Part shown: one piece after another, positions 1-28,522 of the stretch
Numbering within the stretch: the first letter of the stretch is position 1
Layout of the letters: each line of letters starts with the position of its first letter
Virus record (IMG/VR): IMGVR_UViG_2529292923_000024
Source of the DNA: a virus
Lineage: Duplodnaviria; Heunggongvirae; Uroviricota; Caudoviricetes
DNA length: 28,522 nucleotides
Strand: one strand, 5' to 3'
The notes under the pieces: generated by a model
Database searches by the model: none
Told to the model about the DNA's origin: nothing
The model's input: the letters and a program-made list of their open reading frames with translations, nothing else
Program-made: the position numbers and the translations under genes

Positions 1-420
1 ATGACGGATTATCAGCCATACAGGAAAGGAACTGTGCTTGCCCCAACTGGACCATGCAATCATCTTCATGTGATTTGTAATGATCCTGTTTATTACCCCG
101 TTAACGATTGTTATTGTGTTTTAGTTGTTAATATTTCTAGTATCAAGGATGGTGTCCCCCACGATCCGTCTTGCGTCTTGAATTCTGGTGATCATCGCTT
201 TATCAAGCATCCAAGTTATGTTGTTTACGCTGAAGCTATAATTTGGCGAGTGGATAACATGGTTAGAAAGCAGCGATCGGGTGAGATTTCTGTTCATGAT
301 GATATGCCAGAAGCTACATTCAATAGAATTCTGGACGGTTTTGATATCTCTGATGAAGTTACGCCAAAGAACCTTAAATTTAAAAATAAATATTGCGTAT
401 CATCTATTGATGATGAGTAA
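1..420 (+). CDS. hypothetical protein (139 aa), AT-rich accessory gene; may be 5'-truncated by the window edge
   Basis: ORF starts at window position 1 and ends TAA 418-420; AT-rich by eye compared with the flanking phage genes; no family recognised. Confidence 0.4.
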   Translation: MTDYQPYRKGTVLAPTGPCNHLHVICNDPVYYPVNDCYCVLVVNISSIKDGVPHDPSCVLNSGDHRFIKHPSYVVYAEAIIWRVDNMVRKQRSGEISVHDDMPEATFNRILDGFDISDEVTPKNLKFKNKYCVSSIDDE

Positions 421-459
421 ACAACAGGAATTGTTTCGGTATAACTTCTGGAGTTTTCT

Positions 460-633
460 ATGGAAGATCAAAAAGCAACCAAGCCACAGGTTAAGTTCGA
501 CACAATGAAAGCATTCGTAGGTATGGGTGCTGCTGTTGAAGTTCTGATGAAGGCTGCTCCTAATGCGTTCACTCACGCTACTGTCTCTGGTAAAGAGCAG
601 CAGGGTAAGCTTCGTCGTCTCAAAGCAGCATGA
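460..633 (+). CDS. hypothetical small protein (57 aa)
   Basis: ATG 460 preceded by GGAG about 10 nt upstream; 58 codons ending TGA 631-633; lies 40 nt after the 1-420 ORF and is followed directly by a strong terminator. Too short for the ORF track; translated by hand. Confidence 0.4.
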   Translation: MEDQKATKPQVKFDTMKAFVGMGAAVEVLMKAAPNAFTHATVSGKEQQGKLRRLKAA

Positions 634-652
634 TCATAGCTGGTGCTTTTTG

Positions 653-680
653 AAAACCCGCCTTCAGGCGGGTTTTTTCT
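653..680. terminator. bidirectional rho-independent terminator between convergent transcription units
   Basis: Stem CCCGCC (657-662), loop TTCA, stem GGCGGG (667-672), with an A-run upstream and T-run 673-678 downstream, so it is functional in both orientations. Confidence 0.75.
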
Positions 681-989
681 TTAGTGATTTTCTTTGCCCT
701 TCTGTTTGACTGTTCTGACCTGTTCCCACTCGATACGTCCTTCTTCTCGCCTTTTGTCTATGTATTCCGCAAGATCCTGAATATTGATGCAACGTTTTGC
801 TTTTTGTGATGTGCCGATGCGATATGTTGGAACGGGCAACTTACAAGCGTTTGCTTTTGCTTCTGCCGTGGCTGGACTCATACCAAAGTACTTTTGGCTA
901 ACTGCTGAGAGTTCAATGTTTGGGGTATTGAATTCAGCCATCAGTAAAAACAAGGTGTTCATAATTTTCTCCATCAAAACCGGCTGCAC
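681..989 (-). CDS. PrtN-family DNA-binding protein (excisionase-like)
   Basis: 102-aa ORF; the segment KLPVPTYRIGTSQKAKRCINIQDLAEYIDKRR resembles the PrtN/excisionase-like family as recalled; last gene of the leftward early operon. Confidence 0.5.
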   Translation of the reverse strand: MQPVLMEKIMNTLFLLMAEFNTPNIELSAVSQKYFGMSPATAEAKANACKLPVPTYRIGTSQKAKRCINIQDLAEYIDKRREEGRIEWEQVRTVKQKGKENH

Positions 990-998
990 CCGGGAAAA

Positions 999-1574
999 TC
1001 ATAATTCTGTGCTGGTGGCAGGAATTAATTTCTGCCAGATAGCGGAAACATATTTTGCCTGATGACGGGCATCAGCCAGGGCGTTGTGCCGTTCGCCATC
1101 GAAAGGCATGTCCATTTTGGGGTCGAATCCGATGGAACGCCCAAGCGTAACGATCGTGCGTACATCGTGGTCATTCCAGTACGCCCACGGGCAGATTTGT
1201 CCTGCTCGCTCGTAAGCTCCACGTAAAATTACGTTGTCGAAGGTGGCCCCGTTACCCCAGACTTTTAAATATTTCGTATTGTCTGCGTGCCGGTTAATGA
1301 AATGGTTTAGTTCTGAGAGAGCATCGCTGATCGACAAAGTATCATCAATACAGATTGCAGCTCGCGCTTCAGGGCTTTGTTTCAACCACCACAGGATGGT
1401 ATCGCCGTCAGGTGTAGCTCCTTGCTTCATAGCACTGTCTAGGCTGACAACCGCATAGAATTCTTGTCCGATGTCTCCGGTTTCTGGAGTGAAGAACACC
1501 GCGCCAATGGAAACGATCGGTGCATCCTTATTTTTCCCCATCGTCTCAAGGTCGATCATTAAGTTGTTCATCAC
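999..1574 (-). CDS. DnaQ-like (DEDDh) 3'-5' exonuclease
   Basis: 191 aa; N-terminal LMIDLETMG (Exo I D-x-E motif) and C-terminal H..ALADAR motif typical of prophage exonucleases. Confidence 0.7.
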   Translation of the reverse strand: MMNNLMIDLETMGKNKDAPIVSIGAVFFTPETGDIGQEFYAVVSLDSAMKQGATPDGDTILWWLKQSPEARAAICIDDTLSISDALSELNHFINRHADNTKYLKVWGNGATFDNVILRGAYERAGQICPWAYWNDHDVRTIVTLGRSIGFDPKMDMPFDGERHNALADARHQAKYVSAIWQKLIPATSTEL

Positions 1575-2215
1575 TTCACCTCCTGCGGCGGTTCCGGTAG
1601 CGGCATCCAGTGAGTTGCTTGCTCAATACCATTACCCGGCTTAATCGTTGCATCTCCGCGCCGAAAGGTGCTTCCGGTATAGCGTGCGGAGCATATTAGC
1701 GGTTCAACCAGAGAGCTATCGAAATTCACCGAAATAAGCACGTTCTGGCCCTTTTCAGGCATTCGATCACTACAGCTTATCCAACCATCCGGAGTTACCG
1801 GAGAGTTGCCGGGTTCTTTAATGTGCAAGCGAGGCTCACCATCTTTTGGTTCAGGCCACTGGCGCTTCATGTTGATCTTCAATTTATCTTCCATAGCAGC
1901 GGTAATTTCAGCATCGCTGATGCCAGCACGGCGCTGTGCATCCCACAACAGAAACTGCATATCAGCCCACTCGCCAAGATCGTCTGGTTCGGCTGCGGCT
2001 TCCAGTGCCTCTTTTGAGAGATGTTTCAGCGGACCAATGGGGCCAACGCAGCCAAATGTGGAGTCAGACCATTTGGCATGCTCGTGGCGAATCTGTTCGC
2101 GTTCCAGTGATGCCAGTGCAATTCGTGCCAGTTCCATTTGTTCGCCACGAGTAAGTCCGTTATCAAGCGGATTTTTAATGAATAATTTGATACGTTCTTT
2201 GGTTATAGCGCTCAT
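1571..2215 (-). CDS. DUF551-domain phage protein
   Basis: 214 aa; C-terminal THWMPLPEPP motif typical of DUF551; its stop overlaps the exonuclease start by 4 nt (translational coupling). Confidence 0.6.
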   Translation of the reverse strand: MSAITKERIKLFIKNPLDNGLTRGEQMELARIALASLEREQIRHEHAKWSDSTFGCVGPIGPLKHLSKEALEAAAEPDDLGEWADMQFLLWDAQRRAGISDAEITAAMEDKLKINMKRQWPEPKDGEPRLHIKEPGNSPVTPDGWISCSDRMPEKGQNVLISVNFDSSLVEPLICSARYTGSTFRRGDATIKPGNGIEQATHWMPLPEPPQEVK

Positions 2216-2216
2216 A

Positions 2217-2897
2217 TCACTCTCCTTTGATGCGAATGCCAGCGGCGCGGATTGCAGCGATGACTTCAGAAACTTTGTATGCCATTACCGTTTGGTAATC
2301 ATCGTGATAATCTGTTCGATGAAGCATGCTGCTACGTTCCGGGAGCGATATTTCCCGAGCATCCAGTTCCTTAACGCGTTCCTCCAGTTCGTAGACCCTG
2401 CATTGTTCTCTATCATCAATCAGATATAACCCAAGACATTCGCTTTCTACCCAACCGCCAAAATCATGATCGTAACGCTCACATGAAAACTCACCGTCAC
2501 CGTCCTTTGTTGGAATGGTGTAACTATCTAATGGGCCACCATATGTCGGCACATTCCCCAATGTTGGATGCTCAATCCACATGAAAAATGCACGTCCGGT
2601 TATTGGGCAAATATCTGGCCGCCATTGGTTACGAACAGCCTTGGTTTCGGATAATTCTTCAGCGTGTTGTTTTACTTCCTCAAGCTCAACTCTCAGCTTC
2701 CCAACCGTAAGAGCAATATCCTCGTTCTCCTGGTCGCGGCGTTTGATGTATTGCTGGTTTCTTTCCCGTTCATCCAGCAGTTCCAGCACAATCGATGGTG
2801 TTACCAGCTCATGGAAAAGGTCCGCGTCAAATCCCCAGTCGTCATGCATTTCCTGCTCTGCCGCCTCACGCAGTGCCTGGTAATTAATTTCGCTCAC
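2217..2897 (-). CDS. ead/Ea22-like family protein
   Basis: 226 aa; N-terminus MSEINYQALREAAEQ resembles Ea22-like proteins of lambdoid phages; acidic coiled-coil region. Confidence 0.55.
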   Translation of the reverse strand: MSEINYQALREAAEQEMHDDWGFDADLFHELVTPSIVLELLDERERNQQYIKRRDQENEDIALTVGKLRVELEEVKQHAEELSETKAVRNQWRPDICPITGRAFFMWIEHPTLGNVPTYGGPLDSYTIPTKDGDGEFSCERYDHDFGGWVESECLGLYLIDDREQCRVYELEERVKELDAREISLPERSSMLHRTDYHDDYQTVMAYKVSEVIAAIRAAGIRIKGE

Positions 2898-3532
2898 TGG
2901 TTGCCTCCTTTGCGAAGCTCAGCGGCGAAGGCTACTGCGTGATCATGATGTTCAAGCGTGTATGCACACTCCGCAAACATCTCCACGCCCTGCGCCCGGA
3001 CTTCAGCCAGGAAAGCATCGGTGGCTGGCGTTTCCCGTGAACGGTAAGACCAAACAATGTCGTCTGTTTCACTGGGTTCTTCATGAGAGCAATTTGGGCA
3101 GACAGCAGTACAACCAGCATGATCTTCTATGAGCATCTTCAGCCACGAGTTCTCCTCCGCCAGCGTCACGCGACTGGCCTCCAGTTCTGCTACGCGCTGT
3201 TTTGCAGCATCCAGTTCAATCGACAATTTTTCCAACTGCTCTTTATGCTTTTTATATTCCTGATATGCGTGCCAAGACTGACCTTTGCGCACACTATCAG
3301 TGATATCAGCAACCTGCTCTGGTGTTAGCGTGGTCAGTGGCTGTGCTGGGAAAATAAGCACTTTCCCGGAATCCCAATCAAAACCAGCATGAATTGACTG
3401 AACCTCAACTGAAGGTGTTGAACCAATGCTGCCAGGCGAATGAACAACGATCGTTACATCCATATCGCGACGATGGCTGTGGTTGTTGGACAAAATACGA
3501 TTCACCAACTCAGAAAATTTGGAGAATTTCAT
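2894..3532 (-). CDS. hypothetical early protein with coiled-coil, possibly Ea22-like
   Basis: 212 aa; overlaps the upstream gene by 4 nt; central heptad-like region (EQLEKLSIELDAAKQRVAELEASRVTLAEEN); CPNC motif. Confidence 0.4.
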   Translation of the reverse strand: MKFSKFSELVNRILSNNHSHRRDMDVTIVVHSPGSIGSTPSVEVQSIHAGFDWDSGKVLIFPAQPLTTLTPEQVADITDSVRKGQSWHAYQEYKKHKEQLEKLSIELDAAKQRVAELEASRVTLAEENSWLKMLIEDHAGCTAVCPNCSHEEPSETDDIVWSYRSRETPATDAFLAEVRAQGVEMFAECAYTLEHHDHAVAFAAELRKGGNQ

Positions 3533-3540
3533 GCGGAGCC

Positions 3541-3951
3541 TCAGTATGTAAAATAGACAGTTGCCACGCCGTTATAGTGATCAAACGATACGGCATTTAC
3601 TTCGTAGCTGGCAGGGAGCTTCGATCCGAGAACGTATCCGGGCCACGTTTTCCATGGAATTTCTCTGCGCTCACTATCGCCATATACCGTACATCCCAGA
3701 GAGCCTACAGCTTCATTAGAACGCGTGCCGCACGTTATGAATCCCAGATTTTGCTTACTGCTCTTAATGGTGATTGGGTGAACGCTGGCTGATGCATTAG
3801 CAGCACGCTGTGCCTGTTGGTTTGCGATATTCGCAGAGTTCGCAGCAGCTACAGCAGCCGTAGTCGCGGCGGTAGAGGCTACAATAGCTGCTGAAGCATG
3901 CACTTGTTGGATATTCACCAACAATGCCGCGACAAAAATCATCTTCTTCAC
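3541..3951 (-). CDS. secreted or periplasmic hypothetical protein
   Basis: 136 aa; N-terminal signal peptide (MKKMIFVAALLVNIQQVHA), Ala/Thr/Asn/Gln-rich linker, C-terminal domain with two Cys. Confidence 0.5.
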   Translation of the reverse strand: MKKMIFVAALLVNIQQVHASAAIVASTAATTAAVAAANSANIANQQAQRAANASASVHPITIKSSKQNLGFITCGTRSNEAVGSLGCTVYGDSERREIPWKTWPGYVLGSKLPASYEVNAVSFDHYNGVATVYFTY

Positions 3952-4298
3952 TTGTCAGCTCCTTTGCGAATCTGTTCCGCCCATTCTTCAAGGGATTTCT
4001 CCGCATATTCACCGGACAGGCCATCAATCGGGTACGGTTCATTAGCCAACTCTTCTTTCGCTGACAGAATCATGCGTGTAACGTCGAAAACTTCACGCAA
4101 AGACTTATTGATAAATCCGTGATTGAAAGCAGCAGCAAGACGGCTTGCGGTATAGTTAATACCCTCGTTGCGAGCCTCAGCACGTACTTCATCGAATTTA
4201 CGCACCAGATACTCAGCATTTGTTTCATTCACTTTCAGATCTCGCGGTACACATTTCCCGCGAAGAAACCCTTCCATTTCGAAAACATTCATGCGCAT
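3948..4298 (-). CDS. hypothetical protein (116 aa), in the position of yfdS in CPS-53
   Basis: ORF coupled by 4-nt overlap to the downstream gene; positional analogy to the yfdPQRS cluster only. Confidence 0.4.
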   Translation of the reverse strand: MRMNVFEMEGFLRGKCVPRDLKVNETNAEYLVRKFDEVRAEARNEGINYTASRLAAAFNHGFINKSLREVFDVTRMILSAKEELANEPYPIDGLSGEYAEKSLEEWAEQIRKGADK

Positions 4299-4825
4299 TT
4301 GCGTAACTCCGATAACTCGTTAAAACGTTCCATAAACATCCCATAGGCATGGCCTGGCGACAGTGGAATAACTTTGAACATCTCTGTTGCCGGGATACCT
4401 TCCAGTACAGGCCAGAAAGAGCCATCATCAAGCCCGAGATCGCGGCGTTCGGTTGCCAGCATAATGAGATCGGCATATTTCACTGGCGTGCTCATAACAG
4501 GAGGTAACCCGTATTTCTCACGGATTACGGCGTCTATTTTTTCTTCCATCTGTTTATAGTCAGGAAGAAGGCGTTTCAGTGGCGCGGGGATGTCCTGACA
4601 ATACGCTTCTGTTGCATCATGCATTAACGCTTCAAAAGCAAACTCCTCCGGAACCAGTTTGCTGCAAAGCACCGCATGTTGGGCGACGCTGTAGAAGTGT
4701 GAAAGATGCCCTGCAAAGCGACAGATATTTGAGAGGGAAACTGCGATATCGTTAATCACGATGTCGTCTTTATTTATCCTGTCATAATAAAAATGCTTCC
4801 CGGAAAAAGTTTTAATAAATGACAT
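4289..4825 (-). CDS. yfdR: HD-domain phosphohydrolase (YfdR-like 5'-deoxynucleotidase)
   Basis: HD-type metal-binding motifs (H..H, HDATEAY); start chosen at MSFIKTF (178 aa) rather than the upstream in-frame Met of the track ORF. Confidence 0.75.
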   Translation of the reverse strand: MSFIKTFSGKHFYYDRINKDDIVINDIAVSLSNICRFAGHLSHFYSVAQHAVLCSKLVPEEFAFEALMHDATEAYCQDIPAPLKRLLPDYKQMEEKIDAVIREKYGLPPVMSTPVKYADLIMLATERRDLGLDDGSFWPVLEGIPATEMFKVIPLSPGHAYGMFMERFNELSELRKCA

Positions 4826-4952
4826 TTTGTTCTCCACGTATATGCGCTGCACCGCGCTGAATTCTGGTAAAAGGAAGCCCTCACCATCCGGTGATTATTG
4901 AGTTAATTACGTTTCCATAAATGCCCCCGCAGGGGCATTTGCAGTAATGAAA

Positions 4953-5777
4953 TCAGGCGGTGAAAGTACCAATAAAGGTTTCGACTTTGCTGTCTTTGAA
5001 TTTCTCAACAAGCAGATCACGAAATTCGTTAGCCATTTCTTCCTGCACTGCTTCCAGCTGAATAATGCGCAGAACCAGTACAGGGCGATCACCAGTGATA
5101 ATGCTGAGTCGTAATTTAAATGGACGTTCTTTCAGGCCTTCAAACGGAACGCATTTAAATTCAAATGCCACTGGCATAATGTCTTTGGTCTTCGCTTCGA
5201 CAGACTCCATCAGGGAGCGTTTGCCGCTGAAGTCATTGTCTTCAAAATCAGCAGTCTGGTTCGCTTCAATTGTGATTTTACGGACTGCCGCAGCCGCTTT
5301 TGTTGCCTGAATGGCGTCACCATTAGCATCAAAGCCCACAAGGTAGTCGGCCCAGTCTTCAATCCATTCTGCCAGTGACTTCTGGGAGTTACGCTCGCCG
5401 TTAACAGACAACAGAGCAGAGAACGGTGCTGTCTTTTTCAGTTTGAGGGTGGCGGTGTTATCTGCGTGACCTGGTTCATCAATAGTACCCAGGTTAAGCA
5501 CACTGACGGCTCGCATATTATCGGCATCGATAAAGCAGCGGGTGCCTTCATCTGCAAGATCTTTAGAATAACGGGTAAAGTCATCGATGCTGGCAGTGGA
5601 AAGCGCACCACGGAAACGGAAGCGATTTAAATTAAATTTTTCCAGATCATGAATGCGGAAATTCTCAGGCAATGCCACAGCATCGGCACCAATCTTACTG
5701 ATAATTTCATTAACACCCTGAGCAGAAATAAGGGCATGGATTTGATTAATTGCGGTTGCGTCTAAGTTCTGAGACAT
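4953..5777 (-). CDS. yfdQ: YfdQ-like (DUF2303) prophage protein
   Basis: 274 aa; sequence ([16 protein letters not shown]...) matches the CPS-53 YfdQ family as recalled; adjacent to the yfdR and yfdP homologues. Confidence 0.7.
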
Positions 5778-5842
5778 AATAAGTCCTCACTATATAAAGA
5801 TATTCAGTGATGAGATAAATAATCAGTTAATTAAGAACGATA

Positions 5843-6205
5843 TTAATGACCTGCTGCGCGTAGTTTTCCGTCAGGTTCACCGGCAAGAGTCAGTAATTGT
5901 CCCTGGTCTTCCTGCAGAATAGTCAGGCGACCACCGCGATTGACATACATCGGTGTTTCGGTGGTGTCTTCTTCGGAAATTTTCCCGCGGTTAGTCGGGC
6001 GAACATATGAGAGTTTGTGTTTGATTTTCACACGGTTCTCATCAAATGGTTCGATTTCCAGGTTGAGCGAGACCTTACCTTTGGTTTTCGTGTTCATCAC
6101 ACCGGAAGCGACTTCACTGAGAGCTGCGCCGATTTTGGTTTCAAATACGCCGCCGTCCAGCTCCCCGATAAATGCCTGCACATCAGTACTGCGTTCGCTA
6201 GCCAT
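5843..6205 (-). CDS. yfdP: YfdP-like protein, first gene of the leftward pL operon
   Basis: 120 aa from MASERSTDVQAF with an AGGAG RBS; the longer 182-aa track ORF is rejected because its N-terminal extension is Cys/Arg/His-rich and overlaps leader stem-loops. Confidence 0.6.
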   Translation of the reverse strand: MASERSTDVQAFIGELDGGVFETKIGAALSEVASGVMNTKTKGKVSLNLEIEPFDENRVKIKHKLSYVRPTNRGKISEEDTTETPMYVNRGGRLTILQEDQGQLLTLAGEPDGKLRAAGH

Positions 6206-6253
6206 TTTGCTGCTCCTCATCATATCGACCCTGCAAGGTCGGTTAGTTTCTCC

Positions 6254-6388
6254 ACAAAACAGAGAAGAACACCTGCGGTGGCAGCCGCCCGGATGGATTG
6301 GGTTATGAGCCCGTCGTCCGGTGATGTTCTTCTCTGTTTTGTAAAAAGAGCGGTACCAGCCGGAAGCAAGTGTACAAACTGGTACCGC
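6254..6388 (-). repeat. two perfect inverted repeats (stem-loops) in the pL leader
   Basis: 18-bp arms ACAAAACAGAGAAGAACA (6254-6271) and TGTTCTTCTCTGTTTTGT (6325-6342) with a 53-nt spacer; 10-bp arms GCGGTACCAG (6350-6359) and CTGGTACCGC (6379-6388) with a 19-nt spacer. Neither is followed by a U-tract. Confidence 0.7.
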
Positions 6389-6547
6389 CAAAGCAGTGGC
6401 TGTTGTGGTGACCGGTGCTGATCTCCGGCTTGCGGTTATTTCAGACTCTCACGGGCGTTTAATTGCCCCGCCGAACAGCTCTTTTCCGCAATAGCTGCAA
6501 TGTCTTTCGCGCATCAGCCTGCGCATTCACCACAACTCTAAAAACAA

Positions 6548-6600
6548 ATGTAGGATATCCAACATGCGAGTGTCAAGAGTTTATGTTGGTTATCCTACAT
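6548..6600 (-). promoter_or_regulatory. OL operators and pL promoter
   Basis: Two imperfect 18-bp palindromes, ATGTAGGATATCCAACAT (6548-6565) and ATGTTGGTTATCCTACAT (6583-6600), flank a minus-strand TTGACA -35 (6571-6576) with a -10 overlapping the first operator. Confidence 0.7.
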
Positions 6601-6617
6601 AAAAAGATAGGCTCATA

Positions 6618-6645
6618 AAAAAACCGGGGATACCCCGGTTTTGCG
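6618..6645 (-). terminator. rho-independent terminator downstream of cI
   Basis: CCGGGG-ATA-CCCCGG hairpin with flanking A/T runs, immediately 3' of the cI stop on the minus strand. Confidence 0.65.
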
Positions 6646-6662
6646 ATAGTGAGGAAGATGTG

Positions 6663-7316
6663 TCAAAAATCCATTATTACTTGTTTGACAAGACCAACTA
6701 TTCTGCAGTTCTCACCGCATTCAATAGTTTTATAGTTAGGATTTAGTGGGACGAGATACCTGTTCGGCCAGTCCTCAACAAATTTTTTGAGTGTCGCTTC
6801 TTGCCCACCATTGATATGGGCAACAACGATTTTTCCGTTAATACACTCTGTATCAATAATATCTGGCTCTACGATAACGATAGAACCTTCTGGTATCGAT
6901 GGTGAGCCGAGGGGATTGGTCATTGAATCACCACGGACCCGTAGTGCAAATGCCATTTCTGATACAAGGGCGGTAGTATAAACCCACTCTTCAGCATCTT
7001 CTTTCCTGACACCAGGCTCCGTCATTGTCCATGAACCCGCCTGAACCCACGAGATTAGGGGGACTTTTTTAACTGCGAATATTTCAGGTTTTAGATTTAT
7101 CTTTGGTTCAGGCGAGCCTTTTCCGCTAACAAGCCACAGAGGATCGCATTTAAGTGCGTTGGCTAGGGCTTGAAGGTTGGCTCCATTTGGTTGGTAGTCG
7201 TCCTTTTCCCATCCAGTAACCGTGACACGGTTCACACCAGTCAAATCAGCCAGTGCTTGTTGTGTCAGGTTCAGTTCTTTTCGCCTTTGGCGAATACGAT
7301 CACTCATGTTCATCAT
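6663..7316 (-). CDS. cI: CI-like prophage repressor (HTH domain plus LexA-type S24 peptidase domain)
   Basis: 217 aa; N-terminal XRE HTH (LNLTQQALADLTGVNRVTV), C-terminal S24 peptidase signature (VRGDSM ... K); divergent from cro with operators on both sides. Confidence 0.85.
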   Translation of the reverse strand: MMNMSDRIRQRRKELNLTQQALADLTGVNRVTVTGWEKDDYQPNGANLQALANALKCDPLWLVSGKGSPEPKINLKPEIFAVKKVPLISWVQAGSWTMTEPGVRKEDAEEWVYTTALVSEMAFALRVRGDSMTNPLGSPSIPEGSIVIVEPDIIDTECINGKIVVAHINGGQEATLKKFVEDWPNRYLVPLNPNYKTIECGENCRIVGLVKQVIMDF

Positions 7317-7324
7317 GTAGGCAA

Positions 7325-7380
7325 TCCTACCACATGCCCATGTAGGATTCTTGACATTGGCATGTTGGATATCCTACATT
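7325..7380. promoter_or_regulatory. OR operators with divergent pR and pRM
   Basis: Operator-like palindromes ATGTAGGATTCTTGACAT (7340-7357) and ATGTTGGATATCCTACAT (7362-7379) plus CCTAC...GTAGG; TTGACA (7351-7356), 17 nt, CTACAT gives a rightward promoter for cro. Confidence 0.7.
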
Positions 7381-7411
7381 TCTGCTTAACGTAATTTAAC
7401 GGGAGACAGAA

Positions 7412-7609
7412 ATGCGGAAATCCGACGTGATTAATTATTTCGGCGGAGTTTGTAAAACCGCCGAAGCCCTAGGTATTAAGCATCCGTCTGTTTCAGAGTG
7501 GCCTGAGATTATTCCTGAAGGCCGAGCGTACCAGTTAGAAAAAATTACTAACGGGAAACTGAAAGTTGACGTGTCTTTATATCAAAAGACTAACAGTGCT
7601 GCGGCATAA
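7412..7609 (+). CDS. cro: Cro-like repressor
   Basis: 65 aa; first rightward gene after OR; Cro/YdaS-like HTH (CKTAEALGIKHPSVSEW). Confidence 0.7.
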   Translation: MRKSDVINYFGGVCKTAEALGIKHPSVSEWPEIIPEGRAYQLEKITNGKLKVDVSLYQKTNSAAA

Positions 7610-7636
7610 AAACACCACAGAAATGAGGAATTAACC

Positions 7637-8221
7637 GTGGGTAAAGAACCTGAATGGAAAGTTGATAAACAACCAGCATGGCTGGTGGCAGCAATACGAA
7701 GAACGATTGCTGATTTACCTCATGGCTATGAGGAAGCAGCAGAAATTCTTGGTTTGTATAAATCTGATGATATCACCCCAGCAAAAGATCAATTGCATAA
7801 CAGACTGCGTAGCGGTGGGGATCAAATTTTTCCACTTGAGTGGGCCATGGTTTTACAGGATGCCAGTGGTACCAGGCATGTAACGGATGCGATAGCGCGT
7901 CGTAGTAATGGGGTGTTTGTGCCGCTGGTGGACATTGATGACATTGACAATGGTGACATTAATCAGCGGCTGATGGAGTCAATAGAATGGATTGGCAAGC
8001 ATTCCCAGTACTTACGCAAGGCAACTGCTGATGGAGTTATTGACCAGGCTGAGCGTGAGCAAATCGAAGAGAACAGCTACCAAGTAATGGCGAAGTGGCA
8101 GGAGCATTTAACACTGTTATTTCGTGTTTTTTGTGCACCGGAAAAGAGTAACGCCCGCGAGTGTGCAGCTCCGGGCGTCGTGGCGTCGATTGCTTCTGGT
8201 TGTGGAGAAACTAACGCATGA
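7637..8221 (+). CDS. CII-like phage regulatory protein (family assignment tentative)
   Basis: 194 aa; GTG start with a GAGGA RBS; in the position of cII immediately after cro; family recalled, not verified. Confidence 0.4.
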   Translation: MGKEPEWKVDKQPAWLVAAIRRTIADLPHGYEEAAEILGLYKSDDITPAKDQLHNRLRSGGDQIFPLEWAMVLQDASGTRHVTDAIARRSNGVFVPLVDIDDIDNGDINQRLMESIEWIGKHSQYLRKATADGVIDQAEREQIEENSYQVMAKWQEHLTLLFRVFCAPEKSNARECAAPGVVASIASGCGETNA

Positions 8222-9381
8222 ACAGTTTAACGGCAAATAACCGTTTGTCGCAACAGCTGGTGGTCAGCGTCGCTGAACACCTGTTGTTACGGCATGAATG
8301 CAGATTACCAAATCACCTGGCTGTAAGTAACCACAGAGAACTTTACCTGACTGTGGGGGGCGAGTTGTGCAGGAACTTAACCGCTGGTTTCGTGACGGAA
8401 GAGGGCTTTATGTCCATGTTATTCGTTGGGAGCCAGAAACACAGCGCGTTATCTATCTTCGCAAAGACTACCCGCATGAGTGCTTTAGTCCTTTGTGGAA
8501 ATTCAGGCGTGATTTTGTTGAGTGTGAAGGACCACCAGCACATTGATTCTGCCATTCCGGGACGTTACACTGTTCAGGCACCTTATAAAGCGGGTGCCGG
8601 GATTGGCGTCCTGAAATTGATTACTGAGCATAACCGCGCTCATGCGGTTTTTTCGTGTCATGAGCATTGCTACGCCCAAATTATGGTGGGGCGTACAGGG
8701 CCGACTTCGGTCGGGCCGGGTTCGGTAGTCTCCGGTAACGCCAACCCTGTACGTCTCACCACCTCTGTGATTGGCGTCCCATGTGGTGAGTTTTCTGAAA
8801 AACTGACTACCGGGGCTGTCACCATGACTACTCTCCCAACCCTCTCTCAACCTGAAATTGCCATCGTTGATGGTCAGGCTGTTACATCTTCTTTGGCTGT
8901 TGCTGACTTCTTCTCTAAACGTCATGACGATGTTCTGAAAAAGATCCGCATTTTGGATTGTTCTCCAGAGTTTTGTGCCCGCAATTTTGCGGAGACATCA
9001 ATTTTGGTACACCAGCCCAACGGCGGTACTCGCAAACTTCCTTGCTACCACATCACCCGCGACGGCTTCGCGTTCCTGGCAATGGGCTTCACTGGCAAAC
9101 GTGCTGCCCAGTTCAAAGAGGCATACATCAATGCCTTTAACCAGATGGAGAAACAGCTTTCAAAGCCCTCTGTACCGAGCGACGTTGCACATAACGCCAG
9201 CGTTCTCTATTCCTACATTTCATCAATTCATCAGGTCTGGTTGCAGCAGCTTTATCCCATGCTGGAAAAAGCTGAATCACCGCTGGCTGTAAGTCTGTAT
9301 GACCGAATTAACGATGCGGCATTTCTTGCCCGTCTTATTCATTCGTCGCTGAACTCTTCAGAGGTAAGGGGGCGCAAATGA
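8218..9381 (+). CDS. Rha-domain phage regulatory protein with an unusual ~200-aa N-terminal extension
   Basis: The Rha-type segment (TLPTLSQPEIAIVDGQAVTSSLAVADFFSKRHDDVLKKI ... HITRDGFAFLAMGFTGKRAAQFKEAYINAF) occupies residues ~203-300 of a 387-aa ORF; the upstream 202 codons are open in the same frame. Confidence 0.55.
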   Translation: MNSLTANNRLSQQLVVSVAEHLLLRHECRLPNHLAVSNHRELYLTVGGELCRNLTAGFVTEEGFMSMLFVGSQKHSALSIFAKTTRMSALVLCGNSGVILLSVKDHQHIDSAIPGRYTVQAPYKAGAGIGVLKLITEHNRAHAVFSCHEHCYAQIMVGRTGPTSVGPGSVVSGNANPVRLTTSVIGVPCGEFSEKLTTGAVTMTTLPTLSQPEIAIVDGQAVTSSLAVADFFSKRHDDVLKKIRILDCSPEFCARNFAETSILVHQPNGGTRKLPCYHITRDGFAFLAMGFTGKRAAQFKEAYINAFNQMEKQLSKPSVPSDVAHNASVLYSYISSIHQVWLQQLYPMLEKAESPLAVSLYDRINDAAFLARLIHSSLNSSEVRGRK

Positions 9382-9602
9382 TCCGGAATATTTTCAAACG
9401 ATTTACCAATCAGACTTTCCGTTGTCCTCGCCCCGGTCAGTGGTACACCACGCCTGCAGGGCATGTTCTACGTGTTAGCCTGGTTGACCGTGAATGTCAG
9501 AAGGTGATTTGTGAACCGCTGGGCCGTAATTACCGCGTCAGTATGCCGCTTATAGCCTTTCGCTCCGGAAAAAACATGAAGCATCTCGGAGGTGCGGCAT
9601 GA
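9378..9602 (+). CDS. hypothetical small protein (74 aa)
   Basis: ATGA start/stop overlaps with both neighbouring genes (translational coupling within the early-right operon). Confidence 0.45.
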   Translation: MIRNIFKRFTNQTFRCPRPGQWYTTPAGHVLRVSLVDRECQKVICEPLGRNYRVSMPLIAFRSGKNMKHLGGAA

Positions 9603-10591
9603 GCCTGTTAATGACATCCCAGCCCATTGTGATAAATCGTGATCTTGCATGCCGTATTGGTCTGAATGAGGCAATTGTGTTGCAGCAGCTTCATTACTGG
9701 CTGAATGAAACGAATTCAGGCACTGAGCATGGCGGAATTCGCTGGGTTTATAACACGACAGAACAGTGGCTGGAGCAGTTTCCGTTCTGGTCAGAGTCCA
9801 CTCTGAAACGCACATTTGCAAGCCTGAAATCACTTGGGGTTTTGCGTCGCGAGCAACTCAATAAATCGAAGCGTGACATGACCAACTTCTACACGATCAA
9901 CTATGAAAGTGAGCTTTTAGAAGAGGTCAAAGTGAACGAATCAATCAGGTCAAAATGCACTTCTCCATCGGGTCAAAGTGACCTGATGGATGGGCGCAAA
10001 ATGACACGATCCATTGGTTCAAAACGACACGCTGTCATCGGGTCAAAATGGCCCAATGATCTTACAGAGAATACAACAGAGATTACTACAGAGAATAAAA
10101 CCTCTTCTCGTCCGGACGCTTCGCAACCGGACACGCAAACGGCTGAACAGGAGTTTTTAACTCGCCATCCTGATGCGGTTGTATTCAGCCCTAAAAAGCG
10201 CCAGTGGGGAACGCAGGATGATTTGACCTGCGCACAGTGGCTCTGGAAAAAAATCATCGCCCTGTACGAGCAGGCCGCCGAATGTGACGGCGAGGTGGTT
10301 CGTCCCAAAGAACCGAACTGGACAGCCTGGGCAAACGAAATTCGCCTGATGTGTGTGCAGGATGGTCGTACCCACAAACAAATCTGCGAGATGTACAGCC
10401 GCGTCAGCCGCGATCCGTTCTGGTGCCGTAACGTGCTCAGCCCGTCGAAGTTGCGGGAAAAATGGGATGAGCTTTCCCTGCGCTTATCGCCGTCCGTCAG
10501 CACGCACACAGAAAAACGTGAAGACCCGTACTTCAAAGCCAGTTACGACAACGTGGACTACAGCCAGATCCCGGCAGGATTCAGGGGGTGA
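9599..10591 (+). CDS. replication initiator (lambda O-like organisation: N-terminal DNA-binding domain, iteron-encoded linker, C-terminal domain)
   Basis: 330 aa; iterons and an A/T-rich tract lie inside the gene as in lambda O; the linker peptide repeats (SGQSD, SIGSK, VIGSK) mirror the DNA repeats. Confidence 0.55.
   Translation: MSLLMTSQPIVINRDLACRIGLNEAIVLQQLHYWLNETNSGTEHGGIRWVYNTTEQWLEQFPFWSESTLKRTFASLKSLGVLRREQLNKSKRDMTNFYTINYESELLEEVKVNESIRSKCTSPSGQSDLMDGRKMTRSIGSKRHAVIGSKWPNDLTENTTEITTENKTSSRPDASQPDTQTAEQEFLTRHPDAVVFSPKKRQWGTQDDLTCAQWLWKKIIALYEQAAECDGEVVRPKEPNWTAWANEIRLMCVQDGRTHKQICEMYSRVSRDPFWCRNVLSPSKLREKWDELSLRLSPSVSTHTEKREDPYFKASYDNVDYSQIPAGFRG
9925..10103 (+). repeat. putative ori: six iterons (consensus GGTCAAARTG) followed by an A/T-rich tract
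   Basis: Copies at 9925, 9948, 9971, 9994 (GCGCAAAATG), 10016 (GGTTCAAAAC) and 10041, mostly 23 bp apart, then A-rich 10061-10103 (CTTACAGAGAATACAACAGAGATTACTACAGAGAATAAAACC). Confidence 0.6.
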
Positions 10592-11082
10592 TCATGAGTC
10601 TGTTAAATGACGTTCAGAAATTCATTGAAGCCCATCCGGGCTGTACTTCCGGAGACATTGCGGATGCTTTTGCAGGTTACTCACGGCAGCGCGTTCTGCA
10701 GTCAGCAAGCAAGTTACGTCAGAGTGGGCGTGTGGCTCACCGTTGTGAAGGAGATACACACAGACATTTCCCGCGCCTGACTGAGAGAGCGCAGGATCCG
10801 GAACTACAACCAGTTCGTGAAACCAGACCTGTGCGCAATTTCTATGTCGGCACTAACGACCCGCGGGTGATTTTGTGCCTGACCCGCCAGGCGGAAGAAC
10901 TGGAGTCCAGGGGCTTATACCGTCGTGCTGCAACGGTGTGGATGGCGGCATTCCGTGAAAGCCACTCCCAGCCAGAACGAAACAATTTTCTGGCGCGTCG
11001 TGAACGGTGTTTACGGAAAAGCAGTAAGCGGGCTGCATCAGGTGAAGAGTGGTATCTCTCAGGGAATTACGTGGGGGCTTAA
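10588..11082 (+). CDS. PerC-family-like transcriptional regulator (tentative)
   Basis: 164 aa; the C-terminal segment LESRGLYRRAATVWMAAFRESHSQPERNNFLARRERC resembles the PerC/Pch regulator motif as recalled. Confidence 0.4.
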   Translation: MIMSLLNDVQKFIEAHPGCTSGDIADAFAGYSRQRVLQSASKLRQSGRVAHRCEGDTHRHFPRLTERAQDPELQPVRETRPVRNFYVGTNDPRVILCLTRQAEELESRGLYRRAATVWMAAFRESHSQPERNNFLARRERCLRKSSKRAASGEEWYLSGNYVGA

Positions 11083-11233
11083 TGAGTAATAAATATTGCC
11101 AGGCGCTGGCGGAACTGCGGAACAAACCAGCCCATGAACTGAAGGAAGTGGGCGATCAGTGGCGCACGCCGGACAACATTTTCTGGGGAATTAACACCCT
11201 GTTTGGCCCGTTTGTTCTGGATCTGTTCACTGA

Positions 11234-13255
<2,022 letters not shown>

Positions 13256-13689
13256 TCAGAACGCCTTGCGGAGCTTAAAGGTGCTGCCTTTGGTAATCCC
13301 CCATACAGCCGCGCCAGTCAGCATGAGGGGCAATACATCACCGGCATGCGTTACATCATGAAGCATGCCAGTGCCATGCGTGATAAAGGCGGGCGCTATG
13401 TTTTCCTGATCAAAGCTGCCACCAGCGAAGTGTGGTGGCCGGAAGATGCAGATCATATTGCTTTTATTCGCGGGCGTATTGGTTTTGAACTGCCTGCCTG
13501 GTTTATCCCGAAGGATGAGAAGCAGGTGCCGACAGGCGCTTTCTTCGCTGGTGCTATTGCTGTTTTCGACAAGACCTGGAAGGGACCGGCAATCAGCTAC
13601 ATCGGGCGCGATGAACTTGAGGCATGTGGTGAGGCCTTTCTGGCGCAGGTTCGCCAGCAGGCAGAAAAACTGGTCAGGGAGATGGTGGC

Positions 13690-14016
13690 ATGACGACGTT
13701 AACTCAATGCCAGCAGCAGGTGCTGGATATGCTGATTTCTTATCAGAAAGAACGTGGCTTCCCGCCAACCAATCAGGAGGTGGCAACCATGCTGGGATAC
13801 CGTTCAGTGAATGCAGCGGTGGAGCATCTTCGCGCACTGGAGAAAAAAGGCGTCATCACGATAAAGCGTGGCGTGGCCCGGGGCATCACGCTTCATACCG
13901 CGGTGAAGGACGACGACAGCGAGGCGGTCGGGATTATCCGCTCACTGCTTGCCGGTGAGGAAAACGCCAGGCTGCGTGCAACCCACTGGTTACATAAGAG
14001 GGGCCTGAAAGTATGA
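13690..14016 (+). CDS. LexA DNA-binding-domain-only protein (no peptidase domain)
   Basis: 108 aa; strong similarity in pattern to the LexA N-terminal winged-helix domain (QQQVLDMLISYQKERGFPPTNQEVATMLGYRSVNAAVEHLRALEKKGVI); no S24 domain follows; ATGA overlaps with both neighbours. Confidence 0.6.
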   Translation: MTTLTQCQQQVLDMLISYQKERGFPPTNQEVATMLGYRSVNAAVEHLRALEKKGVITIKRGVARGITLHTAVKDDDSEAVGIIRSLLAGEENARLRATHWLHKRGLKV

Positions 14017-14402
14017 AGCTGATCCTGCCTTTCCCGCCCAGCGTGAACACGTACTGGCGACACCCCAACAAAGGGGCGTTTGCAGGTAAGAGCCTGATAA
14101 GCGCGGCGGGGCGAAAATTTCAGAGCGCGGCGTGCGCAGCAATAGTTGAACAGTTACGTCGTCTGCCGAAACCAACGTCGGCACCTGCTTCAGTGGAGAT
14201 CGTGTTGTTTCCTCCGGATAACAGGATCCGCGATCTGGACAACTATAACAAGGCGCTGTTTGACGCCCTGACCCACGCGGGGGTGTGGGAAGACGACAGT
14301 CAGGTGAAAAGAATGCTGGTGGAGTGGGGACCGGTTATCCCGGAAGGGAAGGTCGAGATCACTATCAGTAAGTACGAGAAAACGGCGGGTGCAGCTGCCT
14401 GA
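14013..14402 (+). CDS. rusA: RusA-like Holliday junction resolvase
   Basis: 129 aa; RusA signature (LPFPPSVNTYW ... RDLDNYNKALFDALTHAGVWEDDSQV). Confidence 0.8.
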   Translation: MKLILPFPPSVNTYWRHPNKGAFAGKSLISAAGRKFQSAACAAIVEQLRRLPKPTSAPASVEIVLFPPDNRIRDLDNYNKALFDALTHAGVWEDDSQVKRMLVEWGPVIPEGKVEITISKYEKTAGAAA

Positions 14403-14421
14403 TTAAGAGGAGAAACGAAGT

Positions 14422-15231
14422 ATGAATAATCTGATGGTCATTGATGGTATTGAAGTTCGTCGTGATGCTTATGGGCGTTACAGCCTGAACGATCTGCATC
14501 GCGCAGCAGTAGCATCTGGTGCAAATGCCAGAACCAAGGAGCCAGGAAAGTTTCTTTCCAGCCAACAAACTGTTGAGCTTGTTCATGAATTAACCAACAC
14601 CCAGAATTTGGGTGTTGACCCGGTGAGTGTGATTCATGGGGGAAATGAACGGGGAACGTATGTCTGTAAGGAACTGGTGTATGCCTATGCAATGTGGATC
14701 AGCCCGTCATTCCATCTGAAGGTGATCCGTACTTTCGATATGGTAACCAGCGCGCCGGAAAAGTTATCCGGACAGGCTGCTGACAAGATGCAGGCTGGCG
14801 TGATCCTGCTGGACTTTATGCGCCGGGAGTTAAATCTGTCTAACTCTTCAGTGCTTGGTGCCTGTCAGAAACTCCAGGAGGCTGTTGGCTTACCGAATCT
14901 GGCACCGCGCTATGCCATTGATGCTCCTGCTGACGCGCCTGATGGCTCAAGCCGCCCGACACTGTCACTGAGTGCACTGCTGAAGCAGTATGGTATCCGC
15001 CTGACAGCTAATCAGGCATATCACCAGATGGCGAAGCTGGGGATCGTTGAACAACGTGAACGATACAGCCGTACCGCGATTAACAACATCAAAAAATTCT
15101 GGTCGCTGACGGCGAAAGGCTGCATGTTCGGCAAGAACATCACCAGTCCCGCAAATCCGCGCGAGACGCAGCCGCATTTCTTCGAATCCCGATTCCCTGA
15201 GCTGTTAAAGCTACTCGATACCGTTCATTGA
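14422..15231 (+). CDS. KilA-N domain protein (antirepressor-like)
   Basis: 269 aa; N-terminal KilA-N-type segment (LMVIDGIEVRRDAYGRYSLNDLHRAA); good RBS. Confidence 0.6.
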   Translation: MNNLMVIDGIEVRRDAYGRYSLNDLHRAAVASGANARTKEPGKFLSSQQTVELVHELTNTQNLGVDPVSVIHGGNERGTYVCKELVYAYAMWISPSFHLKVIRTFDMVTSAPEKLSGQAADKMQAGVILLDFMRRELNLSNSSVLGACQKLQEAVGLPNLAPRYAIDAPADAPDGSSRPTLSLSALLKQYGIRLTANQAYHQMAKLGIVEQRERYSRTAINNIKKFWSLTAKGCMFGKNITSPANPRETQPHFFESRFPELLKLLDTVH

Positions 15232-15326
15232 GGTGACCGTGAGAGCACTACTGACCCCTGAAATTGCCCCGCGTATGGGGATCGTATTGTTCAGGCCAGG
15301 TTCAGAGCTGATGCCCCTGTTTATGC

Positions 15327-16876
15327 CTGTCTCTTATACACAAATCCCCACCCGGGGATTTGTGATGTCTGTCAGTCTGCTTTAGGGGGACTCTTTCCAT
15401 CCGGTAGTTTCCTTCCTCCCCGGCAGCGATTTTTTGAACTTTTTCCTCACCCGTTGATCTTCTCTTATATTTCATTTTCTTCGGGTCTGTTATGGTACTT
15501 TCTGATTGTTATTCATGGGCTAACGAGCAGTTTTGACATGCCCGTCTCGGTGATCCGCGTCGTACACGACGCCTTGTGTCACTGGCCTCTTCTCTCGCTC
15601 AGCATGCAGGTCTTTCTATTGTGAAATCATCCCAGTCCACTGCTCAGGTTGAAGGTGCGTACCGCCTGATACGTAACCCGTCTGTGTCCCCGCAAGCCAT
15701 TGCCGAAGCCGGATTTACCGCCACTGTAAGGGCATGTGAGGCTCATCCGCTGCTCCTCGCGCTGGAAGACACCACCACCATTAACTTCAGTCACAGTACG
15801 GCATCTGATGACCTGGGGAATACCACCACTAACCCGAAGACGCGCGGGCTGCTGGCTCACTCTGTCCTGATGTACGCCCCCGACAGCGCCCTGCCAGTCG
15901 GTCTTATCGAACAGCAGCGCTGGAGTCGTGCCACGGACACCTACGGTGTTAAGCACCAGCGAAAAGAACGTCCCTATGAAGAAAAAGAAAGTTACCGCTG
16001 GCAGCAGGCTTCGGAGCGCATGGCCGAACGGCTGGGGGAGATACAGAAACGGGTAATCACTGTCTGTGACCGGGAAGCGGATATCTGGCATTACCTGCAT
16101 TATAAAGTCAGCCACGGGCAGCGCTTCGTGGTGCGTGCAGCACAGAATCGCCGGCTGGAAGAAGCACCCGGCAAGCTCTTCGAACTGCCGGAAGTCCTGG
16201 CAACCGCGGGAAGCCACACGCTGAATGTGATGCAAAAAGGCGGGCGGGCAGCCCGCCAGGCCCGGATGTTCATCAGTTACAGCGAAGTCAGCATAAAAAA
16301 TCCCGACAACAGCGGCCAGGCGCTCCCGCTCACGTATGTCTGTTGCCGGGAGCAGGCAGAGGACGGCGCCTGCTGGCATCTGCTGACGTCAGAAAAAGTG
16401 GCGAGTGCCGCCGATGCGCGACGTATCGTCAGCCATTACGAGCGACGCTGGCTGATAGAGGAATACCACAAGGCGTGGAAAAGTGGTGGTACATGTGTGG
16501 AATCGCTGCGAATGCAGACCCGGGATAACCTCGAGCGCATGGTGGTTATCAAGGCGTTTATCGCGGTGCGGGTGCTGGGCCTGCGGCAGGGCGGTATCAG
16601 TGAAGAAACACAAAATGACAGCTGTGAGAAAATACTGACGCCGACAGAGTGGAAACTGCTGTGGGTTAAGCTGGAAGGAAAACCGCTTCCGTCACAGATG
16701 CCGACACTGAAATGGGCCTGTCTGAAACTGGCGAAACTGGGGCGATGGCATGACAGCAAACGCACCGGTCGCCCCGGTTGGGTAGTCATGTGGGATGGCT
16801 GGTTCAGACTTCAGGATATGGTTGAGGGTTACCTGGTGATGAAGTCTCTTGATCAGGAGATCTGATCAAGAGACAG
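15327..16876 (+). mobile_element. IS4-family (IS50/Tn5-like) insertion sequence, 1550 bp, flanked by 8-bp direct repeat GTTTATGC
   Basis: Left end CTGTCTCTTATACACAAAT (Tn5 outside-end-like), right end AGATCTGATCAAGAGACAG (Tn5 inside-end-like); transposase stop lies within the right end as in IS50; direct repeats at 15319-15326 and 16877-16884. Confidence 0.85.
15492..16865 (+). pseudogene. IS50-like (Tn5 Tnp family) transposase with an in-frame TGA at codon 15
   Basis: ATG 15492, then 14 codons, then TGA 15534-15536, with the frame continuing into the 429-aa ORF (GTG 15576 to 16865); aligns with recalled Tn5 Tnp throughout (GDPRRT, EGAYRLIRNP, DREADI, YERRWLIEEYHKAWK, DSKRTG). Confidence 0.75.
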
Positions 16877-16880
16877 GTTT

Positions 16881-17786
16881 ATGCAGGGGCGTGTCCTGCT
16901 GGAGCCAGAGCCGGAACGTTATTCATCTTTCGCCAGTGGTGCCGTTCCGGCGGCATCACAACCGCTGGCGGATGATCCTGCCGTTCGGACCGTGTTCCGC
17001 AATGAGGCAGTGATCCGTCGTGCTGGTGGCGTGGAATGTCTTGAAAGCTGGTTACTTCGTGAAAAAGGTTGCCAGTGGCCTCATTCCGACTGGCACAGCG
17101 AGAACATGACCACAATGCGACACACGCCGGGCGCAATCCGTCTGTGCTGGCACTGCGATAACCAGCTGCGCGATCAGTTCACGGAACGGCTGGAATCAAT
17201 GGCAACGGATAACTGTACCCGCTGGGTGTTGTCTGTTGTGCGTCGGGATCTCGGTTTTGATGACAGTCACGTTGTGACAATGCCGGAACTGTGCTGGTGG
17301 CTGATTCGTAATGACCTGGCGGATGCCTTACCGGAAAGTGCAGCCCGTAAGGCACTGAGATTACCGAAGCCTGTTGTGCCGTCTGTCACCCGGGAAAGTG
17401 ACCTTGTGCCTTCGGTTCCTGCCACCAGCATCATCCAGGATAAAGCGAAAAAGGTGCTGGCGCTGAAAGTGGATCCGGAGTCGCCGGAGTCTTTTATGTT
17501 ACGCCCAAAACGTCGCCGCTGGGTTAATGAAAAGTACACGCGCTGGGTTAAGACACAGCCGTGTGCATGTTGTGGAAAGCCCGCTGATGATCCCCACCAC
17601 CTGATAGGCCACGGTCAGTGTGGAATGGGTACAAAAGCGCATGACCTTTTTGTGTTGCCTTTGTGCAGAAAGCATCACGACGAGCTGCATGCGGATACCG
17701 TGGCATTTGAAGAGAAGTATGGCTCTCAGCTGGAGCTGATATTTCGTTTTATCGATCGTGCGCTGGCAATTGGCGTACTGGCGTAA
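16881..17786 (+). CDS. DUF968-family protein with C-terminal HNH-like Cys/His motif; 5' end displaced by the IS50-like insertion
   Basis: 301-aa ORF beginning at the ATG inside the right direct-repeat copy; 29 in-frame codons with a GAGGTG RBS and GTG start lie at 15239-15325 left of the IS, so the native gene was about 329 codons. Confidence 0.6.
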   Translation: MQGRVLLEPEPERYSSFASGAVPAASQPLADDPAVRTVFRNEAVIRRAGGVECLESWLLREKGCQWPHSDWHSENMTTMRHTPGAIRLCWHCDNQLRDQFTERLESMATDNCTRWVLSVVRRDLGFDDSHVVTMPELCWWLIRNDLADALPESAARKALRLPKPVVPSVTRESDLVPSVPATSIIQDKAKKVLALKVDPESPESFMLRPKRRRWVNEKYTRWVKTQPCACCGKPADDPHHLIGHGQCGMGTKAHDLFVLPLCRKHHDELHADTVAFEEKYGSQLELIFRFIDRALAIGVLA

Positions 17787-17799
17787 GTGGAGAACGAGC

Positions 17800-18552
17800 A
17801 TGAACCTTGAAGCCTTACCGAAATATTACTCCCCGAAATCTCCAAAACTGAGCGATGACGCACCGGCGACAGGCTCTGGTGGTTTAACAATTACGGATGT
17901 GATGGCTGCGCAGGGGATGGTGCAGTCAAAAGCACCGCTTGGGTTTGCTTTATTCCTGGCAAAAGTTGGTGTTCAGGATCCTCAGTTTGCGATTGAAGGT
18001 CTGCTCAATTACGCGATGGCACTGGATAACCCGACATTGAATAAATTGAGTGAAGAAACCCGGCTACAGATCATTCCTTACCTTGTGAATTTTGCCTTTG
18101 CTGATTATTCCAGGTCTGCGGCAAGTAAGGCTCGCTGTGAGCATTGTGCTGGTACTGGATTTCATAATGTATTGCGCGAGGTGGTGAAACACTCCAGAAG
18201 CGGGGAATCTGTTATTAAGGAAGAGTGGGTGAAGGAACTATGTCAGCATTGTCATGGTAAGGGAGAAGTCAGCACAGCATGCAGAGGGTGCAAGGGTAAA
18301 GGTATTGTCCTGGATGAAAAAAGAACCCGGCTTCATGGCACGCCTGTTTATAAGGTTTGTGGGCGTTGCAATGGAAACCGGTTTAGCCGTTTACCAACCA
18401 CACTGGCGCGGCTTCATGTCCAGAAGCTGGTACCAGACCTGACGGATTATCAGTGGTACAAAGGATATGCAGATGTCATTGATAAACTGGTTACAAAGTG
18501 CTGGCAGGAAGAAGCATATGCAGAGATACAATTGAGAAAGGTGACAAGATAA
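17800..18552 (+). CDS. Q: late-gene antiterminator Q (Qin quuQ / phage 82 type)
   Basis: 250 aa from MNLEALPKYYSPKS; Cys clusters (CEHCAGTG, CQHCHGKG, CRGCKGKG, CGRCNGN); followed by a pR'-like promoter and terminator. Confidence 0.8.
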   Translation: MNLEALPKYYSPKSPKLSDDAPATGSGGLTITDVMAAQGMVQSKAPLGFALFLAKVGVQDPQFAIEGLLNYAMALDNPTLNKLSEETRLQIIPYLVNFAFADYSRSAASKARCEHCAGTGFHNVLREVVKHSRSGESVIKEEWVKELCQHCHGKGEVSTACRGCKGKGIVLDEKRTRLHGTPVYKVCGRCNGNRFSRLPTTLARLHVQKLVPDLTDYQWYKGYADVIDKLVTKCWQEEAYAEIQLRKVTR

Positions 18553-18583
18553 ATGGTTTTCGCCGAAGATGACGACATGATGC

Positions 18584-18612
18584 TTGCATTTTTCAAAAAA
18601 TATGGATAAGAT
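18584..18612 (+). promoter_or_regulatory. pR'-like late promoter
   Basis: TTGCAT (18584-18589), 17 nt, TAAGAT (18607-18612), directly downstream of Q. Confidence 0.5.
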
Positions 18613-18657
18613 TTTCCCAACGATGGGCTTTGTATGTCTACCGTTGATAAGATTTAA

Positions 18658-18684
18658 GAACCCGCCGATGCGCGGGTTTTTTTG
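18658..18684 (+). terminator. tR'-like rho-independent terminator
   Basis: CCCGC-CGATGC-GCGGG hairpin followed by T7 (18677-18683), about 70 nt downstream of the putative pR' start. Confidence 0.7.
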
Positions 18685-18894
18685 TACCCAGAATCCTGTG
18701 AGCTATACGGAAAGTACACAGAAAGGAAGGTGCGACCACAATTAATAACAAAATCTTAAAAATTGCACATGGCACTATTAGTTTTCTAAATATTGTGTAT
18801 TTTTTGTATTGCAGGATGACCCTGTAACGAAGTTTGCGTAACAGCATTTTGCTCTACGAGTTTGCCAGCCTCCCCCAGTGGCTGGCTTTTTTAT

Positions 18895-19014
18895 GTCTGT
18901 AGCGTCAAAGCAGCAATGTCGCTGGGGCGTCGTGCAATTGGCGTTGAGCTGGAGACTGAACGTTTTGAGCAGACGGTCAGGGAAGTTCAGGATTTAGTCA
19001 GTCAGAACGGATGA
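18895..19014 (+). pseudogene. remnant of a DNA methyltransferase C-terminus
   Basis: In-frame translation ...KAAMSLGRRAIGVELETERFEQTVREVQDLVSQNG ends at TGA 19012-19014; there is no upstream catalytic region; this resembles the C-terminal tail of DNA methylases as recalled. Confidence 0.45.
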
Positions 19015-19054
19015 TATTGCAGAATTAGTTACGTACCGTTATTATCCTGCGCCC

Positions 19055-19130
19055 GGCCCTTTAGCTCAGTGGTGAGAGCGAGCGACTCATAATCGCCAGG
19101 TCGCTGGTTCAAATCCAGCAAGGGCCACCA
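19055..19130 (+). tRNA. ileZ: tRNA-Ile2 type (anticodon CAU, ileX/ileZ-like)
   Basis: Cloverleaf assembled by hand: acceptor GGCCCTT/AAGGGCC, anticodon loop CTCATAA, TPsiC GGTTCAAAT, 3' CCA; near-identical to E. coli ileX as recalled. Confidence 0.85.
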
Positions 19131-19137
19131 TCACATA

Positions 19138-19214
19138 CCGCCATTAGCTCATCGGGATAGAGCGTCAGCCTTCGAAGCTGGCTGTGCGGGGTTCAAGTCC
19201 CCGATGGCGGTCCA
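19138..19214 (+). tRNA. argN: tRNA-Arg (anticodon UCG)
   Basis: Acceptor CCGCCAT/ATGGCGG, anticodon loop CTTCGAA, TPsiC GGTTCAAGT, 3' CCA. Confidence 0.8.
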
Positions 19215-19227
19215 TTATCAGCATCAT

Positions 19228-19304
19228 GCGTTGTTAGCTCAGTCGGACAGAGCAATTGCCTTCTAAGCAATCGGTCACTGGTTCGAATCCAGTACAACGC
19301 GCCA
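19228..19304 (+). tRNA. argO: tRNA-Arg (anticodon UCU)
   Basis: Acceptor GCGTTGT/ACAACGC, anticodon stem ATTGC/GCAAT with loop CTTCTAA, TPsiC GGTTCGAAT, 3' CCA. Confidence 0.85.
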
Positions 19305-19394
19305 TATTTATTTACTTGGCTCGCTTTTGCGGGCCTTTTTTTGTATCTGCGTTACACCATTAACTAATAAATCGAGTGCTTATCAGGAGGCTAT

Positions 19395-19619
19395 GTGAAA
19401 AAACTGATGGTGACGATTGGTCCGTTCGAAACAGAAGTTAGTTTTCGTGTTGTTCAGGGGGAGAGTGTACTTGTTGAAGATGTATTTCATGGAAAATCAA
19501 CAGGTCCTTATGTAAAAGAATATCTTATCGACGCCACGGATGAAAATATTGAGGTGGTGTACGATTCCGTCAATCACCCTGATTTGATCATTAAGGCAAA
19601 ATTGAAGCCACTTTATTGA
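19395..19619 (+). CDS. hypothetical small protein (74 aa) in the late cargo slot
   Basis: GTG start 4 nt after AGGAGG; no recognisable family; a terminator-like motif lies upstream (19315-19350). Confidence 0.45.
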   Translation: MKKLMVTIGPFETEVSFRVVQGESVLVEDVFHGKSTGPYVKEYLIDATDENIEVVYDSVNHPDLIIKAKLKPLY

Positions 19620-19671
19620 TCTGACCGGGAGCAATCATAAAATATCTCTGGGTACCCACAAGGAGATAAAT

Positions 19672-19902
19672 ATGTTTGTTTCTGAAGTGTTAATGGAAGA
19701 TAAGGACAACAAAGGATGGGTTAAAGGTTGGGCTGTGGTAAGAAGCTCGCCCTGGCATCTTGTTGGGGTTTTTGCGACAGAGGAAGACGCAGAAACGGAA
19801 GCAAGAAAGATGGGAGATAAGTACGAGGTTCACTATGGCTCGCATCGAACAGGAAGTGATGATTTTGTCTGGGGGAGTAACAGTCGTTTAACCCCAGAAT
19901 AA
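19672..19902 (+). CDS. hypothetical small acidic protein (76 aa) in the late cargo slot
   Basis: ATG preceded by AAGGAGA; followed by a terminator-like motif (19915-19946); no recognisable family. Confidence 0.45.
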   Translation: MFVSEVLMEDKDNKGWVKGWAVVRSSPWHLVGVFATEEDAETEARKMGDKYEVHYGSHRTGSDDFVWGSNSRLTPE

Positions 19903-20069
19903 TCCCGTAACTGAGGTCGCTATTGGCGGCCTTTTTTGTATCCGCGCCACGCCCGGCGCATATCAACCACAGAGCCTTTCGGGGGTGAGCTTACGGAGTG
20001 GTCAGTGTGACTTTCTCTGTGGGCAGATCGCTCCCGGGCGTTGGCTCACCCACCCAAAGGAACGTCACG

Positions 20070-20501
20070 ATGTTTGGTATTTTTGGTAAAAAAGCCCGCC
20101 GAGCGGCAGTGGAAATTAAAAAGTTTGAGAAACGTGATCTGGCACAGGCGGTTATTAATGCTGCCTATCTGGTGGCCTATGCAGATGGTGAATGTGAGGC
20201 TTCAGAGAAAGCGAAGATCGAGCAGATCTTGCGTAACCAGCCTGCGTTGTCCGCGTTTACGTCAGAAATTAATGCGATTAGCGCAACCATTATCGGTCAG
20301 CTGGATACGAACTTTAAAATTGGTCGTCGAGCGGCATTGCGTGAAATTGAAGATGTGAAACACGATACGCGTGAAGCGGAAGATGTGCTGGATGTGGCGG
20401 TGGCCATTGCGGAGGCAGACGGCGAAATTGAGCCGGAAGAGCGCAAGGTGCTGGAAGAGATTGCCGGTGTTCTGGGTCTTCGTCTGGAGAATCACCAGTG
20501 A
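20070..20501 (+). CDS. TerB-like (tellurite-resistance TerB family) protein
   Basis: 143 aa from MFGIFGKK; paired acidic DGE motifs (AYADGECEASEKAKIE and AEADGEIEPEERKVLEEIAGVLGL) typical of the TerB fold. Confidence 0.55.
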   Translation: MFGIFGKKARRAAVEIKKFEKRDLAQAVINAAYLVAYADGECEASEKAKIEQILRNQPALSAFTSEINAISATIIGQLDTNFKIGRRAALREIEDVKHDTREAEDVLDVAVAIAEADGEIEPEERKVLEEIAGVLGLRLENHQ

Positions 20502-20665
20502 CGGTAAAACTGCGCCTGGCTGTGGCTGCACTCCTGCTGTTTCTGGTGGTGATGGTGGATTTCACCAGCAGAATCATGTCGGTGCTGGCGGATGGGGTGC
20601 TGGTCTGCGGCATTGTGGTATTGCTGTGGCCGGTGATAAAAAGAAACAGCCTGCATAATGCTTGA
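20498..20665 (+). CDS. small membrane protein (55 aa, two predicted TM segments), translationally coupled to the TerB-like gene
   Basis: GTG overlaps the TerB stop (GTGA); translation VTVKLRLAVAALLLFLVVMVDFTSRIMSVLADGVLVCGIVVLLWPVIKRNSLHNA; absent from the ORF track (under 60 aa). Confidence 0.4.
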   Translation: MTVKLRLAVAALLLFLVVMVDFTSRIMSVLADGVLVCGIVVLLWPVIKRNSLHNA

Positions 20666-20979
20666 TTTTTTTATTTGCTGTTTATTAAAAATACTACTGC
20701 ATGGTGAATCCCCCTGTGCGGAGGGGCGATCAGCAACCAGGTATATGGGATAATCGCGGATTCAGGTGCTGATACTGAATTCACCGGGAGGCACCCGGCA
20801 CCATGCTTTGCCGCAAAAGTGTTGTTTCTGTTTTTCTCAAACTATCATCGTTATCCCTTTATTTCCGGCTGCGCATGGCGTGGCCTTTTTTTTACGACCA
20901 GCCACTGGCAGATGGCCATCCTGTAATTTGATTCCGGTTCCGGCTTTTTAACTCTGTTCCTGTACACGGGAGAAATTCG

Positions 20980-22833
20980 ATGTCGATTAAACATTATGAT
21001 GTTGTCAGGGCGGCGTCGCCGTCAGACCTTGCGGAAAAGCTGACACACAAACTGAAAGAGGGCTGGCAGCCGTTTGGTAGTCCGGTGGCCATAACCCCTT
21101 ATACCCTGATGCAGGCGATTACAGCAGAAGGTGATGTGGTGGTCAGTGGTGCAACTGAGCCGGATTGGTACTACGTCATCGTACTGGCCGGGCAGTCCAA
21201 TGCCATGGCTTACGGTGAAGGGCTTCCGCTGCCGGATTCATACGATGCTCCGGATCCGCGCATTAAACAGCTGGCGCGCCGCAGTACAGTTACGCCGGGT
21301 GGGGCTGCATGCAGATATAACGATATTATTCCGGCCGACCACTGCCTGCATGATGTGCAGGATATGAGTACGCTGAATCATCCGAAGGCAGACCTGAGCA
21401 AAGGGCAGTACGGCTGTGTCGGCCAGGGCTTACATATTGCCAAAAAACTGCTCCCGTATATCCCGAATAACGCGGGGATCCTGCTGGTACCATGCTGTCG
21501 TGGTGGTTCGGCATTCACCCAGGGCGCGGAGGGGACATTCAGTGCGGACACGGGGGCCAGCCAGGATTCGGCACGCTGGGGTGTGGGTAAACCGTTATAT
21601 CAGGACCTGATTGCGCGCACTAAAGCTGCATTACAGAAGAACCCGAAAAATGTGTTGCTGGCGGTGTGCTGGATGCAGGGAGAGTTTGACATGAGCGCCG
21701 CCACCCACGCACAGCAACCTGCGCTGTTTACAGCCATGCTGACACAGTTTCGTGCTGACCTCTCCGTGTTTAACGCGCAGTGCCATGGTGGCAGTGCTGC
21801 AGATGTGCCGTGGATTTGTGGTGACACGACGTATTACTGGAAAAATACATACGCTACCCAGTACGACACCGTGTACGGCGGGTATAAAAACAGGGAGAGT
21901 GAGGGCGTTTATTTTGTGCCCTTCATGACAGACGGTAACGGCGTCAATACCGCCACTAACGCACCGGCAGAAGATCCGGATATTCCGGCATCAGGATATT
22001 ACGGTGCGGCATCGAGAACGAATGGAAACCAGGTATCATCAAACCGCCCGACACATTTCAGTTCATGGGCGCGCAGGAGCATTATTCCGGATCGTATGGC
22101 AACCGCTATTCTGAACGCAGCCGGGCGCACCTCAGCTTTCATCAGTGGTAAGGCACCGGAAATCAAACCCTCGCCCGGCGGCAACACGCCATCGGGGCCG
22201 TCTGAAGATGCATCCGTACGCACAATCTCCCTGTTGCCGACAGCCGGAGAGGCTGCTGCGCAGGGCTGGACCATTAAGGACGGCGGAATTCAGTTGTCGG
22301 GTGGTGTATTTAAGATCGCCAAGCAGAGCAATAAAACCTGGTCCCTGATGCATCCGGTGGATGACGCAGTCTCCCTGCTGACACGGGGTGGCAGACTGAG
22401 CTGTAAGTTTCGACTGTCAGGCGCACTGACCAACAACCAGTTCGGCCTGGGAATTTATCTGTATACCGATGTAGCGTTACCTGACGTCGTGGCGATGACC
22501 GGGACTGGTAACCCGTTCCTGATGTCGTTCTTCACCCAGACCACAGACGGCAAACTGAATCTGATGCATCACAAGAAAGCAGGAAACACAAAGTTGGGCG
22601 AGTTCGGGAATTACAGTAATGACTGGCAGACGCTGGAACTGGTGTTCACCGCCGGCAGTGCCACGGTTACTCCGAAACTGAATGGAGTGGCTGGCCCGGC
22701 ATTCCAGGTCATAAAAGACAGTCTGACACTGGGGCTGAATGCGCTGACGCTGACGGATATTACCAAAAATGCAGCGTATGGCGTTGAGATAGAAAGTCTG
22801 GTGCTGGAGATAAATGCACCGGCATCATCATAA
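20980..22833 (+). CDS. nanS: prophage sialate O-acetylesterase NanS-p (DUF1737 plus SASA/SGNH esterase domain plus C-terminal domain)
   Basis: 617 aa; N-terminal DUF1737-like MSIKHYDVVRAASPSDLAEKLTHKLKEGWQPFGSP; esterase GQSN motif (VIVLAGQSNAMAYGE). Confidence 0.75.
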   Translation: MSIKHYDVVRAASPSDLAEKLTHKLKEGWQPFGSPVAITPYTLMQAITAEGDVVVSGATEPDWYYVIVLAGQSNAMAYGEGLPLPDSYDAPDPRIKQLARRSTVTPGGAACRYNDIIPADHCLHDVQDMSTLNHPKADLSKGQYGCVGQGLHIAKKLLPYIPNNAGILLVPCCRGGSAFTQGAEGTFSADTGASQDSARWGVGKPLYQDLIARTKAALQKNPKNVLLAVCWMQGEFDMSAATHAQQPALFTAMLTQFRADLSVFNAQCHGGSAADVPWICGDTTYYWKNTYATQYDTVYGGYKNRESEGVYFVPFMTDGNGVNTATNAPAEDPDIPASGYYGAASRTNGNQVSSNRPTHFSSWARRSIIPDRMATAILNAAGRTSAFISGKAPEIKPSPGGNTPSGPSEDASVRTISLLPTAGEAAAQGWTIKDGGIQLSGGVFKIAKQSNKTWSLMHPVDDAVSLLTRGGRLSCKFRLSGALTNNQFGLGIYLYTDVALPDVVAMTGTGNPFLMSFFTQTTDGKLNLMHHKKAGNTKLGEFGNYSNDWQTLELVFTAGSATVTPKLNGVAGPAFQVIKDSLTLGLNALTLTDITKNAAYGVEIESLVLEINAPASS

Positions 22834-22916
22834 AAAGTGAGCCAGCCAAATGGAAGGTATCGTTAAACTCACCGGTAGTGTCAGTGGGTCGTCTGAGATG
22901 CCTGCATGAGTTATCA

Positions 22917-22949
22917 GAGCCATCAGTACTTAACTGGTGGCTTTTTTTA
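22917..22949 (+). terminator. rho-independent terminator upstream of the lysis cassette
   Basis: GCCATCAGT-ACTTA-ACTGGTGGC hairpin (one mismatch) followed by T7. Confidence 0.6.
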
Positions 22950-22983
22950 TTGCTGTCAGCTTCCGGATAACGGGAGACGGGGT

Positions 22984-23199
22984 ATGTACCAGATGGAAAA
23001 AATCACAACAGGTGTGTCATACACCACGTCAGCGGTGGGAACGGGCTACTGGTTCCTGCAGTTGCTGGACAGGGTTTCCCCGTCTCAGTGGGCGGCAATA
23101 GGCGTGCTGGGGAGTCTGCTGTTTGGGCTGCTGACATATCTGACTAACCTGTATTTCAAAATCAGAGAGGACCGTCGTAAGGCGGCGCGGGGGGAGTAA
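22984..23199 (+). CDS. S: phage-21-type pinholin (class II holin) with dual start motif
   Basis: 71 aa: [71 protein letters not shown]; closely resembles S21 as recalled; Met1 and Met4 give the two starts. Confidence 0.85.
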
Positions 23200-23203
23200 A
23201 GCG

Positions 23204-23548
23204 ATGAAGAAAAAATACGAACTGGGTGTTAAAGGGATAAATAATTACCCGGATAAGATTACTGTTACTGTGGCACTGGAAATTGGTGGGTATCCGTCAC
23301 TGTTGTTGCCAGATGTGGCGATTAGTCTTGACCGTACTGAAGGTGCCACGCTGGAGTTTTACGAAGCTGAGGCGAAAAAGCAGGCGAAGCAGTTTTTCAT
23401 GGATGTTGCTGCCGGGTTATGTGAAGGGGATGGTCCGTTGCCGGAAAAGCGGCCCATCATTTTAGAGGCGCAGGATGTGTTGATAACCTACAGAGGAAAA
23501 CTACCGGGAATAATTACTGGTTCTCTGAAGACTCCACCGCTGGCCTGA
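23204..23548 (+). CDS. hypothetical protein between holin and endolysin (same position as ydfR in Qin)
   Basis: 114 aa; ATG 4 nt after the holin stop with a GGGGAG RBS; no signal peptide or TM segment evident. Confidence 0.5.
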   Translation: MKKKYELGVKGINNYPDKITVTVALEIGGYPSLLLPDVAISLDRTEGATLEFYEAEAKKQAKQFFMDVAAGLCEGDGPLPEKRPIILEAQDVLITYRGKLPGIITGSLKTPPLA

Positions 23549-23598
23549 AGACTTAATATATCCAGGGATTTGAAATCGATAAACCCTGATAAATATCC

Positions 23599-24132
23599 AT
23601 GAACGCAAAAATCAGATACGGCCTGTCGGCTGCCGTTCTGGCGCTGATTGGTGCAGGGGCGTCTGCGCCTGAAATCCTCGACCAGTTTCTTGACGAAAAA
23701 GAAGGTAACCACACCACGGCATACCGTGATGGTGCGGGTATCTGGACCATCTGCCGCGGTGCCATCCTGGTGGATGGTAAACCTGTCGTCCCGGGCATGA
23801 AGTTGTCGAAGGAAAAATGCGACCAGGTTAACGCCATTGAACGTGATAAGGCGCTGGCATGGGTGGAGAAAAACATCAGAGTGCCACTGACCGAACCCCA
23901 GAAAGCGGGGATTGCGTCATTCTGTCCGTACAACATTGGTCCTGGTAAGTGTTTCCCGTCGACGTTTTACAGACGAATTAATGCAGGTGATCGCAGGGGA
24001 GCGTGTGAGGCGATTCGCTGGTGGATTAAGGACGGTGGCAGAGACTGCCGTATTCGTTCAAACAACTGTTACGGTCAGGTATCCCGTCGTGACCAGGAGA
24101 GCGCGCTGGCGTGCTGGGGTATCGACAGATAA
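23599..24132 (+). CDS. R: SAR endolysin (T4-lysozyme-like, GH24)
   Basis: 177 aa; N-terminal weakly hydrophobic SAR segment (YGLSAAVLALIGAGASA); catalytic E ... D ... T spacing (EGNHTTAYRDGAGIWTICRG). Confidence 0.8.
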   Translation: MNAKIRYGLSAAVLALIGAGASAPEILDQFLDEKEGNHTTAYRDGAGIWTICRGAILVDGKPVVPGMKLSKEKCDQVNAIERDKALAWVEKNIRVPLTEPQKAGIASFCPYNIGPGKCFPSTFYRRINAGDRRGACEAIRWWIKDGGRDCRIRSNNCYGQVSRRDQESALACWGIDR

Positions 24133-24221
24133 GCAGAATATTTTGCTGAAAAATAAGGCATGGCCACGCGGGCGGATAACACGAAATCCTGCGAACTGGC
24201 GAAACGTAAGTGAATAAAAGT

Positions 24222-24260
24222 AAAAACCCCGTTTGTTGGCACCAAGCGGGGTTTTGTGTT
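24222..24260 (+). terminator. terminator-like hairpin after the endolysin gene
   Basis: CCCCG ... CGGGG stem with a long loop, followed by TTTTGTGTTT. Confidence 0.45.
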
Positions 24261-24288
24261 TCTGACCTTGAGTAAGGCAAGGGAGAAC

Positions 24289-24471
24289 ATGGCGAAGTAT
24301 AAACGAATTCTGTTGAGGTTGACTATGAAAAATGGCCTTGAACTGAAAGCGCCTGTAACTGATGACATCAGCAGAGCACTGGCTTTTGCCATTAAGTGGG
24401 TGGCGGTCGGTGTTGCTGTGTCCCCGATGCTGTATGGGCTGGCAAAACTGGTCATTGCGTTGAAATCGTGA
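24289..24471 (+). CDS. hypothetical small protein (60 aa) with C-terminal hydrophobic segment
   Basis: ATG after a GGGAGAAC RBS; [60 protein letters not shown]. Confidence 0.4.
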
Positions 24472-24485
24472 AGGGAGGATTAAGC

Positions 24486-24617
24486 ATGTCAGACAAACTC
24501 ATAACGCTGGCGAAGATCCTCTGTGTAATTGTCGGCATTTCATTTTCACTAATGCTGGTTGCTCTTTTTCTTTCCATGGCCTGGATGATGTTGTCTTCGT
24601 CGGGGTTGCTGGGGTGA
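24486..24617 (+). CDS. hypothetical small membrane protein (43 aa, single TM)
   Basis: ATG after a strong AAGGGAGGA RBS; [43 protein letters not shown]; its 3' end overlaps the start region of Rz. Confidence 0.45.
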
Positions 24618-24628
24618 ACATAAACCGA

Positions 24629-25087
24629 ATGCTTTCCGCGTTTATCGTTATTCTGCTGGTGGCCTGTGGTGCGCTGTGGATGGCAACAGACCATTACCGT
24701 GATAACGCGATTACCTACAAAGCGCAGCGCGATAACAAAGCCAGTGAACTGAAGCTGGCGAACGCAACCATTACTGATATGCAGGTGCGCCAGCGCGATG
24801 TTGCTGCGCTCGATGCAAAATACTCGAGGGAATTATCCGATGCGAGAGCTGAAAATGAAACTCTGCGCGCTGATGTTGCCGCTGGTCGTAAGCGCCTGCG
24901 GATCAACGCCACCTGTCCAGGCTCCGTGCGTGAAGCCCCCACCACCTCCGGCGTGGATAATGCAACCGGCCCCCAACTGGCAGACACCGTTACACGGGAT
25001 TATTTCACCCTCAGAGAGCGGCTGATGACGATGCACAAGCAACTGGAAGGGGCACAGGACTATATCCGCACTCAGTGCCTGAAATAA
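24629..25087 (+). CDS. Rz: Rz i-spanin
   Basis: N-terminal TM segment then [44 protein letters not shown], closely lambda-Rz-like; an alternative GTG start lies at 24614. Confidence 0.85.
24840..25025 (+). CDS. Rz1: Rz1 o-spanin lipoprotein, embedded in the +1 frame of Rz
   Basis: Lipobox LVVSAC and proline-rich [30 protein letters not shown]; the start could instead be the Met at 24855. Confidence 0.8.
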
Positions 25088-25437
25088 GTTTTGTTGATGC
25101 GCCGTATCGTCGCTGTATTCCCTCATTAACAGAGACCGCAGCCCGACAGGGAGACTCCTCTGCGCGAGTGTGCGGGGATAATCAAAAACGATACACACCG
25201 GGGTTTACCGCGTTAACGGAGCGAGGCGTTGTCCCCTCATAGTCGCCTGTCCGGTGCGATGGTGGAAGAAGCCGGATGTTTATCACTATTAATTGATGAC
25301 ACAGAAATGGATTCATTGAATTTCAGCACGTTTTTGTATTCGTGTTATTGAACATCTGTTTATTTTACTTTTAACATATTGATAATAAAAAGAGCTGTAA
25401 ATCTTTAGATGAGTCGATTTTGTCCGGGGAAGTTCAA

Positions 25438-25578
25438 ATGGATTTTATGCTGACGGTTTCTGGTGTGGTTATCCTGTCCATTGCTTATACTGCAGATAAA
25501 TATGGCTGCCATTTGTTATCACGTATTGGCGCTTATTGTTCGTTGATGCTGATTTTCTCGTCGCTTTTTTTTGAGTAA
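25438..25578 (+). CDS. possible small hydrophobic peptide (46 aa)
   Basis: ATG with GGGGAAG upstream; MDFMLTVSGVVILSIAYTADKYGCHLLSRIGAYCSLMLIFSSLFFE; lies in an AT-rich region; coding status uncertain. Confidence 0.25.
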   Translation: MDFMLTVSGVVILSIAYTADKYGCHLLSRIGAYCSLMLIFSSLFFE

Positions 25579-25710
25579 GTTATATTAATTATAACAAATA
25601 ATTTTCTGTGTTATTTTTTCAGGCTATCCCGTCAGAGGGGAAGCCTGTACTGCCGGGGAGCGAATGGAAAACTGATGTGTCCGGTAACTGCGTGTTCTGT
25701 GAACACCATG

Positions 25711-25896
25711 TTACTTAATTATGTAATTCATACCCGAACTCTCTGTTGACAGCCTTCTTCTGCAGGCTTCAATAACCCACGCTGAAAAGTTTCCTGAACC
25801 TTTCAGATCAAGAGCGATGTTAATTTGTTCAATCATCTGGTTTGGAAATCGGATGTTGCGGGTTGTTGTTCTGCGGGTTCTGTTCTTTGATGACAT
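25711..25896 (-). CDS. putative ribbon-helix-helix (Arc/Mnt-like) DNA-binding protein
   Basis: 61 aa; basic N-terminus, then IRFPNQMIEQINIALDLKGSGNFSAWVIEACRRRL matching the beta-strand/helix/G-x-S/N pattern of Arc (FNLRWPREVLDLVRKVAEENGRSVNSEIYQRV); GGGGA RBS. Confidence 0.45.
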   Translation of the reverse strand: MSSKNRTRRTTTRNIRFPNQMIEQINIALDLKGSGNFSAWVIEACRRRLSTESSGMNYIIK

Positions 25897-26102
25897 AATG
25901 TTTCCCCATATTCAGTGTTGCTGATTTGTATTATCTGAAGTTGCTTTTACGTTAATTTGACGCAGATCAATTAATACGATACCTGCGTCATAATTGATTA
26001 TTTCTCGTGGTTTGATGGCGTACACACATGTTGTGATAAACCTTATATAGATGATAATCATTATCATTTCGTGGGTCCTTTCCGGCGATCCGACCGGTTA
26101 CG

Positions 26103-26114
26103 GGGCGGCGACCT
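26103..26114 (+). other. cosN cohesive-end site (lambda-type 12-nt GGGCGGCGACCT); cosB lies between it and Nu1
   Basis: TTACGGGGCGGCGACCTCGCGGGTTTTCGCTATTTATGAAAATTTT matches the lambda cos core as recalled; located about 170 bp upstream of Nu1 as in lambda. Confidence 0.75.
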
Positions 26115-26283
26115 CGCGGGTTTTCGCTATTTATGAAAATTTTTAGGGAAAAATCAGATCCGTTCTTCTTCTTTTTAACTGTTTGATTATCAATAGAATT
26201 TTAAAAATATAAAAGGATCTGACAAAGGCTGTTTTTGTTAGAAAACGCCATTTTCAGATCCTTTCTGGTTCCCGGGGGAGTGT

Positions 26284-26832
26284 ATGAACGTCAATAAGAA
26301 AAAACTGGCCGATATTTTTGGCGTTGATGTCAGGACCATCACCGCCTGGCAGAGTCAGGGGTTACCACTAGTTTCTGGTGGAGGGAAAGGGACTGAATCA
26401 GTTTTTGATACAACTGCTGCCATTCAGTGGTATGCGCAGAGGGAAGCTGATATTGAAAACGAAAAACTCCGTAAAGAGAGCGAGGATTTGAGGGCTGCCA
26501 GCGAATCAGACCTTCAGCCCGGCACCATTGATTACGAACGTTACCGACTGACGAAGGCACAGGCCGATGCACAGGAGCTGAAAAATGCTCGTGAGGAAGG
26601 CCTTGTCCTCGAGACGGAGTTATTTACCTACATCTTTCAGCGAGTGGCACAGAATATATCAGGGATCCTTGTCCGTGTCCCTCAGACACTGCAGCGTAAA
26701 TACCCTGATATATCACCCGCACATCTTGATGCTGTGAAAACTGAAATCGCGAAAGCATCCGATGTGGCTTCTGAAGCCGGTGAGAATGTGCGCAGGTGGA
26801 TTGATGATTTCAGACGAACTGAGGGCGGCTAA
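26284..26832 (+). CDS. nu1: terminase small subunit (lambda Nu1-like)
   Basis: 182 aa; N-terminus [36 protein letters not shown] closely parallels lambda Nu1. Confidence 0.9.
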
Positions 26833-28522
26833 TTCTGCAGGAGCGATAGCAACCGGCCTCCTTGCGCTAAAAATTCCTGTCCCTCTGACGACAGTTCAGT
26901 GGGCAGATCGACATTATTACCTTCCGAAAGAGTCATCTTACACCCCGGGGCGGTGGGAAACACTGCCGTTTCAGGTTGCCATCATGAACAGCATGGGGAA
27001 TGACCGGATCCGCACTGTTAATCTGATTAAATCTGCCCGTGTTGGTTATACAAAGATGTTGCTGGGAGTGGAGGCTTATTTTATTGAGCATAAATCACGC
27101 AACAGCCTTCTTTTCCAGCCCACGGATTCTGCTGCTGAAGATTTTATGAAATCTCATGTGGAACCCACGATCAGGGATGTGCCGGTTTTACTCGATCTTG
27201 CACCGTGGTTTGGGCGTAAACATCGTGATAATACCCTCACGCTGAAACGCTTTTCATCGGGCGTCGGTTTCTGGTGCCTGGGCGGCGCTGCCGCCAAAAA
27301 CTACCGTGAAAAATCCGTGGACGTGGTCTGCTATGACGAACTTTCCTCGTTCGAGCCGGATGTCGAAAAAGAGGGCTCGCCAACCCTGCTGGGGGATAAG
27401 CGTATTGAGGGGTCGGTGTGGCCAAAATCCATTCGCGGCTCGACGCCTAAAATCAAAGGCACCTGCCAGATCGAAAAAGCGGCCAACGAGTCGGCGCATT
27501 TCATGCGTTTTTATGTGCCCTGCCCGCACTGTGGGGAGGCGCAGTATCTGAAATTTGGCGATGAGTCCACGCCTTTTGGGCTTAAATGGGAGAAGGACAG
27601 TCCCGAAAGCGTTTTCTACCTCTGTGAACATCATGGCTGCGTGATCCATCAGTCTGAGCTTGACCAGAACAACGGGCGGTGGATCTGTGAAAACACGGGC
27701 ATGTGGACCCGTGACGGTCTGACGTTTTTCAGCGCCCGGGGTGATGAAATTCCGCCGCCGCGCTCCATCACGTTCCATATCTGGACGGCGTACAGTCCGT
27801 TCACCACCTGGGTACAGATTGTCTATGACTGGCTGGATGCACTGAAAGATCCCAACGGCCTGAAAACCTTTGTGAACACCACGCTGGGCGAGACCTGGGA
27901 AGAGGCCGTGGGCGAAAAACTCGATCACCAGGTACTGATGGATAAGGTGGTGCGTTACACGGCGGCGGTGCCTGCCCGGGTGGTTTATCTGACGGCGGGC
28001 ATTGACTCGCAGCGAAACCGTTTTGAGATGTATGTCTGGGGATGGGCTCCGGGAGAGGAAGCTTTTCTGGTGGATAGAATCATCATTATGGGGCGTCCTG
28101 ATGAGGAAGAGACGCTGTTACGTGTGGATGCGGCGATCAACAAAAAATACCGCCATGCGGATGGCACCGAAATGACTATTTCCCGTGTCTGCTGGGACAC
28201 CGGGGGGATCGATGGTGAAATTGTTTATCAGAGATCAAAAAAACACGGTGTTTTCCGGGTGCTGCCGGTAAAAGGCGCATCTGTCTATGGCAAGCCGGTG
28301 ATCACCATGCCAAAAACCCGCAATCAGCGGGGCGTGTATCTGTGTGAAGTGGGAACGGACACCGCAAAAGAAATTCTCTATGCCCGTATGAAAGCCGATC
28401 CCTCGCCTGCGGATGAAGCCACGTCGTATGCCATCCGTTTTCCTGATGATCCGGAGATTTTTTCGCAGACAGAGGCGCAGCAACTGGTGGCGGAAGAGCT
28501 GGTGGAGAAGTGGGAAAAAGGA
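26804..28522 (+). CDS. A: terminase large subunit (lambda gpA-like), 3'-truncated by the window end
   Basis: Open frame from ATG 26804 to the window end (573 codons); [27 protein letters not shown], Walker-like and nuclease motifs parallel lambda A; not in the ORF track because no stop lies within the window; overlaps the Nu1 3' end. Confidence 0.9.

Follow-up and report, generated by a model that had tools for sequence, protein, structure and literature searches.

What are two small genes doing at the very edge of a viral sequence, on the strand opposite to the whole early operon beside them, and do they belong together? We addressed this question for the left end of a 28,522-nt stretch of DNA from a virus of the Caudoviricetes (IMG/VR record IMGVR_UViG_2529292923_000024), called the window in the following. 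The initial annotation, made from the sequence alone, had taken both genes for one AT-rich, horizontally acquired module of toxin–antitoxin (TA)-like, defence or anti-defence type. Its description of the layout holds: the ORFs at 1-420 and 460-633 lie on the + strand, and the region from 681 to about 7316, the early-left operon, is wholly on the - strand. The features needed for the argument are the following:

1..4, + strand: stop codon TGA (2-4) of an upstream gene, panA, overlapping the ATG of ORF139 (ATGA)
1..420, + strand: ORF139 (panT-like), 139 aa, ATG start
421..446, + strand: 3' tail of the PanAT cassette, with the right mosaic joint at 446/447
460..633, + strand: ORF57, 57 aa, ATG start; phrog_2741
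652..677: intrinsic-terminator hairpin, on which the + strand genes converge from one side and the - strand PrtN-like gene from the other
681..989, - strand: PrtN-family/excisionase-like gene (PF11112, E 4e-23; phrog_1300 'excisionase', E 8e-40)
681 to about 7316, - strand: early-left operon, with the PrtN-like excisionase, a 3'-5' exonuclease (Rv2179c-like), DUF551, Ea22-like, YfdR/Q/P and a LexA-family repressor

Positions 1-1000 of the window are 100% identical to the Stx1-converting phage Lys8385Vzw (MT225100) and also to chromosomal DNA of E. coli O103:H11 RM8385, the host of this phage. Lys8385Vzw was induced from RM8385, where the prophage resides in dusA (PMC7946995). Extending the view leftward in these two sequences, we found that the window edge falls at the ATG of ORF139 and that a 573-nt gene upstream ends at window position 4, so that the window holds only part of the module, whose first gene and promoter region lie upstream of position 1. 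This gene, panA, occupies positions 7432-8004 of the RM8385 locus (our L001); the remaining 569 nt and the region upstream of it are outside the window. Its product of 190 aa matches the Pfam family PF13274 SocA_Panacea (Panacea/DUF4065) with an E-value of 2.2e-19 and 70.9 bits against a cut-off of 25.7, and RefSeq labels it 'Panacea domain-containing protein'. The protein is a stand-alone Panacea protein without an N-terminal domain; past the Pfam match it carries a conserved segment at 138-160 (CPEW-DP-S-PI), followed by a more variable charged tail. Upstream of panA we found no convincing promoter or operator, only one 9/12 match to sigma-70 and one 9-nt palindrome, which overlaps a weak -35-like hexamer. 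From the ATGA overlap, panA and ORF139 would be translationally coupled.

The Panacea domain was named by Kurata et al. 2022 (PMC8832971), who predicted 1,268 PanAT loci with 88 toxin clusters and validated nine pairs. We analyzed how regularly ORF139 and PanA occur together by a pattern scan (HLH..C.DP) with one genome per species, which returned 37 loci encoding ORF139 relatives (28-87% identical) from Enterobacterales, Vibrionales, Methylococcales, Sphingomonadales and Rhodobacterales. A PanA homologue lies directly upstream of the toxin gene in 35 of the 35 other-species loci with enough upstream DNA, its end coinciding with the start of the toxin or lying no more than a few nucleotides from it, mostly with the same 4-nt overlap, which is also present in the Enterobacter and Shewanella loci. 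The identities of PanA and PanT to the window pair co-vary (Spearman 0.82, 33 loci), and therefore the two proteins diverge in step. The pair was observed in three unrelated settings, namely att-proximal, in a tail-gene cluster of Enterobacter prophages (between a gpK-like gene and the gpJ tail genes) and inside an integrase-bearing island of Shewanella. No homologue of ORF57 was found in any of the 37 PanT loci. ORF139 has its real partner in PanA and not in ORF57.

This bears directly on the reading of ORF139 and ORF57 as a two-gene TA-like, defence or anti-defence module in which one product neutralises the other. Both genes run in the same direction with a gap of 39 nt, no terminator was found between 420 and 460, a shared terminator follows ORF57, and they are probably co-transcribed here. 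However, ORF57 is missing from all of the ORF139-homologue loci, it occurs in many phages without ORF139 (in the loci examined always after a gene of phrog_4350), a recombination joint at 446/447 splits the two genes, and ORF139 is strictly paired with PanA instead. We consider such a module extremely improbable. The single unit proposed at first therefore falls apart into a pair with its first gene outside the window and a neighbour; the TA type of the cassette was rightly suspected, but for the wrong pair, which is panA with ORF139 rather than ORF139 with ORF57.

The borders of the cassette can be seen by comparison with mEp460, which matches Lys8385Vzw at 97-98% identity on either flank of a slot that is filled with unrelated DNA. 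In Lys8385Vzw the slot (L002, 5239-6446) begins about 190 nt ahead of panA, runs through ORF139 and ends 26 nt after it, while mEp460 has a different segment of 804 bp (L047, 2698-3500); homology of mEp460 to the window resumes at 447, 13 nt before the ATG of ORF57. Because of these mosaic joints, panA and ORF139 form a discrete 1.2-kb cassette and ORF57 belongs to the flank. The PrtN-like gene at 681-989, whose counterpart in mEp460 is annotated as excisionase, is a backbone neighbour that bounds the slot and lies outside the cassette. The base composition differs as well: PanA and ORF139 together have 41.2% GC compared to a window mean of 50.0%, and only 1.7% of equal-sized window tiles are as low. 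The AT-richness first ascribed to both ORFs applies to ORF139 (38.3% GC, GC3 30.7%) but not to ORF57, which with 47.1% GC is not notably AT-rich.

What fills this slot varies among related phages and prophages:

window, Lys8385Vzw and SKA5: PanA (190 aa) and a PanT with a predicted MazF fold, then ORF57
phiSTEC1575-Stx2k: a different Panacea protein of 157 aa and a 182-aa protein with a hydrophobic C-terminus
PhiR40_1: a 179-aa protein and a YafO-family toxin (PF13957)
mEp460 and Salmonella dusA-site prophages: phrog_4350, which is gp23 in mEp460, and ORF57

TA cassettes are thus swapped in this att-proximal slot within one phage lineage, and PanA partners are exchanged as well. The proposal of a horizontally acquired, low-GC accessory cassette at the edge of the early region is thus borne out by the sharp joints and by the other TA-like pairs in the same slot of relatives. 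We found the PanAT cassette in 207 of 5,426 complete E. coli genomes (~4%), always on the chromosome, and on no plasmid in PLSDB; the carriers include Stx1 prophages of O103 and O157 strains.

The initial annotation had also remarked on the lack of an integrase beside the excisionase-like gene. This is true of the window but no anomaly. The order in the circular phage is dinI(-), int(-), attP, panA, panT, ORF57, terminator, xis(-) and early-left operon, so that the missing integrase follows from attP lying between int and xis and from the position of the window. In the lysogen, attL with a 5' dusA fragment is located just left of panA, and int is found some 50 kb from there at the opposite prophage end, where it neighbours the intact dusA at attR; over 107 bp of the dusA 5' end the attL and attR junctions are 82% identical.

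ORF57, which stays in place when the cassette changes, is a gene in its own right. Its pN/pS of 0.10-0.17 compared to Enterobacter indicates purifying selection, that of ORF139 (0.08-0.09, likewise compared to Enterobacter) strong purifying selection, and because of these low values both are real genes. A GGAG motif stands 6 nt before the ATG of ORF57, and the product matches phrog_2741 (E 1e-34), labelled 'unknown function' in PHROGs. Homologues form 48 clusters in Enterobacterales with the length of 57 aa kept, and the core FDTxKAFAGMGAAVEVLMKAAPNAF is preserved in Escherichia, Salmonella, Enterobacter, Cronobacter, Atlantibacter, Franconibacter and Hafnia. AlphaFold2 modelled it poorly (pLDDT 63) and predicted only short helices at 15-37. 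In other loci examined ORF57 follows a phrog_4350 gene encoding 177-179 aa after 140-196 nt, and this pair is found in the att-proximal slot and also between the Q antiterminator and lysis genes; ORF57 without ORF139 occurs in mEp460, Salmonella, Enterobacter and Hafnia. A by-eye impression of phrog_4350 as a GNAT acetyltransferase received no support from Pfam (E<=0.1) or from PDB sequence searches. These arrangements suggest that the PanAT cassette replaced phrog_4350 here and left ORF57 behind, in which case transcription of ORF57 would depend solely on read-through out of panAT or on an unseen promoter. As no terminator separates 420 from 460, co-transcription with PanAT by read-through is probable. 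ORF57 is a separate small gene and not a PanAT component, being part of the backbone flank or of another two-gene unit, and the early remark that neither protein was recognisable stands for ORF57 only.

Transcription from the left would end at the hairpin at 652-677, with the arms GAAAACCCGCC-TTCA-GGCGGGTTTTT followed by TCTTT. On the + strand the hairpin has a dG of -19.3 kcal/mol (z -3.6); on the - strand it has -18.1 kcal/mol (z -4.4) but only UUUUC behind it, and scanning for terminators gave no - strand site. The terminator is thus canonical on the + strand and has a marginal U-tract on the - strand: as a + strand terminator the element first described as bidirectional is real, but action in both directions is only plausible. 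Rfam models searched over 6900-9100 of L001 gave sub-threshold matches only, which were drawn by this hairpin.

For ORF139 itself, we observed that RefSeq begins the gene at a GTG at 34, which is 11 codons too late, under the label 'hypothetical protein'. As judged from family conservation and the structural model, translation truly starts at the ATG of position 1. This is because the family N-terminus MTxYxPYRKGT is conserved with an invariant G10, codons 1-11 show only synonymous or conservative changes compared to 86-87%-identical homologues, and residue 11 opens the first strand of the model. The protein belongs to phrog_19071, for which PHROGs gives 'unknown function', and searches of Pfam, NCBIfam and PADLOC returned nothing meaningful for either ORF139 or ORF57. 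The family is nevertheless large: 62 clusters at 90% identity were obtained with a single-sequence query and 205 with a profile, and an exhaustive search (E<=1e-3) returned 2,891 representatives at 50% identity. All members are about 130 aa long and named 'hypothetical', and this family of about 2,900 clusters at 50% identity has no model in Pfam or NCBIfam.

An AlphaFold2 model of ORF139 based on 25 homologues reached a pLDDT of 92.3 and a pTM of 0.85. When it was compared to the PDB with Foldseek, the best 50 matches were all MazF (best E 1.6e-3, probability 1.00, TM 0.64 on the target), the first matches in a viral structure library were a 'PemK-like protein' and an 'Endoribonuclease', and MazF/Kid ranked above CcdB in both structure-search methods. 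The model thus predicts for ORF139 a fold of the MazF/Kid/PemK type, an SH3-like barrel of the CcdB/MazF superfamily. The remote-homology searches proposed at the outset gave a MazF fold by structure but no link to MazF or PemK in sequence: PF02452 (PemK_toxin) matched none of 51 family members including ORF139 even at E<=1, PDB sequence profile searches with 25- and 51-sequence alignments of ORF139 came back empty, with no MazF match, and hhalign of the family against MazF and ChpB was non-significant (probability <1%), with an alignment of MazF and ChpB that consists of two E. coli K-12 sequences only.

The catalytic residues of E. coli MazF are Arg29 and Thr52. In the non-significant hhalign register, H21 of ORF139 stands opposite H28 of MazF and L22 opposite R29, so that the catalytic arginine is not conserved as far as this alignment can be trusted; S46/S47 may be equivalent to T52/T53 of MazF if the same alignment is extended by our own reading. 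Across 51 diverse relatives of ORF139 the residues H21, D55, H65 and Y76 are invariant, and C58, G63, F67, S72, G113 and S117 are nearly so. H21, D55 and H65, together with S46/S47, probably constitute the putative active site. A zinc site of H21/H23/C26/C58/H65, suspected from the close family, was discarded, as the broad family conserves neither H23 nor C26.

The family can be placed more precisely through the dataset of Kurata et al. Two proteins matched by the ORF139 profile with E-values of about 1e-47 to 1e-58, WP_025672779.1 from Salinivibrio and WP_101821906.1 from 'Yersiniaceae bacterium 2016Iso4', are both assigned to toxin cluster T6 in Dataset S1 (PMC8832971), and three of our loci come from T6-listed genomes. 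In the available part of this dataset, T6 carries the HHpred label 'EndoA/PemK/MazF-family RNAses', the antitoxin comes first with a spacing of mostly -4 or -1, and besides these two the entries include Proteus, Pluralibacter, Pantoea septica, Salinivibrio socompensis, Methyloprofundus, Beggiatoa and others (PMC8832971). The validated T6 pair is that of Pseudomonas moraviensis (PanA WP_083354365.1 and PanT WP_083201923.1), scored as 'TA'; its toxin halted growth and specifically inhibited incorporation of 35S-methionine, the cognate PanA neutralised it, and the authors inferred cleavage of mRNA or tRNA (PMC8832971). Complexes of PanA and PanT were detected for a subset of the validated pairs, those shown in the pull-down panels of that paper (PMC8832971). 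By sequence similarity ORF139 is a T6 PanT, and its link to the P. moraviensis toxin is made via shared cluster membership in that dataset; the P. moraviensis PanT was not picked up by our HLH..C.DP genome scan. It was considered at first that the ORFs might be the 3' end of a longer gene set of known function, and this holds for one of them, as ORF139 is the 3' gene of the described PanAT set and recognisable as a PanT-type protein. We are fairly confident that positions 1-420 encode the toxin half of a type II PanAT pair with a predicted MazF fold.

A toxin that is neutralised by PanA might still be something other than a ribonuclease, for instance a CcdB-like gyrase poison or a protein with another target. 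The same fold is found in the gyrase poison CcdB, a conserved fold need not imply a conserved function (Ernits et al. 2023, PMC10440598), Arg29 of MazF is not conserved in ORF139 and sequence homology to MazF is undetectable. On the other hand, MazF and Kid outrank CcdB in both methods, the P. moraviensis T6 toxin specifically blocks methionine incorporation (PMC8832971), and the family-invariant His/Asp/His would suit acid–base catalysis. We therefore regard a non-RNase toxin as unlikely and favour, with moderate confidence, a ribonuclease mechanism for ORF139.

It may also be asked whether the pair is an autonomous TA system at all. SocA of the Caulobacter crescentus SocAB system, a type VI TA, acts as a ClpXP adaptor and not as a direct inhibitor, and SocB is an inhibitor of the replication clamp. 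The Panacea protein could accordingly be an adaptor or sensor like SocA, or ORF139 a non-toxic RNA- or DNA-binding protein. Such a reading could draw on a weak match of PanA to the NCBIfam model SocA_antitoxin (E 0.022, 14 bits, far under the cut-off of 190), on the many predicted PanT proteins that are not toxic in E. coli and are entered as 'not Toxic' in the same dataset (PMC8832971), and on the sensor role that Ernits et al. proposed (PMC10440598). However, the tested T6 member was scored as a genuine TA (PMC8832971), type II TA pairs typically show a tight -4 coupling like this one, the divergence of PanA tracks that of PanT, and both genes move together from one unrelated context to another. 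Stand-alone Panacea proteins can, moreover, neutralise directly (PMC10440598). We hold the non-TA alternatives to be quite improbable, and consider it probable that PanA and ORF139 form a TA pair.

Compared to known systems, the pair resembles T6 PanAT loci most in its parts: a stand-alone Panacea/DUF4065 antitoxin, the antitoxin-then-toxin order with a -4 or -1 overlap, and a 'hypothetical' toxin of about 130-140 aa with a predicted MazF/PemK-like structure. The N-terminus of PanA, MFCEEKVAQ, is similar to MIFSEQKVAQ, which the authors restored to the P. moraviensis PanA (PMC8832971). It differs in its location, since this copy is on a Stx1-converting lambdoid prophage of E. coli whereas the validated P. 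moraviensis pair is flagged 'NotPhage', and E. coli is absent from the T6 genomes listed in the available portion of the dataset. From MazEF, PemIK (Kis-Kid) and ChpBS the pair is set apart by the lack of detectable sequence homology with ORF139 and by its antitoxin, which is of the AbrB/SpoVT type (MazE/PemI) in those systems but a Panacea protein here; in comparison with MazF, the ORF139 family does not keep Arg29 and has its own invariants H21/D55/H65/Y76, and the model of ORF139 has two extra C-terminal helices. SocAB shares with it an antitoxin with the Pfam SocA_Panacea domain, although PanA fails the NCBIfam SocA equivalog, and SocB forms cluster T10, which is unrelated to T6 (PMC8832971). 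As for CcdAB of the F plasmid, whose toxin is a gyrase poison, CcdB ranks under MazF/Kid for ORF139, and the T6 representative blocks translation and not replication.

If the preferred reading of a PanA-neutralised ribonuclease is followed, ORF139 would be an endoribonuclease cutting mRNA, tRNA or rRNA, which PanA would keep inactive until PanA is lost or triggered; in a lysogen the pair may stabilise the prophage, abort infection by other phages, or both. Such a prophage-stabilising or abortive-infection role is conjecture. PADLOC-DB 2.0 gave no match at E<=1 for PanA, ORF139, ORF57 or the PrtN-like protein, and because it holds no model for PanA or ORF139 the defence role in particular is conjectural. 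Temperate phages have hot spots for accessory genes ('morons' or defence genes), such as the variable loci of P2/P4-like elements. The slot described here is like them in its fixed position, with attP on one side and ORF57, terminator and xis on the other, and in its alternative small cassettes, but differs in that PADLOC recognises none of the window's proteins and that a defence role of the slot cassettes is putative. One may speculate further that the PanA/MazF-fold pair is an abortive-infection defence of the prophage in which the Panacea protein senses a cue of a superinfecting phage and frees the RNase, that the attP-xis slot of dusA-integrating lambdoid/Stx phages is a dedicated exchange site for TA and defence genes, and that ORF57 is a small conserved factor, retained once another cassette has displaced its usual partner and perhaps modulating the neighbours; as a whole this picture is tentative, and we doubt that all of its parts hold.

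Taken together, our findings point to an additional, prophage-borne predicted member of the described PanAT family, and what is known about PanAT systems is unchanged by them. Their value is mostly corrective, as about 4% of complete E. coli genomes carry an unannotated putative toxin gene whose start is misplaced in RefSeq. A predicted MazF-fold toxin on a Stx-converting prophage could affect retention of the prophage, its induction, or resistance to other phages.

We observed two different starts for the PanT-like toxin gene ORF139 in the databases: RefSeq/PGAP begins it at the GTG at window position 34 (WP_014640052.1, 128 aa), and in the phage entries of GenBank it begins with the ATG at position 1. 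Because residues 1-11 are conserved and synonymous changes occur within them, the sequence comparison shows the ATG at position 1, which overlaps the stop codon of the upstream Panacea-domain gene panA, to be the start. The family of this protein is large: at 50% identity it comprises some 2,900 clusters, 1,111 of them at E<=1e-10; no Pfam or NCBIfam model was found for it, and no solved structure was found by sequence. Distant from the PanAT locus, the window contains another markedly low-GC stretch at 25200-26200 (0.38-0.41) with strongly negative AT skew, in which no ORF of at least 90 aa is listed.

Next, we considered the genomic surroundings of PanA/PanT and of ORF57 (phrog_2741; window 460-633) elsewhere. 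In Enterobacter prophages a pair that is 73% identical is located within the tail-gene cluster, which is a third insertion context of the cassette. The Proteus homologue of PanT is represented by three GenBank accessions (AYY81064.1, AYY81154.1 and AYY82117.1), and their common prefix suggests that one Proteus genome carries several identical copies. In the other loci examined, ORF57 is preceded by a phrog_4350 gene of 177-179 aa at a gap of 140-196 nt, and these two genes occupy two different accessory slots, one attP-proximal beside the excisionase-like gene xis, the other flanked by the Q antiterminator on one side and the holin on the other. For phrog_4350 no match was found in Pfam or among PDB sequences; by eye only, its C-terminus (…VHIVEPVPELVQYYESFGF) has a GNAT-like appearance. 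Immediately 5' of both genes, Hafnia prophages encode a RelA_SpoT-domain protein of 319-352 aa that matches PDC-S33, a candidate defence model in PADLOC, with E 1e-112 and may be a CapRel-like fused toxin-antitoxin.

Cassette contexts in the compared loci (L-numbers, each in its own coordinates)
L003-L007, 3432-4453: Enterobacter PanA/PanT pair, flanked by a Prok-JAB/NLPC_P60 (gpK-like) gene and a gpJ-like tip gene
L047 (mEp460), 2784-3687: phrog_4350 and ORF57
L051, 2774-3674: phrog_4350 and ORF57
L048 (Hafnia metagenome contig), 2819-3674: phrog_4350 and ORF57
L055, 2783-3674: phrog_4350 and ORF57
L048, 1650-2609: RelA_SpoT-domain gene

At the integration site, a 107-bp stretch from the 5' end of dusA is present at both the attL and the attR junction, the two copies being only 82% identical; the phage itself evidently supplies a replacement 5' end. 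The attP-xis slot of related phages holds other gene pairs, and the 182-aa partner in phiSTEC1575-Stx2k has a hydrophobic C-terminus.

Features at the att junctions and in the attP-xis slot
L001 (E. coli RM8385), 7071-7177: dusA 5'-end stretch
L061, 4760-4866: dusA 5'-end stretch
L062 (phiSTEC1575-Stx2k), 308-1352: different Panacea protein (157 aa) and 182-aa partner
L063 (PhiR40_1), 222-1212: 179-aa protein and YafO-family toxin

Within one phage lineage, TA cassettes were swapped at the attP-xis slot of dusA phages.

What the first reader, a model, noticed from the sequence alone, without database searches (positions are those of the whole stretch)
13690..14016. LexA look-alike lacking the autocleavage domain
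The 108-aa protein matches the LexA N-terminal DNA-binding domain closely in pattern but has no S24 peptidase domain. A non-cleavable LexA-like DNA binder expressed from the prophage early operon could occupy SOS boxes and alter host SOS or prophage induction, or act as an antirepressor-type regulator. It is tightly coupled to rusA.
Basis: partly seen in the sequence, partly recalled or inferred. Interest (0 to 1): 0.5.

Follow-up and report, generated by a model that had tools for sequence, protein, structure and literature searches.

The report
Phage LexA-like DNA binder without protease
This is a real, intact and very common prophage gene for a small DNA-binding protein copied from the front half of the SOS repressor LexA; databases already annotate it, nobody has tested its function, and the evidence leans against it simply sitting on host SOS boxes.

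Summary
ORF 13690-14016 (+) encodes 108 aa. Residues 1-68 are a LexA-type winged helix-turn-helix (Pfam PF01726 E=2.9e-19; 43% identity to E. coli LexA; 1.0 Å rmsd to DNA-bound LexA). There is no S24 peptidase domain. In its place is a conserved two-helix hairpin (residues 74-103).

The gene is not new. It is SfV orf42 and mEp460_046, belongs to PHROG 362, and occurs in 2,233 of 5,426 complete E. coli genomes as "LexA family transcriptional regulator". I found no functional study. It is under strong purifying selection (pN/pS 0.08) and is joined by ATGA overlaps to dam and rusA in the delayed-early operon.

The SOS-box idea is plausible but weakened:
- Four of five LexA base-contact residues are kept, but Glu44 is never kept in this family (11 of 13 true LexAs keep it).
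- Recognition helices differ between clades.
- In seven divergent Klebsiella/Enterobacter-type loci, a canonical SOS box heads the operon while the helices differ, so host LexA probably reads those boxes.
- The window has no canonical SOS box.

The closest functional precedent is GIL01 gp6. The target DNA is unknown. Interest is modest.

The parts
13690..14016 (+). Complete CDS of the 108-aa LexA-like protein (same gene as SfV orf42 and mEp460_046; PHROG 362)
   Evidence: ORF; Pfam PF01726 E=2.9e-19; phrog_362 E=1.3e-59 over the full length; 98-99% identical DNA in SfV, mEp460, SfIV and Stx2c phages; pN/pS 0.08
13690..13893 (+). Residues 1-68: LexA-type winged helix-turn-helix. Recognition helix is residues 40-52 (SVNAAVEHLRAL around Ser39); the wing includes Arg64-Gly65.
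   Evidence: AF2 secondary structure H6-22, H28-35, H40-52, E56-58, E66-68; Foldseek 3jso rmsd 1.0 Å over 68 residues; residue numbering matches E. coli LexA without gaps; pN/pS 0.022
13894..13908 (+). Residues 69-73: flexible linker. It aligns with the LexA hinge.
   Evidence: pLDDT below 50 for residues 71-73; alignment to the LexA hinge
13909..13998 (+). Residues 74-103: conserved two-helix hairpin that replaces the S24 domain. Inferred to be a dimerisation or partner-binding module.
   Evidence: AF2 H74-88 and H93-103 with pLDDT about 90; Ala97 and Leu101 invariant down to 38% identity; no Pfam family above noise; pN/pS 0.20
13677..13693 (+). GGGAG ribosome-binding site, then the ATGA overlap of the dam stop codon with the lexA-like start codon (translational coupling)
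   Evidence: Read directly from the sequence
14013..14402 (+). rusA (Holliday-junction resolvase). Its ATG overlaps the lexA-like TGA (ATGA at 14013-14016).
   Evidence: Pfam RusA E=6.1e-15; directly downstream of the lexA-like gene in all close loci and in most divergent loci
13187..13693 (+). 3' part of the phage dam (N6-adenine methyltransferase) gene, cut off from its 5' part by IS100
   Evidence: Pfam Dam E=5.6e-32, matching the profile only from position 29; alignment to the intact dam of L014
11234..13186 (+). IS100 (IS21 family) inserted in dam 504 bp upstream of the lexA-like start codon. 5-bp target duplication ACTGA (11229-11233 and 13187-13191). istB is frameshifted.
   Evidence: 99.9% identity to annotated IS100 copies, 1953 bp here against 1954 bp there
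6663..7316 (-). The prophage's own cI-type repressor (HTH_3 + Peptidase_S24). This is the RecA-sensitive switch that sits upstream of the operon carrying the lexA-like gene.
   Evidence: Pfam Peptidase_S24 E=3.6e-25 and HTH_3 E=1.1e-15
14422..18552 (+). Rest of the nin-region block: KilA-N gene (14422-15231), IS4/Tn5-like transposase insertion (15576-16865), DUF968 (16881-17786), Q antiterminator (17758-18552)
   Evidence: Pfam; same order in mEp460 and in related loci

Best explanation
The gene encodes a small phage DNA-binding regulator derived from LexA. Residues 1-68 are a LexA-type winged helix-turn-helix. A short floppy linker follows, and then a conserved two-helix hairpin (residues 74-103) stands where LexA has its S24 autoprotease and dimerisation domain. 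With no S24 domain, the protein cannot respond to RecA*.

It is made only once the rightward delayed-early operon is transcribed. That happens after the prophage's own cleavable cI repressor is inactivated. In Klebsiella/Enterobacter relatives it happens after host LexA leaves an SOS box at the head of the operon. Translation is coupled to dam upstream and rusA downstream.

My preferred mechanism is that the hairpin makes the protein a dimer, which then binds a palindromic site related to the SOS box but not identical to it. On this view it acts as an induction-phase regulator, in the manner of GIL01 gp6, and is not a general stand-in for LexA on SOS boxes.

Shown here: the domain make-up, the fold, the absence of a protease domain, the operon position and coupling, purifying selection, and SOS control of the operon in relatives.

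Inferred: dimerisation through the hairpin, sequence-specific binding, a specificity different from LexA, and a regulatory role. The target DNA is unknown.
For: - Domain and fold.
- Hairpin conserved down to 38% identity, with Ala97 and Leu101 invariant and a confident model.
- Strong purifying selection: DNA-binding domain pN/pS 0.022, tail 0.20.
- DNA-binding scaffold residues Ser39, Lys53, Arg64 and Gly65 are invariant and Asn41 nearly so. Positions 40 and 42-46 of the recognition helix differ between clades, as expected if clades have different operators.
- Glu44 is present in 11 of 13 true LexAs but in no family member.
- In 7 of 7 divergent loci a perfect CTGT-N8-ACAG box heads the operon that carries the gene. 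The chance of this is about 0.002 per locus, and the surrounding DNA is otherwise unalignable. Their recognition helices differ, and L098 and L099 have near-identical boxes but different helices. So host LexA reads those boxes, and the phage protein is an output of SOS, not a reader of those boxes.
- Precedent: GIL01 gp6 is a truncated LexA homologue, 44% identical to the host LexA DNA-binding domain, made from a LexA-repressed early promoter. It binds its own palindrome, not the LexA boxes, and activates the late promoter (PMC6182141).
- LexA-domain-only proteins are common in phages.
Against: - No operator was found. No recurring palindrome occurs in the window, and none sits at a conserved position across clades.
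- The same allele (97-100% identical) travels with unrelated cI, replication and Q modules. A phage-borne target therefore cannot be in the immunity or late-control regions. It would have to lie inside the almost gap-free perC-dam-lexL-rusA-kilA-DUF968 block, or be in the host. That is unlike gp6, and it keeps host targets, including SOS boxes, in play.
- Four of five LexA contact residues are retained in this E. coli clade.
- Dimerisation is an inference from a monomer model.
- The near-constant adjacency to rusA has no explanation under a purely transcriptional role.
Confidence: 0.4

Rival explanations
1. RecA-proof LexA surrogate. The protein dimerises through the hairpin and binds canonical host and phage SOS boxes. 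This would re-repress all or part of the SOS regulon, or LexA-controlled genes of co-resident prophages, after host LexA has been cleaved.
For: - About 50% identity and 1.0 Å rmsd to the LexA DNA-binding domain.
- Ser39, Asn41, Ala42, Glu45, Arg64 and Gly65 are conserved.
- The allele is uncoupled from the phage immunity and Q modules, which fits a constant host target.
- In Klebsiella prophages the gene shares an SOS-box-headed operon with dinI, another SOS modulator.
- From my own knowledge: LexA residues 1-87 fused to any dimerising module repress SOS operators in LexA-based bacterial two-hybrid systems. So the architecture would suffice if specificity is retained.
Against: - Glu44, the most conserved recognition-helix position among the true LexAs sampled (11 of 13), is never Glu in the family. 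Pro40 is also changed.
- Recognition helices vary between clades whose Enterobacteriaceae hosts are expected to share one SOS box.
- P0086 has a 91% identical RusA neighbour but the helix SVNTIAGH.
- The SOS box at the operon head stays canonical while the helices diverge.
- There is no canonical SOS box in this window.
Confidence: 0.25
2. DNA-binding accessory of the recombination module. The protein binds DNA non-specifically or in a structure-dependent way and acts with RusA, for example by recruiting, positioning or restraining the resolvase on replicating phage DNA.
For: - ATGA translational coupling to rusA.
- rusA lies directly downstream in all close loci with enough sequence. It lies within one small ORF in the divergent loci L002-L012, L094 and L096.
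- Base-contacting helix positions vary between clades while backbone and scaffold residues are invariant, a pattern also expected for a non-specific binder.
- From my own knowledge: lambda NinH, a small DNA-binding and bending protein, is encoded next to the rap/ninG resolvase gene.
Against: - L093, L098 and L099 have the gene but no rusA between it and DUF968.
- From my own knowledge: many lambdoid phages carry rusA without this gene.
- Within the E. coli clade the recognition helix is essentially invariant and the DNA-binding domain has pN/pS 0.022. That is tighter than a non-specific binder would need.
- The conserved gene order may only reflect the general nin-region layout.
Confidence: 0.15
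3. A protein-binding regulator (antirepressor or decoy) that uses the hairpin, or the retained 'LLAGE' stretch aligned with the LexA Ala84-Gly85 cleavage site, to engage cI, LexA or RecA*.
For: BLASTP aligns query 86-LLAGE-90 with LexA 82-VAAGE-86. The hairpin is conserved and has no assigned function.
Against: - The Ala-Gly pair is not conserved in the family: AN, VG, ER, TR and DD occur at those positions.
- The same allele is found with at least three unrelated cI types.
- The strongest constraint is on the DNA-binding domain, not the tail.
Confidence: 0.05
4. A non-functional remnant of a captured lexA gene.
For: It is a truncated homologue, and this particular prophage is riddled with IS elements.
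Against: pN/pS is 0.08. Full-length relatives exist down to 38% identity with a conserved tail. The gene is present in 41% of complete E. coli genomes and in viable phages.
Confidence: 0.02

Closest known systems
E. coli LexA N-terminal DNA-binding domain (PDB 1lea; 3jso in complex with DNA)
   Same: Same winged helix-turn-helix fold (rmsd 1.0 Å over 68 residues), about 50% identity in the domain, and gap-free residue numbering. Ser39, Asn41, Ala42, Glu45, Arg64 and Gly65 are retained.
   Different: No S24 peptidase/dimerisation domain, so no Ser119/Lys156 catalytic pair and no RecA*-induced cleavage. Glu44 is Val and Pro40 is Val. A 35-aa helical hairpin follows the hinge. The gene is phage-encoded in the nin region.
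Bacteriophage GIL01 gp6 (Fornelos et al. 2018, PMC6182141)
   Same: A phage-encoded truncated LexA homologue consisting mainly of the DNA-binding domain, 44% identical to the host LexA domain. It is made from an early operon that turns on with SOS. In the Klebsiella/Enterobacter relatives of this gene the operon is likewise headed by a LexA box.
   Different: gp6 is shorter and has no helical hairpin. It comes from a tectivirus of Bacillus. Its operator (GaCACAnnTGTGaC) and its activator function were shown experimentally, whereas no target is known here. The relationship is at the fold and Pfam level only (Tectiviridae hits at 23-28% identity).
Engineered LexA(1-87) fused to a dimerisation module, as in LexA-based bacterial two-hybrid systems (own knowledge, not checked here)
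   Same: The same design: a LexA DNA-binding domain plus a heterologous dimeriser gives a non-cleavable operator-binding repressor.
   Different: Those constructs keep the wild-type recognition helix. Here the helix is altered (P40V, E44V) and dimerisation is only inferred.
PHROG 362 'transcriptional repressor' / RefSeq 'LexA family transcriptional regulator' (SfV orf42, mEp460_046)
   Same: This is the same gene: full-length PHROG match at E=1.3e-59 and 98-100% DNA identity.
   Different: Nothing differs. These names are annotations by homology. I found no experimental study.

Membership tests
LexA SOS repressor (TIGR00498 / COG1974) | N-terminal LexA-type winged helix-turn-helix (PF01726) | tested here: met
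   PF01726 E=2.9e-19 over the full profile; 3jso rmsd 1.0 Å
LexA SOS repressor (TIGR00498 / COG1974) | C-terminal S24 peptidase domain with the Ser119/Lys156 catalytic pair, which also provides dimerisation | tested here: not met
   The protein ends at residue 108. No PF00717 hit. TIGR00498 scores 70.7 bits against a 110.95 cutoff and matches only profile positions 1-91 of 203.
LexA SOS repressor (TIGR00498 / COG1974) | Ala84-Gly85 self-cleavage site used in RecA*-stimulated autocleavage | tested here: not met
   An Ala-Gly pair aligns with the site in this protein. It is not conserved in the family, and there is no protease domain to use it.
LexA SOS repressor (TIGR00498 / COG1974) | Recognition-helix contact residues Ser39, Asn41, Ala42, Glu44 and Glu45 (PMC3091678) | tested here: inconclusive
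   Four of five are kept and Glu44 is Val. Position 44 is Glu in 11 of 13 true LexAs and in no family member.
LexA SOS repressor (TIGR00498 / COG1974) | Binds CTGT-N8-ACAG SOS boxes | not testable with these tools
   No canonical box in the window. Indirect co-variation evidence argues against it. EMSA or ChIP is needed.
Phage truncated LexA homologues (GIL01 gp6 type) | [quoted passage not shown] | tested here: met
   It carries an extra helical hairpin that gp6 lacks.
Phage truncated LexA homologues (GIL01 gp6 type) | Expressed from an early operon that is switched on by SOS | tested here: met
   The gene lies between the replication genes and Q, downstream of an S24-type cI. In 7 of 7 divergent relatives a canonical SOS box heads the operon. 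Expression itself was not measured.
Phage truncated LexA homologues (GIL01 gp6 type) | Binds its own palindrome at a late promoter and activates transcription | not testable with these tools
   No candidate operator was found. The allele is uncoupled from the Q and late region, which argues against a late-promoter site.
PHROG 362 | Full-length profile match | tested here: met
   E=1.3e-59, residues 1-108 against profile positions 1-106 of 106

The most novel reading that the evidence does not exclude
The protein is a RecA-proof replacement for LexA. It would be made only after host LexA (or the phage's cI) has been destroyed, would dimerise through its hairpin, and would re-occupy a subset of LexA-type operators. 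In Klebsiella prophages it would be co-expressed with DinI from one SOS-box-headed operon, forming a two-part phage module that shuts the host SOS response down again during lytic growth. This could affect induction of co-resident prophages, including Stx phages.
Probability: 0.2. Interest if true: 0.65.

Novelty: new member of a known kind. Interest (0 to 1): 0.3.

Why it matters
The gene is present in about 41% of complete E. coli genomes, in Shigella serotype-converting phages and in Stx2c phages, yet its function has never been tested. If it does re-bind LexA-type operators, it would be a widespread phage device for reshaping the SOS response. That bears on prophage cross-induction, Shiga-toxin release and antibiotic-induced mutagenesis. 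If it instead has its own operator, it is an enterobacterial counterpart of GIL01 gp6 and another case of a host repressor domain recruited into a phage circuit. Either outcome can be settled with simple experiments. As it stands, this is an already-annotated homology call and not a discovery.

Tried and rejected
1. SOS-box searches. Eighteen matches with up to one mismatch were found against 9.8 expected. The three exact cores lie inside ORFs and have GC-rich spacers, and a stricter scan found none. The mild excess probably reflects the common CTG and CAG codons.
2. Inverted-repeat, promoter and terminator scans around the gene gave no operator and no private promoter.
3. Enumerating palindrome families across the window found only a terminator-like hairpin present twice.
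4. A search for palindromes at a conserved position across clades found nothing consistent.
5. The idea that the aligned Ala-Gly is a retained cleavage site was rejected, because the pair is not conserved.
6. Scanning the tail alone against Pfam gave only noise.
7. PADLOC gave no defence-system assignment for the gene.
8. Literature searches for a functional study of this family found only annotation-level mentions.
9. The Zhang et al. 2010 LexA-DNA structure paper is not held in the library, so the precise role of Glu44 could not be cited.
10. The genome-contig scan with the nine-sequence divergent alignment (A4) failed for lack of a conserved stretch. The narrower four-sequence alignment (A5) returned mostly genuine host lexA genes and only three new family loci.
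11. The viral-contig scan returned only near-identical copies. These were useful for the mosaicism analysis but not for studying diversity.

Full report

Yes. An ATG-initiated ORF of 108 codons lies at 13690-14016 on the + strand. A GGGAG ribosome-binding site sits 8 nt upstream. Pfam's LexA_DNA_bind model (PF01726) matches residues 1-65 over its whole length (E=2.9e-19, 69 bits against a cutoff of 23.7), and there is no Peptidase_S24 hit. NCBI's full-length LexA model TIGR00498 matches only profile positions 1-91 of 203 and scores below its cutoff (70.7 against 110.95 bits). phmmer against the PDB finds the E. coli LexA DNA-binding domain (1lea, E=6.9e-16). BLASTP gives 43% identity to E. coli LexA over residues 1-90.

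An AlphaFold2 model built on a 23-sequence family alignment (mean pLDDT 83.8) has three parts:
- a winged helix-turn-helix (helices 6-22, 28-35 and 40-52; strands 56-58 and 66-68);
- a low-confidence linker (residues 69-73);
- a confident two-helix hairpin (residues 74-88 and 93-103).

The N-terminal domain superimposes on DNA-bound LexA (3jso) at 1.0 Å over 68 residues with about 50% identity. The hairpin has no LexA counterpart. The reading frame is confirmed by purifying selection across 46 distinct alleles: pN/pS is 0.08 overall, 0.022 in the DNA-binding domain and 0.20 in the tail.

**2. Genomic setting**

The window is a lambdoid prophage. Gene order, with window coordinates:
- a cI-type repressor with an S24 domain (6663-7316, minus strand);
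- a CII-like gene, a Rha/Ash gene, a replication gene and a PerC-like gene;
- dam, the lexA-like gene, rusA and a KilA-N gene;
- DUF968 and the Q antiterminator;
- three tRNA genes, a TerB-like ORF and a NanS-type esterase gene;
- lysis genes and the Nu1 terminase gene.

Its start codon overlaps the dam stop codon (ATGA at 13690-13693). Its stop codon overlaps the rusA start codon (ATGA at 14013-14016). It has no promoter of its own.

This copy of the prophage is damaged. An IS100 element (11234-13186, 5-bp target duplication ACTGA, istB frameshifted) splits dam 504 bp upstream of the lexA-like start codon. An IS4/Tn5-like transposase gene sits between the KilA-N gene and DUF968. The lexA-like gene itself is intact and is 100% identical to copies in other viral contigs.

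**3. It is already known as a sequence, but not as a function**

The same gene at 98-99% DNA identity is orf42 of Shigella phage SfV and mEp460_046 ("LexA DNA binding domain protein"). It also occurs in SfIV, SKA5 and many Stx2c-converting phages. It is present in 2,233 of 5,426 complete E. coli genomes, where PGAP names it "LexA family transcriptional regulator". It is PHROG 362, "transcriptional repressor". A survey of Stx phages merely lists it as a pfam01726 phamily (PMC8136144). Six literature searches found no experimental work on it.

**4. The family**

An exhaustive phmmer search found short full-length relatives (105-165 aa) down to 38% identity that keep the same tail. Invariant positions across the family alignment are Leu4, Gln8, Pro26, Glu30, Ser39, Leu50, Lys53, Ile56, Arg64, Gly65, Ile66, Ala97 and Leu101. 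Asn41 is nearly invariant. The tail matches no Pfam family.

The Ala-Gly pair that BLASTP aligns with the LexA cleavage site is replaced by AN, VG, ER, TR or DD in relatives. It is therefore not a functional feature. LexA-domain-only proteins are common in phages generally, including Tectiviridae and Mycobacterium phage Wildcat.

**5. Linkage**

Among 80 viral contigs carrying an essentially identical allele, linkage to neighbouring modules is as follows. Denominators differ because each count includes only loci with enough sequence on that side.

| Neighbouring module | Result among close carriers |
|---|---|
| rusA | follows directly in every locus; >=95% identical in 74 of 75 |
| DUF968 | >=95% identical in 64 of 67 |
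| dam | absent in 25 of 78 |
| Q antiterminator | window's type in 32 of 65 |
| cI repressor | window's type in 5 of 75 |
| replication genes | vary between loci |

In divergent relatives the order lexA-like → (0-1 small ORF) → rusA → DUF968 → Q persists. However, L093, L098 and L099 lack rusA, so rusA is a habitual neighbour and not an obligatory one.

This mosaic pattern means the protein is not tied to any particular immunity or late-control module. A phage-borne target would have to lie within the nearly gap-free perC…DUF968 block, or else the target is in the host.

**6. Does it read SOS boxes?**

Points in favour:
- Four of the five LexA DNA-contact residues (Ser39, Asn41, Ala42, Glu44, Glu45; PMC3091678) are kept.
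- The wing residues Arg64 and Gly65 are invariant.

Points against:
- Glu44 is Val and Pro40 is Val.
- Among the retrieved proteins, position 44 is Glu in 11 of 13 true full-length LexAs. It is never Glu in the roughly 70 tailed family members with that position aligned, where it is V, A, T, F, L or Y.
- The helix differs between clades that live in Enterobacteriaceae hosts, which are expected to share one SOS box. P0086, whose RusA neighbour is 91% identical, has SVNTIAGH where this protein has SVNAAVEH.
- The window has no canonical SOS box.

**7. An unexpected comparative result**

Seven divergent loci were examined: L010, L012, L093, L094, and L098-L100 (from Klebsiella sp., K. pneumoniae ATCC 13883 and Enterobacter sp.). 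In all seven, a perfect CTGT-N8(AT-rich)-ACAG box lies at the head of the operon [dinI, or a recA_C-like ORF, or neither] – small ORF – lexA-like – small ORF – [rusA] – DUF968 – Q. For the four loci tested, the surrounding DNA is otherwise unalignable (41-53% identity) and the chance of such a box in 500 nt is about 0.002 per locus.

The box core is constant, but the lexA-like recognition helices in these loci are SPNAAAEH, SSNAVLLH, SPYAAYEH and SQNTVFIH. L098 and L099 have almost the same box but different helices. The simplest reading is that host LexA reads these boxes and the phage protein is an SOS-induced product. This is the same circuit logic as GIL01, where LexA represses the early promoter that makes gp6. 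gp6 is a truncated LexA homologue that binds its own palindrome and activates the late promoter (PMC6182141).

**8. Mechanism and rivals**

I commit to a RecA-insensitive, hairpin-dimerised winged-helix regulator with a LexA-related but distinct operator, acting after induction (confidence 0.4). The rivals are:
- a true SOS-box surrogate (0.25);
- a non-specific or structure-specific DNA binder working with RusA (0.15);
- a protein-binding decoy or antirepressor (0.05);
- a dead remnant (0.02, effectively excluded by the selection data).

The main weaknesses of my preferred reading are that I could find no operator and that the mosaicism argues against a site in the immunity or late regions. 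Dimerisation is inferred from a monomer model and from the general need of LexA-type domains for a dimerising partner (own knowledge).

**9. Verdict**

The feature is an already-annotated member of the known class of phage LexA-domain-only proteins. Its distinctive points are a conserved hairpin tail and its habitual coupling to rusA. Interest is modest (0.3). The most interesting reading still open, a phage-encoded RecA-proof LexA replacement possibly paired with DinI, has a probability of about 0.2.

Noticed in passing
L010 4560-4579; L012 4561-4580; L093 513-532; L094 4242-4277; L098 5381-5400; L099 5380-5399; L100 5560-5579: In Klebsiella/Enterobacter-type prophages a perfect SOS box heads an operon that runs from dinI (or a recA_C-like ORF, or neither) through the lexA-like gene to the Q antiterminator. 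This suggests host LexA directly gates Q, and therefore late genes, in these phages. L094 has two overlapping boxes.
   Followed up: partly
window 11234-13186: IS100 (IS21 family) is inserted in the phage dam gene, with 5-bp target duplication ACTGA. The copy is 1953 bp against 1954 bp in reference copies, and its istB is split into two ORFs (12339-12860 and 12935-13120). The related contig L014 lacks this insertion.
   Followed up: yes
window 15576-16865: An IS4/Tn5-like transposase gene (429 aa) is inserted between the KilA-N gene and DUF968, separating Q from the early operon. The viral contig L014 shares this insertion, because DUF968 lies at +3191 from the lexA-like start in both, against +1633 in most loci.
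   Followed up: partly
L001 (mEp460) 10597-10616 and 1546-1565; L012 7739-7758: The canonical SOS box TACTGTAAAAATAAACAGTG sits at the start of a DNA methylase gene downstream of Q in mEp460. L012 has a near-identical box (CACTGTAAAAATAAACAGTG), and 26 of 80 viral loci carry the mEp460 sequence. A second box, TACTGTTTTTACATACAGTA, lies inside the cI-type repressor gene of mEp460 and occurs in 20 of 80 loci. These boxes go with particular modules and are not linked to the lexA-like gene.
   Followed up: partly
window 19055-19304, 19998-20501, 20980-22833: The late region looks like that of a Stx phage but has no toxin genes. Downstream of Q are tRNA-Met, tRNA-Arg and tRNA-Arg genes, then a TerB-domain ORF and a DUF1737-SASA (NanS-p-like) esterase gene, followed by the holin, lysozyme and Rz genes.
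   Followed up: partly
proteins P0131, P0132, P0149, P0152 and others: Some proteins contain two tandem LexA DNA-binding domains in one chain (two matched stretches; for example P0131 at 222 aa and P0132 at 141 aa). This is a different way of making a bivalent, non-cleavable LexA-type binder.
   Followed up: no
L012 4963-4983; L094 about 4953-4975: A stem-loop lies in the short gap between the small upstream ORF and the lexA-like gene. The loop CCTGAACAA is conserved and the stems co-vary (CGCTGG/CCAGCG against TAGCTGG/CCAGCTA), so it may be an RNA element. L010 and L100 instead have TGCGCCA-N12-TGGCGCA spanning the start codon.
   Followed up: no
L094 4310-4597: A 95-aa ORF matching only the RecA C-terminal domain (PF21096, E=9e-10) lies directly behind the double SOS box, in the position where other loci have dinI.
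   Followed up: no
window 655-680 and 18659-18684: The same hairpin, AACCCGC-N6-GCGGGTT, occurs twice. One copy is just downstream of Q and has a T-run, so it looks like a terminator.
   Followed up: no
loci L010, L012, L093, L094, L098-L100: Two conserved small ORFs of unknown function flank the lexA-like gene in the divergent subclade: a 75-82 aa ORF upstream (phrog_1813) and a 66-67 aa ORF downstream (phrog_1212). The window-type phages do not have these ORFs in those positions.
   Followed up: partly

What the first reader, a model, noticed from the sequence alone, without database searches (positions are those of the whole stretch)
15239..16890. IS50-like element with 8-bp target duplication inserted into the 5' end of the DUF968 gene
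Tn5-like outside-end and inside-end sequences delimit a 1550-bp element (15327-16876) flanked by the direct repeat GTTTATGC. Joining the flanks restores one continuous frame: a GTG at 15239 with a GAGGTG RBS, 29 codons (VRALLTPEIAPRMGIVLFRPGSELMPLFM), then QGRVLLEPE.... The insertion separated the native start and first 28 codons from the rest of the gene. The duplicated ATGC places an ATG immediately after the IS, so a truncated product could still be made, perhaps from an outward-reading promoter in the IS end.
Basis: seen in the sequence. Interest (0 to 1): 0.55.

Follow-up and report, generated by a model that had tools for sequence, protein, structure and literature searches.

The report
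ISEc13 insertion splitting a prophage gene
A known E. coli jumping gene (ISEc13, a close relative of Tn5/IS50) has landed inside the start of a prophage DUF968/HNH-nuclease gene, duplicating 8 bases and cutting off its conserved first 28 codons; this is a routine gene-disrupting insertion.

Summary
Bases 15327-16876 are one complete 1550-bp copy of ISEc13, a known IS4-family, IS50-subgroup element. It differs at 1 base from the copies in EPEC E2348/69 and is flanked by the 8-bp duplication GTTTATGC. Removing the element and one repeat copy recreates the uninterrupted KilA-N/DUF968 junction. That junction is found in 2261 of 5426 complete E. coli genomes, where the 329-codon DUF968 gene is annotated from the GTG equivalent to 15239. 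The N-terminal 28 residues are conserved down to phage P1 PdcB, so the gene is truly split.

- This IS copy has a G-to-T change at 15534 that makes codon 15 of its transposase a TGA stop. It is probably not autonomous.
- The target is a palindrome, CCCCT-N8-AGGGG, the only CCCC-N10-GGGG site in the window. Other ISEc13 copies sit in similar sites.
- A metagenome contig carries an independent ISEc13 insertion at the same 8 bp in the opposite orientation.

The idea of an outward promoter driving a truncated product finds no support: no promoter-like site, no Shine-Dalgarno sequence, and a 13-bp hairpin just upstream of the ATG. Overall this is ordinary and already known.

The parts
15229..15234 (+). 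GAGGTG ribosome-binding site of the DUF968 gene; overlaps the TGA stop of the upstream KilA-N gene (14422-15231)
   Evidence: Sequence. NCBI annotation starts the gene 5 nt downstream in the intact homologues.
15239..15326 (+). 5' fragment of the DUF968/YdfU/PdcB-family gene: GTG start, codons 1-29 plus 1 nt. It now reads on into the IS for 19 more codons to a TAG at 15383-15385, giving a 48-aa stub.
   Evidence: The N-terminal motif is conserved in distant homologues.
15314..15318 (.). CCCCT, left arm of the palindromic target site
15319..15326 (.). Left copy of the 8-bp target-site duplication GTTTATGC
15327..16876 (+). Complete ISEc13 copy (1550 bp; IS4 family, IS50 subgroup), transposase on the + strand
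   Evidence: 879 records hold a near full-length copy, annotated as ISEc13 family transposase; 1 mismatch to the E2348/69 copy.
15327..15345 (+). Left terminal repeat, Tn5 outside-end-like (17 of 19 bases; also 17 of 19 to the mosaic end, with the first 16 nt identical)
15339..15364 (.). Perfect 11-bp hairpin (CACAAATCCCC / GGGGATTTGTG, 4-nt loop) overlapping the left end
   Evidence: inverted repeat I13.
15492..16865 (+). Transposase reading frame (457 codons in intact copies). Here it is interrupted at codon 15.
   Evidence: for the frame. Tn5 transposase, E = 6e-84. NF033590, 514 bits.
15534..15536 (+). TGA stop replacing GGA (Gly15); G to T at 15534 (IS position 208)
   Evidence: Position 208 is G in 36 of the 37 other copies where it could be aligned, including all 11 full-length genome copies. 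The one exception (L020, T) is a diverged, internally deleted derivative.
16844..16874 (.). Perfect 13-bp hairpin (GTCTCTTGATCAG / CTGATCAAGAGAC, 5-nt loop) formed by the right end and an internal inverted copy. It contains the transposase stop codon (16863-16865).
   Evidence: inverted repeat I5; predicted fold, z = -5.25.
16858..16876 (-). Right terminal repeat, identical (19 of 19) to the IS50 inside end, including its two GATC sites
16877..16884 (.). Right copy of the 8-bp target-site duplication GTTTATGC
16885..16889 (.). AGGGG, right arm of the palindromic target site
16881..17786 (+). 3' fragment of the DUF968 gene: native codons 29-329 plus stop. It is open from the native Met29 ATG (301 aa) and holds the whole Pfam DUF968 / HNH-like domain.
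   Evidence: PF06147, 268.6 bits..
17800..18552 (+). Antiterminator Q gene immediately downstream (context; possibly subject to polarity from the insertion)
   Evidence: PF03589. Start placed by comparison with ydfT in L003.

Best explanation
One copy of the known insertion sequence ISEc13 transposed into a lambdoid prophage of an E. coli-like genome. ISEc13 belongs to the IS4 family, IS50/Tn5 subgroup, whose members move by DDE-transposase cut-and-paste.

**The insertion.** The element entered the palindromic site CCCCT-GTTTATGC-AGGGG within codons 27-30 of the prophage's DUF968 (YdfU/PdcB-family, HNH-like) gene. That gene lies between the KilA-N gene and the antiterminator Q gene. Staggered cuts 8 bp apart and repair produced the GTTTATGC duplication.

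**Effect on the gene.** The gene is now split in two. The native start plus 29 codons runs into the IS and stops after 19 foreign codons. A 301-codon remainder lacks its own ribosome-binding site. The most likely result is a null or strongly reduced DUF968 function, so the gene is in effect a pseudogene.

**State of the IS copy.** The transposase gene carries a TGA at codon 15. This copy cannot make full-length transposase and is probably immobile unless supplied in trans.

**Shown versus inferred.** Shown: the identity of the element, its exact boundaries, the duplication, the empty site, the conserved N-terminus, the nonsense codon and the target motif. Inferred: loss of DUF968 function, non-autonomy of the copy, and any polarity on Q.
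For: - **Identity.** The element is 1549/1550 identical to E2348/69 copies annotated as 'IS4-like element ISEc13 family transposase'. The repaired transposase hits NF033590 at 514 bits against a cutoff of 160. It hits Tn5 transposase structures at E = 6e-84, with the DDE residues and the Y-2-R-3-E-6-K signature aligned.
- **Subgroup traits.** Size, 5'-CT ends, end consensus and 8-9 bp duplication fit the IS50 subgroup table in PMC2266710.
- **Empty site.** The excised sequence equals the uninterrupted junction in L002 and L003, with 0 mismatches over the first 269 nt of the gene. It aligns uninterrupted in 2261 of 5426 genomes.
- **Gene start.** NCBI annotates a 329-aa protein from the same GTG. 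tblastn hits down to 26% identity start at residue 1 to 4. The alignment shows a conserved MRALLTP..P..G.VL.KPG motif with invariant G14. PHROG 96 is matched over 1-329 against profile positions 1-334 of 334.
- **Duplication length.** It is 8 bp at 10 of 21 distinct sites with both flanks, and 7 to 10 bp at seven others.
- **Target motif.** C occupies positions -13 to -10 in 34 to 39 of 43 unique flanks. The window site is the only CCCC-N10-GGGG in 26,964 bp, against 0.34 expected. Contig L056 holds an independent opposite-orientation hit at the same 8 bp.
- **Nonsense codon.**
Against: - Nothing contradicts the insertion itself.
- Loss of function is not demonstrated. The 301-codon remainder keeps the whole Pfam DUF968/HNH domain and starts at a native ATG 15 nt after the transposase stop. 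Read-through plus re-initiation could therefore give some truncated protein.
- The single-base nonsense change could be a sequencing or assembly error; no reads are available.
- No other genome in the collections carries this exact junction. The event rests on this one assembly.
Confidence: 0.93

Rival explanations
1. The insertion re-wires rather than kills the gene. A promoter in or across the right IS end, or read-through from the transposase gene with re-initiation at ATG 16881, expresses a functional N-terminally truncated DUF968 protein and perhaps Q.
For: - ATG 16881 is in frame and the whole Pfam DUF968 domain is retained.
- The transposase stop lies 15 nt upstream of the ATG.
- No + strand terminator-like site is predicted inside the IS.
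- From general knowledge, IS50L carries a promoter that reads out through its inside end in Tn5.
Against: - No sigma-70-like promoter site was found on either strand of 15000-17900, against 1.6 expected by chance. The scan is insensitive, since it also misses the IS's own promoter.
- There is no Shine-Dalgarno match upstream of the ATG.
- The would-be Shine-Dalgarno region lies in the 3' arm of a perfect 13-bp hairpin.
- Coupling to transposase translation is weakened by the TGA at codon 15.
- The lost 28 residues are conserved across the family, including an invariant Gly14.
Confidence: 0.1
2. The IS at this position is an assembly artefact: a repeat copy misplaced by the assembler, with the DUF968 gene intact in the real genome.
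For: - ISEc13 is multi-copy in many strains, up to 32 places per genome.
- No other genome or species representative has this junction.
- Short-read assemblies often break at this IS. Many metagenome contigs end 25 to 55 nt inside it.
Against: - A clean 8-bp duplication lies exactly at the element's true ends.
- The site is a perfect match to the element's target motif and is the only such site in the window.
- The copy carries a private SNP.
- The same site was independently hit in another sample.
- A misassembly would not create a target-site duplication.
Confidence: 0.03
3. The TGA at transposase codon 15 is a base-calling error, or is read through, so this copy is a normal, autonomous ISEc13.
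For: - It is a single G-to-T difference from an otherwise identical consensus.
- Position 208 is G in 36 of the 37 other copies where it could be aligned.
Against: - Nothing in the sequence marks it as an error.
- One diverged, internally deleted derivative (L020) also has T at this position.
- Inactivated IS copies are common.
Confidence: 0.15

Closest known systems
ISEc13 (IS4 family, IS50 subgroup), as found about 30 times in EPEC O127:H6 E2348/69 and on its plasmid pMAR2
   Same: - 1550 bp, with 1549 of 1550 bases identical.
- Same terminal repeats and the same 457-codon transposase frame.
- Same commonest 8-bp duplication.
- Same CCCC...GGGG target context.
   Different: - A new insertion site, not present in 5426 complete E. 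coli genomes or in the GTDB representative genomes scanned.
- A private G208T nonsense change in the transposase.
IS50 / Tn5
   Same: - Transposase homologous over its full length (E = 6e-84), with the DDE and YREK residues aligned.
- Right end identical to the IS50 inside end (19 of 19), including both GATC sites.
- Left end matches the outside end at 17 of 19.
- The transposase stop codon lies inside the right end.
   Different: - From knowledge of Tn5, it makes 9-bp duplications with only a weak target consensus. ISEc13 makes mostly 8 bp and shows a strong palindromic CCCCT-N(7-10)-AGGGG context.
- There is no Met at the position of the Tn5 inhibitor-protein start (alignment).
IS186 and IS231A, IS4-family elements with symmetric G/C-run targets (from memory: IS186 (G)>=4 N3-6 (C)>=4 with variable duplication length; IS231A GGG-N5-CCC)
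   Same: - Symmetric G/C-run target.
- For IS186, a duplication length that varies with the site.
   Different: - Opposite polarity, with the C-run 5' and the G-run 3'.
- The runs lie just outside the duplicated bases.
- A different subgroup.
- The comparison rests on memory and was not tested here.
YdfU (Rac/Qin prophages) / phage P1 PdcB / PHROG 96 'HNH endonuclease' (Pfam DUF968)
   Same: - The rebuilt 329-aa protein matches PHROG 96 end to end and Pfam DUF968.
- It aligns to P1 PdcB over residues 1-329 at 26.5% identity.
- It sits just upstream of the late-gene activator, as pdcB does upstream of lpa.
   Different: Here the gene is split by the IS. The biochemical function of the family is unknown in any case.

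Membership tests
IS4 family, IS50 subgroup (ISEc13) | DDE transposase carrying the Y-(2)-R-(3)-E-(6)-K signature | tested here: met
   alignment to Tn5 transposase shows LEDTT, VCDREADI and YERRWLIEEYHKAWK aligned with the Tn5 catalytic D, D, E and YREK residues. NF033590 at 514 bits (cutoff 160). PF01609 and PF14706 are above cutoff; PF02281 is just below (24.2 against 26.7). The definition is taken from PMC2266710.
IS4 family, IS50 subgroup (ISEc13) | Single uninterrupted transposase reading frame (no frameshift) | tested here: not met
   The frame is 457 codons in reference copies. In this copy it is interrupted by TGA at codon 15. This is a defect of the copy, not of the element type.
IS4 family, IS50 subgroup (ISEc13) | Terminal inverted repeats with 5'-CT and the subgroup end consensus CW------Y---CA-A--W- | tested here: met
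   Both ends (CTGTCTCTTATACACAAATC and CTGTCTCTTGATCAGATCTC) fit every specified position.
IS4 family, IS50 subgroup (ISEc13) | Size 1350-1550 bp and target duplication of 8-9 bp | tested here: met
   The element is 1550 bp with an 8-bp duplication. The ranges are from Table 1 of PMC2266710.
IS4 family, IS50 subgroup (ISEc13) | Near-identity to the named element (same IS rather than a relative) | tested here: met
   99.9% identity over 1550 bp to copies that RefSeq names ISEc13. The ISfinder reference entry itself was not available to compare.
IS4 family, IS50 subgroup (ISEc13) | Demonstrated transposition activity | not testable with these tools
   The only evidence is indirect: many distinct insertion sites with duplications, and an empty site for this one.
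DUF968 / YdfU / PdcB (PHROG 96) | Pfam DUF968 domain above the gathering score | tested here: met
   PF06147 at 268.6 bits (cutoff 27.8), on the 301-aa 3' fragment.
DUF968 / YdfU / PdcB (PHROG 96) | Full-length architecture including the conserved N-terminal segment | tested here: met
   This holds only after in silico excision; residues 1-329 against profile positions 1-334 of 334. N-terminal motif conserved, G14 invariant. In the window as it stands, the two parts are 1558 bp apart.
DUF968 / YdfU / PdcB (PHROG 96) | HNH-type nuclease activity | not testable with these tools
   The only support is conserved Cys and His columns (C256, H267, H272, H282) and a sub-threshold HNHc_6 hit (26.1 against 26.6).

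The most novel reading that the evidence does not exclude
ISEc13 may be a naturally site-selective close relative of Tn5. Its transposase appears to pick short palindromes of the form CCCCT-N(7-10)-AGGGG, which could form a 5-bp stem with a 7-10-nt loop. It joins its ends exactly at the stem-loop boundaries, so the duplication length follows the spacer length (7, 8, 9 or 10 bp). Under this reading, codons 25-31 of this widespread prophage DUF968 gene are a recurrent hot spot, hit at least twice independently in opposite orientations. I found no description of this preference in the searchable literature; the 8 papers that mention ISEc13 appear from titles and abstracts to be genome or resistance surveys and were not read. 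It may still be recorded in ISfinder or in papers not held here.
Probability: 0.35. Interest if true: 0.45.

Novelty: already known. Interest (0 to 1): 0.15.

Why it matters
For the window itself, the practical consequence is annotation. The region 15239-17786 should be called one DUF968 pseudogene interrupted by ISEc13, not a 50-aa ORF plus a 301-aa 'DUF968 protein'. The IS transposase should be flagged as carrying an internal stop.

Biologically it is one more example of IS-mediated decay of a prophage early-right ('nin') region just upstream of the late-gene antiterminator Q. That could affect inducibility of the prophage.

The side observation has wider interest. Tn5 transposase is the workhorse of tagmentation and transposon mutagenesis and is valued for near-random insertion. 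A 1-kb-scale relative with nearly identical ends but a strong palindromic target preference would be useful for asking how target choice is encoded in this enzyme family.

Tried and rejected
- **Same insertion elsewhere.** I looked for the identical insertion in other genomes. Junction-spanning queries of 400 nt against 5426 complete E. coli genomes gave no place covering at least 80% of the query, in either orientation. An exact 38-nt junction scan of the GTDB species representatives gave 0 hits.
- **Wasted scan.** A scan of the same collection with the IS left end also gave 0 hits.
- **Second copy in the window.** I looked for a second ISEc13 end, which would indicate a composite transposon or a rearrangement. 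There is none.
- **Nine-bp duplication.** I considered a Tn5-like 9-bp duplication with one mismatch (TGTTTATGC against GGTTTATGC). I rejected it because the G belongs to the conserved IS terminus and 8 bp is the commonest length for this element.
- **IS-mediated inversion.** I considered that L056 might reflect an inversion of the same insertion. I rejected it because recombination between IS copies cannot move the gene-body flank from the inside-end side to the outside-end side. The L056 flank also differs at 10 of 915 bases and sits in a different prophage.
- **Shared nonsense base.** I checked whether T at IS position 208 is shared by other copies. Only one diverged, deleted derivative has it.
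- **Literature.** Eight papers mention ISEc13; from titles and abstracts they are genome or resistance surveys, and none was read. Reznikoff et al. 2004 on IS50 relatives is not held.
- **Promoter scan.** It found nothing. Because it also misses the IS's own transposase promoter, this negative is weak.
Full report

Yes. The sequence at 15327 begins CTGTCTCTTATACACAAATCC, and the sequence ending at 16876 is the reverse complement of CTGTCTCTTGATCAGATCTCC. Each end occurs once in the 28.5-kb window, with 0 matches in 100 shuffles even when 3 mismatches are allowed.

The left end matches the Tn5 outside end at 17 of 19 positions and the engineered mosaic end at 17 of 19. The right end is identical to the IS50 inside end at 19 of 19. 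I checked the outside-end and mosaic-end reference sequences in the oligonucleotide table of PMC3347997. The inside-end sequence is from memory, and I only confirmed that the string occurs in Tn5-related papers.

GTTTATGC lies directly outside both ends, at 15319-15326 and 16877-16884. The chance of an 8-bp match at two fixed positions is about 1.5e-5.

**2. What is the element?**

A megablast of the 1550 bp against 5426 complete E. coli genomes finds near full-length copies in 874 genomes. These are annotated 'IS4-like element ISEc13 family transposase', with up to 32 places per genome. About 30 copies are in EPEC O127:H6 E2348/69, plus copies on its plasmid pMAR2. The window copy differs from the E2348/69 copy at one base out of 1550.

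The repaired transposase scores as follows:
- 514 bits on NCBIfam NF033590, IS4 family, against a cutoff of 160.
- Pfam hits to Tnp_DNA_bind, DDE_Tnp_1 and, just below threshold, Dimer_Tnp_Tn5.
- E = 6e-84 over residues 6-453 against the solved Tn5 transposase structures, with the catalytic D, D and E residues and the Y-2-R-3-E-6-K signature aligned.

Size (1550 bp), 5'-CT termini, the end consensus CW------Y---CA-A--W- and an 8-9-bp duplication are the traits listed for the IS50 subgroup in 'IS4 family goes genomic' (PMC2266710). This is therefore a known element, and only its location is new.

**3. Was the DUF968 gene really split?**

Removing 15327-16884 (the IS plus one repeat copy) gives a 990-nt frame from the GTG at 15239, coding for 329 aa.

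- In E. coli O177:H21 (CP016546) and strain 1517k (CP054388), the left flank is 100% identical.
- In both, NCBI annotates a 329-aa DUF968 protein starting at exactly the equivalent GTG.
- The sequence across the excision joint is identical to the in silico product. The first mismatch appears only at nucleotide 270 of the gene.
- A 1500-nt excised query aligns as one uninterrupted piece in 2261 of 5426 genomes.

It fails to refute. tblastn against 50,697 phage genomes finds homologues covering residues 1-329 at 67% (Klebsiella phages), 50% (Pantoea), 44% (Hafnia) and 26% (phage P1 PdcB), and residues 4-328 at 34% in Vibrio phages. The alignment shows a conserved N-terminal motif, MRALLTP..P..G.VL.KPG, with an invariant Gly14. 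The rebuilt protein matches PHROG 96 ('HNH endonuclease') over positions 1-329 against 1-334 of 334.

The IS therefore separates a conserved N-terminal segment from the rest of the protein. The 5' stub now reads 29 native codons plus 19 IS-encoded codons to a TAG at 15383-15385. The 3' part is open from the native Met29 codon, which lies inside the duplicated 8 bp.

**4.

(a) *A nonsense codon in the transposase.* The single difference from the reference is G to T at 15534 (IS position 208). It turns Gly15 (GGA) of the transposase into TGA. Position 208 is G in 36 of the 37 other copies where it could be aligned. One diverged, deleted derivative (L020) has T. This copy cannot encode the full 457-aa enzyme. 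It is either a dead or non-autonomous copy or contains a base-calling error.

(b) *A palindromic target.* In 43 unique flanks of ISEc13 ends, taken from complete genomes and 53 metagenome contigs, positions -13 to -10 from the IS end are C in 39, 37, 35 and 34 cases. Among 21 distinct sites with both flanks, the duplication is 8 bp in ten, 9 bp in four, 10 bp in two and 7 bp in one. Two sites have none, and two diverged, deleted derivatives have only 1 bp. In most of the sites with a duplication, the arms CCCCT and AGGGG or close variants directly abut it, whatever its length.

The window site is CCCCT-GTTTATGC-AGGGG. It is the only CCCC-N10-GGGG in the 26,964-bp excised window, against a mean of 0.34 in shuffles.

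(c) *An independent hit at the same site.* Metagenome contig L056 carries an ISEc13 left end at exactly the same 8 bp of a 98.9%-identical DUF968 gene. That gene sits in a different prophage background, and the element is in the opposite orientation. This cannot be derived from the window arrangement by IS-IS recombination, so it is an independent hit on the same site.

Together these points make the insertion a textbook real transposition event and argue against an assembly artefact.

**5. Can the truncated gene still be expressed?**

- The consensus scan finds no sigma-70-like site on either strand of 15000-17900, against 1.6 expected by chance. The scan is insensitive, because it also fails to find the IS's own promoter.
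- There is no Shine-Dalgarno match upstream of ATG 16881.
- The 13 nt from -7 to -19 form the 3' arm of a perfect 13-bp hairpin at 16844-16874. That hairpin dominates the predicted RNA fold (-41.4 kcal/mol for 91 nt, z = -5.25).
- On the other side, no + strand intrinsic terminator is predicted inside the IS, and the transposase stop is only 15 nt upstream of the ATG. Read-through transcripts with termination and re-initiation are conceivable, though the TGA at codon 15 makes translational coupling less likely in this copy.

I put roughly 10% on a functional truncated product. Polarity on the Q gene (17800-18552) is possible but untested.

**6. Context**

The window is a lambdoid prophage:
- RusA at 14013-14402 and KilA-N at 14422-15231.
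- The split DUF968 gene, then antiterminator Q.
- tRNA-Met, tRNA-Arg and tRNA-Arg at 19055-19304, followed by ORFs I take to be lysis genes by position; I did not test them.

The best flanking matches are all E. coli. No complete genome or GTDB representative carries this junction. The insertion is therefore private to the source strain as far as these collections show.

**7. Verdict**

This is a known IS (ISEc13) in a new site, disrupting a prophage gene of unknown function. It is ordinary and already known in kind, so I give it low interest (0.15).

The one lead worth passing on is the strong CCCCT-N(7-10)-AGGGG target context of this Tn5 relative, with duplication length tracking arm spacing. 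I could not find it described in the searchable literature.

Noticed in passing
window 15534 (codon 15 of the transposase, 15534-15536): A single G-to-T change makes the ISEc13 transposase start MVLSDCYSWANEQF* instead of ...QFGHARLGDPRR. Position 208 is G in 36 of the 37 other copies where it could be aligned. The next in-frame start (GTG 15576) would give a protein lacking the first 28 residues, part of the N-terminal DNA-binding region.
   Followed up: yes
window 15314-15326 and 16877-16889; loci L001-L013, L014-L066, L073-L079: ISEc13 insertion sites share a palindromic context, CCCCT-[duplication]-AGGGG. C occupies positions -13 to -10 in 34 to 39 of 43 unique flanks. The duplication is 8 bp in 10 sites, 9 in 4, 10 in 2 and 7 in 1, and in most of them the arms or close variants abut it. 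The target looks like a 5-bp stem with a 7-10-nt loop, where the loop is what gets duplicated.
   Followed up: partly
L056 4860-4963 (metagenome contig ERZ772818 NODE-8692): An independent ISEc13 insertion at exactly the same 8-bp target in a 98.9%-identical DUF968 gene of a different prophage, in the opposite orientation. The contig ends 54 nt into the IS.
   Followed up: yes
L008 vs L073 (agp-yccJ intergenic region); L004 vs L010: The same chromosomal site carries ISEc13 with an 8-bp duplication in one strain and a 9-bp duplication (one extra base at the left junction) in another. This is either repeated independent hits on a hot spot with different stagger or a 1-bp change after insertion.
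   Followed up: no
window 15339-15364 and 16844-16874: Both IS ends carry perfect hairpin-forming palindromes that overlap the terminal repeats: 11-bp arms with a 4-nt loop on the left, and 13-bp arms with a 5-nt loop on the right. The right one is the inside end paired with an internal inverted copy, and it contains the transposase stop codon.
   Followed up: partly
window 15327-15342: The first 16 nt of the ISEc13 left end (CTGTCTCTTATACACA) are identical to the Tn5 mosaic end used in Nextera libraries. Adapter trimmers could clip genuine reads at ISEc13 junctions. At least ten of the 53 metagenome contigs found end 5 to 55 nt into the IS.
   Followed up: no
L018, L020, L053, L054, L057, L063 (about 955 bp); L041, L047; L024, L031: Several metagenome contigs carry diverged (about 94-97% identical), internally deleted ISEc13 derivatives, for example IS positions 1-531 joined to 1121-1550. 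These are non-autonomous relics. Other loci (L014, L025, L046, L050, L052, L055, L058-L060) keep only the first 50 bp, which directly abut sequence beginning TGAACCGCCCCG. From memory, that resembles an IS3-family end.
   Followed up: partly
window 19055-19304: tRNA-Met(CAT), tRNA-Arg(TCG) and tRNA-Arg(TCT) are clustered about 500 bp downstream of the Q gene. This is the layout seen in Stx-converting phages, but no stx-like ORF follows.
   Followed up: no
L072 (phage P1, AF234172 88859-90443): P1 pdcB, the distant homologue of this DUF968 gene, lies immediately upstream of lpa, the late-promoter activator. Here DUF968 lies immediately upstream of antiterminator Q. The position just before the late-gene switch is conserved across very different phages.
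   Followed up: no
L068 (Escherichia phage HannyBb, PP925841 35280-36329): The deposited annotation starts the homologue 24 codons downstream of the conserved N-terminus that aligns with the rest of the family. This is probably a mis-called start.
   Followed up: no

What the first reader, a model, noticed from the sequence alone, without database searches (positions are those of the whole stretch)
15492..15578. In-frame UGA at codon 15 of the IS50-like transposase
The transposase frame runs ATG(15492) ... CAG TTT TGA(15534) CAT GCC CGT CTC GGT GAT CCG ... and aligns on both sides of the stop with the Tn5 Tnp N-terminus as I recall it (MITSALHRAADWAKSVFSSAALGDPRRT versus MVLSDCYSWANEQF*HARLGDPRRT); the stop replaces a Ser codon. 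The element otherwise looks intact, with ends and target duplication. The options are a recent nonsense mutation, low-level UGA readthrough (UGA followed by C is the leakiest context in E. coli) limiting transposase supply, or re-initiation at GTG 15576 giving an N-terminally truncated, inhibitor-like protein.
Basis: partly seen in the sequence, partly recalled or inferred. Interest (0 to 1): 0.45.

Follow-up and report, generated by a model that had tools for sequence, protein, structure and literature searches.

The report
Nonsense-mutated copy of insertion sequence ISEc13
One copy of a known jumping gene (ISEc13, a Tn5/IS50 relative) inside a prophage has a single G-to-T change that turns codon 15 of its transposase into a stop; this is ordinary decay inherited in one EPEC sub-lineage, not a programmed recoding signal.

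Summary
The in-frame TGA is real (15534-15536, codon 15 of the frame starting at ATG 15492). The element is ISEc13 (IS4 family, IS50-like), window 15327-16876. It differs from a canonical intact copy by exactly one base, 15534 T instead of G, so the ancestral codon is GGA (Gly15). Ser is only the residue Tn5 has at the aligned position.

A test specific for the T allele found it in 0 of 5,426 complete E. coli genomes, where the G allele occurs at 1,690 places. It was also absent from the plasmid, GTDB-representative, JGI-metagenome and IMG/VR collections.

It is unlikely to be a one-off sequencing error. The same prophage insertion carries T in three draft assemblies (AIEV01000061, which matches the window 100%; AFJB; 2362-75). 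It carries G in four sister assemblies, one of which differs from the window only at this base over 5.9 kb.

The best reading is a recent, vertically inherited loss-of-function SNP. The stop lies inside the N-terminal DNA-binding domain. GTG 15576 has no Shine-Dalgarno sequence, and a product started there would lack the conserved GDPRRT motif.

UGA-C readthrough and re-initiation remain possible side effects, but nothing in the sequence supports them. Draft assemblies also show T in ISEc13 copies at other sites. That is partly an artefact of assembling repeats, and at least one case looks real.

The parts
15327..16876 (+). ISEc13 insertion sequence (IS4 family, IS50-like), 1550 bp
   Evidence: 99.9-100% identical to copies RefSeq annotates as 'IS4-like element ISEc13 family'. 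Only 15534 differs from the B19374 copy.
15327..15345 (+). Left terminal inverted repeat (like the Tn5 outside end): CTGTCTCTTATACACAAAT
   Evidence: 17/19 to the Tn5 outside end, with the first 9 nt identical to the right end (Tn5 end sequences recalled from memory).
16858..16876 (-). Right terminal inverted repeat, CTGTCTCTTGATCAGATCT on the reverse strand
   Evidence: 19/19 to the Tn5 inside end (recalled sequence). It overlaps the last codons of the transposase gene.
15319..15326 (.). Left copy of the 8-bp target duplication GTTTATGC
   Evidence: uninterrupted prophages L016/L018/L019 read ...CCCCTGTTTATGCAGGGG..., which equals the two window flanks joined with one 8-bp copy removed.
16877..16884 (.). 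Right copy of the 8-bp target duplication GTTTATGC
15492..16865 (+). Transposase reading frame (457 codons plus stop in intact copies), here a pseudogene
   Evidence: Catalytic-site motifs are conserved in the Tn5 alignment (EDTT, CDREAD, Y..R..E......K).
15534..15536 (+). Premature TGA (codon 15). 15534 is T here and G (GGA, Gly) in other copies. The next base is C.
   Evidence: The T allele has 0 hits and the G allele 1,690 places in 5,426 complete genomes.
15576..16865 (+). Longest residual ORF (GTG, codon 29, 429 aa). It keeps only the C-terminal 35 of the 58 DNA-binding-domain profile positions.
   Evidence: No Shine-Dalgarno sequence. A hairpin at about 15556-15572 lies just upstream.

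Best explanation
This is an ISEc13 copy inserted in the DUF968 gene of a lambdoid prophage. After insertion it acquired a single G-to-T transversion (15534) that changes Gly15 (GGA) to UGA.

Translation from ATG 15492 stops after 14 residues, inside the N-terminal DNA-binding domain. This copy therefore no longer makes a transposase able to bind its own ends. It is a non-autonomous, decaying copy whose ends are still intact.

The allele is inherited vertically in a sub-clade of the EPEC lineage that includes strain 2362-75 and the DECA-collection strains. Any trace of full-length protein by Trp misreading of UGA-C, or of N-terminally truncated protein by restart, would be an unselected by-product.

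Shown: the mutation, its derived state, its rarity, its inheritance at the orthologous site, and its position within the domain. Inferred: loss of transposase activity.
For: The window copy differs from an intact copy at one base in 1550. All five compared copies, including ones 2-3% diverged, have GGA.

I used a 55-mer query in which every 28-nt seed word spans 15534. The T version has 0 hits in 5,426 complete E. coli genomes. The G version, as positive control, hits 1,690 places in 1,443 genomes. T also has 0 hits in PLSDB plasmids, GTDB species representatives, JGI metagenomes and IMG/VR.

The same prophage insertion, with identical junctions, exists in other assemblies.
- UFZD01000005 (a 5.1-Mb contig) differs from the window by only this base over 5,906 nt and encodes the 457-aa protein.
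- AIEX and AIFA also have G.
- ADUL01000048 of strain 2362-75 has G too, but its left flank is foreign, so that contig looks chimeric.
- T is present at this junction in AIEV01000061 (100% identical to the window over 20,147 nt), AFJB01000040 and ADUL01000044 of strain 2362-75.
- The last two contigs stop inside the IS, at positions 727 and 324, as expected for extension from the unique flank.

Pfam Tnp_DNA_bind spans residues 8-65, and the most conserved motif shared with Tn5 (LGDPRRT, residues 19-25) lies between the stop and GTG 15576. [quoted passage not shown] 1993 as quoted in PMC5036114).

Defective ISEc13 copies are common. One of four copies sampled from complete genomes is annotated 'internal stop', and a 1-nt deletion allele segregates in the same lineage.
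Against: No expression or activity data exist, so loss of function is inferred from Tn5.

The T allele also appears in ISEc13 copies at other sites in draft assemblies. One of these lies 26 nt from a unique junction with an IS66-family element in the same genome as the window. A purely dead copy does not predict this unless gene conversion, mobilisation in trans, or misassignment of repeats during assembly is invoked.

A Logan contig from an unrelated IS haplotype and insertion site also carries T.
Confidence: 0.78

Rival explanations
1. Sequencing or assembly error: the true base at 15534 in this copy is G, and the T comes from a miscall or from another IS copy written into this site when the repeat was assembled.
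For: The source is a draft assembly. In the assemblies that carry T, every retrieved ISEc13 copy is 100% identical. That includes copies at the mog and zntA sites, which are G in the finished E2348/69 genome. This pattern is what repeat collapse or arbitrary path choice would produce. A long-read-sized contig of a sister strain has G at this site.
Against: T is found at this same junction in three assemblies, including two whose contigs end inside the IS close to the junction. The T allele is absent from thousands of other assemblies, so it is not a systematic error. The position is 208 nt from the unique left flank, within reach of read pairs.
Confidence: 0.07
2. Attenuated but autonomous element: UGA-C is read through by tRNA-Trp at a low rate. 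This gives a little full-length G15W transposase, so the stop acts as a throttle on transposase supply.
For: UGA followed by C is a documented weak termination context in bacteria (PMC5289835). Position 15 is not conserved between ISEc13 (Gly) and Tn5 (Ser), so a substitution might be tolerated. T-bearing copies appear at several sites, two of which are absent from all complete genomes.
Against: The stop is a rare derived allele, not conserved in any other copy. No downstream structure or known recoding motif is present. Natural E. coli isolates carry the more active RF2 variant, with which extended readthrough products disappear in K-12 swaps (PMC5373646). Trp at a Gly/Ser position of the DNA-binding domain is untested. 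A premature stop at codon 15 should also expose the mRNA to polarity (inference).
Confidence: 0.08
3. Inhibitor-producing copy: ribosomes restart at GTG 15576 (or GTG 15621) and make a transposase that cannot bind DNA but can still dimerise. Like the Tn5 inhibitor, it would poison transposase made by the intact copies.
For: An open 429-aa frame follows the stop 39 nt downstream and keeps the catalytic and Tn5-type dimerisation domains. The Tn5 inhibitor works this way (PMC5036114). Restarts after early nonsense codons are known in E. coli (lacI; my own knowledge).
Against: GTG 15576 has no Shine-Dalgarno pairing (dG +0.4 against a window mean of -2.4), and GTG 15621 is only average (-3.2). A hairpin occupies 15556-15572. 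ISEc13 has no Met at the position of the Tn5 inhibitor start (Q52). The nearest start after the stop is an out-of-frame ATG at 15538. No data show that a protein lacking residues 1-28 is stable or inhibitory.
Confidence: 0.05
4. The nonsense allele has spread among copies, either by mobilisation in trans by intact copies or by gene conversion. It would then be a multi-copy variant in this lineage rather than a lesion private to the prophage copy.
For: IS copies with T that are 100% identical to the window sit at the mog-satP, ppnP-rdgC, zntA-tusA, periplasmic-binding-protein/ABC and ibs sites. Each has its own 8-9-bp duplication, across assemblies AIEV, AFJB, AIEZ, AIFC and AIFD. In AIEV01000018 the T is 26 nt from a unique IS66-family junction, so it is directly linked to a copy other than the prophage one.
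Against: The mog and zntA insertions are ancestral and carry G in finished E2348/69 genomes. The T-free sister strain AIEX differs from the window by only this base and one homopolymer indel in 10.7 kb, which leaves very little time for many conversions. The look-up that found these copies is biased toward truncated gene calls. In strain 2362-75 the 429-aa product is annotated on a single contig.
Confidence: 0.3

Closest known systems
ISEc13 (IS4 family, IS50 group), canonical transposase WP_000244358.1
   Same: 1549 of 1550 nt identical, with the same ends, the same gene layout and an 8-9-bp target duplication.
   Different: Codon 15 is TGA instead of GGA, so the 457-aa protein cannot be made by standard decoding.
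IS50 / Tn5 transposase (Tnp) and its inhibitor (Inh)
   Same: Homologous over essentially the full length (E=6e-84). The N-terminal DNA-binding, catalytic and dimerisation domains are shared. The right end matches the Tn5 inside end 19/19. A truncated product would resemble the inhibitor in lacking DNA-binding residues.
   Different: ISEc13 has Gln where Tn5 has Met56, so there is no built-in inhibitor start. The truncation here would come from a mutation, not from a dedicated promoter and start codon. The duplication at this site is 8 bp, whereas Tn5 makes 9 bp (my own knowledge).
UGA-C recoding sites such as prfB (CUU UGA C)
   Same: The mutation creates UUU UGA C, a weak RF2 context formally like the prfB shift site (PMC5289835).
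   Different: There is no upstream Shine-Dalgarno stimulator. A +1 shift enters a frame that ends at 15622-15624 and does not restore the transposase. The site is not conserved in other copies.
Other decayed ISEc13 copies
   Same: Single-lesion pseudogenes with intact ends. Examples are the 'internal stop' copy in strain KC-Dl-1 and the 1-nt deletion in the A5 run at 15978-15982 in NCTC and AIFB assemblies.
   Different: The lesion is in a different position. This one is the most N-terminal of the three and leaves a long downstream ORF.

Membership tests
ISEc13 (IS4 family, IS50 group) | Near-identical nucleotide sequence to annotated ISEc13 elements over the full length | tested here: met
   99.4-99.9% identity over 97-99% of the query in many genomes. 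One difference in 1550 nt from L001.
ISEc13 (IS4 family, IS50 group) | Terminal inverted repeats of the Tn5 outside-end/inside-end type, flanked by a short target duplication | tested here: met
   (ends; 8-bp duplication verified against empty sites). (8-9 bp at eleven other sites).
ISEc13 (IS4 family, IS50 group) | DDE transposase homologous to Tn5 Tnp with conserved catalytic motifs | tested here: met
   PDB search E=6e-84. The EDTT, CDREAD and YxxRxxxExxxxxxK motifs align (residue roles recalled from memory). Pfam DDE_Tnp_1 and Dimer_Tnp_Tn5 hit.
ISEc13 (IS4 family, IS50 group) | Uninterrupted 457-codon transposase ORF (needed for an autonomous copy) | tested here: not met
   TGA at codon 15.
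Tn5-type inhibitor (Inh) regulation | In-frame internal Met start at the end of the DNA-binding domain (Tn5 M56) | tested here: not met
   Tn5 M56 aligns to ISEc13 Q52. The first in-frame ATG is codon 127.
Programmed stop-codon readthrough | The stop codon is conserved among functional copies and relatives | tested here: not met
   0 T alleles against 1,690 G alleles in complete genomes. Diverged copies have GGA.
Programmed stop-codon readthrough | A stimulatory downstream RNA structure or motif | tested here: not met
   The fold of 15525-15600 has z=-0.94 against shuffles. No Rfam hit at E<=1 in 15200-17000.
Programmed stop-codon readthrough | Measurable readthrough yielding full-length protein | not testable with these tools
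   Needs a reporter assay or proteomics.
Selenocysteine UGA | A SECIS hairpin immediately 3' of the UGA | tested here: not met
   No Rfam SECIS match and no significant structure. The ancestral codon is Gly.

The most novel reading that the evidence does not exclude
The codon-15 UGA allele may not be a dead end. T-bearing ISEc13 copies may have multiplied in this EPEC sub-lineage, at the prophage site, in the copy interrupted by an IS66-family element, and at up to five other sites. That would mean either that the stop is bypassed often enough (Trp readthrough at UUU-UGA-C, or restart) for the element to stay mobile, or that this Tn5-like IS is mobilised in trans or homogenised by gene conversion far more readily than the cis-acting Tn5 paradigm suggests.
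Probability: 0.12. Interest if true: 0.45.

Novelty: already known. Interest (0 to 1): 0.15.

Why it matters
Mostly it matters for annotation. This gene should be called a pseudogene (internal stop) of ISEc13, not a 429-aa or 281-aa 'transposase' as in some GenBank records of the same allele.

The SNP is a clean lineage marker for a sub-clade of the 2362-75/DECA EPEC group.

If the multi-copy distribution of the allele proved real, it would give a natural system for asking how a Tn5-like element with a cis-acting transposase propagates a nonsense-bearing copy. The present evidence for that comes from draft assemblies and is weak.

Tried and rejected
- **Selenocysteine or structured recoding signal:** no SECIS or other Rfam hit, and the fold is not better than shuffles.
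- **+1 frameshift at the newly created UUU UGA C:** the +1 frame ends at 15622-15624 and cannot restore the transposase.
- **A wrong start codon, with the real start downstream of the TGA:** rejected because homology to Tn5 and the Pfam DNA-binding domain begin upstream of the stop (residues 6-8), and RefSeq uses ATG 15492.
- **Systematic sequencing error at this motif:** rejected because the allele is absent from thousands of other assemblies. The exact 429-aa product occurs on only two other contigs.
- **The 2362-75 contig with T beside an IS66-family transposase (L005) as proof of a second site:** downgraded. The same assembly has a short contig with T anchored to the prophage flank (L045) and a chimeric-looking contig at the DUF968 gene side (L010).
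- **The Logan contig L006 (T on a different IS haplotype at the DUF6056 gene site, where a complete genome has G):** could be a recurrent mutation or a mosaic graph path in a mixed sample. The contig number 67531 suggests a complex sample, so this is unresolved.
- **Look-ups that failed:** The DECA genome announcement and the 1993 Tn5 inhibitor paper are not held in the library.

Full report
**What is at the coordinates**

Reading the window and translating the frame gives ATG 15492, then MVLSDCYSWANEQF, then TGA at 15534-15536 followed by C. The same frame continues HARLGDPRRTRRLV... to a stop at 16863-16865. The longest ORF after the stop begins at GTG 15576 (429 aa).

**What the element is**

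A megablast of 15300-16900 against 5,426 complete E. coli genomes hits thousands of places annotated 'IS4-like element ISEc13 family transposase'.

In intact copies RefSeq places the CDS 166 nt from the left end, 1374 nt long, encoding 457 aa (WP_000244358.1). That maps exactly onto window 15492-16865.

The element is 15327-16876 (1550 bp).
- Its right end matches the Tn5 inside end 19/19 and its left end matches the Tn5 outside end 17/19 (the Tn5 end sequences are from my memory).
- It is flanked by GTTTATGC on both sides.
- Uninterrupted prophages read ...CCCCTGTTTATGCAGGGG..., which is the two window flanks joined minus one 8-bp copy. The target duplication is therefore real and 8 bp long.

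The protein is a clear Tn5 transposase homologue (PDB phmmer E=6e-84, residues 6-453 against Tn5 9-469). Its Pfam domains are Tnp_DNA_bind (8-65), DDE_Tnp_1 and Dimer_Tnp_Tn5.

Within ISEc13, however, the codon is GGA (Gly) in every other copy examined, including copies 2-3% diverged.

**The lesion is one derived base**

The window element differs from the copy in strain B19374 at a single position in 1550: 15534 is T rather than G.

To count alleles I used a 55-nt query centred on 15534, so that every 28-nt megablast seed word spans that base.
- The T version finds nothing in the 5,426 complete genomes.
- The G version, as positive control, finds 1,690 places in 1,443 genomes.
- The T pattern is also absent from PLSDB plasmids, GTDB species representatives (the G pattern finds two), JGI metagenomes and IMG/VR.

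**It is inherited, not a one-off error**

The window is 100% identical over 20,147 nt to AIEV01000061.1 (GCA_000249055.2). AIEV is the first accession of the DECA diarrheagenic E. coli collection.

The same insertion, between a KilA-N gene and a DUF968 gene of a lambdoid prophage, is present in several related assemblies.

| Allele at the prophage site | Assembly | Notes |
|---|---|---|
| G | UFZD01000005 (5.1-Mb contig) | Identical to the window over 5,906 nt except at 15534; encodes the intact 457-aa protein |
| G | AIEX, AIFA | |
| G | ADUL01000048 (strain 2362-75) | Left flank is foreign, so the contig looks chimeric |
| T | AIEV | Matches the window |
| T | AFJB01000040 | Contig runs from the unique flank and stops at IS position 727 |
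| T | ADUL01000044 (strain 2362-75) | Contig stops at IS position 324; strain name |

Contigs that break off inside the repeat look like extension by flank-anchored reads. I therefore take T at this site as real in those strains. This is an inference, since I could not see reads.

The closest G-type relative (AIEX) differs from the window in 10.7 kb only at 15534 and at one homopolymer indel. The mutation is therefore very recent.

**Consequence**

The stop falls at residue 15 of a DNA-binding domain that spans residues 8-65. The motif best conserved with Tn5 (LGDPRRT, residues 19-25) lies between the stop and GTG 15576. A product started at that GTG would keep only profile positions 24-58 of 58.

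The natural Tn5 inhibitor lacks the first 55 residues. It has no DNA-binding activity and interferes with the transposase by complex formation (de la Cruz et al. 1993 as quoted in PMC5036114).

I therefore infer that this copy cannot supply a transposase that recognises its ends. Because both ends are intact, it could still be moved by transposase from the many intact copies in the same genome.

**Readthrough**

The literature agrees that a C at the +4 position, especially after UGA, terminates poorly in bacteria (PMC5289835).

Several points argue against a programmed event.
- The stop is not conserved.
- No significant structure follows it (z=-0.94).
- No Rfam family matches.
- In K-12 strains given the B-type RF2, which is more active than the K-12 variant, extended readthrough products of test genes disappear (PMC5373646). 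That natural isolates generally carry the more active form is my own knowledge.

Readthrough is thus possible only at an incidental, low level.

**Re-initiation**

GTG 15576 lies 39 nt after the stop but has no Shine-Dalgarno pairing (dG +0.4 kcal/mol; window mean -2.4, 5th percentile -6.6). GTG 15621 is average at -3.2. A small hairpin (about 15556-15572) sits directly upstream of GTG 15576.

ISEc13 has Gln where Tn5 has Met56, the inhibitor start, and the first in-frame ATG is codon 127.

The mutation formally creates UUU UGA C, a prfB-like shift motif. A +1 shift, however, enters a frame that closes at 15622-15624.

**An unexpected complication**

I looked up the truncated products that annotators called on this allele (429 aa from GTG 15576; 281 aa from ATG 16020). 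This returned T-bearing ISEc13 copies, 100% identical to the window element, at other sites in DECA assemblies.
- The sites are mog-satP, ppnP-rdgC, zntA-tusA, a periplasmic-binding-protein/ABC locus and an ibs locus.
- Each has its own 8-9-bp duplication.

Two of these insertions (mog, zntA) are shared with the finished E2348/69 genome, where they carry G. Given how little the strains differ, T at those ancestral sites is most simply explained by repeat sequence being assigned to the wrong copy in draft assemblies.

The look-up itself is also biased toward truncated calls.

One case is harder to dismiss. In AIEV01000018, the end of an IS66-family element (...GAGTCGCTTAC) abuts ISEc13 position 182, and the T lies 26 nt from that unique junction. 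The ppnP-rdgC and ABC-locus insertions are absent from all complete genomes.

At least two T copies therefore probably exist in the window's genome. The allele would then have been copied once, by transposition in trans or by gene conversion.

A Logan contig (SRR24987651) carries T on a different IS haplotype, at a site where a complete genome has G. This may be a recurrent mutation or a mosaic path in a mixed sample.

None of this changes the main verdict. It is the basis for the 'novel case'.

**Comparison with known systems, and verdict**

The element is a member of ISEc13 by sequence, ends, duplication and catalytic motifs. It fails only the 'intact ORF' criterion.

It does not meet the criteria for programmed readthrough, selenocysteine insertion or a Tn5-type inhibitor arrangement (see the membership table).

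Defective ISEc13 copies are commonplace. One of four copies I pulled from complete genomes is annotated 'internal stop'. A 1-nt deletion allele in the A5 run at 15978-15982 occurs in the same lineage.

The finding is a correctly observed but ordinary pseudogenising SNP in a known insertion sequence. It is of low interest, with a modest residual question about whether the allele has spread among copies.

Noticed in passing
window 15310-15326 / 16877-16893; also L001, L003, L030, L032, L034-L036: Every ISEc13 insertion examined sits in a short GC palindrome of the form CCCC(N)-[8-9 bp duplicated]-(N)GGGG, for example CCCCT|GTTTATGC|AGGGG here. This suggests a hairpin- or terminator-like target preference. 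The duplication is 8 bp at some sites and 9 bp at others.
   Followed up: partly
window 15239-15326 and 16881-17786: The IS splits the phage DUF968 gene (329 aa in uninterrupted prophages L016/L018/L019) after codon 29. The 301-aa remnant ORF starts at the ATG that lies inside the right copy of the target duplication.
   Followed up: partly
window 11234-13186 (C run at 12828-12832): A second IS, of the IS21 family (istA 11320-12342, istB from 12339), is inserted in the phage dam gene and is absent from the AIFA relative. Its istB has C5 where AFJB, AIEX and 2362-75 have C6. That gives a frameshift, which could be real or a homopolymer error.
   Followed up: partly
window 15327-15345: The left end CTGTCTCTTATACACAAAT matches the Nextera/Tn5 mosaic end at 17/19 positions, with the first 16 identical (mosaic-end sequence from memory). 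Adapter trimmers could clip reads at this IS end. Stand-alone contigs of 1551-1552 bp holding just this IS occur in draft genomes (L007, L008).
   Followed up: no
L031/L047 (CABEEY010000003, mog site) and L038/L053 (AIFB01000049, IS66 site); window equivalent 15978-15982: A second defective ISEc13 allele occurs in the same lineage: loss of one A from the A5 run, which splits the transposase into 187-aa and 281-aa ORFs. It is found with G at 15534. In AIFB a second copy on the same contig lacks the deletion.
   Followed up: partly
L033 1440-1500 (AIEV01000018.1): The end of an IS66-family element is inserted into an ISEc13 copy at IS position 181/182. Reciprocally, an ISEc13 sits inside an IS66-family element between its tnpB and transposase genes (L005, L038). 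These are nested IS insertions in this lineage.
   Followed up: partly
L010 (ADUL01000048.1) and L037/L052 (AIFC01000024.1): Two ISEc13 copies have non-matching flanks: a ferredoxin-gene flank on the left with the DUF968 gene on the right, and a copy with no target duplication at agp/rcnB. These are either IS-mediated rearrangements or chimeric joins in draft assemblies.
   Followed up: no
window 15538-15624: An out-of-frame ATG sits directly after the new stop (TGACATG). It opens a 28-codon ORF whose TGA (15622-15624) overlaps the in-frame GTG 15621 (GTGA). This start-stop overlap could in principle couple translation back into the transposase frame. The arrangement also exists in wild-type copies.
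   Followed up: no

Follow-up and report, generated by a model that had tools for sequence, protein, structure and literature searches.

Two small adjacent genes of a lambdoid prophage, ORF1 and ORF2, make up together with their own terminator a 595-bp unit that, judged from sequence comparison, is a mobile accessory cassette (moron) of lambdoid phages, inserted in this prophage at precisely the point where Shiga toxin-converting phages carry stx2AB. The window analyzed here, by which we mean the whole 28,522-nucleotide stretch of DNA, is identified by its matches as an E. coli lambdoid prophage of the O145/O26 STEC type: 621 nt around the cassette are 100% identical to the O145 strain RM9873 and 99.8% identical to many O145, O26, O103 and other genomes. 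The best joint explanation of the data, to which we attach a probability of about 55%, is that of a mobile cassette that would be expressed by Q-dependent read-through, with synthesis of the second protein limited by an RNA hairpin, and with both products acting inside the cell in conflicts between phage and host or between phages.

Insertion site and boundaries of the cassette

The region reads, in order, Q (17758–18552), a tR'-like terminator (about 18656–18686), a methylase remnant, three tRNAs, the cargo, genes for a TerB-family protein and a DUF3927 protein, nanS-p (20980–22833), holin, endolysin and Rz. The tRNA cluster, located upstream of the slot on the + strand (19055–19304), consists of a CAT-anticodon tRNA, which is assigned to Met by ARAGORN and to Ile in the RefSeq annotation, followed by Arg-TCG and Arg-TCT. 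The order given in the original prediction (Q, tR', tRNAs, cargo, nanS-p, lysis genes) is therefore upheld, with the correction that the TerB-family gene (20070–20501, + strand), the DUF3927/TciB-like gene that overlaps it (20498–20665, + strand) and a match to the STnc100 small RNA (20673–20842) intervene between the cargo and nanS-p.

The left junction of the cassette is sharply defined by comparison with toxin-converting phages. A megablast search against phages aligned positions 18659–19351 at 97.6% identity to many Stx2a phages; in the Stx2 phage VT2phi_272, where the homology covers the same interval, stx2A begins 45 nt past the junction, compared with 44 nt for ORF1, so that the placement of the pair at the stxAB position, as originally claimed, is exact. 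In prophages of O157:H7, O55:H7 and O111 strains, TerB comes directly after the tRNA cluster, which shortens the interval by about 595 nt. Alignment of the junctions showed that the empty site of O157:H7 consists of the left side of the upstream terminator-like hairpin (T1) joined to the right flank of the downstream one (T2), and the cassette is accordingly a precise 595-bp indel relative to the O157:H7-type prophages, placed immediately after TTTTTTGTATCTGC, the same point that stx2A follows. A terminator tail, TTTTTTGTATC[T/C]GC, is repeated at the two ends of the indel, its copies lying 595 nt apart.

The survey of slot contents in related prophages that had been proposed along with the two genes was carried out across 5,426 complete E. 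coli genomes, in which the junction leads into TerB in 786 cases, stx2A in 553 and ORF1 in 96. Genomes listed with the cassette include O145, O26, O103 and O111 strains, and at least one of them (O145 RM9872) has an Stx2 prophage elsewhere in the genome. The TerB/DUF3927 module directly follows the terminator in the empty-slot prophages; prophages carrying iraM have no TerB in the tRNA-to-nanS interval, with iraM located on the opposite strand between the DUF3927 gene and nanS-p, and pseudogene remnants are found in the same region of other prophages. On the strength of these genome comparisons, the slot is a true variable cargo site that is empty or filled with either stx2 or the ORF1-ORF2 cassette.

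The cassette spans positions 19351–19945 of the + strand and comprises a leader, ORF1, a regulatory spacer, ORF2 and T2, with boundaries that can slide within the junction repeat (the junction repeats are represented by direct-repeat families D2, D3 and D5). T1 (19318–19350, + strand) contains the hairpin GGCTCGC-TTTT-GCGGGCC (19318–19335), a T-run and the TTTTTTGTATCTGC repeat; it has a predicted folding energy of -13.8 kcal/mol (z -4.6), was also found by a terminator scan, and is the last sequence common to the Stx2 phages and the empty-slot prophages. T2 (19913–19945, + strand) combines a stem (19913–19933), a T-run extending to 19940 and the second copy of the repeat, TTTTTTGTATCCGC, with a predicted folding energy of -12.7 kcal/mol (z -1.8). 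A hairpin followed by a T-run is present after ORF2 in all eight loci examined, and T2 is the cassette's own terminator; the last 44 nt match, on their own, approximately 140 further genomes. The hairpin between the two genes has no T-run. Copies of a terminator-like motif had been described as bracketing each gene, and this description holds for the pair but not for the individual genes.

Several additional features conform to the expectation for moron cargo, which the original prediction had raised and which the discrete presence or absence of the unit, its own terminator and its lower GC content bear out. The GC content of the cassette is 0.39–0.44 compared with 0.50–0.55 in the flanks; for ORF1 and the spacer taken by themselves, the values are 0.385–0.44 compared with 0.50–0.58. 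A Salmonella prophage shares 93% identity with the window over positions 19137–19943, that is, from the two Arg tRNAs through the end of T2, and the homologous block sits there between Q/HicAB and the holin gene; the two Arg tRNAs accompany the cassette in this prophage. Among 59 non-redundant enterobacterial cassettes, 19 precede the lysis genes, in the interval from Q to holin/TerB, 24 follow them, ahead of terminase, and 16 are unclassified; a cassette of class B, at locus L080, follows the tail tube and DUF6246 genes. Across the loci compared, the cassette is thus not tied to the stx slot, and the positions it occupies are the classical moron positions.

The two genes and their products

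The coordinates and start codons of both ORFs were confirmed as originally given. ORF1 (19395–19619, + strand) starts with GTG and encodes a 74-aa protein, and ORF2 (19672–19902, + strand) starts with ATG and encodes a 76-aa protein; they are preceded by the Shine-Dalgarno sequences AGGAGG (19385–19390) and AAGGAG (19660–19665), respectively. Both start codons are supported by the conservation of the N-termini in homologues (MKKLxVT... in ORF1 and MFVxExL... in ORF2). ORF2 had been singled out as acidic, which is correct (pI 5.08), but ORF1 is acidic as well (pI 4.97). In the pairs that allowed measurement, dN/dS was 0.11–0.33 over ORF1 and ORF2, with 0.11–0.18 for ORF2, and among 8–10 loci the non-synonymous differences amounted to 0.13–0.27 for ORF2 and 0.17–0.5 for ORF1 versus saturated synonymous differences of 0.6–0.9. 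The doubt that the ORFs might not be conserved or translated across related prophages is answered by these dN/dS values and by their conservation. Together, the dN/dS values, the conserved N-termini, the membership in PHROG families and the occurrence of the pair in an isolated phage, mEp237, indicate that ORF1 and ORF2 are genuine coding genes under purifying selection. The 76-aa ORF2 of the window is a minority allele, as changes in the length of a G-run near 19872 yield tails corresponding to 69-, 73- and 76-aa proteins; across the family, the C-terminal tail of ORF2 varies without conservation.

The two ORFs had been viewed as independent, and this is contradicted by the comparative data. 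An ORF1 homologue lies upstream in 97 of the 127 loci gathered with an ORF2 profile, with gaps of 39–75 nt, and the ORF2 homologues that were examined first (from Salmonella, Xenorhabdus, metagenomes and mEp237, where the pair is gp60/gp61) all have an ORF1 homologue just upstream. The pairwise divergences of ORF1 and ORF2 are correlated (Spearman 0.43), with ORF1 evolving faster (mean pairwise identity of 45% compared with 70% for ORF2). An all-against-all HMMER search with ORF1 yielded only 11 hits, and two of the proteins (P0026 and P0027) are spurious repeat proteins. In E. coli prophages, as well as in Stx2c, Stx2a and H-19B phages, Rz is followed by a lone ORF1 paralogue with no remnant of ORF2; the paralogue that a related O145 prophage carries after Rz is absent from the window. 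Of the two, ORF2 is better conserved and more widely distributed; homologues outside Enterobacterales, in Pseudomonas, Ralstonia, Azotobacter and further genera, are not accompanied by ORF1. In the Pseudomonas phages, ORF2 is preceded by an 84-aa ORF, and this pair is antisense within tail genes; the 84-aa protein was considered as a relative of ORF1 and rejected (hhalign probability 0.5%). Since each family is also found alone, an obligate complex is not established, and from this distribution ORF1 and ORF2 are a conserved but not obligate pair.

Neither protein had been recognized at the outset, and the profile searches and the structure predictions for ORF1 and ORF2 bear this out, with no match to a family of known function. 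Both are annotated as "hypothetical protein" in all sources (WP_000735807 and WP_000498123). ORF1 matches PHROG 2571 (E = 1.9e-26) and ORF2 matches PHROG 4280 (E = 4.2e-41), both of which carry the annotation of unknown function, and no significant match to either protein was detected in Pfam, NCBIfam or PADLOC. The similarity of ORF2 to Pfam DUF7336 reached 16.8 bits over 24 residues, below the 25-bit gathering threshold, and a weak match of this kind was seen in only 5 of 15 ORF2 homologues. Sequence profile searches of the PDB with three alignments (A2, A3 and A4) returned chance-level similarities only (alpha-crystallin, DamX SPOR, 2lyy). ORF1 is confidently predicted to adopt a six-strand all-β sandwich (pLDDT 90.8), with residues 2–9 forming a confident β-strand, and a fold search against BFVD gave nothing at E < 0.05. 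The AlphaFold2 model of ORF2, a predicted β-β-α-β arrangement, is poor (pLDDT 54.7), and the matches in a fold search with it were not meaningful; the family is nevertheless marked by the invariant motifs GWVxGWxVV..PW and YGSxxxGxDxF. A search of the literature by accession, locus tag and family identifier found no paper mentioning these proteins, and a literature search on mEp237 returned nothing relevant.

No signal peptide, hydrophobic leader or membrane segment was detected in ORF1 or ORF2. Given that the ORF1 sandwich has a predicted β-strand from residue 2 and that hydrophobic leaders are missing, both proteins are most likely cytoplasmic and not secreted.

A conserved element between the genes

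The spacer is unalignable apart from the 40 nt preceding ORF2, whose conservation far exceeds that of synonymous sites in the two genes. This conserved element had escaped the original prediction. Its first component is a promoter-like site (19616–19643, + strand) composed of TTGATC, a 16-nt gap and TAAAAT. In the -10-like hexamer, the T, the A and the final T are invariant among 38 aligned unique spacers (alignment A6), and TAnnnT is found 6–7 nt before the core of the palindrome described below in all 41 unique spacers; a match of at least 4 of 6 positions to the -35 hexamer is seen in 46% of the unique spacers versus a background of 12%. A sigma-70 promoter was also sought upstream of ORF1 and was rejected, there being no acceptable hexamers.

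The second component is a perfect 10-bp palindrome, TGGGTACCCA (19649–19658, + strand), with the core GGGTACCC at 19650–19657, which is unique within the window and nearly invariant in the family. The core is present in 82 of 125 loci, and one clade has TGGTTAACCA in place of TGGGTACCCA (core GGTTAACC), a symmetric double change.

The third component is an inverted repeat in which the Shine-Dalgarno sequence of ORF2 serves as 3' arm. When folded as RNA, the region is predicted to form a hairpin (19626–19684, + strand) that has the palindrome in an apical position and encloses both the Shine-Dalgarno sequence (19660–19665) and the AUG (19672–19674) of ORF2. The inner 5' arm, UAUCUCU (19643–19649), pairs with AGGAGAUA (19661–19668), and in the outer stem 19626–19634 pairs with codons 4–6 of ORF2 (19676–19684). 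The predicted folding energy in the window is -22.2 kcal/mol (z -4.3). The same topology was obtained in 12 divergent loci, with z ranging from -3.0 to +0.35 and several values near zero, and nearly all of the 41 unique spacers fold likewise (mean z -2.05). Each sequence prefers its own 5' arm over foreign arms (ddG -1.8 kcal/mol, 0 of 5000 permutations), and the numbers of hairpin pairs exceed those of shuffled and slid controls modestly, in sequences that are related to one another. RNAalifold predicted no consensus structure from the spacer alignment, and the case for the hairpin is built on the folds of individual sequences, the arm-swap energies and the modest pair counts. On these grounds, a hairpin masking the start of ORF2 is likely but not proven. 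Rfam covariance models gave no match at 19620–19671, even at E ≤ 1, and a CsrA site was rejected because the spacer contains a single GGA and the spacing is off consensus.

Expression, function and alternative explanations

Given the terminators ahead of the cassette and the lack of a convincing promoter for ORF1, transcription would take place mainly during lytic growth, when the Q-antiterminated late transcript would read through into the two genes; its position alone would predict that the cassette is strongly expressed in a Q-dependent manner. Both genes had been credited with a strong ribosome-binding site, and the two sequences are indeed present, but that of ORF2 is probably masked: on the late transcript its Shine-Dalgarno sequence and AUG would be locked in the hairpin, limiting the synthesis of the protein. 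Because the hairpin begins 3–7 nt past the ORF1 stop codon in several loci, translation of ORF2 is probably coupled to ribosomes finishing ORF1, and masking and coupling together would determine how much of each protein is made relative to the other. The -10-like element could, in addition, give rise to a short mRNA carrying only ORF2 and lacking the inhibitory arm.

With regard to function, we tentatively propose that the proteins may act within the cell in phage-host or phage-phage conflict, through counter-defence or host takeover, with ORF2 as a conserved binder and ORF1 as its fast-evolving enterobacterial partner. A role of this kind is favored by the small size and solubility of the proteins, their patchy distribution, the rapid evolution of one partner and the hot spots shared with Acb2/Tad1-like, SIR2 and TerB genes. 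The neighbors at two loci include Acb2/Tad1-hairpin proteins, SIR2, TerB and Band_7, and with only these two loci the adjacency to anti-defence genes is anecdotal; no homology of either protein to known anti-defence proteins, such as those of the Acb2/Tad1 type, was found, and similarity in sequence or fold indicates no particular activity.

A possible, if doubtful, alternative is that the cassette functions in the lysogen, where the -10-like element would drive ORF2 from the repressed prophage, perhaps with another promoter for ORF1, and the proteins would shield the lysogen from other phages or change the physiology of the host. Morons often possess their own promoter and terminator (PMC8065619), which is compatible with this scenario, as are the invariance of TAnnnT across the 41 unique spacers, the enrichment of -35-like hexamers, the related motif TAGCGT upstream of the Pseudomonas ORF2 homologues, and the operator-like placement of the palindrome at about +1. 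Moreover, ORF2 of the Pseudomonas phages, being antisense to tail genes, needs a promoter of its own. However, the -35 elements are weak and no recognizable promoter precedes ORF1, the enterobacterial cassette is always co-oriented with the late genes, no PADLOC defence model matches, and RNA pairing could account for part of the hexamer's conservation.

Further along the lines of the read-through model, the cassette could represent a new late-expressed conflict module (for counter-defence or exclusion) of enterobacterial temperate phages, with the dose set by a new cis-regulatory RNA, a proposition that at present we regard as unlikely. The invariant loop GGGUACCC (GGUUAACC in one clade) would then be read by ORF1 or ORF2, or would engage in RNA-RNA kissing, and the overlap of the element with the internal promoter would permit a switch between two mRNAs, one long and masked, the other short and unmasked.

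That the cassette is an accessory of lysis or late morphogenesis, modulating lysis timing, the action of spanin or endolysin, or virion assembly, seems improbable. Expression would be late, and such a role would account for the position next to the lysis genes, which 43 of the 59 non-redundant cassettes directly adjoin, several of them starting 9–30 nt after Rz; these positions are, however, generic moron hot spots shared with stx, TerB and Acb2-like genes. Neither protein has a membrane segment or signal peptide. Most related phages, the close empty-slot prophages among them, lack the cassette, which is also found in tail modules and, in Pseudomonas, at sites unconnected with lysis.

There is very little to recommend a toxin-antitoxin or abortive-infection pair, in which one protein would be toxic, the other would neutralize it and the palindrome would serve as an autoregulatory operator. 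Such a system would fit the small size and adjacency of the genes, the palindrome close to a promoter-like site and a tight control of the product ratio, and HicAB, ParDE and RelE systems do occur elsewhere in the same accessory regions. Against it, the features of type II toxin-antitoxin or anti-phage defence systems are missing, with no toxin, antitoxin or defence model matched in PADLOC, Pfam or NCBIfam; both proteins are acidic, no DNA-binding fold is predicted, each gene stands alone in many genomes, and the promoter-like site, being located between the two genes, precedes only ORF2.

Finally, an exported virulence factor that, like Shiga toxin, would be freed at lysis and act on a eukaryotic host is very improbable in spite of the position identical to that of stxAB, the two-gene makeup and the enrichment of the cassette in O145, O26, O103 and O111 STEC/EPEC backgrounds. 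The proteins lack signal peptides and show no homology to toxins or receptor-binding proteins; related pairs are present in Xenorhabdus, Yersinia, Citrobacter, Salmonella, environmental phages and the non-pathogen phage mEp237, and ORF2 homologues are found in soil Pseudomonas. From the features of the two proteins, we conclude that ORF1 and ORF2 are most probably not an exported toxin.

Relation to known systems and implications

The system to which the cassette is closest in position is stx2AB of Stx2-converting phages such as VT2phi_272 and the 933W-type phages, which has the identical insertion point, after the terminator that follows an ileZ-argN-argO-type tRNA cluster. Each is a two-gene unit in the orientation of the late operon, with expression expected to depend on Q read-through. 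There is no relationship in sequence or fold, however: the characteristic elements of AB5 operons, namely a RIP N-glycosidase, a B-subunit OB fold and Sec signal peptides, are all missing from ORF1 and ORF2, and the cassette is smaller (0.6 kb compared with about 1.3 kb) and also occupies other genome positions.

The moron concept for lambdoid phages comes from HK97/HK022 and has been summarized for the Stx phages (PMC8065619). The cassette resembles lambdoid morons in its presence/absence pattern, its own terminator, lower GC content, location in the late region and use of several slots. It differs from them in having no clear 5' promoter, the conserved promoter-like element being internal only, before ORF2, and in the hairpin that is predicted to mask the translation start of the second gene. 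The closest named relatives, by homology, are gp60 and gp61 of mEp237, true homologues that share the gene order, the spacer element and the terminator, with identities to the window proteins of approximately 35–40% (ORF1) and 65% (ORF2); in mEp237 the pair follows Rz, a different slot.

The operator hairpin between the coat and replicase genes of MS2 is an example of translational masking and coupling, and the DIS of HIV-1 is a palindromic kissing loop. As in the former, a downstream start is predicted to be enclosed in a hairpin, the invariant apical sequence of which suggests specific recognition; like the DIS subtypes, the two variants of the cassette palindrome differ by a symmetric double change. 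Unlike these RNA elements, the palindrome could equally be an operator at the DNA level.

Taken as a whole, the cassette is a moron of the classical type and a positional analogue of stxAB without homology to it, and it overturns nothing in the current understanding of these phages. What it does show is that the site of the Shiga toxin genes is a precise and reusable docking point, located at a terminator whose tail carries a conserved motif. Knowing the function of the cassette would reveal which other cargo is favored by selection where these prophages are induced most strongly, and the spacer element offers an experimental handle on how a phage controls the ratio of two cargo proteins. If the two proteins are anti-defence or exclusion factors, they would matter for the spread and competition of prophages, including Stx phages, in STEC.

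Alleles, a paralogue and the leader of the paired small genes

The second of the two small genes of the cargo cassette, ORF2, varies in length among strains at a run of G residues close to its 3' end (window ~19868-19875), and the variation in this run yields alleles of 69, 73 and 76 aa that differ in their non-conserved C-terminal tails. The 76-aa allele, which is that of the window, is the rarer one, being present in 41 contigs versus 195-292 contigs for the other forms.

The first gene, ORF1, has a cysteine-rich paralogue with ~40% identity and the signature GKCTECYSR...VEC...C, encoded at 12055-12279 of locus L001, which corresponds to 3474-3698 (minus strand) of L011. A related O145 prophage and numerous Stx phages, including Stx2c, Stx2a and H-19B phages, carry this paralogue on its own, 24 nt 3' of the lysis gene Rz and with no remnant of ORF2 downstream; the window lacks it. 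Cassettes located after Rz have a second conserved non-coding element 5' of ORF1, CATTACAGCAGGCATTCACTGAGTGCCTG[C/T]GATAATGCA, which includes the inverted repeat AGGCA...TGCCT. When the loci with this element (L006, L056, L058, L059, L061, L062, L075, L082 and L094) were compared with window positions 19352-19388, the ORF1 leader of the window (TTACACC...GAGTGCTT) was found to resemble it only partially.

Sequences flanking the cassette

Between tR', the terminator-like site downstream of Q, and the tRNA cluster lies a plus-strand remnant of a DNA methylase gene (18901-19014), annotated in RefSeq as a pseudogene lacking the N-terminus, with a further terminator-like hairpin 5' of it (18864-18894). 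On the other side of the cassette lies a separate module (20070-20665, plus strand) made up of a gene of the TerB family and, overlapping it, a DUF3927/TciB-like gene of 55 aa, which PHROG annotates as inhibition of cell division or colicin resistance. The upstream leader of the module starts within the tail of T2, the terminator-like hairpin of the cassette; one metagenomic locus is homologous to the window from 19928 onward, and in empty-slot prophages the tRNA terminator is followed directly by this module. Between the DUF3927 gene and nanS-p there is a strong plus-strand match to the STnc100 sRNA family of Rfam (20673-20842), with a score of 102 bits where the gathering score is 47; the only RefSeq feature at this position is a pseudogene fragment, annotated on the other strand.

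In many ExPEC prophages (L019 from E. coli AVS0973 and ST131-type genomes), TerB is absent from the tRNA-to-nanS region, and iraM, an anti-adapter gene on the opposite strand, is flanked by the DUF3927 gene and a truncated nanS-p; nanS-p is often degraded at such loci.

Possible conflict genes near homologous cassettes

In phages with homologous cassettes, the same late accessory regions encode Acb2/Tad1-hairpin proteins, a SIR2_2 protein and a Band_7 protein (L004, 8891-9133; L005, 1489-3459 and 7385-7678). This co-occurrence suggests that the late accessory regions hosting such cassettes gather conflict genes.

Follow-up and report, generated by a model that had tools for sequence, protein, structure and literature searches.

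A tciA-tciB gene pair preceded by a conserved structured leader in the late region of a lambdoid prophage

The stretch of DNA described here, referred to below as the window, is 28,522 nucleotides long and is a lambdoid prophage. The features that surround the gene pair of interest are collected in Table 1. The pair lies after the Q gene and the tRNA genes and before STnc100, the esterase gene and the lysis genes, so that a sequence-only reading, which had placed it in a late cargo region, was correct according to the RefSeq context. The same layout is found in the lambdoid phage JLK-2012, deposited in 2012, in which the two genes are labelled tciA and tciB and the order is Q, tRNAs, tciA, tciB, yjhS, S, R, Rz. 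The STnc100 gene, which we treat as a flanking feature, starts 8 nt past the tciB stop codon. In Stx2 phages STnc100 follows the stx2 operon at a distance of 75 nt (PMC12370729), and since it comes after both tciAB and stxAB, tciAB occupies the slot that stxAB holds in Stx phages. An Rfam 15 scan of positions 18500-21100 returned only the tRNAs and STnc100, besides matches at chance level. We also considered whether P1 and the lambdoid phages share a common cassette of tRNA-Asn, tRNA-Thr and tciAB, and rejected this because the tRNAs align at generic tRNA positions only.

Table 1. Features at and around the tciA-tciB pair. Parts of the leader are given in leader numbering, in which 19932 of the window is position 1.
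Feature	Position	Strand	Remarks
Q-type antiterminator	about 17800-18552
DNA methylase remnant			between Q and the tRNAs
Three tRNAs	19055-19304
Two small hypothetical ORFs			between the tRNAs and the leader
Terminator-like hairpin with T-run	19913..19933	+	9 pairs, then TTTTGT; left edge of the conserved cassette
Conserved structured 5' leader of tciA	19932..20069	+	~135 nt; covariance model and DNA conservation
Leader hairpin P1	leader 13-17::24-28		variants GCGCC/GGCGC, CACAUC/GAUGUG, UGCGCUU/AAGCGUA and others
Leader loop helix (P1 loop to downstream segment)	leader 18-25::103-110
Leader helix a	leader 36-43::84-91
Leader long helix, SD-sequestering	leader 44-60::112-129		3' strand holds the SD AAAGG at 125-129
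Leader hairpin d	leader 69-73::77-81
tciA-like gene	20070..20501	+	143-aa predicted cytoplasmic TerB-family protein; RefSeq WP_001299632.1
tciB-like gene	20498..20665	+	55-aa predicted two-TM hairpin membrane protein (DUF3927); RefSeq WP_000216636.1
STnc100-family sRNA gene	20673..20842	+	Rfam RF02076, 102 bits (gathering score 47), E=1.4e-22
Terminator-like hairpin	20867..20885	+	8 pairs, 6 of them GC, then TTTTTTTT; between STnc100 and the esterase gene
DUF1737/SASA/DUF6645 esterase	20980-22833
Holin, YdfR-family and lysozyme genes			downstream of the esterase

The first gene starts with the ATG at 20070, has AAGGA 8 nt 5' of this codon, and runs for 143 codons to the end ...CAC CAG TGA, with its stop at 20499-20501. 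The GTG start codon of the second gene (20498-20500, with GGAG 8 nt 5' of it) shares the four letters GTGA with this stop and opens a frame of 55 codons that ends at 20665; both the overlap and the length of the small frame had been claimed from the sequence, and both are borne out by the sequence and the ORF list. The further claim that the small gene is missing from the ORF track holds only for length-limited ORF lists, since a RefSeq record that is identical (100%) over the matched stretch 19300-21000 annotates both tciA and tciB, the latter under the name 'DUF3927 family protein' for WP_000216636.1.

TciA is a TerB-fold protein according to profile and structure-sequence comparisons. It matches the TerB family of Pfam (PF05099) with 61 bits against a cutoff of 24.4, over residues 26-138, so the assignment made from the sequence survives a profile search. 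It also matches PHROG 632, 'tellurite resistance', with 231 bits, and residues 15-137 align to residues 21-144 of the solved Klebsiella TerB chain (PDB 2JXU) with E=4.1e-08. The hallmark of the TerB family is an acidic motif, ADG-x-x-x-x-E, in two copies. Two ADGE...E motifs, YADGECEASEKAKIE and EADGEIEPEERKVLEE, can be read from the translation of TciA, and residues D39, E46, D117, E123 and E124 are invariant in a three-way alignment. The N-terminus is basic, with 8 K/R among the first 22 residues. Weak matches to the NCBIfam DjlA model (29.5 bits) and to Pfam DUF533 (23 bits) are both under the curated cutoff, and we therefore do not regard TciA as a member of the DjlA or YebE/DUF533 families.

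TciB, MTVKLRLAVAALLLFLVVMVDFTSRIMSVLADGVLVCGIVVLLWPVIKRNSLHNA, is 55 aa long and is the most hydrophobic product that the window could encode: its GRAVY value is 1.43, and none of the window's 272 stop-free stretches of 50 aa or more exceeds 1.17. Hydropathy peaks at about residues 7-20 and 26-46, separated by DFTSR, in agreement with the two transmembrane segments predicted earlier. Both termini are basic (K4/R6 and K48/R49), and by the positive-inside rule TciB is predicted to form a helical hairpin in the inner membrane with both ends in the cytoplasm (N-in/C-in). It matches Pfam PF13064 (DUF3927) with 62.3 bits against a cutoff of 25, over residues 3-51, and PHROG 1470, 'TciB-like inhibition of cell division or resistance to colicin', with 104 bits over positions 1-54 of 54. 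Residues D21, F22, D32, G33 and W44 are invariant, and the core reads VDFTS..S.LADG.LV..WP. An open frame this short, with a GTG start and a low-complexity hydrophobic composition, might be expected to occur by chance, leaving the TerB gene as the only real gene. This explanation is effectively refuted by the family match, by a start codon (ATG, GTG or TTG) that keeps the same position in 21 loci of unrelated phages, by a purifying pattern with a median pairwise dN/dS of 0.30, and by the existence of a small family of such proteins: with an HMM for DUF3927, 1.84 billion representatives yielded 124 clusters at 50% identity, of which nearly all are 50-60 aa long. No genuine fusion of TerB with DUF3927 was present among these 124 clusters; the long matches P0134, P0167 and P0170, which might have been taken for fusions, are frameshifted or chimeric reads. 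With no natural fusion there is no Rosetta-stone support for physical contact between TciA and TciB.

The arrangement of the pair is strictly kept, and the small frame is open in register in homologous prophages and well beyond them. In 21 of 21 intact loci, drawn from lambdoid prophages, P1, the N4-like phage Pollock, the Erwinia jumbo phage ChrisDB, the Salmonella phage Arash and the Pantoea phage LIET2, the start codon of tciB lies between -11 and +3 nt from the stop of tciA, with GTGA, ATGA, TAATG, TGATG or TTGA at the junction. The pairing is also found in Pseudomonas ZY21 and in Erwinia jumbo phages. Since the tciB start overlaps the tciA stop and this is kept in all intact homologues, TciA and TciB are expected to be made together from one mRNA. 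A 596-bp query covering the pair is matched at least in part by 1640 of 5426 complete E. coli genomes. In 803 of them 80% or more of the query is present, so that about 15% of the complete genomes of this species have tciAB. Matching genomes have a median of two matching places each and often several prophages per genome. A pattern built from three sequences, scanned against a single genome for each GTDB species, gave 18 loci, of which 16 are in Enterobacterales and two are on short MAG contigs labelled Bacillota and Proteobacteria. An intact tciA stands directly upstream of tciB in 13 of these 18. The other five lack an intact tciA: four of them have a tciB that is cut short, has no start codon or is degenerate, and L014 combines a truncated tciA with a tciB that appears intact.

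The two genes do not diverge in step. Between two of these loci (L008 and L009) TciA is 44% and TciB 84% identical, while between the window and JLK-2012 TciA is 98% and TciB 70% identical, and the tciB alleles are mosaic in their N- and C-terminal halves. These uncoupled identities and mosaics indicate that recombination shuffles tciA and tciB, and a specific interface between the proteins would then depend on invariant residues only. In phage 434 and in some prophages tciB is retained without a TerB gene; in phage 434 the place of TerB ahead of tciB is taken by a polytopic membrane protein of 247 aa.

The pair has been named before (tciAB, DUF3927, PHROG 1470). In P1, tciA and tciB have the same order and the same stop/start overlap, with tRNA genes nearby and expression during lytic development, and the P1 proteins are 41.5% (TciA) and about 53% (TciB) identical to those of the window. 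Unlike the window, P1 has a third gene, tciC (P1 TciC is MGFWDFADKHPIVLVV...), and its genes belong to the C1-controlled ban operon and have no structured leader. No equivalent of tciC follows tciB in the window, where a 31-aa ORF at 20658..20753 is unrelated and lies within the STnc100 stretch. The names of the P1 genes rest on homology only, as stated in the P1 annotation note, and tciA, tciB and tciC were found to be non-essential in P1 by CRISPRi (PMC10695390). Taking the P1 homology, the RefSeq annotation and the names used in JLK-2012 together, the pair is real but already catalogued. The earlier proposal of a two-component membrane module is thus supported insofar as the coupled pairing is kept across very different phages, but the pair is neither new nor unannotated.

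Genes for TciA-like TerB proteins were found by tblastn in 131 phage records from Vibrio, Escherichia, Erwinia, Pseudomonas, Klebsiella, Salmonella and other hosts. A DUF3927-type ORF is directly downstream of TerB in 8 of 14 phage contexts, the Erwinia copy being weak (14 bits). In two more of the 14, the Pseudomonas phages AF and Zuri, the downstream ORF encodes an unrelated protein with a single TM segment, which in AF is unannotated and has the same GTGA overlap with the TerB stop. In Vibrio phage MS02 a TerC gene (141 bits) is directly upstream of TerB, while in PMBT3, K481 and RHph_TM16 (3 of the 14 contexts) no membrane neighbour stands beside TerB. A TerC-TerB complex has been reported (PMC11003894, PMC12054061), and TerB is described in the literature as membrane-associated or amphitropic. 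Together, these observations support TciB as the membrane partner of TciA, and by analogy we infer that this is the role of the small protein.

Two further comparisons bear on this partnership. Like the TerB-TerC core of terZABCDE, in which TerB works with an integral membrane partner, the window encodes a full-length TerB homologue; unlike that core, the partner here is a 55-aa hairpin and not a polytopic protein of about 340 aa. The N-terminal domain of DjlA and YebE/DUF533 follow the same logic, with a TM segment fused to a TerB-like domain, whereas in the window the TM part is encoded on its own as TciB, for which no fusions were found. The database name 'tellurite resistance protein', together with the clear TerB homology and the combination of TerB with TerC in a Vibrio phage, raises the question of whether the pair is a lysogenic-conversion determinant for resistance to tellurite or metals. 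We consider this very improbable. No terC, terD, terE, terZ or terA gene lies beside tciA or elsewhere in the window, and published work cited in PMC12054061 gives TerC-TerD as the minimal functional unit, which is absent here. The pair has no promoter-like site before it and stands in a late operon, and the name is purely one of homology.

Homology among all tciAB loci begins at the terminator hairpin, at about 19910-19944, some 150 nt upstream of tciA, and a T-run stands directly 5' of the leader in all lineages. At the DNA level the leader is 76-94% identical, which is above tciA itself, even where the TciA proteins are about 42% identical, and its homology reaches the Erwinia jumbo phage. 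A pattern scan found the leader in at least 120 IMG/VR loci. Among the matches listed, 106 have enough flanking sequence, and in these the leader is followed by a tciA ORF of 140-143 aa in 88 cases, by an NMT1_3-like periplasmic binding protein in 8, and by shorter ORFs in 10, several of which are visibly truncated or frameshifted tciA. The covariance model R1 (20 sequences) finds exactly one copy in the window, at 19932-20072 with 154 bits, and finds no leader in P1, Pollock, Arash, LIET2 or the Pseudomonas, Vibrio and Rhizobium TerB phages. Diverged second copies, scoring 32-78 bits, are present in the same prophages upstream of other late-region cargo genes, such as those for a KilA-N protein and an antirepressor-like protein and small unknown ORFs.

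A known riboswitch or leader ahead of tciA, for instance a manganese riboswitch as for terC, was sought in Rfam 15 and discarded: positions 19900-20070 gave no match at E<=1 with permissive filters. The region is annotated in none of 41 phage records, and a 2026 preprint on prophage Pas sRNAs mentions TerB only as a neighbouring gene. The leader RNA appears to be undescribed and seems to be a new addition to what has been reported for these loci.

Four helices of the leader (P1, the loop helix, helix a and the long helix) stay complementary while their sequences differ by lineage. The loop helix occurs as CGCCCGG/CCGGGCG, CGCUCGG/CUGAGCG, CGCACA/UGUGCG, UCUCACG/UGUGAGA and UCGCACG/CGUGCGA, and helix a as CCACAGAG, CCGCAGA, CCUGCAGAGC, CCGUAGAG, CCACAA, CCAAAGA, CGAGAG and GAAAGU, each with its complement. 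Covariation was assessed in a MAFFT alignment of 20 related sequences of less than 95% identity, part of which came from a pattern with fixed TTTC, GGGTGAGC and GGCTCACC. In this alignment 93.5% of the cells are paired, compared with 38-50% when the partners are slid. Double changes occur at 10 pairs against 4.7 expected, which 1 of 500 shuffles reached, and in 33 cells against 8.7 expected, which none of 500 shuffles reached; shuffle tests within single lineages are each modest alone. G-U variants at several pairs point to the plus-strand RNA as the molecule that functions as a leader.

The helix that would sequester the Shine-Dalgarno (SD) sequence crosses both helix a and the loop helix, suggesting that the leader is either a compact pseudoknot or a two-state switch. 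Nested models give -53 kcal/mol for the structure in which the SD is paired and -47 kcal/mol for the one in which it is free, the minimum free energy being -57 kcal/mol. Judged by its sequence, the leader may work as a switch, as a static pseudoknot or as a site of RNA processing. Like known leaders that sequester the SD, such as riboswitch expression platforms, RNA thermometers and the RNase III site of the lambda N leader, it is conserved, has several covarying helices and holds the ribosome binding site in a long-range helix. It differs from them in having no Rfam family and in that the same type of leader is found ahead of unrelated cargo genes. One reading of these results, for and against which we see the odds as even, is that the leader belongs to an undescribed family of pseudoknotted or switching RNAs, found in enterobacterial temperate phages and some jumbo phages, that would control the translation of late-region cargo by SD sequestration and would answer to a ligand, to RNase III or to a phage or host factor. 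The cargo would comprise tciAB as the main client, the secreted NMT1-like binding protein, the KilA-N and antirepressor-like genes, and others. If this is true, tciAB is a membrane module whose synthesis requires the leader to open.

A search of the 167 nt upstream of tciA, which include 19934-20069, gave no sigma-70-like promoter, and for this reason the cassette is most likely expressed from the Q-antiterminated late transcript; we infer that tciAB is driven by the late operon. In P1 the ban operon, to which the genes belong, has C1 operators. A role in the lytic cycle is favoured, since the operons are expressed in lytic growth and the pair is also present in strictly lytic phages.

A possible role for the pair, to which we assign a probability of roughly 45%, is that of a cargo cassette in which TciB anchors TciA at the inner membrane during lytic growth and the two guard the membrane until lysis, with gating by the leader. 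TciB would insert in the inner membrane as an N-in/C-in hairpin and would there anchor or partner the otherwise soluble TciA, as TerC does for TerB in the ter system and as the fused TM segment does in DjlA or YebE. The complex would act during lytic growth, driven by the late operon in the window and by the C1-repressed ban operon in P1; in the N4-like phages its genes stand among those for replication and nucleotide metabolism. It could keep the inner membrane intact or closed until lysis in the face of pore-forming colicins, superinfecting phage DNA or envelope stress, and the leader could gate the level at which TciA and TciB are translated. The protective part of this role is drawn by analogy from the phage-inhibition and colicin-resistance phenotypes of the ter operon, which need terC and terD, genes that are absent here.

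The sequence-only reading had named stress, exclusion and lysis timing as possible roles, of which stress and exclusion are plausible candidates. The main rival to the role of a lytic membrane guard is exclusion by a TerB sensor and a membrane effector. As a minimal defence system, TciA would sense the state of the membrane and TciB would act as a pore or leak effector upon superinfection, in the manner of Dionysus, Bunzi and Shango. These systems also combine a TerB-like protein with membrane or pore-forming partners, as in Dionysus with its TerB-like DinB and pore-forming DinC; their TerB domains are part of validated defence systems, and membrane surveillance has been proposed for them. The TciB hairpin is highly hydrophobic and would place two conserved acidic residues, D21 and D32, within the membrane or next to it, strict co-translation would suit a sensor and an effector at a fixed ratio, and such cargo is common in prophages. 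However, these systems are host-encoded and constitutive and have other partners, whereas the operons of the window and of P1 are silent in the lysogen, when a defence should be on, and tciAB is found in strictly lytic phages too, both N4-like and jumbo. Neither protein has a significant match in PADLOC-DB 2.0.0 (2023 release), in which the best match of TciA is to PDC-S48, an unrelated candidate (E=0.0056, 13.8 bits), and TciB has none. Phage 434, moreover, keeps tciB without tciA. We regard a defence function as unlikely.

Much less probable is that TciB times lysis in the manner of a holin or antiholin, or is toxic as a peptide, with TciA as its regulator or antidote. TciB has the size and the two-TM layout of class II holins, in some prophages (pSTEC711_1, pPE4) the pair is directly upstream of holin genes, and tciB tends to decay once tciA is lost. 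Against this, TciB matches no holin family in Pfam or PHROGs, genes for a holin and a lysozyme are already present further downstream in the window, and the pairs of P1, Pollock, Arash and the Erwinia jumbo phage ChrisDB stand among tRNA genes or genes for replication and nucleotide metabolism, far from lysis genes. The dispensability of tciB in P1 (PMC10695390) also speaks against this reading, as does the occurrence of an intact tciB next to a tciA pseudogene or in phages and prophages that lack tciA. The lysis-timing role suggested earlier is accordingly disfavoured, and lysis timing, a toxin with its antidote and tellurite resistance are all less likely than either the guarding of the membrane during lytic growth or exclusion.

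The consistent pairing of a phage TerB protein with a membrane partner, whether this is DUF3927, another single-TM peptide or TerC, provides a concrete hypothesis for the role of the TerB domain, which is now relevant to the TerB-containing defence systems as well. Since tciAB is very common, occurs across unrelated types of phage and occupies the slot of the Shiga toxin genes, it is an inexpensive and clearly delimited subject for initial functional work. The leader, if confirmed, would be a new cis-regulatory element for the expression of prophage cargo in pathogenic E. coli.

The tciA gene is preceded by a structured RNA leader whose 3' helix, deduced from covariation, base-pairs with the Shine-Dalgarno sequence. 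The region had no match in Rfam 15 and is unannotated in the phage records (41 records), and the leader RNA is apparently undescribed. Diverged second copies with the same architecture occur within the same prophages, and every one of them has a terminator T-run on its 5' side and an unrelated late-region cargo gene on its 3' side. This cargo consists of KilA-N or antirepressor-like proteins and of unknown ORFs (53-246 codons as measured in the extracted flank). The main leader type is itself followed, in at least eight IMG/VR loci, by a gene for an NMT1_3-like periplasmic binding protein in place of tciA. In a set of PPompW prophages (phage records LC567818-LC567841), which match leader positions 1-54, the leader is interrupted after about position 54 by ISEc20, an IS110-family element, suggesting that insertion into the leader is site-specific.

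Features of the tciAB region and of related loci (L-numbers are loci extracted from other phages or prophages, in their own coordinates)
Feature	Location	Strand	Remark
Structured leader RNA	window 19932-20069	+	conserved, covarying; directly 5' of tciA
Diverged second leader copies	L029 3273-3417; L054 8845-8993; L056 14201-14346; L103 157-282; L058 3690-3815; L074 6952-7089; L009 6008-6129		
DNA methylase remnant	window 18862-19014		RefSeq annotation; just 5' of tRNAs
tRNA genes near tciAB	window 19055-19304; also L002, L026, L007, L033, L037		
74-aa ORF	window 19395-19619		partial PHROG 2571 match
STnc100-family sRNA	window 20673-20842	+	Rfam RF02076, 102 bits
Single-TM small protein gene	L027 1932-2153; L032 1943-2146		Pseudomonas phage AF; phage Zuri
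TerC-family gene and TerB homologue	L028 378-1926		Vibrio phage vB_VpaP-MS02, N4-like

Genes for tRNAs adjoin tciAB in many unrelated phages: the window's prophage, JLK-2012, P1, the Erwinia jumbo phage ChrisDB, pSTEC711_1 and Pseudomonas ZY21. Which tRNAs are encoded varies from phage to phage, and those of P1 and JLK-2012 are not closely related. One idea is that the 5' hairpin of the leader may shield the mRNA once processing has released the tRNAs from the transcript.

Some other phage TerB genes also have membrane protein neighbours. In the Pseudomonas phages AF and Zuri the next gene encodes a conserved single-TM small protein that differs from TciB and carries the motif C.(W/I)YG(Y/W)QTERET(R/K)YA(A/T)FVGCMV; the AF ORF is without annotation and overlaps the TerB stop at a GTGA. 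In vB_VpaP-MS02, the gene directly 5' of the TerB homologue codes for a membrane protein of the TerC family (Pfam 141 bits).

The tciB alleles (P0041, P0055, P0120 and others) are mosaics of two N-terminal halves and at least three C-terminal tails, and TciA and TciB identities between loci are uncoupled (L008 versus L009, for example), which from sequence comparison indicates frequent recombination within the cassette. Since its match is limited to positions 100-171 of the 291 in PHROG 2571, the 74-aa ORF looks like a gene fragment; together with the methylase remnant, it points to decay products in the cargo region.

The STnc100-family sRNA starts 8 nt past the tciB stop, and in Stx2 phages an STnc100 sRNA is found behind the stx2 operon (PMC12370729). 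The tciAB and stxAB genes are therefore alternative cargos of one slot.

Follow-up and report, generated by a model that had tools for sequence, protein, structure and literature searches.

The closest described relative of the gene considered here is ydfR of the Qin cryptic prophage of Escherichia coli K-12 (b1555, P76160), which lies between a holin and an endolysin gene in the order essQ-ydfR-rrrQ-rzpQ. YdfR is a protein of 103 aa with a 72-residue core and a helical C-terminus; its gene starts 4 nt past the holin stop and ends in a stop codon that overlaps the rrrQ start (ATGA). A two-hybrid screen that used RNase G as bait yielded residues 1–72 of YdfR on three occasions (PMC13232886, RNA Biol 2026). 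This fragment gave a stronger two-hybrid signal with RNase E constructs than with RNase G, a full-length YdfR fusion gave a signal only with Rne 1–597, and chromosomal Rne(1–598)-FLAG co-eluted with Strep-YdfR (PMC13232886). DNase-resistant nucleic acid co-purified with YdfR, the co-elution from lysate could be RNA-bridged (the data come from overexpression and two-hybrid assays), and overproduction was non-toxic and changed few transcripts (PMC13232886). In an envelope-leakage screen, the Keio ydfR mutant also scored as a primary hit (PMC3879167 supplement), possibly because the cassette is polar on rrrQ, which encodes the SAR endolysin. The RNase E paper and this one screen hit were the only literature found on the family, and no published test of lysis timing was found.

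Two groups of Shiga toxin phages provide further points of comparison. Phage H-19B carries an unnamed ORF between S and R, and the same ORF occurs in Stx1a/Stx2c-converting phages, BP-4795, and Stx2a_1447; its product is 99.1% identical over all 114 residues to the protein described below and the arrangement is the same, making the two effectively the same gene. The match is unannotated in H-19B and most of the matching Stx-phage records, with a few giving ‘hypothetical protein’. Phage 933W and most Stx2a phages possess a homologous S-R-Rz cassette with the same holin C-terminus, in which S and R are adjacent and the intervening gene is absent. In 933W, R itself starts 4 nt past the S stop behind GGAGAG, a site within the end of S that is equivalent to the Shine-Dalgarno sequence of the intervening gene. 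The 933W lysis machine therefore works without the gene.

The inserted gene and its setting

The window, here the whole stretch of 28,522 nt that was analysed, contains a phage-21-type lysis cassette in which an additional reading frame separates S from R. The block comprises the following features:

22916–22944, + strand: terminator-like hairpin with a T-run just 5' of the holin gene (12-pair stem, then TTTTTATT)
22984–23199, + strand: S, phage-21-type class II holin (pinholin type), 71 aa (PF04971, E = 9e-33; phrog holin match)
23190–23196, + strand: Shine-Dalgarno sequence GGGGGAG, within the last holin codons
23204–23548, + strand: DUF1327/YdfR-family ORF, ATG start, 114 codons (114 aa)
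23549–23598, + strand: spacer of 50 nt ahead of R; loci with longer alleles have a homologous pre-R leader
23599–24132, + strand: R, SAR-type endolysin (phage lysozyme), 177 aa (PF00959, E = 3e-24)
24223–24255, + strand: strong terminator-like hairpin 3' of R (13-pair stem, then a T-rich tail)
24614–25087, + strand: Rz spanin, GTG start, end of the lysis cassette (PF03245, E = 7e-47)
24798–25025, + strand: Rz1 ORF embedded in Rz (from the ORF list)

The mechanically called holin ORF spans 22906–23199, but because the upstream hairpin falls inside it, the real holin start is 22984 or 22993. The holin shows 79% identity to K-12 EssQ and retains both starts, Met1 and Met4 (MYQMEK...), while the endolysin has a hydrophobic SAR-like segment at its N-terminus and is 90% identical to K-12 RrrQ. 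The first-pass annotation had described a 114-aa ORF starting 4 nt past the holin stop with its own ribosome-binding site, and the ORF list and a direct reading of the bases bear this out: the holin TAA (23197–23199) is followed by the spacer AGCG (23200–23203) and the ATG at 23204, with the GGGGGAG ending 7 nt 5' of that ATG. A chance ORF is ruled out by a match of 151.2 bits to the Pfam family DUF1327 (PF07041; cut-off 25, E = 9.3e-45, model positions 1–92 of 93) and by intact homologues in the same slot at ~75 IMG/VR loci. The ORF also matched phrog_406 (E = 1e-63), whereas NCBIfam and PADLOC gave no match for the protein, and membership of the DUF1327/YdfR family is near certain. The presence of ydfR at the equivalent position in Qin, as given in the first-pass annotation, was likewise correct, though the alignment between YdfR and the window protein (46% identity) is limited to residues 1–74. 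The genes flanking ydfR are far more similar to their counterparts in the window than is the gene in the middle, and in place of the unrelated helical C-terminus of YdfR and its overlapping stop the window has a PEKRP...KTPP tail, with 50 nt separating the gene from R.

The ORF differs in base composition from its neighbours, as would a moron (GC 47.5%, GC3 48%, compared to GC 54.5%, GC3 58–68% in S, R, and Rz). A promoter and terminator of its own were not seen; the terminator-like hairpins bracket the S-DUF1327-R block as a whole, no promoter-like site was found on the + strand between 22700 and 25200, and no Rfam RNA family was found within the S-R block. The predicted protein is acidic (pI 5.5) with a maximum 19-residue Kyte-Doolittle mean of 1.18. 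No transmembrane, SAR, periplasmic, or signal-like segment was detected among its 114 residues, and a secreted or membrane location was ruled out on hydropathy.

The gene, the family, and the position are already known and annotated, with S, the ORF, and R labelled by PGAP as ‘class II holin family protein | YdfR family protein | lysozyme’. In E. coli chromosomes the S-ORF-R block occurs at 97% identity, with at least 80% of the stretch present in 2666 of 5426 complete genomes. The order S-DUF1327-R was invariant in the E. coli-type IMG/VR loci (~75/75), with the gene always 4 nt past the S stop. Among GenBank phage records, the gene occurs in 101 and the endolysin in 341, such that ~70% of records with the endolysin are without it, and its distribution is distinct amongst the Stx phages (Stx1a, 41/46; Stx2c, 15/15; Stx2a, 2/124). 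It is near certain that the gene is accessory, or optional, in this cassette. The family as a whole is small: at 90% identity it comprises 251 clusters in a set of 5.8 billion proteins, and at 50% identity 95 representatives in a set of 1.84 billion. Profile searches of genome contigs for distant relatives returned no matches.

Comparison with 933W also indicates what the insertion did to R. The slot 4 nt past the holin stop holds R in 933W and DUF1327 in the window, and no Shine-Dalgarno sequence was found within 12 nt of the window R start (…GATAAATATCC-ATG); the insertion therefore captured the holin-coupled translation start. R itself also differs over its first 27 nt between cassettes with DUF1327 and 933W (compared at L096 1466–1480). 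Translation of the endolysin may differ between the two cassette types. A regulatory hairpin in the pre-R leader was considered and rejected, as the RNA structure was no better than that of shuffled sequence (z-score 0.58).

The remainder of the window is that of a lambdoid prophage with a CI-like repressor, Q, and Nu1, together with:

11320–12342 and 15576–16865: two transposase ORFs, of rve integrase-core type and of DDE_Tnp_1/Tn5-like type with a GTG start
19055–19301: three tRNA genes
19998–20501: TerB-domain ORF
20673–20842: sRNA STnc100
20980–22833: NanS-p-type esterase
24289–24471: small membrane-protein ORF, 60 aa (phrog_1115)
24486–24617: small membrane-protein ORF, 43 aa (phrog_4906), its stop overlapping the Rz GTG start

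Phages of the H-19B type carry stx, whereas the window showed no stx ORF in the stretch from the tRNAs to nanS-p. Both transposase ORFs interrupt the early/replication-to-Q region, and given these interruptions the prophage may be defective. The two small ORFs in the gap between R and Rz, 3' of the hairpin at 24223–24255, are predicted single-pass membrane proteins with a GC content of 46–48% (54.5% in R and Rz). Homologues occur in ~45 of ~75 related IMG/VR loci, and in 933W that slot is occupied by ant. As membrane proteins within the cassette, these two are better candidates for modulators of lysis than the DUF1327 protein.

Family architecture and the 114-codon allele

Alignment with the most distant members of the family, proteins of 72–76 aa (those with a named source from Yersinia, Serratia, Pantoea, and Sodalis), identifies residues 1–72 as the conserved unit. 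The window allele consists of this core, a 42-residue extension, and an end that coincides with a junction:

23204–23419, + strand: DUF1327 core domain, residues 1–72 (beta-beta-beta-alpha, three strands and one long helix)
23420–23539, + strand: tail module, residues 73–112 (CEGDGPLPEKRPIILEAQDVLITYRGKLPGIITGSLKTPP), a low-confidence prediction
23534–23548, + strand: deletion junction, CCACC at 23534–23538, then CTG GCC TGA at 23540–23548 (the last two codons and the stop)

An AF2 model built on 20 diverse sequences placed strands at residues 5–14, 18–27, and 37–43 and a helix at 50–73 (block-mean pLDDT 76–95 over residues 1–70), with the tail unconfident (pLDDT below 50 for residues 80–113); an earlier run on a shallow alignment was discarded (pLDDT 43). 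Across the alignment of 20 diverse members Y53-E54 is invariant and Y5 nearly so, and the window core has both the strand-strand-strand-helix order and, as LEFYEAEA, the family signature xEFYExEA. The dsRBD-like and RNase H-like beta-beta-beta-alpha RNA-binding folds were considered as candidate structural relatives of the core. Foldseek searches of BFVD and the PDB returned nothing below E = 0.04, and the sequences of solved structures, searched with the 114-aa protein and with a 329-aa long allele, gave nothing significant.

In E. coli and Shigella the family is a mosaic. Two core alleles (MKKKYEL...INNYPDK and MTQNYEL...IRNFENK) are followed by either the tail PEKRPIILEAQ...KTPP or an alternative, PEKRLCSEERYTIQINN..., after which there is nothing or a coiled coil, a FAAFYDYC segment, and a C-terminal domain of ~130 residues. 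The resulting alleles are 112, 114, 116, 140, 163, 169, 176, 183, 194, 263, 269, 297, and 329–330 aa in length. The tail module is common to the longer E. coli alleles and absent from YdfR and the 72–76-aa relatives, and in phage Evi the S-R slot is occupied by the 72-aa core alone. Compared to the window allele, the long E. coli prophage alleles (176/183, 263, 269, 297, and 329–330 aa; phrog_2091, phrog_1085) share the core, the tail module, and the slot, but add the coiled coil, the FAAFYDYC segment, and the C-terminal domain, ending in LKVRI, or an antisense small ORF, all of which are missing from the window. No Pfam match was found within the C-terminal extensions. One 181-aa protein (P0181) carries the alternative linker, coiled coil, and FAAFYDYC...KSIQ modules downstream of an entirely unrelated N-terminal domain; the C-terminal modules of the long alleles are therefore exchangeable in their own right. 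Database proteins in which the holin appears fused to DUF1327 (e.g., P0010) require a frameshift relative to the window and were treated as frameshifted variants or sequencing errors.

The 114-aa form looks like a deletion derivative of the 176–330-aa alleles, as judged from the bases at its 3' end. In six loci with long alleles (L003, L004, L045, L028, L047, L014), a hairpin, GCCAGTGCCCACCACTGGC, lies in non-coding DNA ~60 nt before R and is followed by GGGCTGAAGACTTAACATATCCAGGGATT...GATAAATATCC-ATG. At the equivalent point the window reads ...AAGACTCCACCGCTGGCCTGAAGACTTAATATATCCAGGGATT...ATG, with the K-T-P-P codons continuing directly into the right arm of this hairpin, which supplies CTG GCC TGA. 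The CCACC is shared by both sides of the junction and only half of the hairpin is kept; as a half hairpin is the derived state, the 114-aa form is most simply explained by a microhomology deletion of a longer allele, such that the allele ends in formerly non-coding DNA. Relative to L003, ~476 nt are missing, including the C-terminal extension and an antisense ORF of 86 codons. In another short allele (L016, ...SLKVRI*), the tail is joined directly to the final residues of the 297-aa form, and such deletions have therefore happened more than once.

The antisense ORF (86–98 codons), between DUF1327 and R, was seen in three loci with long or core-only alleles (L003 997–1257, L004 4479–4739, and L094 2744–3040, all on the − strand), where it and the 3' end of the long DUF1327 gene overlap. 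In L003 it has a good ribosome-binding site (AGAGGTGACT-ATG). It had no match in Pfam, NCBIfam, or PADLOC.

Core-only relatives occur in positions other than the S-R slot. Some are found among tail genes, between I and J (L009, L011), between M and L (L010), or after I (L008), and others lie between Q and holins of other families, ~0.5 kb 5' of the lysis genes (L090–L092). L010 additionally possesses an 80-aa ORF just 5' of the tail M gene (3323–3565, + strand) that is without a Pfam match and ends in a strand and then a helix (…YELVHQGINVTVHLELDWDASLAEIERRAIEDANQQLKDLVAGF) resembling the DUF1327 core, and this may be a diverged paralogue.

Constraint and candidate functions

Pairwise Nei-Gojobori estimates for the window allele class (74 loci), which are crude in that pairs are non-independent and recombination is ignored, gave a dN/dS of 0.74 for DUF1327 codons 1–110 (bootstrap 0.44–1.2), with 0.81 in the core, 1.1 in the beta2-beta3 loop, and 0.68 in the tail. 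At the same loci dN/dS was 0.073 for S (codon bootstrap 0.01–0.21) and 0.076 for R (0.05–0.13), a roughly ten-fold contrast in constraint that is robust. The first 72–110 codons are nonetheless open in essentially all of ~84 loci, and the core pattern survives to 25–30% identity in other genera of the Enterobacterales. Long-term constraint on the fold therefore exists alongside a short-term constraint that is very weak or diversifying. The first-pass annotation had described a conserved but functionally uncharacterised resident of the lysis cassette; the recurrent position and the uncharacterised status stand, while the sequence is mosaic and often truncated.

The reading preferred here, held tentatively and short of an even balance, is that the ORF encodes a late accessory protein of the cytoplasm, standing outside of the pinholin-SAR endolysin pathway, with a core that binds a host factor. 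The accessory DUF1327/YdfR gene was inserted into a phage-21-type lysis cassette and took over the holin-coupled translation start used by the endolysin in gene-free cassettes. Its product would be synthesised late, alongside S and R, from the transcript that depends on Q, a timing suggested by the anatomy of the block. This product would be a small, acidic, soluble cytoplasmic protein with a 72-residue beta-beta-beta-alpha core and a 42-residue tail, the coiled-coil and C-terminal modules of the longer alleles probably having been lost through microhomology. Its most likely activity would be the binding of a host cytoplasmic factor by the core, the best candidates being RNase E (at its catalytic N-terminal half) and/or RNA, and the protein may thereby modulate RNA decay late in infection; it would not be a working part or gatekeeper of the holin/endolysin/spanin pathway. 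The RNase E step, taken alone, is on the unlikely side; this target is extended to the window protein from YdfR, a 46%-identical homologue investigated in a single study. Near-neutral evolution is not expected for a binder of a highly conserved essential enzyme, and an acidic protein would be an odd RNA binder. A more specific version is improbable: the 72-residue core, a phage module not recognised before, would dock on RNase E at its catalytic half and, made with the lysis genes, would protect the long late transcript or re-route host RNA decay in the final minutes of infection, with the swappable C-terminal modules as oligomerisation or effector parts and docking kept by the 114-aa allele. 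In general, a small late-made binder of a host protein or of RNA is more likely than a part of the lysis machinery.

Several other explanations were weighed against this reading. A regulator of lysis timing, as had been raised in the first-pass annotation, could bind either the nascent SAR endolysin or the pinholin, the latter at its charged C-terminal tail, and so advance or delay triggering, or it could act in cis by uncoupling R translation from S. The invariant placement in every E. coli and Shigella locus examined leaves room for such a link, as do the co-transcription with the lysis genes suggested by the anatomy, the different leader without a Shine-Dalgarno sequence that the insertion gives to R (through which endolysin dosage could change), and the envelope-leakage phenotype of the Keio ydfR mutant. 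That phenotype could, however, be polar on rrrQ, and membrane-acting regulators would be expected to have a membrane or periplasmic segment and to co-occur obligately with the holin and endolysin, whereas the DUF1327 protein is devoid of such a segment and its gene is missing from ~70% of the phage records with the same endolysin (101 compared to 341 records). The window holin has an antiholin start of its own at Met1, and the end of its cytoplasmic tail is identical in gene-free 933W, such that no co-adaptation is visible. Distant relatives are not beside holins of the phage-21 type, some being among tail genes, and the dN/dS of DUF1327 is ten-fold above that of S and R. The suggestion of a lysis regulator is thus unsupported, and we consider this role unlikely.

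The gene might instead be a dispensable passenger, a drifting moron-like insertion that persists inside a selected operon, its 114-aa allele being a remnant without any activity under selection. A dN/dS with a bootstrap interval that spans 1 would fit such a passenger, as would the many different truncations and module losses, the frameshifted variants among the representatives (P0124, P0135, P0136, P0141), a reading frame that ends in formerly non-coding DNA, and the mild phenotype of YdfR overexpression. It is doubtful given that the reading frame remains open in nearly all loci, that the start context is precisely conserved, and that a core pattern (Y5, Y53-E54, the strands and helix) recognisable at 25–30% identity in other genera requires long-term purifying selection. 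A role in counter-defence or exclusion, with the core or the swappable C-terminal modules neutralising defences of the host or a prophage or excluding competing phages, could account for the mosaic structure (at least two core alleles, two linker modules, several C-terminal modules), the fusion of the same modules to an unrelated N-terminal domain in P0181, the peak of dN/dS in the beta2-beta3 loop, and the occurrence of a small acidic protein in a slot for phage accessory genes. This role is nevertheless very unlikely; PADLOC models gave no match, fold similarity to known inhibitors was not found, a product of the late operon would come too late for most early-acting defences, and there is no experimental hint in its direction. 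The late accessory protein with a host-binding core remains our tentative choice.

Implications and comparison with known systems

The gene is present in about half of complete E. coli genomes and in most Stx1a and Stx2c phage records, within the cassette that releases phage and Shiga toxin. If it were to tune lysis or the stability of late RNA, it would have a bearing on toxin release, though its optional and weakly constrained nature suggests that a large effect is unlikely. The DUF1327 gene should not be annotated as a lysis protein, and any deletion work must preserve the translation start of the endolysin. New here are the truncation of the window allele, the family's modular map, the takeover of the endolysin's coupled start, the contrast in constraint with S and R, and the non-lysis contexts of distant relatives, which together lower, rather than raise, the chance of a dedicated lysis regulator.

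Dedicated lysis regulators encoded next to holins include the S21-71 and S107 antiholins, T4 RI, P1 LydB, and the ‘releasin’ gp25 of Mu. The DUF1327 gene similarly lies within a lysis cassette and would be co-expressed with the holin and endolysin. Most of the known regulators, however, are membrane or periplasmic proteins or alternative products of the holin gene, in contrast to a protein that is without a hydrophobic segment and whose distant relatives show no fixed association with a holin.

Phage and host proteins known to target RNase E include T4 Srd (on the N-terminal half), T7 gp0.7, phiKZ Dip, and RraA/RraB. RapZ is an adaptor that also acts on RNase E (PMC13232886). No relation in sequence or fold was found between the window protein and the proteins acting on RNase E, and its expression would be late rather than early. 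Srd and RapZ contact the catalytic half of RNase E, and the window protein would do likewise if the result obtained with YdfR carries over.

Follow-up and report, generated by a model that had tools for sequence, protein, structure and literature searches.

In a 28,522-nt stretch of Caudoviricetes DNA (IMG/VR record IMGVR_UViG_2529292923_000024; the whole stretch is referred to as the window), which represents a lambdoid E. coli prophage, the interval between the endolysin gene R and the i-spanin gene Rz carries two small genes, ORF1 (60 aa) and ORF2 (43 aa), on the late-operon strand and directly behind a strong intrinsic terminator. We tentatively favour a reading in which both are genuine inner-membrane peptide genes that were acquired as accessory cargo of a recombination hot-spot, that would be expressed late under the gate of the terminator and that may tune lysis. 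Phage lysis is held to be a well-understood three-step pathway of holin, endolysin and spanin, and the model has been revised by each extra component found, such as the antiholins and the Mu releasin. In Stx-converting phages, the timing of lysis governs toxin release. If the two peptides modulate pinholin triggering, SAR-endolysin release or the spanins, they would provide new means of controlling Stx release and of engineering the time of lysis; should they be inert cargo, the locus still exemplifies hot-spot genes that are silenced by an upstream terminator and switched on by antitermination only.

Two membrane-peptide genes are added to the lysis cassette

The cassette of the window (Table 1) encodes an S21-type pinholin, named 'class II holin family protein' by PGAP, an endolysin with a weakly hydrophobic, Gly/Ala-rich and SAR-like N-terminal segment, as read from the sequence, and the spanin pair; PGAP places the start of Rz at ATG 24629 and not at GTG 24614. 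The initial annotation had proposed a hairpin terminator between R and Rz, followed by two short ORFs with good ribosome-binding sites that encode membrane peptides and represent additions to the canonical S-R-Rz cassette. Our analysis bears out each of these points, also with Rz1 counted as part of the cassette: a terminator scan places one hairpin in the gap, both ORFs are preceded by strong Shine–Dalgarno (SD) sequences, and both products are predicted by hydropathy and AlphaFold2 to span the membrane once. In the Qin prophage of E. coli K-12, rrrQ abuts rzpQ directly with nothing between them, so Qin lacks equivalent peptide genes. The window's ORF list shows ORF2 solely as the tail of a 73-aa GTG ORF. 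Both peptides are already annotated in RefSeq, each as 'hypothetical protein', and both are functionally uncharacterised members of PHROG families of unknown function. ORF2 is missing from the annotation of many phage records, and its recognition is thus a simple annotation gain.

Table 1 Features of the lysis cassette and the R–Rz gap
Feature	Coordinates	Strand	Basis or remarks
S21-type class II holin (pinholin)	22984..23199	+	PF04971, E 2.3e-32; dual start MYQMEK
Endolysin R	23599..24132	+	PF00959 lysozyme, E 3.3e-24
R-distal untranslated leader, conserved	24133..24222	+	alignment of 25 diverse loci
Intrinsic terminator hairpin, bidirectional	24223..24255	both	terminator scan and folding
ORF1 short leader	24256..24288	+	local hairpin in fold, z = -2.8
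ORF1, 60-aa membrane peptide (predicted)	24289..24471	+	ATG 24289; SD AGGGAG 24280-24285; RefSeq WP_001151822/3
Putative sigma-70-like promoter match	24296..24325	-	TAGTCA-18-TATACT; faces hairpin; predicted ~75-nt antisense RNA
ORF2 SD, AAGGGAGGA	24471..24479	+	read from sequence; overlaps ORF1 stop codon
ORF2, 43-aa single-pass membrane peptide (predicted)	24486..24617	+	ATG 24486; RefSeq WP_001280932.1
i-spanin Rz	24614..25087	+	PF03245, E 7e-47; start GTG 24614 or ATG 24629
Rz1	~24840-25025	inside Rz	lipobox LVVSAC

Both peptides are predicted to have a cytoplasmic N-terminus, one transmembrane helix and few periplasmic residues. ORF1 is predicted to have a basic helix (KYKRILLRL) at its N-terminus and a transmembrane helix at its C-terminus, joined by a conserved MKNGLE.xAP linker; AlphaFold2 models helices at residues 2–14 and 23–59 (pLDDT 76), the Kyte–Doolittle maximum in a 19-residue span is 1.9, the net charge is +5 on the N-terminal side and +1 on the C-terminal side, and the protein ends in ...IALKS. 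ORF2 is modelled as one helix at residues 2–38 (pLDDT 89), with a Kyte–Doolittle maximum of 2.9 (19 residues), net charges of +1 and 0 on its N-terminal and C-terminal sides, respectively, and the C-terminus ...SSSGLLG. ORF1 matches phrog_1115 over residues 1–60 (E 2.6e-42) and also phrog_4493 and phrog_3246, and ORF2 matches phrog_4906 over residues 1–43 (E 2.1e-23). Scans of both peptides against Pfam, NCBIfam and PADLOC returned no family, with no PADLOC match at E <= 1; a DUF3930 match at E 0.08 was dismissed as noise. A profile built from the ORF1 alignment and searched against 1.84 billion cluster representatives retrieved only 17 proteins, all of them similar small peptides, and gave no tie to a larger or named family. 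When genome contigs were scanned with the same alignment, 41 patterns matched, of which tblastn confirmed none. A literature search for the RefSeq accessions and for ECs_5707, the Sakai homologue of ORF2, found nothing.

Selection on the two reading frames

The substitution pattern of ORF1 is clearly that of a coding sequence: dN/dS is 0.12–0.20 in frame and exceeds 1 in both other frames, 30 of the 48 variable sites lie at codon position 3, and conservation spans genera. Met13 (position 24325) is as conserved as Met1 and is preceded 6 nt upstream by GAGG, making it a possible second start. Database gene calls of 71–105 aa for ORF1, as well as 90-aa calls that overlap ORF2 in another frame, were set aside as gene-caller artefacts or frameshift fusions.

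The codon signature of ORF2 is weak, with a dN/dS of 0.48 and variable sites distributed 24/19/24 over the three codon positions, which suggests a constraint weaker than that on ORF1. The 43-codon frame is intact in 17 protein variants. Homologues were found in 276 phage records, the majority from Stx-converting phages; the N-terminal 25 residues and the hydrophobic character are conserved, the C-terminal half is very variable, and frameshifted and fused alleles also exist. Lack of amino-acid conservation in related phages, which the initial annotation had named as the observation that would count against its proposal, is clearly not what we find for ORF1, and for ORF2 it is avoided by a small margin. 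In E. coli O157 Sakai, the ORF2 homologue XECs191 (now annotated as ECs_5707) has a Ribo-seq signal, which was obtained from uninduced cultures and is low, with a ribosome coverage value of 0.43 at best.

This profile bears on two alternatives. The view that ORF1, ORF2 or both are remnants without function, or frames open by chance, would agree with the weak codon signature of ORF2 and with the truncated, fused and frameshifted module copies that are common in the R–Rz gap; we consider it highly improbable, given the low dN/dS of ORF1 and its conservation across genera, the conservation of SD, start codon and length for both ORFs, and the ribosome footprints on the ORF2 homologue. The second alternative, quite unlikely in our estimation, is that ORF2 is mainly a translated leader that brings ribosomes to Rz by termination–reinitiation, with a peptide of little or no function. 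ORF1, ORF2 and Rz are tightly packed: the stop codons of ORF1 and ORF2 each share bases with the ribosome-binding site or start of the gene that follows, that of ORF2 with the Rz GTG (24614). Moreover, in the one representative locus examined per length class of the gap, a small transmembrane-peptide ORF, the last before Rz, terminates on the Rz start or no more than a few nucleotides from it, and the Rz SD is contained in its 3′ end; the dN/dS, the missing codon-position bias, the variable C-terminal half and the disrupted alleles of ORF2 could be read in the same way. A mere leader would not, however, account for the conservation of the first 25 residues and of hydrophobicity across the 276 records. 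ORF2 is also retained where a methyltransferase stands between it and Rz, and sister peptides keep their 'IRWW' ends even where Rz is not downstream.

The R–Rz gap is a recombination hot-spot

Judged from the compared sequences, the R–Rz gap is a mosaic recombination hot-spot in which five or more peptide modules, A, A′, B, C and D among them, are interchangeable. Between one and four genes for small single-pass peptides are found in it, variously combined, and its content differs among loci that have the same R. In complete intervals anchored only on R, the distance from R to Rz was at least 306 nt in 73 of 73 cases. A match was recorded in 2121 of the 5426 complete E. coli genomes, which places this set of peptide genes inside the lysis cassette in ~40% of them.

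ORF1 homologues also lie between endolysin and Rz, behind terminators, in two other cassettes, both from Salmonella, and each of these combines a class II holin with an endolysin that has a SAR-type N-terminus. ORF2 homologues adjoin Rz in Stx phages, including Sakai Sp5. The ORF1 family is nevertheless not tied to lysis cassettes, because its members also adjoin tail-fibre genes and one lies in a 950-nt metagenome contig in which no lysis gene was called beside it. Likewise, position in the gap alone is no proof of a lysis function, because some gaps also hold cargo that clearly has no part in lysis, such as an antirepressor or a DNA methyltransferase.

A conserved leader and terminator precede the peptide genes

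The first part of the gap is an untranslated leader that shows 91% mean column identity across the 25 aligned loci, Salmonella among them. It contains an A/U-rich stretch and a small stem–loop, GGAU-AACACGAA-AUCC, at 24174–24189; the stem (45–48/57–60) is invariant across the aligned loci and covariation therefore speaks neither for nor against it. A 17-codon ORF at 24161–24214 was rejected as a gene because its ATG is not conserved. The leader is followed by the terminator, a 13-bp stem with six G–C pairs and a 7-nt loop, with AAAA on its 5′ side and TTTTGTGTTT behind it. By sequence it has each of the hallmarks of an intrinsic terminator (a G+C-rich stem, a short loop and a 3′ U-run), and RNA folding reproduces the predicted hairpin. 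Because a U-run follows the stem and AAAA precedes it, the hairpin is predicted to act in both directions, with U-runs of UUUUGUGUUU on the plus strand and UUUUUACUUUUAUU on the minus strand. Loci of E. coli and Salmonella alike retain it, and its stem shows compensatory changes (U-G/U-A/A-U at one pair and U-A/C-G at another), and among the stem–loops of the R 3′ UTR in the aligned loci such changes were found in the terminator only. The terminator accompanies the peptide genes into other genomic settings, and the terminator-first layout recurs for ORF1-family members at other late-operon sites.

This conservation raises the possibility that the R 3′ UTR and terminator (24133–24255) form a functional sRNA, either derived from the 3′ UTR or stand-alone, with the ORFs incidental. 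In support of this idea, conservation of the 120-nt segment extends from E. coli to Salmonella, behind different endolysins, the first ~155 nt after R are also conserved in Stx phages that lack ORF1, and a stem–loop, an A/U-rich stretch and a U-tailed terminator form the usual layout of Hfq-dependent sRNAs. By contrast, covariation is absent outside the terminator, no upstream promoter was found, and no Hfq-CRAC peak lies in the Sakai R–Rz gaps examined. Rfam gave nothing in the R–Rz region when the whole window was scanned at the gathering threshold; at E <= 10, the sole match in 23950–24750 was a minus-strand rimP leader (E 0.084, below the gathering score), which is due to the terminator alone. 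An sRNA would also leave the purifying selection on ORF1 unexplained, and we regard this alternative as very unlikely.

Expression of the peptides would depend on antitermination

A scan for plus-strand sigma-70 promoters returned no match of at least 9/12 in 22700–25700, and between R and Rz it found nothing that scored even 8/12. This makes the Q-antiterminated late transcript the most likely sole source of the peptides. We propose that Q-modified, terminator-resistant RNA polymerase reads through from pR′, so that ORF1 and ORF2 would be made late in lytic growth alongside pinholin, endolysin and spanins, and that in the lysogen the terminator would silence the membrane-active peptides together with Rz and Rz1. 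No terminator was found between ORF2 and Rz, and translation of Rz may be coupled to that of the preceding peptide. The peptides would then act in the inner membrane at lysis to tune the pinholin/SAR-endolysin/spanin pathway, with membrane energisation, release of the SAR domain and spanin activity as candidate targets, and they would be modulators and not essential lysis effectors. A broader proposal, which we consider speculative and rather unlikely, is that the R–Rz gap of Stx-type and related lambdoid phages houses a combinatorial set of terminator-gated membrane micro-proteins, perhaps under antisense control, that forms a new regulatory layer on the pinholin/SAR-endolysin system; such a layer would set lysis timing and, through it, both the burst size and the release of Shiga toxin.

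Expression in the lysogen is the premise of another alternative, in which the membrane peptides would bar superinfecting phages or bring the host some other benefit, as do HK97 gp15 and other small membrane-protein morons. Family members do adjoin tail-fibre genes, a classical site of morons and exclusion genes, the peptides are predicted small single-pass inner-membrane proteins, the content of the gap is hypervariable, and the Ribo-seq signal of the ORF2 homologue came from uninduced Sakai cultures. Spontaneous induction, however, could account for a signal this low, and neither PADLOC nor Pfam gave a match. A comparison with HK97 gp15, lambda bor and lom, following the definition of morons by Juhala et al. 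2000, places ORF1 and ORF2 close to morons in that they interrupt a gene pair that is contiguous in related phages, lie in a gap of variable content and have family members beside tail-fibre genes. They differ in having no sigma-70 promoter of their own and a terminator directly upstream instead of downstream. This reversal of the moron architecture makes independent expression in the lysogen unlikely, and we consider the exclusion reading unlikely as well.

Possible antisense control of ORF1

In the short leader of ORF1, CCUUG (24266–24270) pairs with CAAGG (24278–24282) in the predicted fold and partly sequesters the SD AGGGAG; the stem is retained in Salmonella loci with a different loop. 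In a plausible but on balance fairly unlikely alternative, one that fits with late expression and a role in lysis, ORF1 encodes a toxic peptide under antisense control, similar to type I toxin–antitoxin systems or to the sar RNA of P22, which is a precedent for such control. A minus-strand RNA of about 75 nt, starting from a promoter in the first ORF1 codons and ending at the bidirectional hairpin, would anneal to the SD and start codon of ORF1, blocking translation or triggering cleavage until the late transcript out-titrates it.

Several observations are consistent with this arrangement. The minus-strand match (24325 to 24296) is the only one of at least 9/12 inside the R–Rz gap, with two more outside in the 3-kb scan, and the U-run of the hairpin is the better one on this strand. 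The same geometry is present in module A′ (TGGACA-18-TATACT, 10/12), among the ORF1 homologues of Salmonella and in three paralogues from the tail region (L250, L252 and L266); independently, the unrelated C-type peptide carries an extended -10 element (TGnTAAAAT) within its opening codons. The ORF1 product is hydrophobic and no longer than 60 aa, its SD is partly sequestered, and a coupled ORF, M(C/G)REV(C/L)SL, lies upstream in ancestral forms. Against antisense control, the putative -10 and -35 fall on the codons for the conserved KY and L(T/S)M residues, where the matches could stem from constraint on the protein, and lineage L267 has no usable -35. The Hfq-CRAC sRNA list of Sakai has no peak in the two R–Rz gaps located, those of Sp5 and Sp6, both of which are Ant-type with a different hairpin. 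A separate toxin mRNA would require a promoter, and the plus-strand sigma-70 scan from R to ORF1 found none for it. The hairpin region was also compared with known prophage sRNAs: the EHEC sRNAs AgvB and AsxR differ in sequence and are located elsewhere, and the Pas sRNAs are located between esterase and holin.

Comparison with known systems

As candidate functions, the initial annotation had offered antiholin-like modulators, small toxins and exclusion peptides. Homology of ORF1 or ORF2 to holins, antiholins, the Mu releasin, spanins, type I toxins or defence proteins was not found, and only phrog_1115, phrog_4493 and phrog_3246 for ORF1 and phrog_4906 and ECs_5707/XECs191 for ORF2 are related by direct sequence membership, in families that have no functional annotation. 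Among type I systems, we compared hok/sok, ldr/rdl, ibs/sib and symE/symR, together with the P22 sar antisense RNA. The locus resembles them in its hydrophobic peptide of at most 60 aa, an SD part-buried in a hairpin, relatives with a coupled upstream ORF and a short predicted RNA, antisense to the SD and start of ORF1, that would end at an intrinsic terminator. Unlike type I toxin genes, the peptide gene lacks its own promoter and shows no homology to known toxins; type I toxin models in Pfam and NCBIfam (Hok, Ldr, Ibs, TisB or similar) matched neither ORF. The peptides also lack the features of spanins, with at most eight predicted periplasmic residues and no lipobox, and Rz and Rz1 are encoded separately.

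The lysis-cassette antiholins and accessory holin-like proteins considered were lambda S107, phage 21 S71, P1 LydB, LydC and LydD, P2 LysA and T4 RI. Like antiholins, which are co-expressed late with holin and endolysin, ORF1 and ORF2 encode small predicted membrane proteins inside the lysis cassette, and ORF1 has a possible dual start (M1/M13) of which the longer form would carry four or five additional positive charges. Unlike antiholins, they have a single predicted transmembrane helix and no sequence similarity to that group; unlike holins and antiholins they lack a highly charged hydrophilic C-terminal tail, and they are separate genes downstream of the endolysin and not alternative holin starts. 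The Mu gp25 'releasin' (DUF2730), which is needed for SAR endolysin release, is a protein of 99 aa with an N-out/C-in topology and a 73-aa acidic cytoplasmic domain (PMC9239132). ORF1 and ORF2, at 60 and 43 aa, differ from gp25 in their predicted N-in topology, their basic N-terminal side and the absence of a Pfam/DUF2730 match. Like them, however, gp25 has a single transmembrane segment, is not a holin and is encoded close to a SAR endolysin and spanins, and it shows that SAR-endolysin systems can employ additional membrane proteins.

Terminator and small ORFs between R and Rz

The window is a lambdoid E. coli prophage whose late region runs Q, three tRNAs, esterase, holin, a DUF1327/YdfR gene, endolysin R, Rz with embedded Rz1, and terminase. 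The R N-terminus (MNAKIRYGLSAAVLALIGAGASAPE) is Gly/Ala-rich and weakly hydrophobic; we take it to be of the signal-anchor-release (SAR) type, the kind paired with pinholins, as in phage 21 and P1 lysis. The initial annotation had placed a terminator and two short ORFs with good ribosome-binding sites (SDs) between R and Rz, and all were found as described. ORF1 and ORF2 are already annotated prophage genes, carried in RefSeq as hypothetical proteins (WP_001151822/3 and WP_001280932, respectively), and the kind of feature is unsurprising, as accessory membrane proteins of lysis cassettes are already known. Added here are codon-level coding evidence for ORF1 and, less strongly, ORF2; a combinatorial peptide hot-spot; a terminator-first, promoter-less architecture, implying antitermination-dependent expression; and a testable antisense-RNA hypothesis. 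The feature is widespread, unstudied, easily tested and, through Stx phages, medically adjacent.

Features of the window and of related loci (L-numbers)
Feature	Position	Details
isrK and C4 antisense RNA, adjoining Rfam matches	8578-8766	59 and 82 bits
Three tRNA genes	19055-19301	Downstream of Q; Ile, Arg, Arg in related RefSeq genome
STnc100 sRNA, Rfam match	20673-20842	102 bits; upstream of esterase gene
SASA/NanS-type esterase	20980-22833	
Terminator-like hairpin	22916-22944	12 pairs; in esterase-holin gap (22834-22983), just upstream of S
S21-type class II holin	about 22984-23199	PF04971
DUF1327/YdfR gene	23204-23548	114 aa
Endolysin R	23599-24132	PF00959
GGAU/AUCC stem-loop	24174-24189	R 3′-UTR
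Intrinsic terminator hairpin	24223-24255	13-pair stem (6 G-C pairs), 7-nt loop; terminator scan
ORF1	24289-24471	60 aa; SD AGGGAG
Promoter-like site, minus strand	24325->24296	TAGTCA-18-TATACT; ORF1 codons 3-13
ORF2	24486-24617	43 aa; SD AAGGGAGGA, overlapping ORF1 stop
Rz, Rz1 embedded		PF03245
Small hydrophobic ORF	25438-25578	46 aa; MDFMLTVSGVVILSIAY...; WP_000347013.1
Upstream ORF M(C/G)REV(C/L)SL	L246, about 2978-3004; L030, about 3620-3646	8 codons
Hydrophobic ORF, Salmonella cassette	L249, 2723-2812	29 aa; MICFVAAFMLACDGRSGWGWFLLVGLIVM
Tandem A-type and C-type genes	L267, 325-737	Behind terminator
Methyltransferase, ANT-family or P22_AR_N antirepressor	L256-L258, 2638-3573; L259-L261, 1711-2406; L254, 7814-8383	R-Rz gap

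ORF1 is coding. Across 20-22 distinct nucleotide alleles, Salmonella and tail-region paralogues included, in-frame dN/dS was 0.12 for the transmembrane part and 0.20 over 59 codons, against 1.1-9.5 in the other two frames, and 30 of the 48 variable sites fell at codon position 3. The family conserves the motifs (K/R)Y(K/N)R, MK(N/D)G.E..AP and YG.AKL. AlphaFold2 (mean pLDDT 76) predicted two helices, one short (2-14) and one long (23-59), joined by a linker of low confidence, and the net charge of +5 on the N-terminal side predicts an N-in topology. PHROG matches (phrog_1115, 4493 and 3246) were to families without functional annotation, and a search of 1.84 billion cluster representatives with an ORF1-alignment profile returned 17 proteins, all small peptides; judged by sequence, the family is narrow and without known relatives. 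Neither ORF1 nor ORF2 matched any Pfam, NCBIfam or PADLOC model. In the predicted fold, the ORF1 SD is partly buried by a local hairpin. In relatives, an upstream ORF runs into the ORF1 homologue, its stop overlapping the GTG start there, and the sequence of this upstream ORF is able to pair with and bury the downstream SD (AGGGA...UCCCU); the window lacks it, a deletion having brought the KYKR codons directly behind the upstream SD and ATG.

The ORF1 stop lies inside the ORF2 SD and the ORF2 stop overlaps a GTG at 24614, the opening codon of the Rz frame (the PGAP start of Rz is ATG 24629), so that translational coupling down to Rz is predicted. A reading in which ORF2 serves only to couple translation to Rz was considered. 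In ORF2, dN/dS is 0.48, variable sites are flat by codon position (24/19/24), variation is strong in the C-terminal half and frameshifts occur in a few alleles; the 43-codon length, SD, start codon, first ~25 residues and hydrophobic character are kept. AlphaFold2 predicted a single helix (2-38; pLDDT 89), and the PHROG match, phrog_4906, lacks functional annotation. The homologue in E. coli O157 Sakai is XECs191, a translated intergenic ORF and predicted inner-membrane protein with a footprint RPKM of 12.6 and a transcript RPKM of 30 in LB (Huecker et al. 2017, PMC5597208); copies in the current Sakai annotation are ECs_5707 (prophage Sp5) and ECs_5713 (Sp6). ORF2 is very probably translated; that its peptide sequence itself matters is less certain.

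A mosaic R-Rz gap

The R-Rz gap is a mosaic, combinatorial peptide hot-spot. In 80 IMG/VR loci anchored on R alone (7 incomplete and unscored), it falls into discrete length classes, for each of which one representative was read; all 73 complete gaps measured at least 306 nt. The last small ORF of each representative ends at the Rz start or a few nt before it. In the K-12 prophage Qin, R directly abuts an Rz of a different type.

Length classes of the R-Rz gap (A, ORF1; A′, RKYKRFFLRLSIMKGIEVETPASLDLTRAAAFAIRIVAIAVLVWAIRWW; B, ORF2; C, 45-aa peptide starting FDFSKLIRE, with one transmembrane helix and ending IRWW or AIKG; D, MSAELIRAMAFAIRIVAIAVLVWAIRWW)
Gap (nt)	Loci	Arrangement
306-307	17	C
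344-345	9	A′
435	3	C + B
447	1	A + D
496-498	16	A + B (as in the window)
651	18	C + B + N-terminally truncated A + D
about 990-1005	9	Antirepressor + B

Some loci hold a 311-aa N6/N4 DNA methyltransferase between B and Rz and others an ANT-family or P22_AR_N antirepressor, always accompanied by an ORF2 homologue (L254, L256-L261). Two 83-aa proteins from the 651-nt arrangement (P0210 and P0213) are fusions, produced by single-base frameshifts, of the ORF2 N-terminal half with the ORF1 transmembrane part; these predicted two-helix proteins may be sequencing errors or natural variants. Of 5426 complete E. coli genomes, 2121 matched the 488-nt segment, 990 of them with at least 80% of it covered. 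Among phage records, 276 contain an ORF2 homologue, most of them from Stx1- or Stx2-converting phages and the homologue often unannotated, and only 14 contain ORF1.

Salmonella carries ORF1 homologues (83% identity) between endolysin and Rz in two cassettes, both with a class II holin and an endolysin with a SAR-type N-terminus. In one Salmonella cassette (L249), a 29-aa hydrophobic ORF overlaps the endolysin stop codon; the conserved leader and the ORF1 homologue lie downstream of it. Distant family members, some of them tandem pairs, adjoin tail-fibre genes (L250, L252 and L266) or lie on a 950-nt metagenome contig (L267). All of these genes stand 20-35 nt past a strong hairpin that has A- and U-runs beside it; the terminator travels together with the peptide genes. 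Both products of the L267 tandem pair end AAIRWW, and the IRWW ending thus looks like a peptide feature rather than only a side effect of the Rz ribosome-binding site; the gene after the pair touches the contig end and has no Pfam family in the gene table, which seldom covers products at contig ends.

Expression and possible antisense control

The terminator hairpin is flanked by a 5′ A-run and 3′ UUUUGUGUUU, and is bidirectional, because its minus-strand reading is followed by UUUUUACUUUUAUU. Its stem is kept with compensatory changes in an alignment of 25 diverse leaders, and the ~120-nt R-distal leader and hairpin are kept behind two different Salmonella endolysins. The leader's small stem-loop, GGAU-AACAC(G/A)AA-AUCC, is common to E. 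coli and Salmonella loci with different endolysins; invariant across the aligned leaders, it is uninformative on covariation. Formation of an sRNA from this 3′-UTR was considered; the stem-loop matched no Rfam family.

On the plus strand, 22700-25700 showed no sigma-70 match of 9/12 or better, and the stretch between R and Rz in the window none of 8/12 or better. Given the strong terminator directly upstream and the lack of a detected promoter, ORF1, ORF2, Rz and Rz1 would be transcribed only by a terminator-ignoring polymerase, which in lambdoid phages is the Q-modified complex from pR′. The layout is the reverse of the classical moron order of promoter, gene and terminator, and would suit membrane-active products that need silence in the lysogen; exclusion peptides expressed in the lysogen were also considered.

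The main rival to the reading of ORF1 and ORF2 as late-expressed lysis modulators given below, or a refinement of it, is control of ORF1 by an antisense RNA, which we regard as unlikely. The minus-strand site within ORF1 is alone in the gap in resembling a promoter at 9/12 or better; it points at the hairpin and would yield an RNA of ~75 nt complementary to the ORF1 SD and start codon and ending at the minus-strand terminator, a layout like that of type I toxin-antitoxin pairs and the P22 sar RNA. Comparable sites are present in A′ (10/12), Salmonella A, L250, L252 and L266, and the unrelated module C has a TGnTAAAAT element in its first codons, likewise aimed at the hairpin. However, the hexamers fall on codons that are themselves conserved (KY and L(T/S)M), the L267 lineage lacks the -35, no transcript is documented, and the Sakai Hfq-CRAC sRNA table has no entry in the two R-Rz gaps located, both Ant-type with a different hairpin. 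Mapping of transcription start sites and 3′ ends would be a direct test.

A possible role in lysis

We tentatively propose that ORF1 and ORF2 encode late-expressed inner-membrane modulators of the lysis pathway, the anatomical parts of this statement being much more secure than the functional part. A lysis-related role is favoured by the predicted membrane location, the probable late expression shared with the lysis genes, the predicted coupling to Rz, and the recurrence of the peptide genes in three different pinholin/SAR-endolysin cassettes. It is also favoured by Mu gp25, which shows that an additional membrane protein can serve a SAR-endolysin system (PMC9239132). Against such a role, some family members lie away from lysis genes, unrelated cargo occupies the same gap, and the peptides lack holin hallmarks, having neither a charged C-terminal tail nor any homology to holins. 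ORF1 and ORF2 as releasins were ruled out, gp25 being a 99-aa, N-out DUF2730 protein (PMC9239132).

Elsewhere in the window, the DUF1327/YdfR gene between holin and endolysin is a second non-canonical cassette addition; in O104:H4 and SCU-105 its equivalent survives as a truncated pseudogene, and a hypothetical gene on the minus strand comes next. The three-tRNA arrangement after Q is typical of Stx-type phages. The STnc100 match lies where the pR′ leader or a short late transcript is expected. A terminator-like hairpin precedes S; according to a 2026 preprint, the prophage sRNAs PasA and PasC are flanked by a sialic-acid esterase gene on one side and the holin/lysozyme operon on the other. 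The isrK and C4 matches resemble a P1/P7-type antisense immunity element, and their counterpart in a related genome codes for Rha-family regulators. Downstream of Rz, an AT-rich stretch holds a further small hydrophobic ORF, a RefSeq hypothetical protein.
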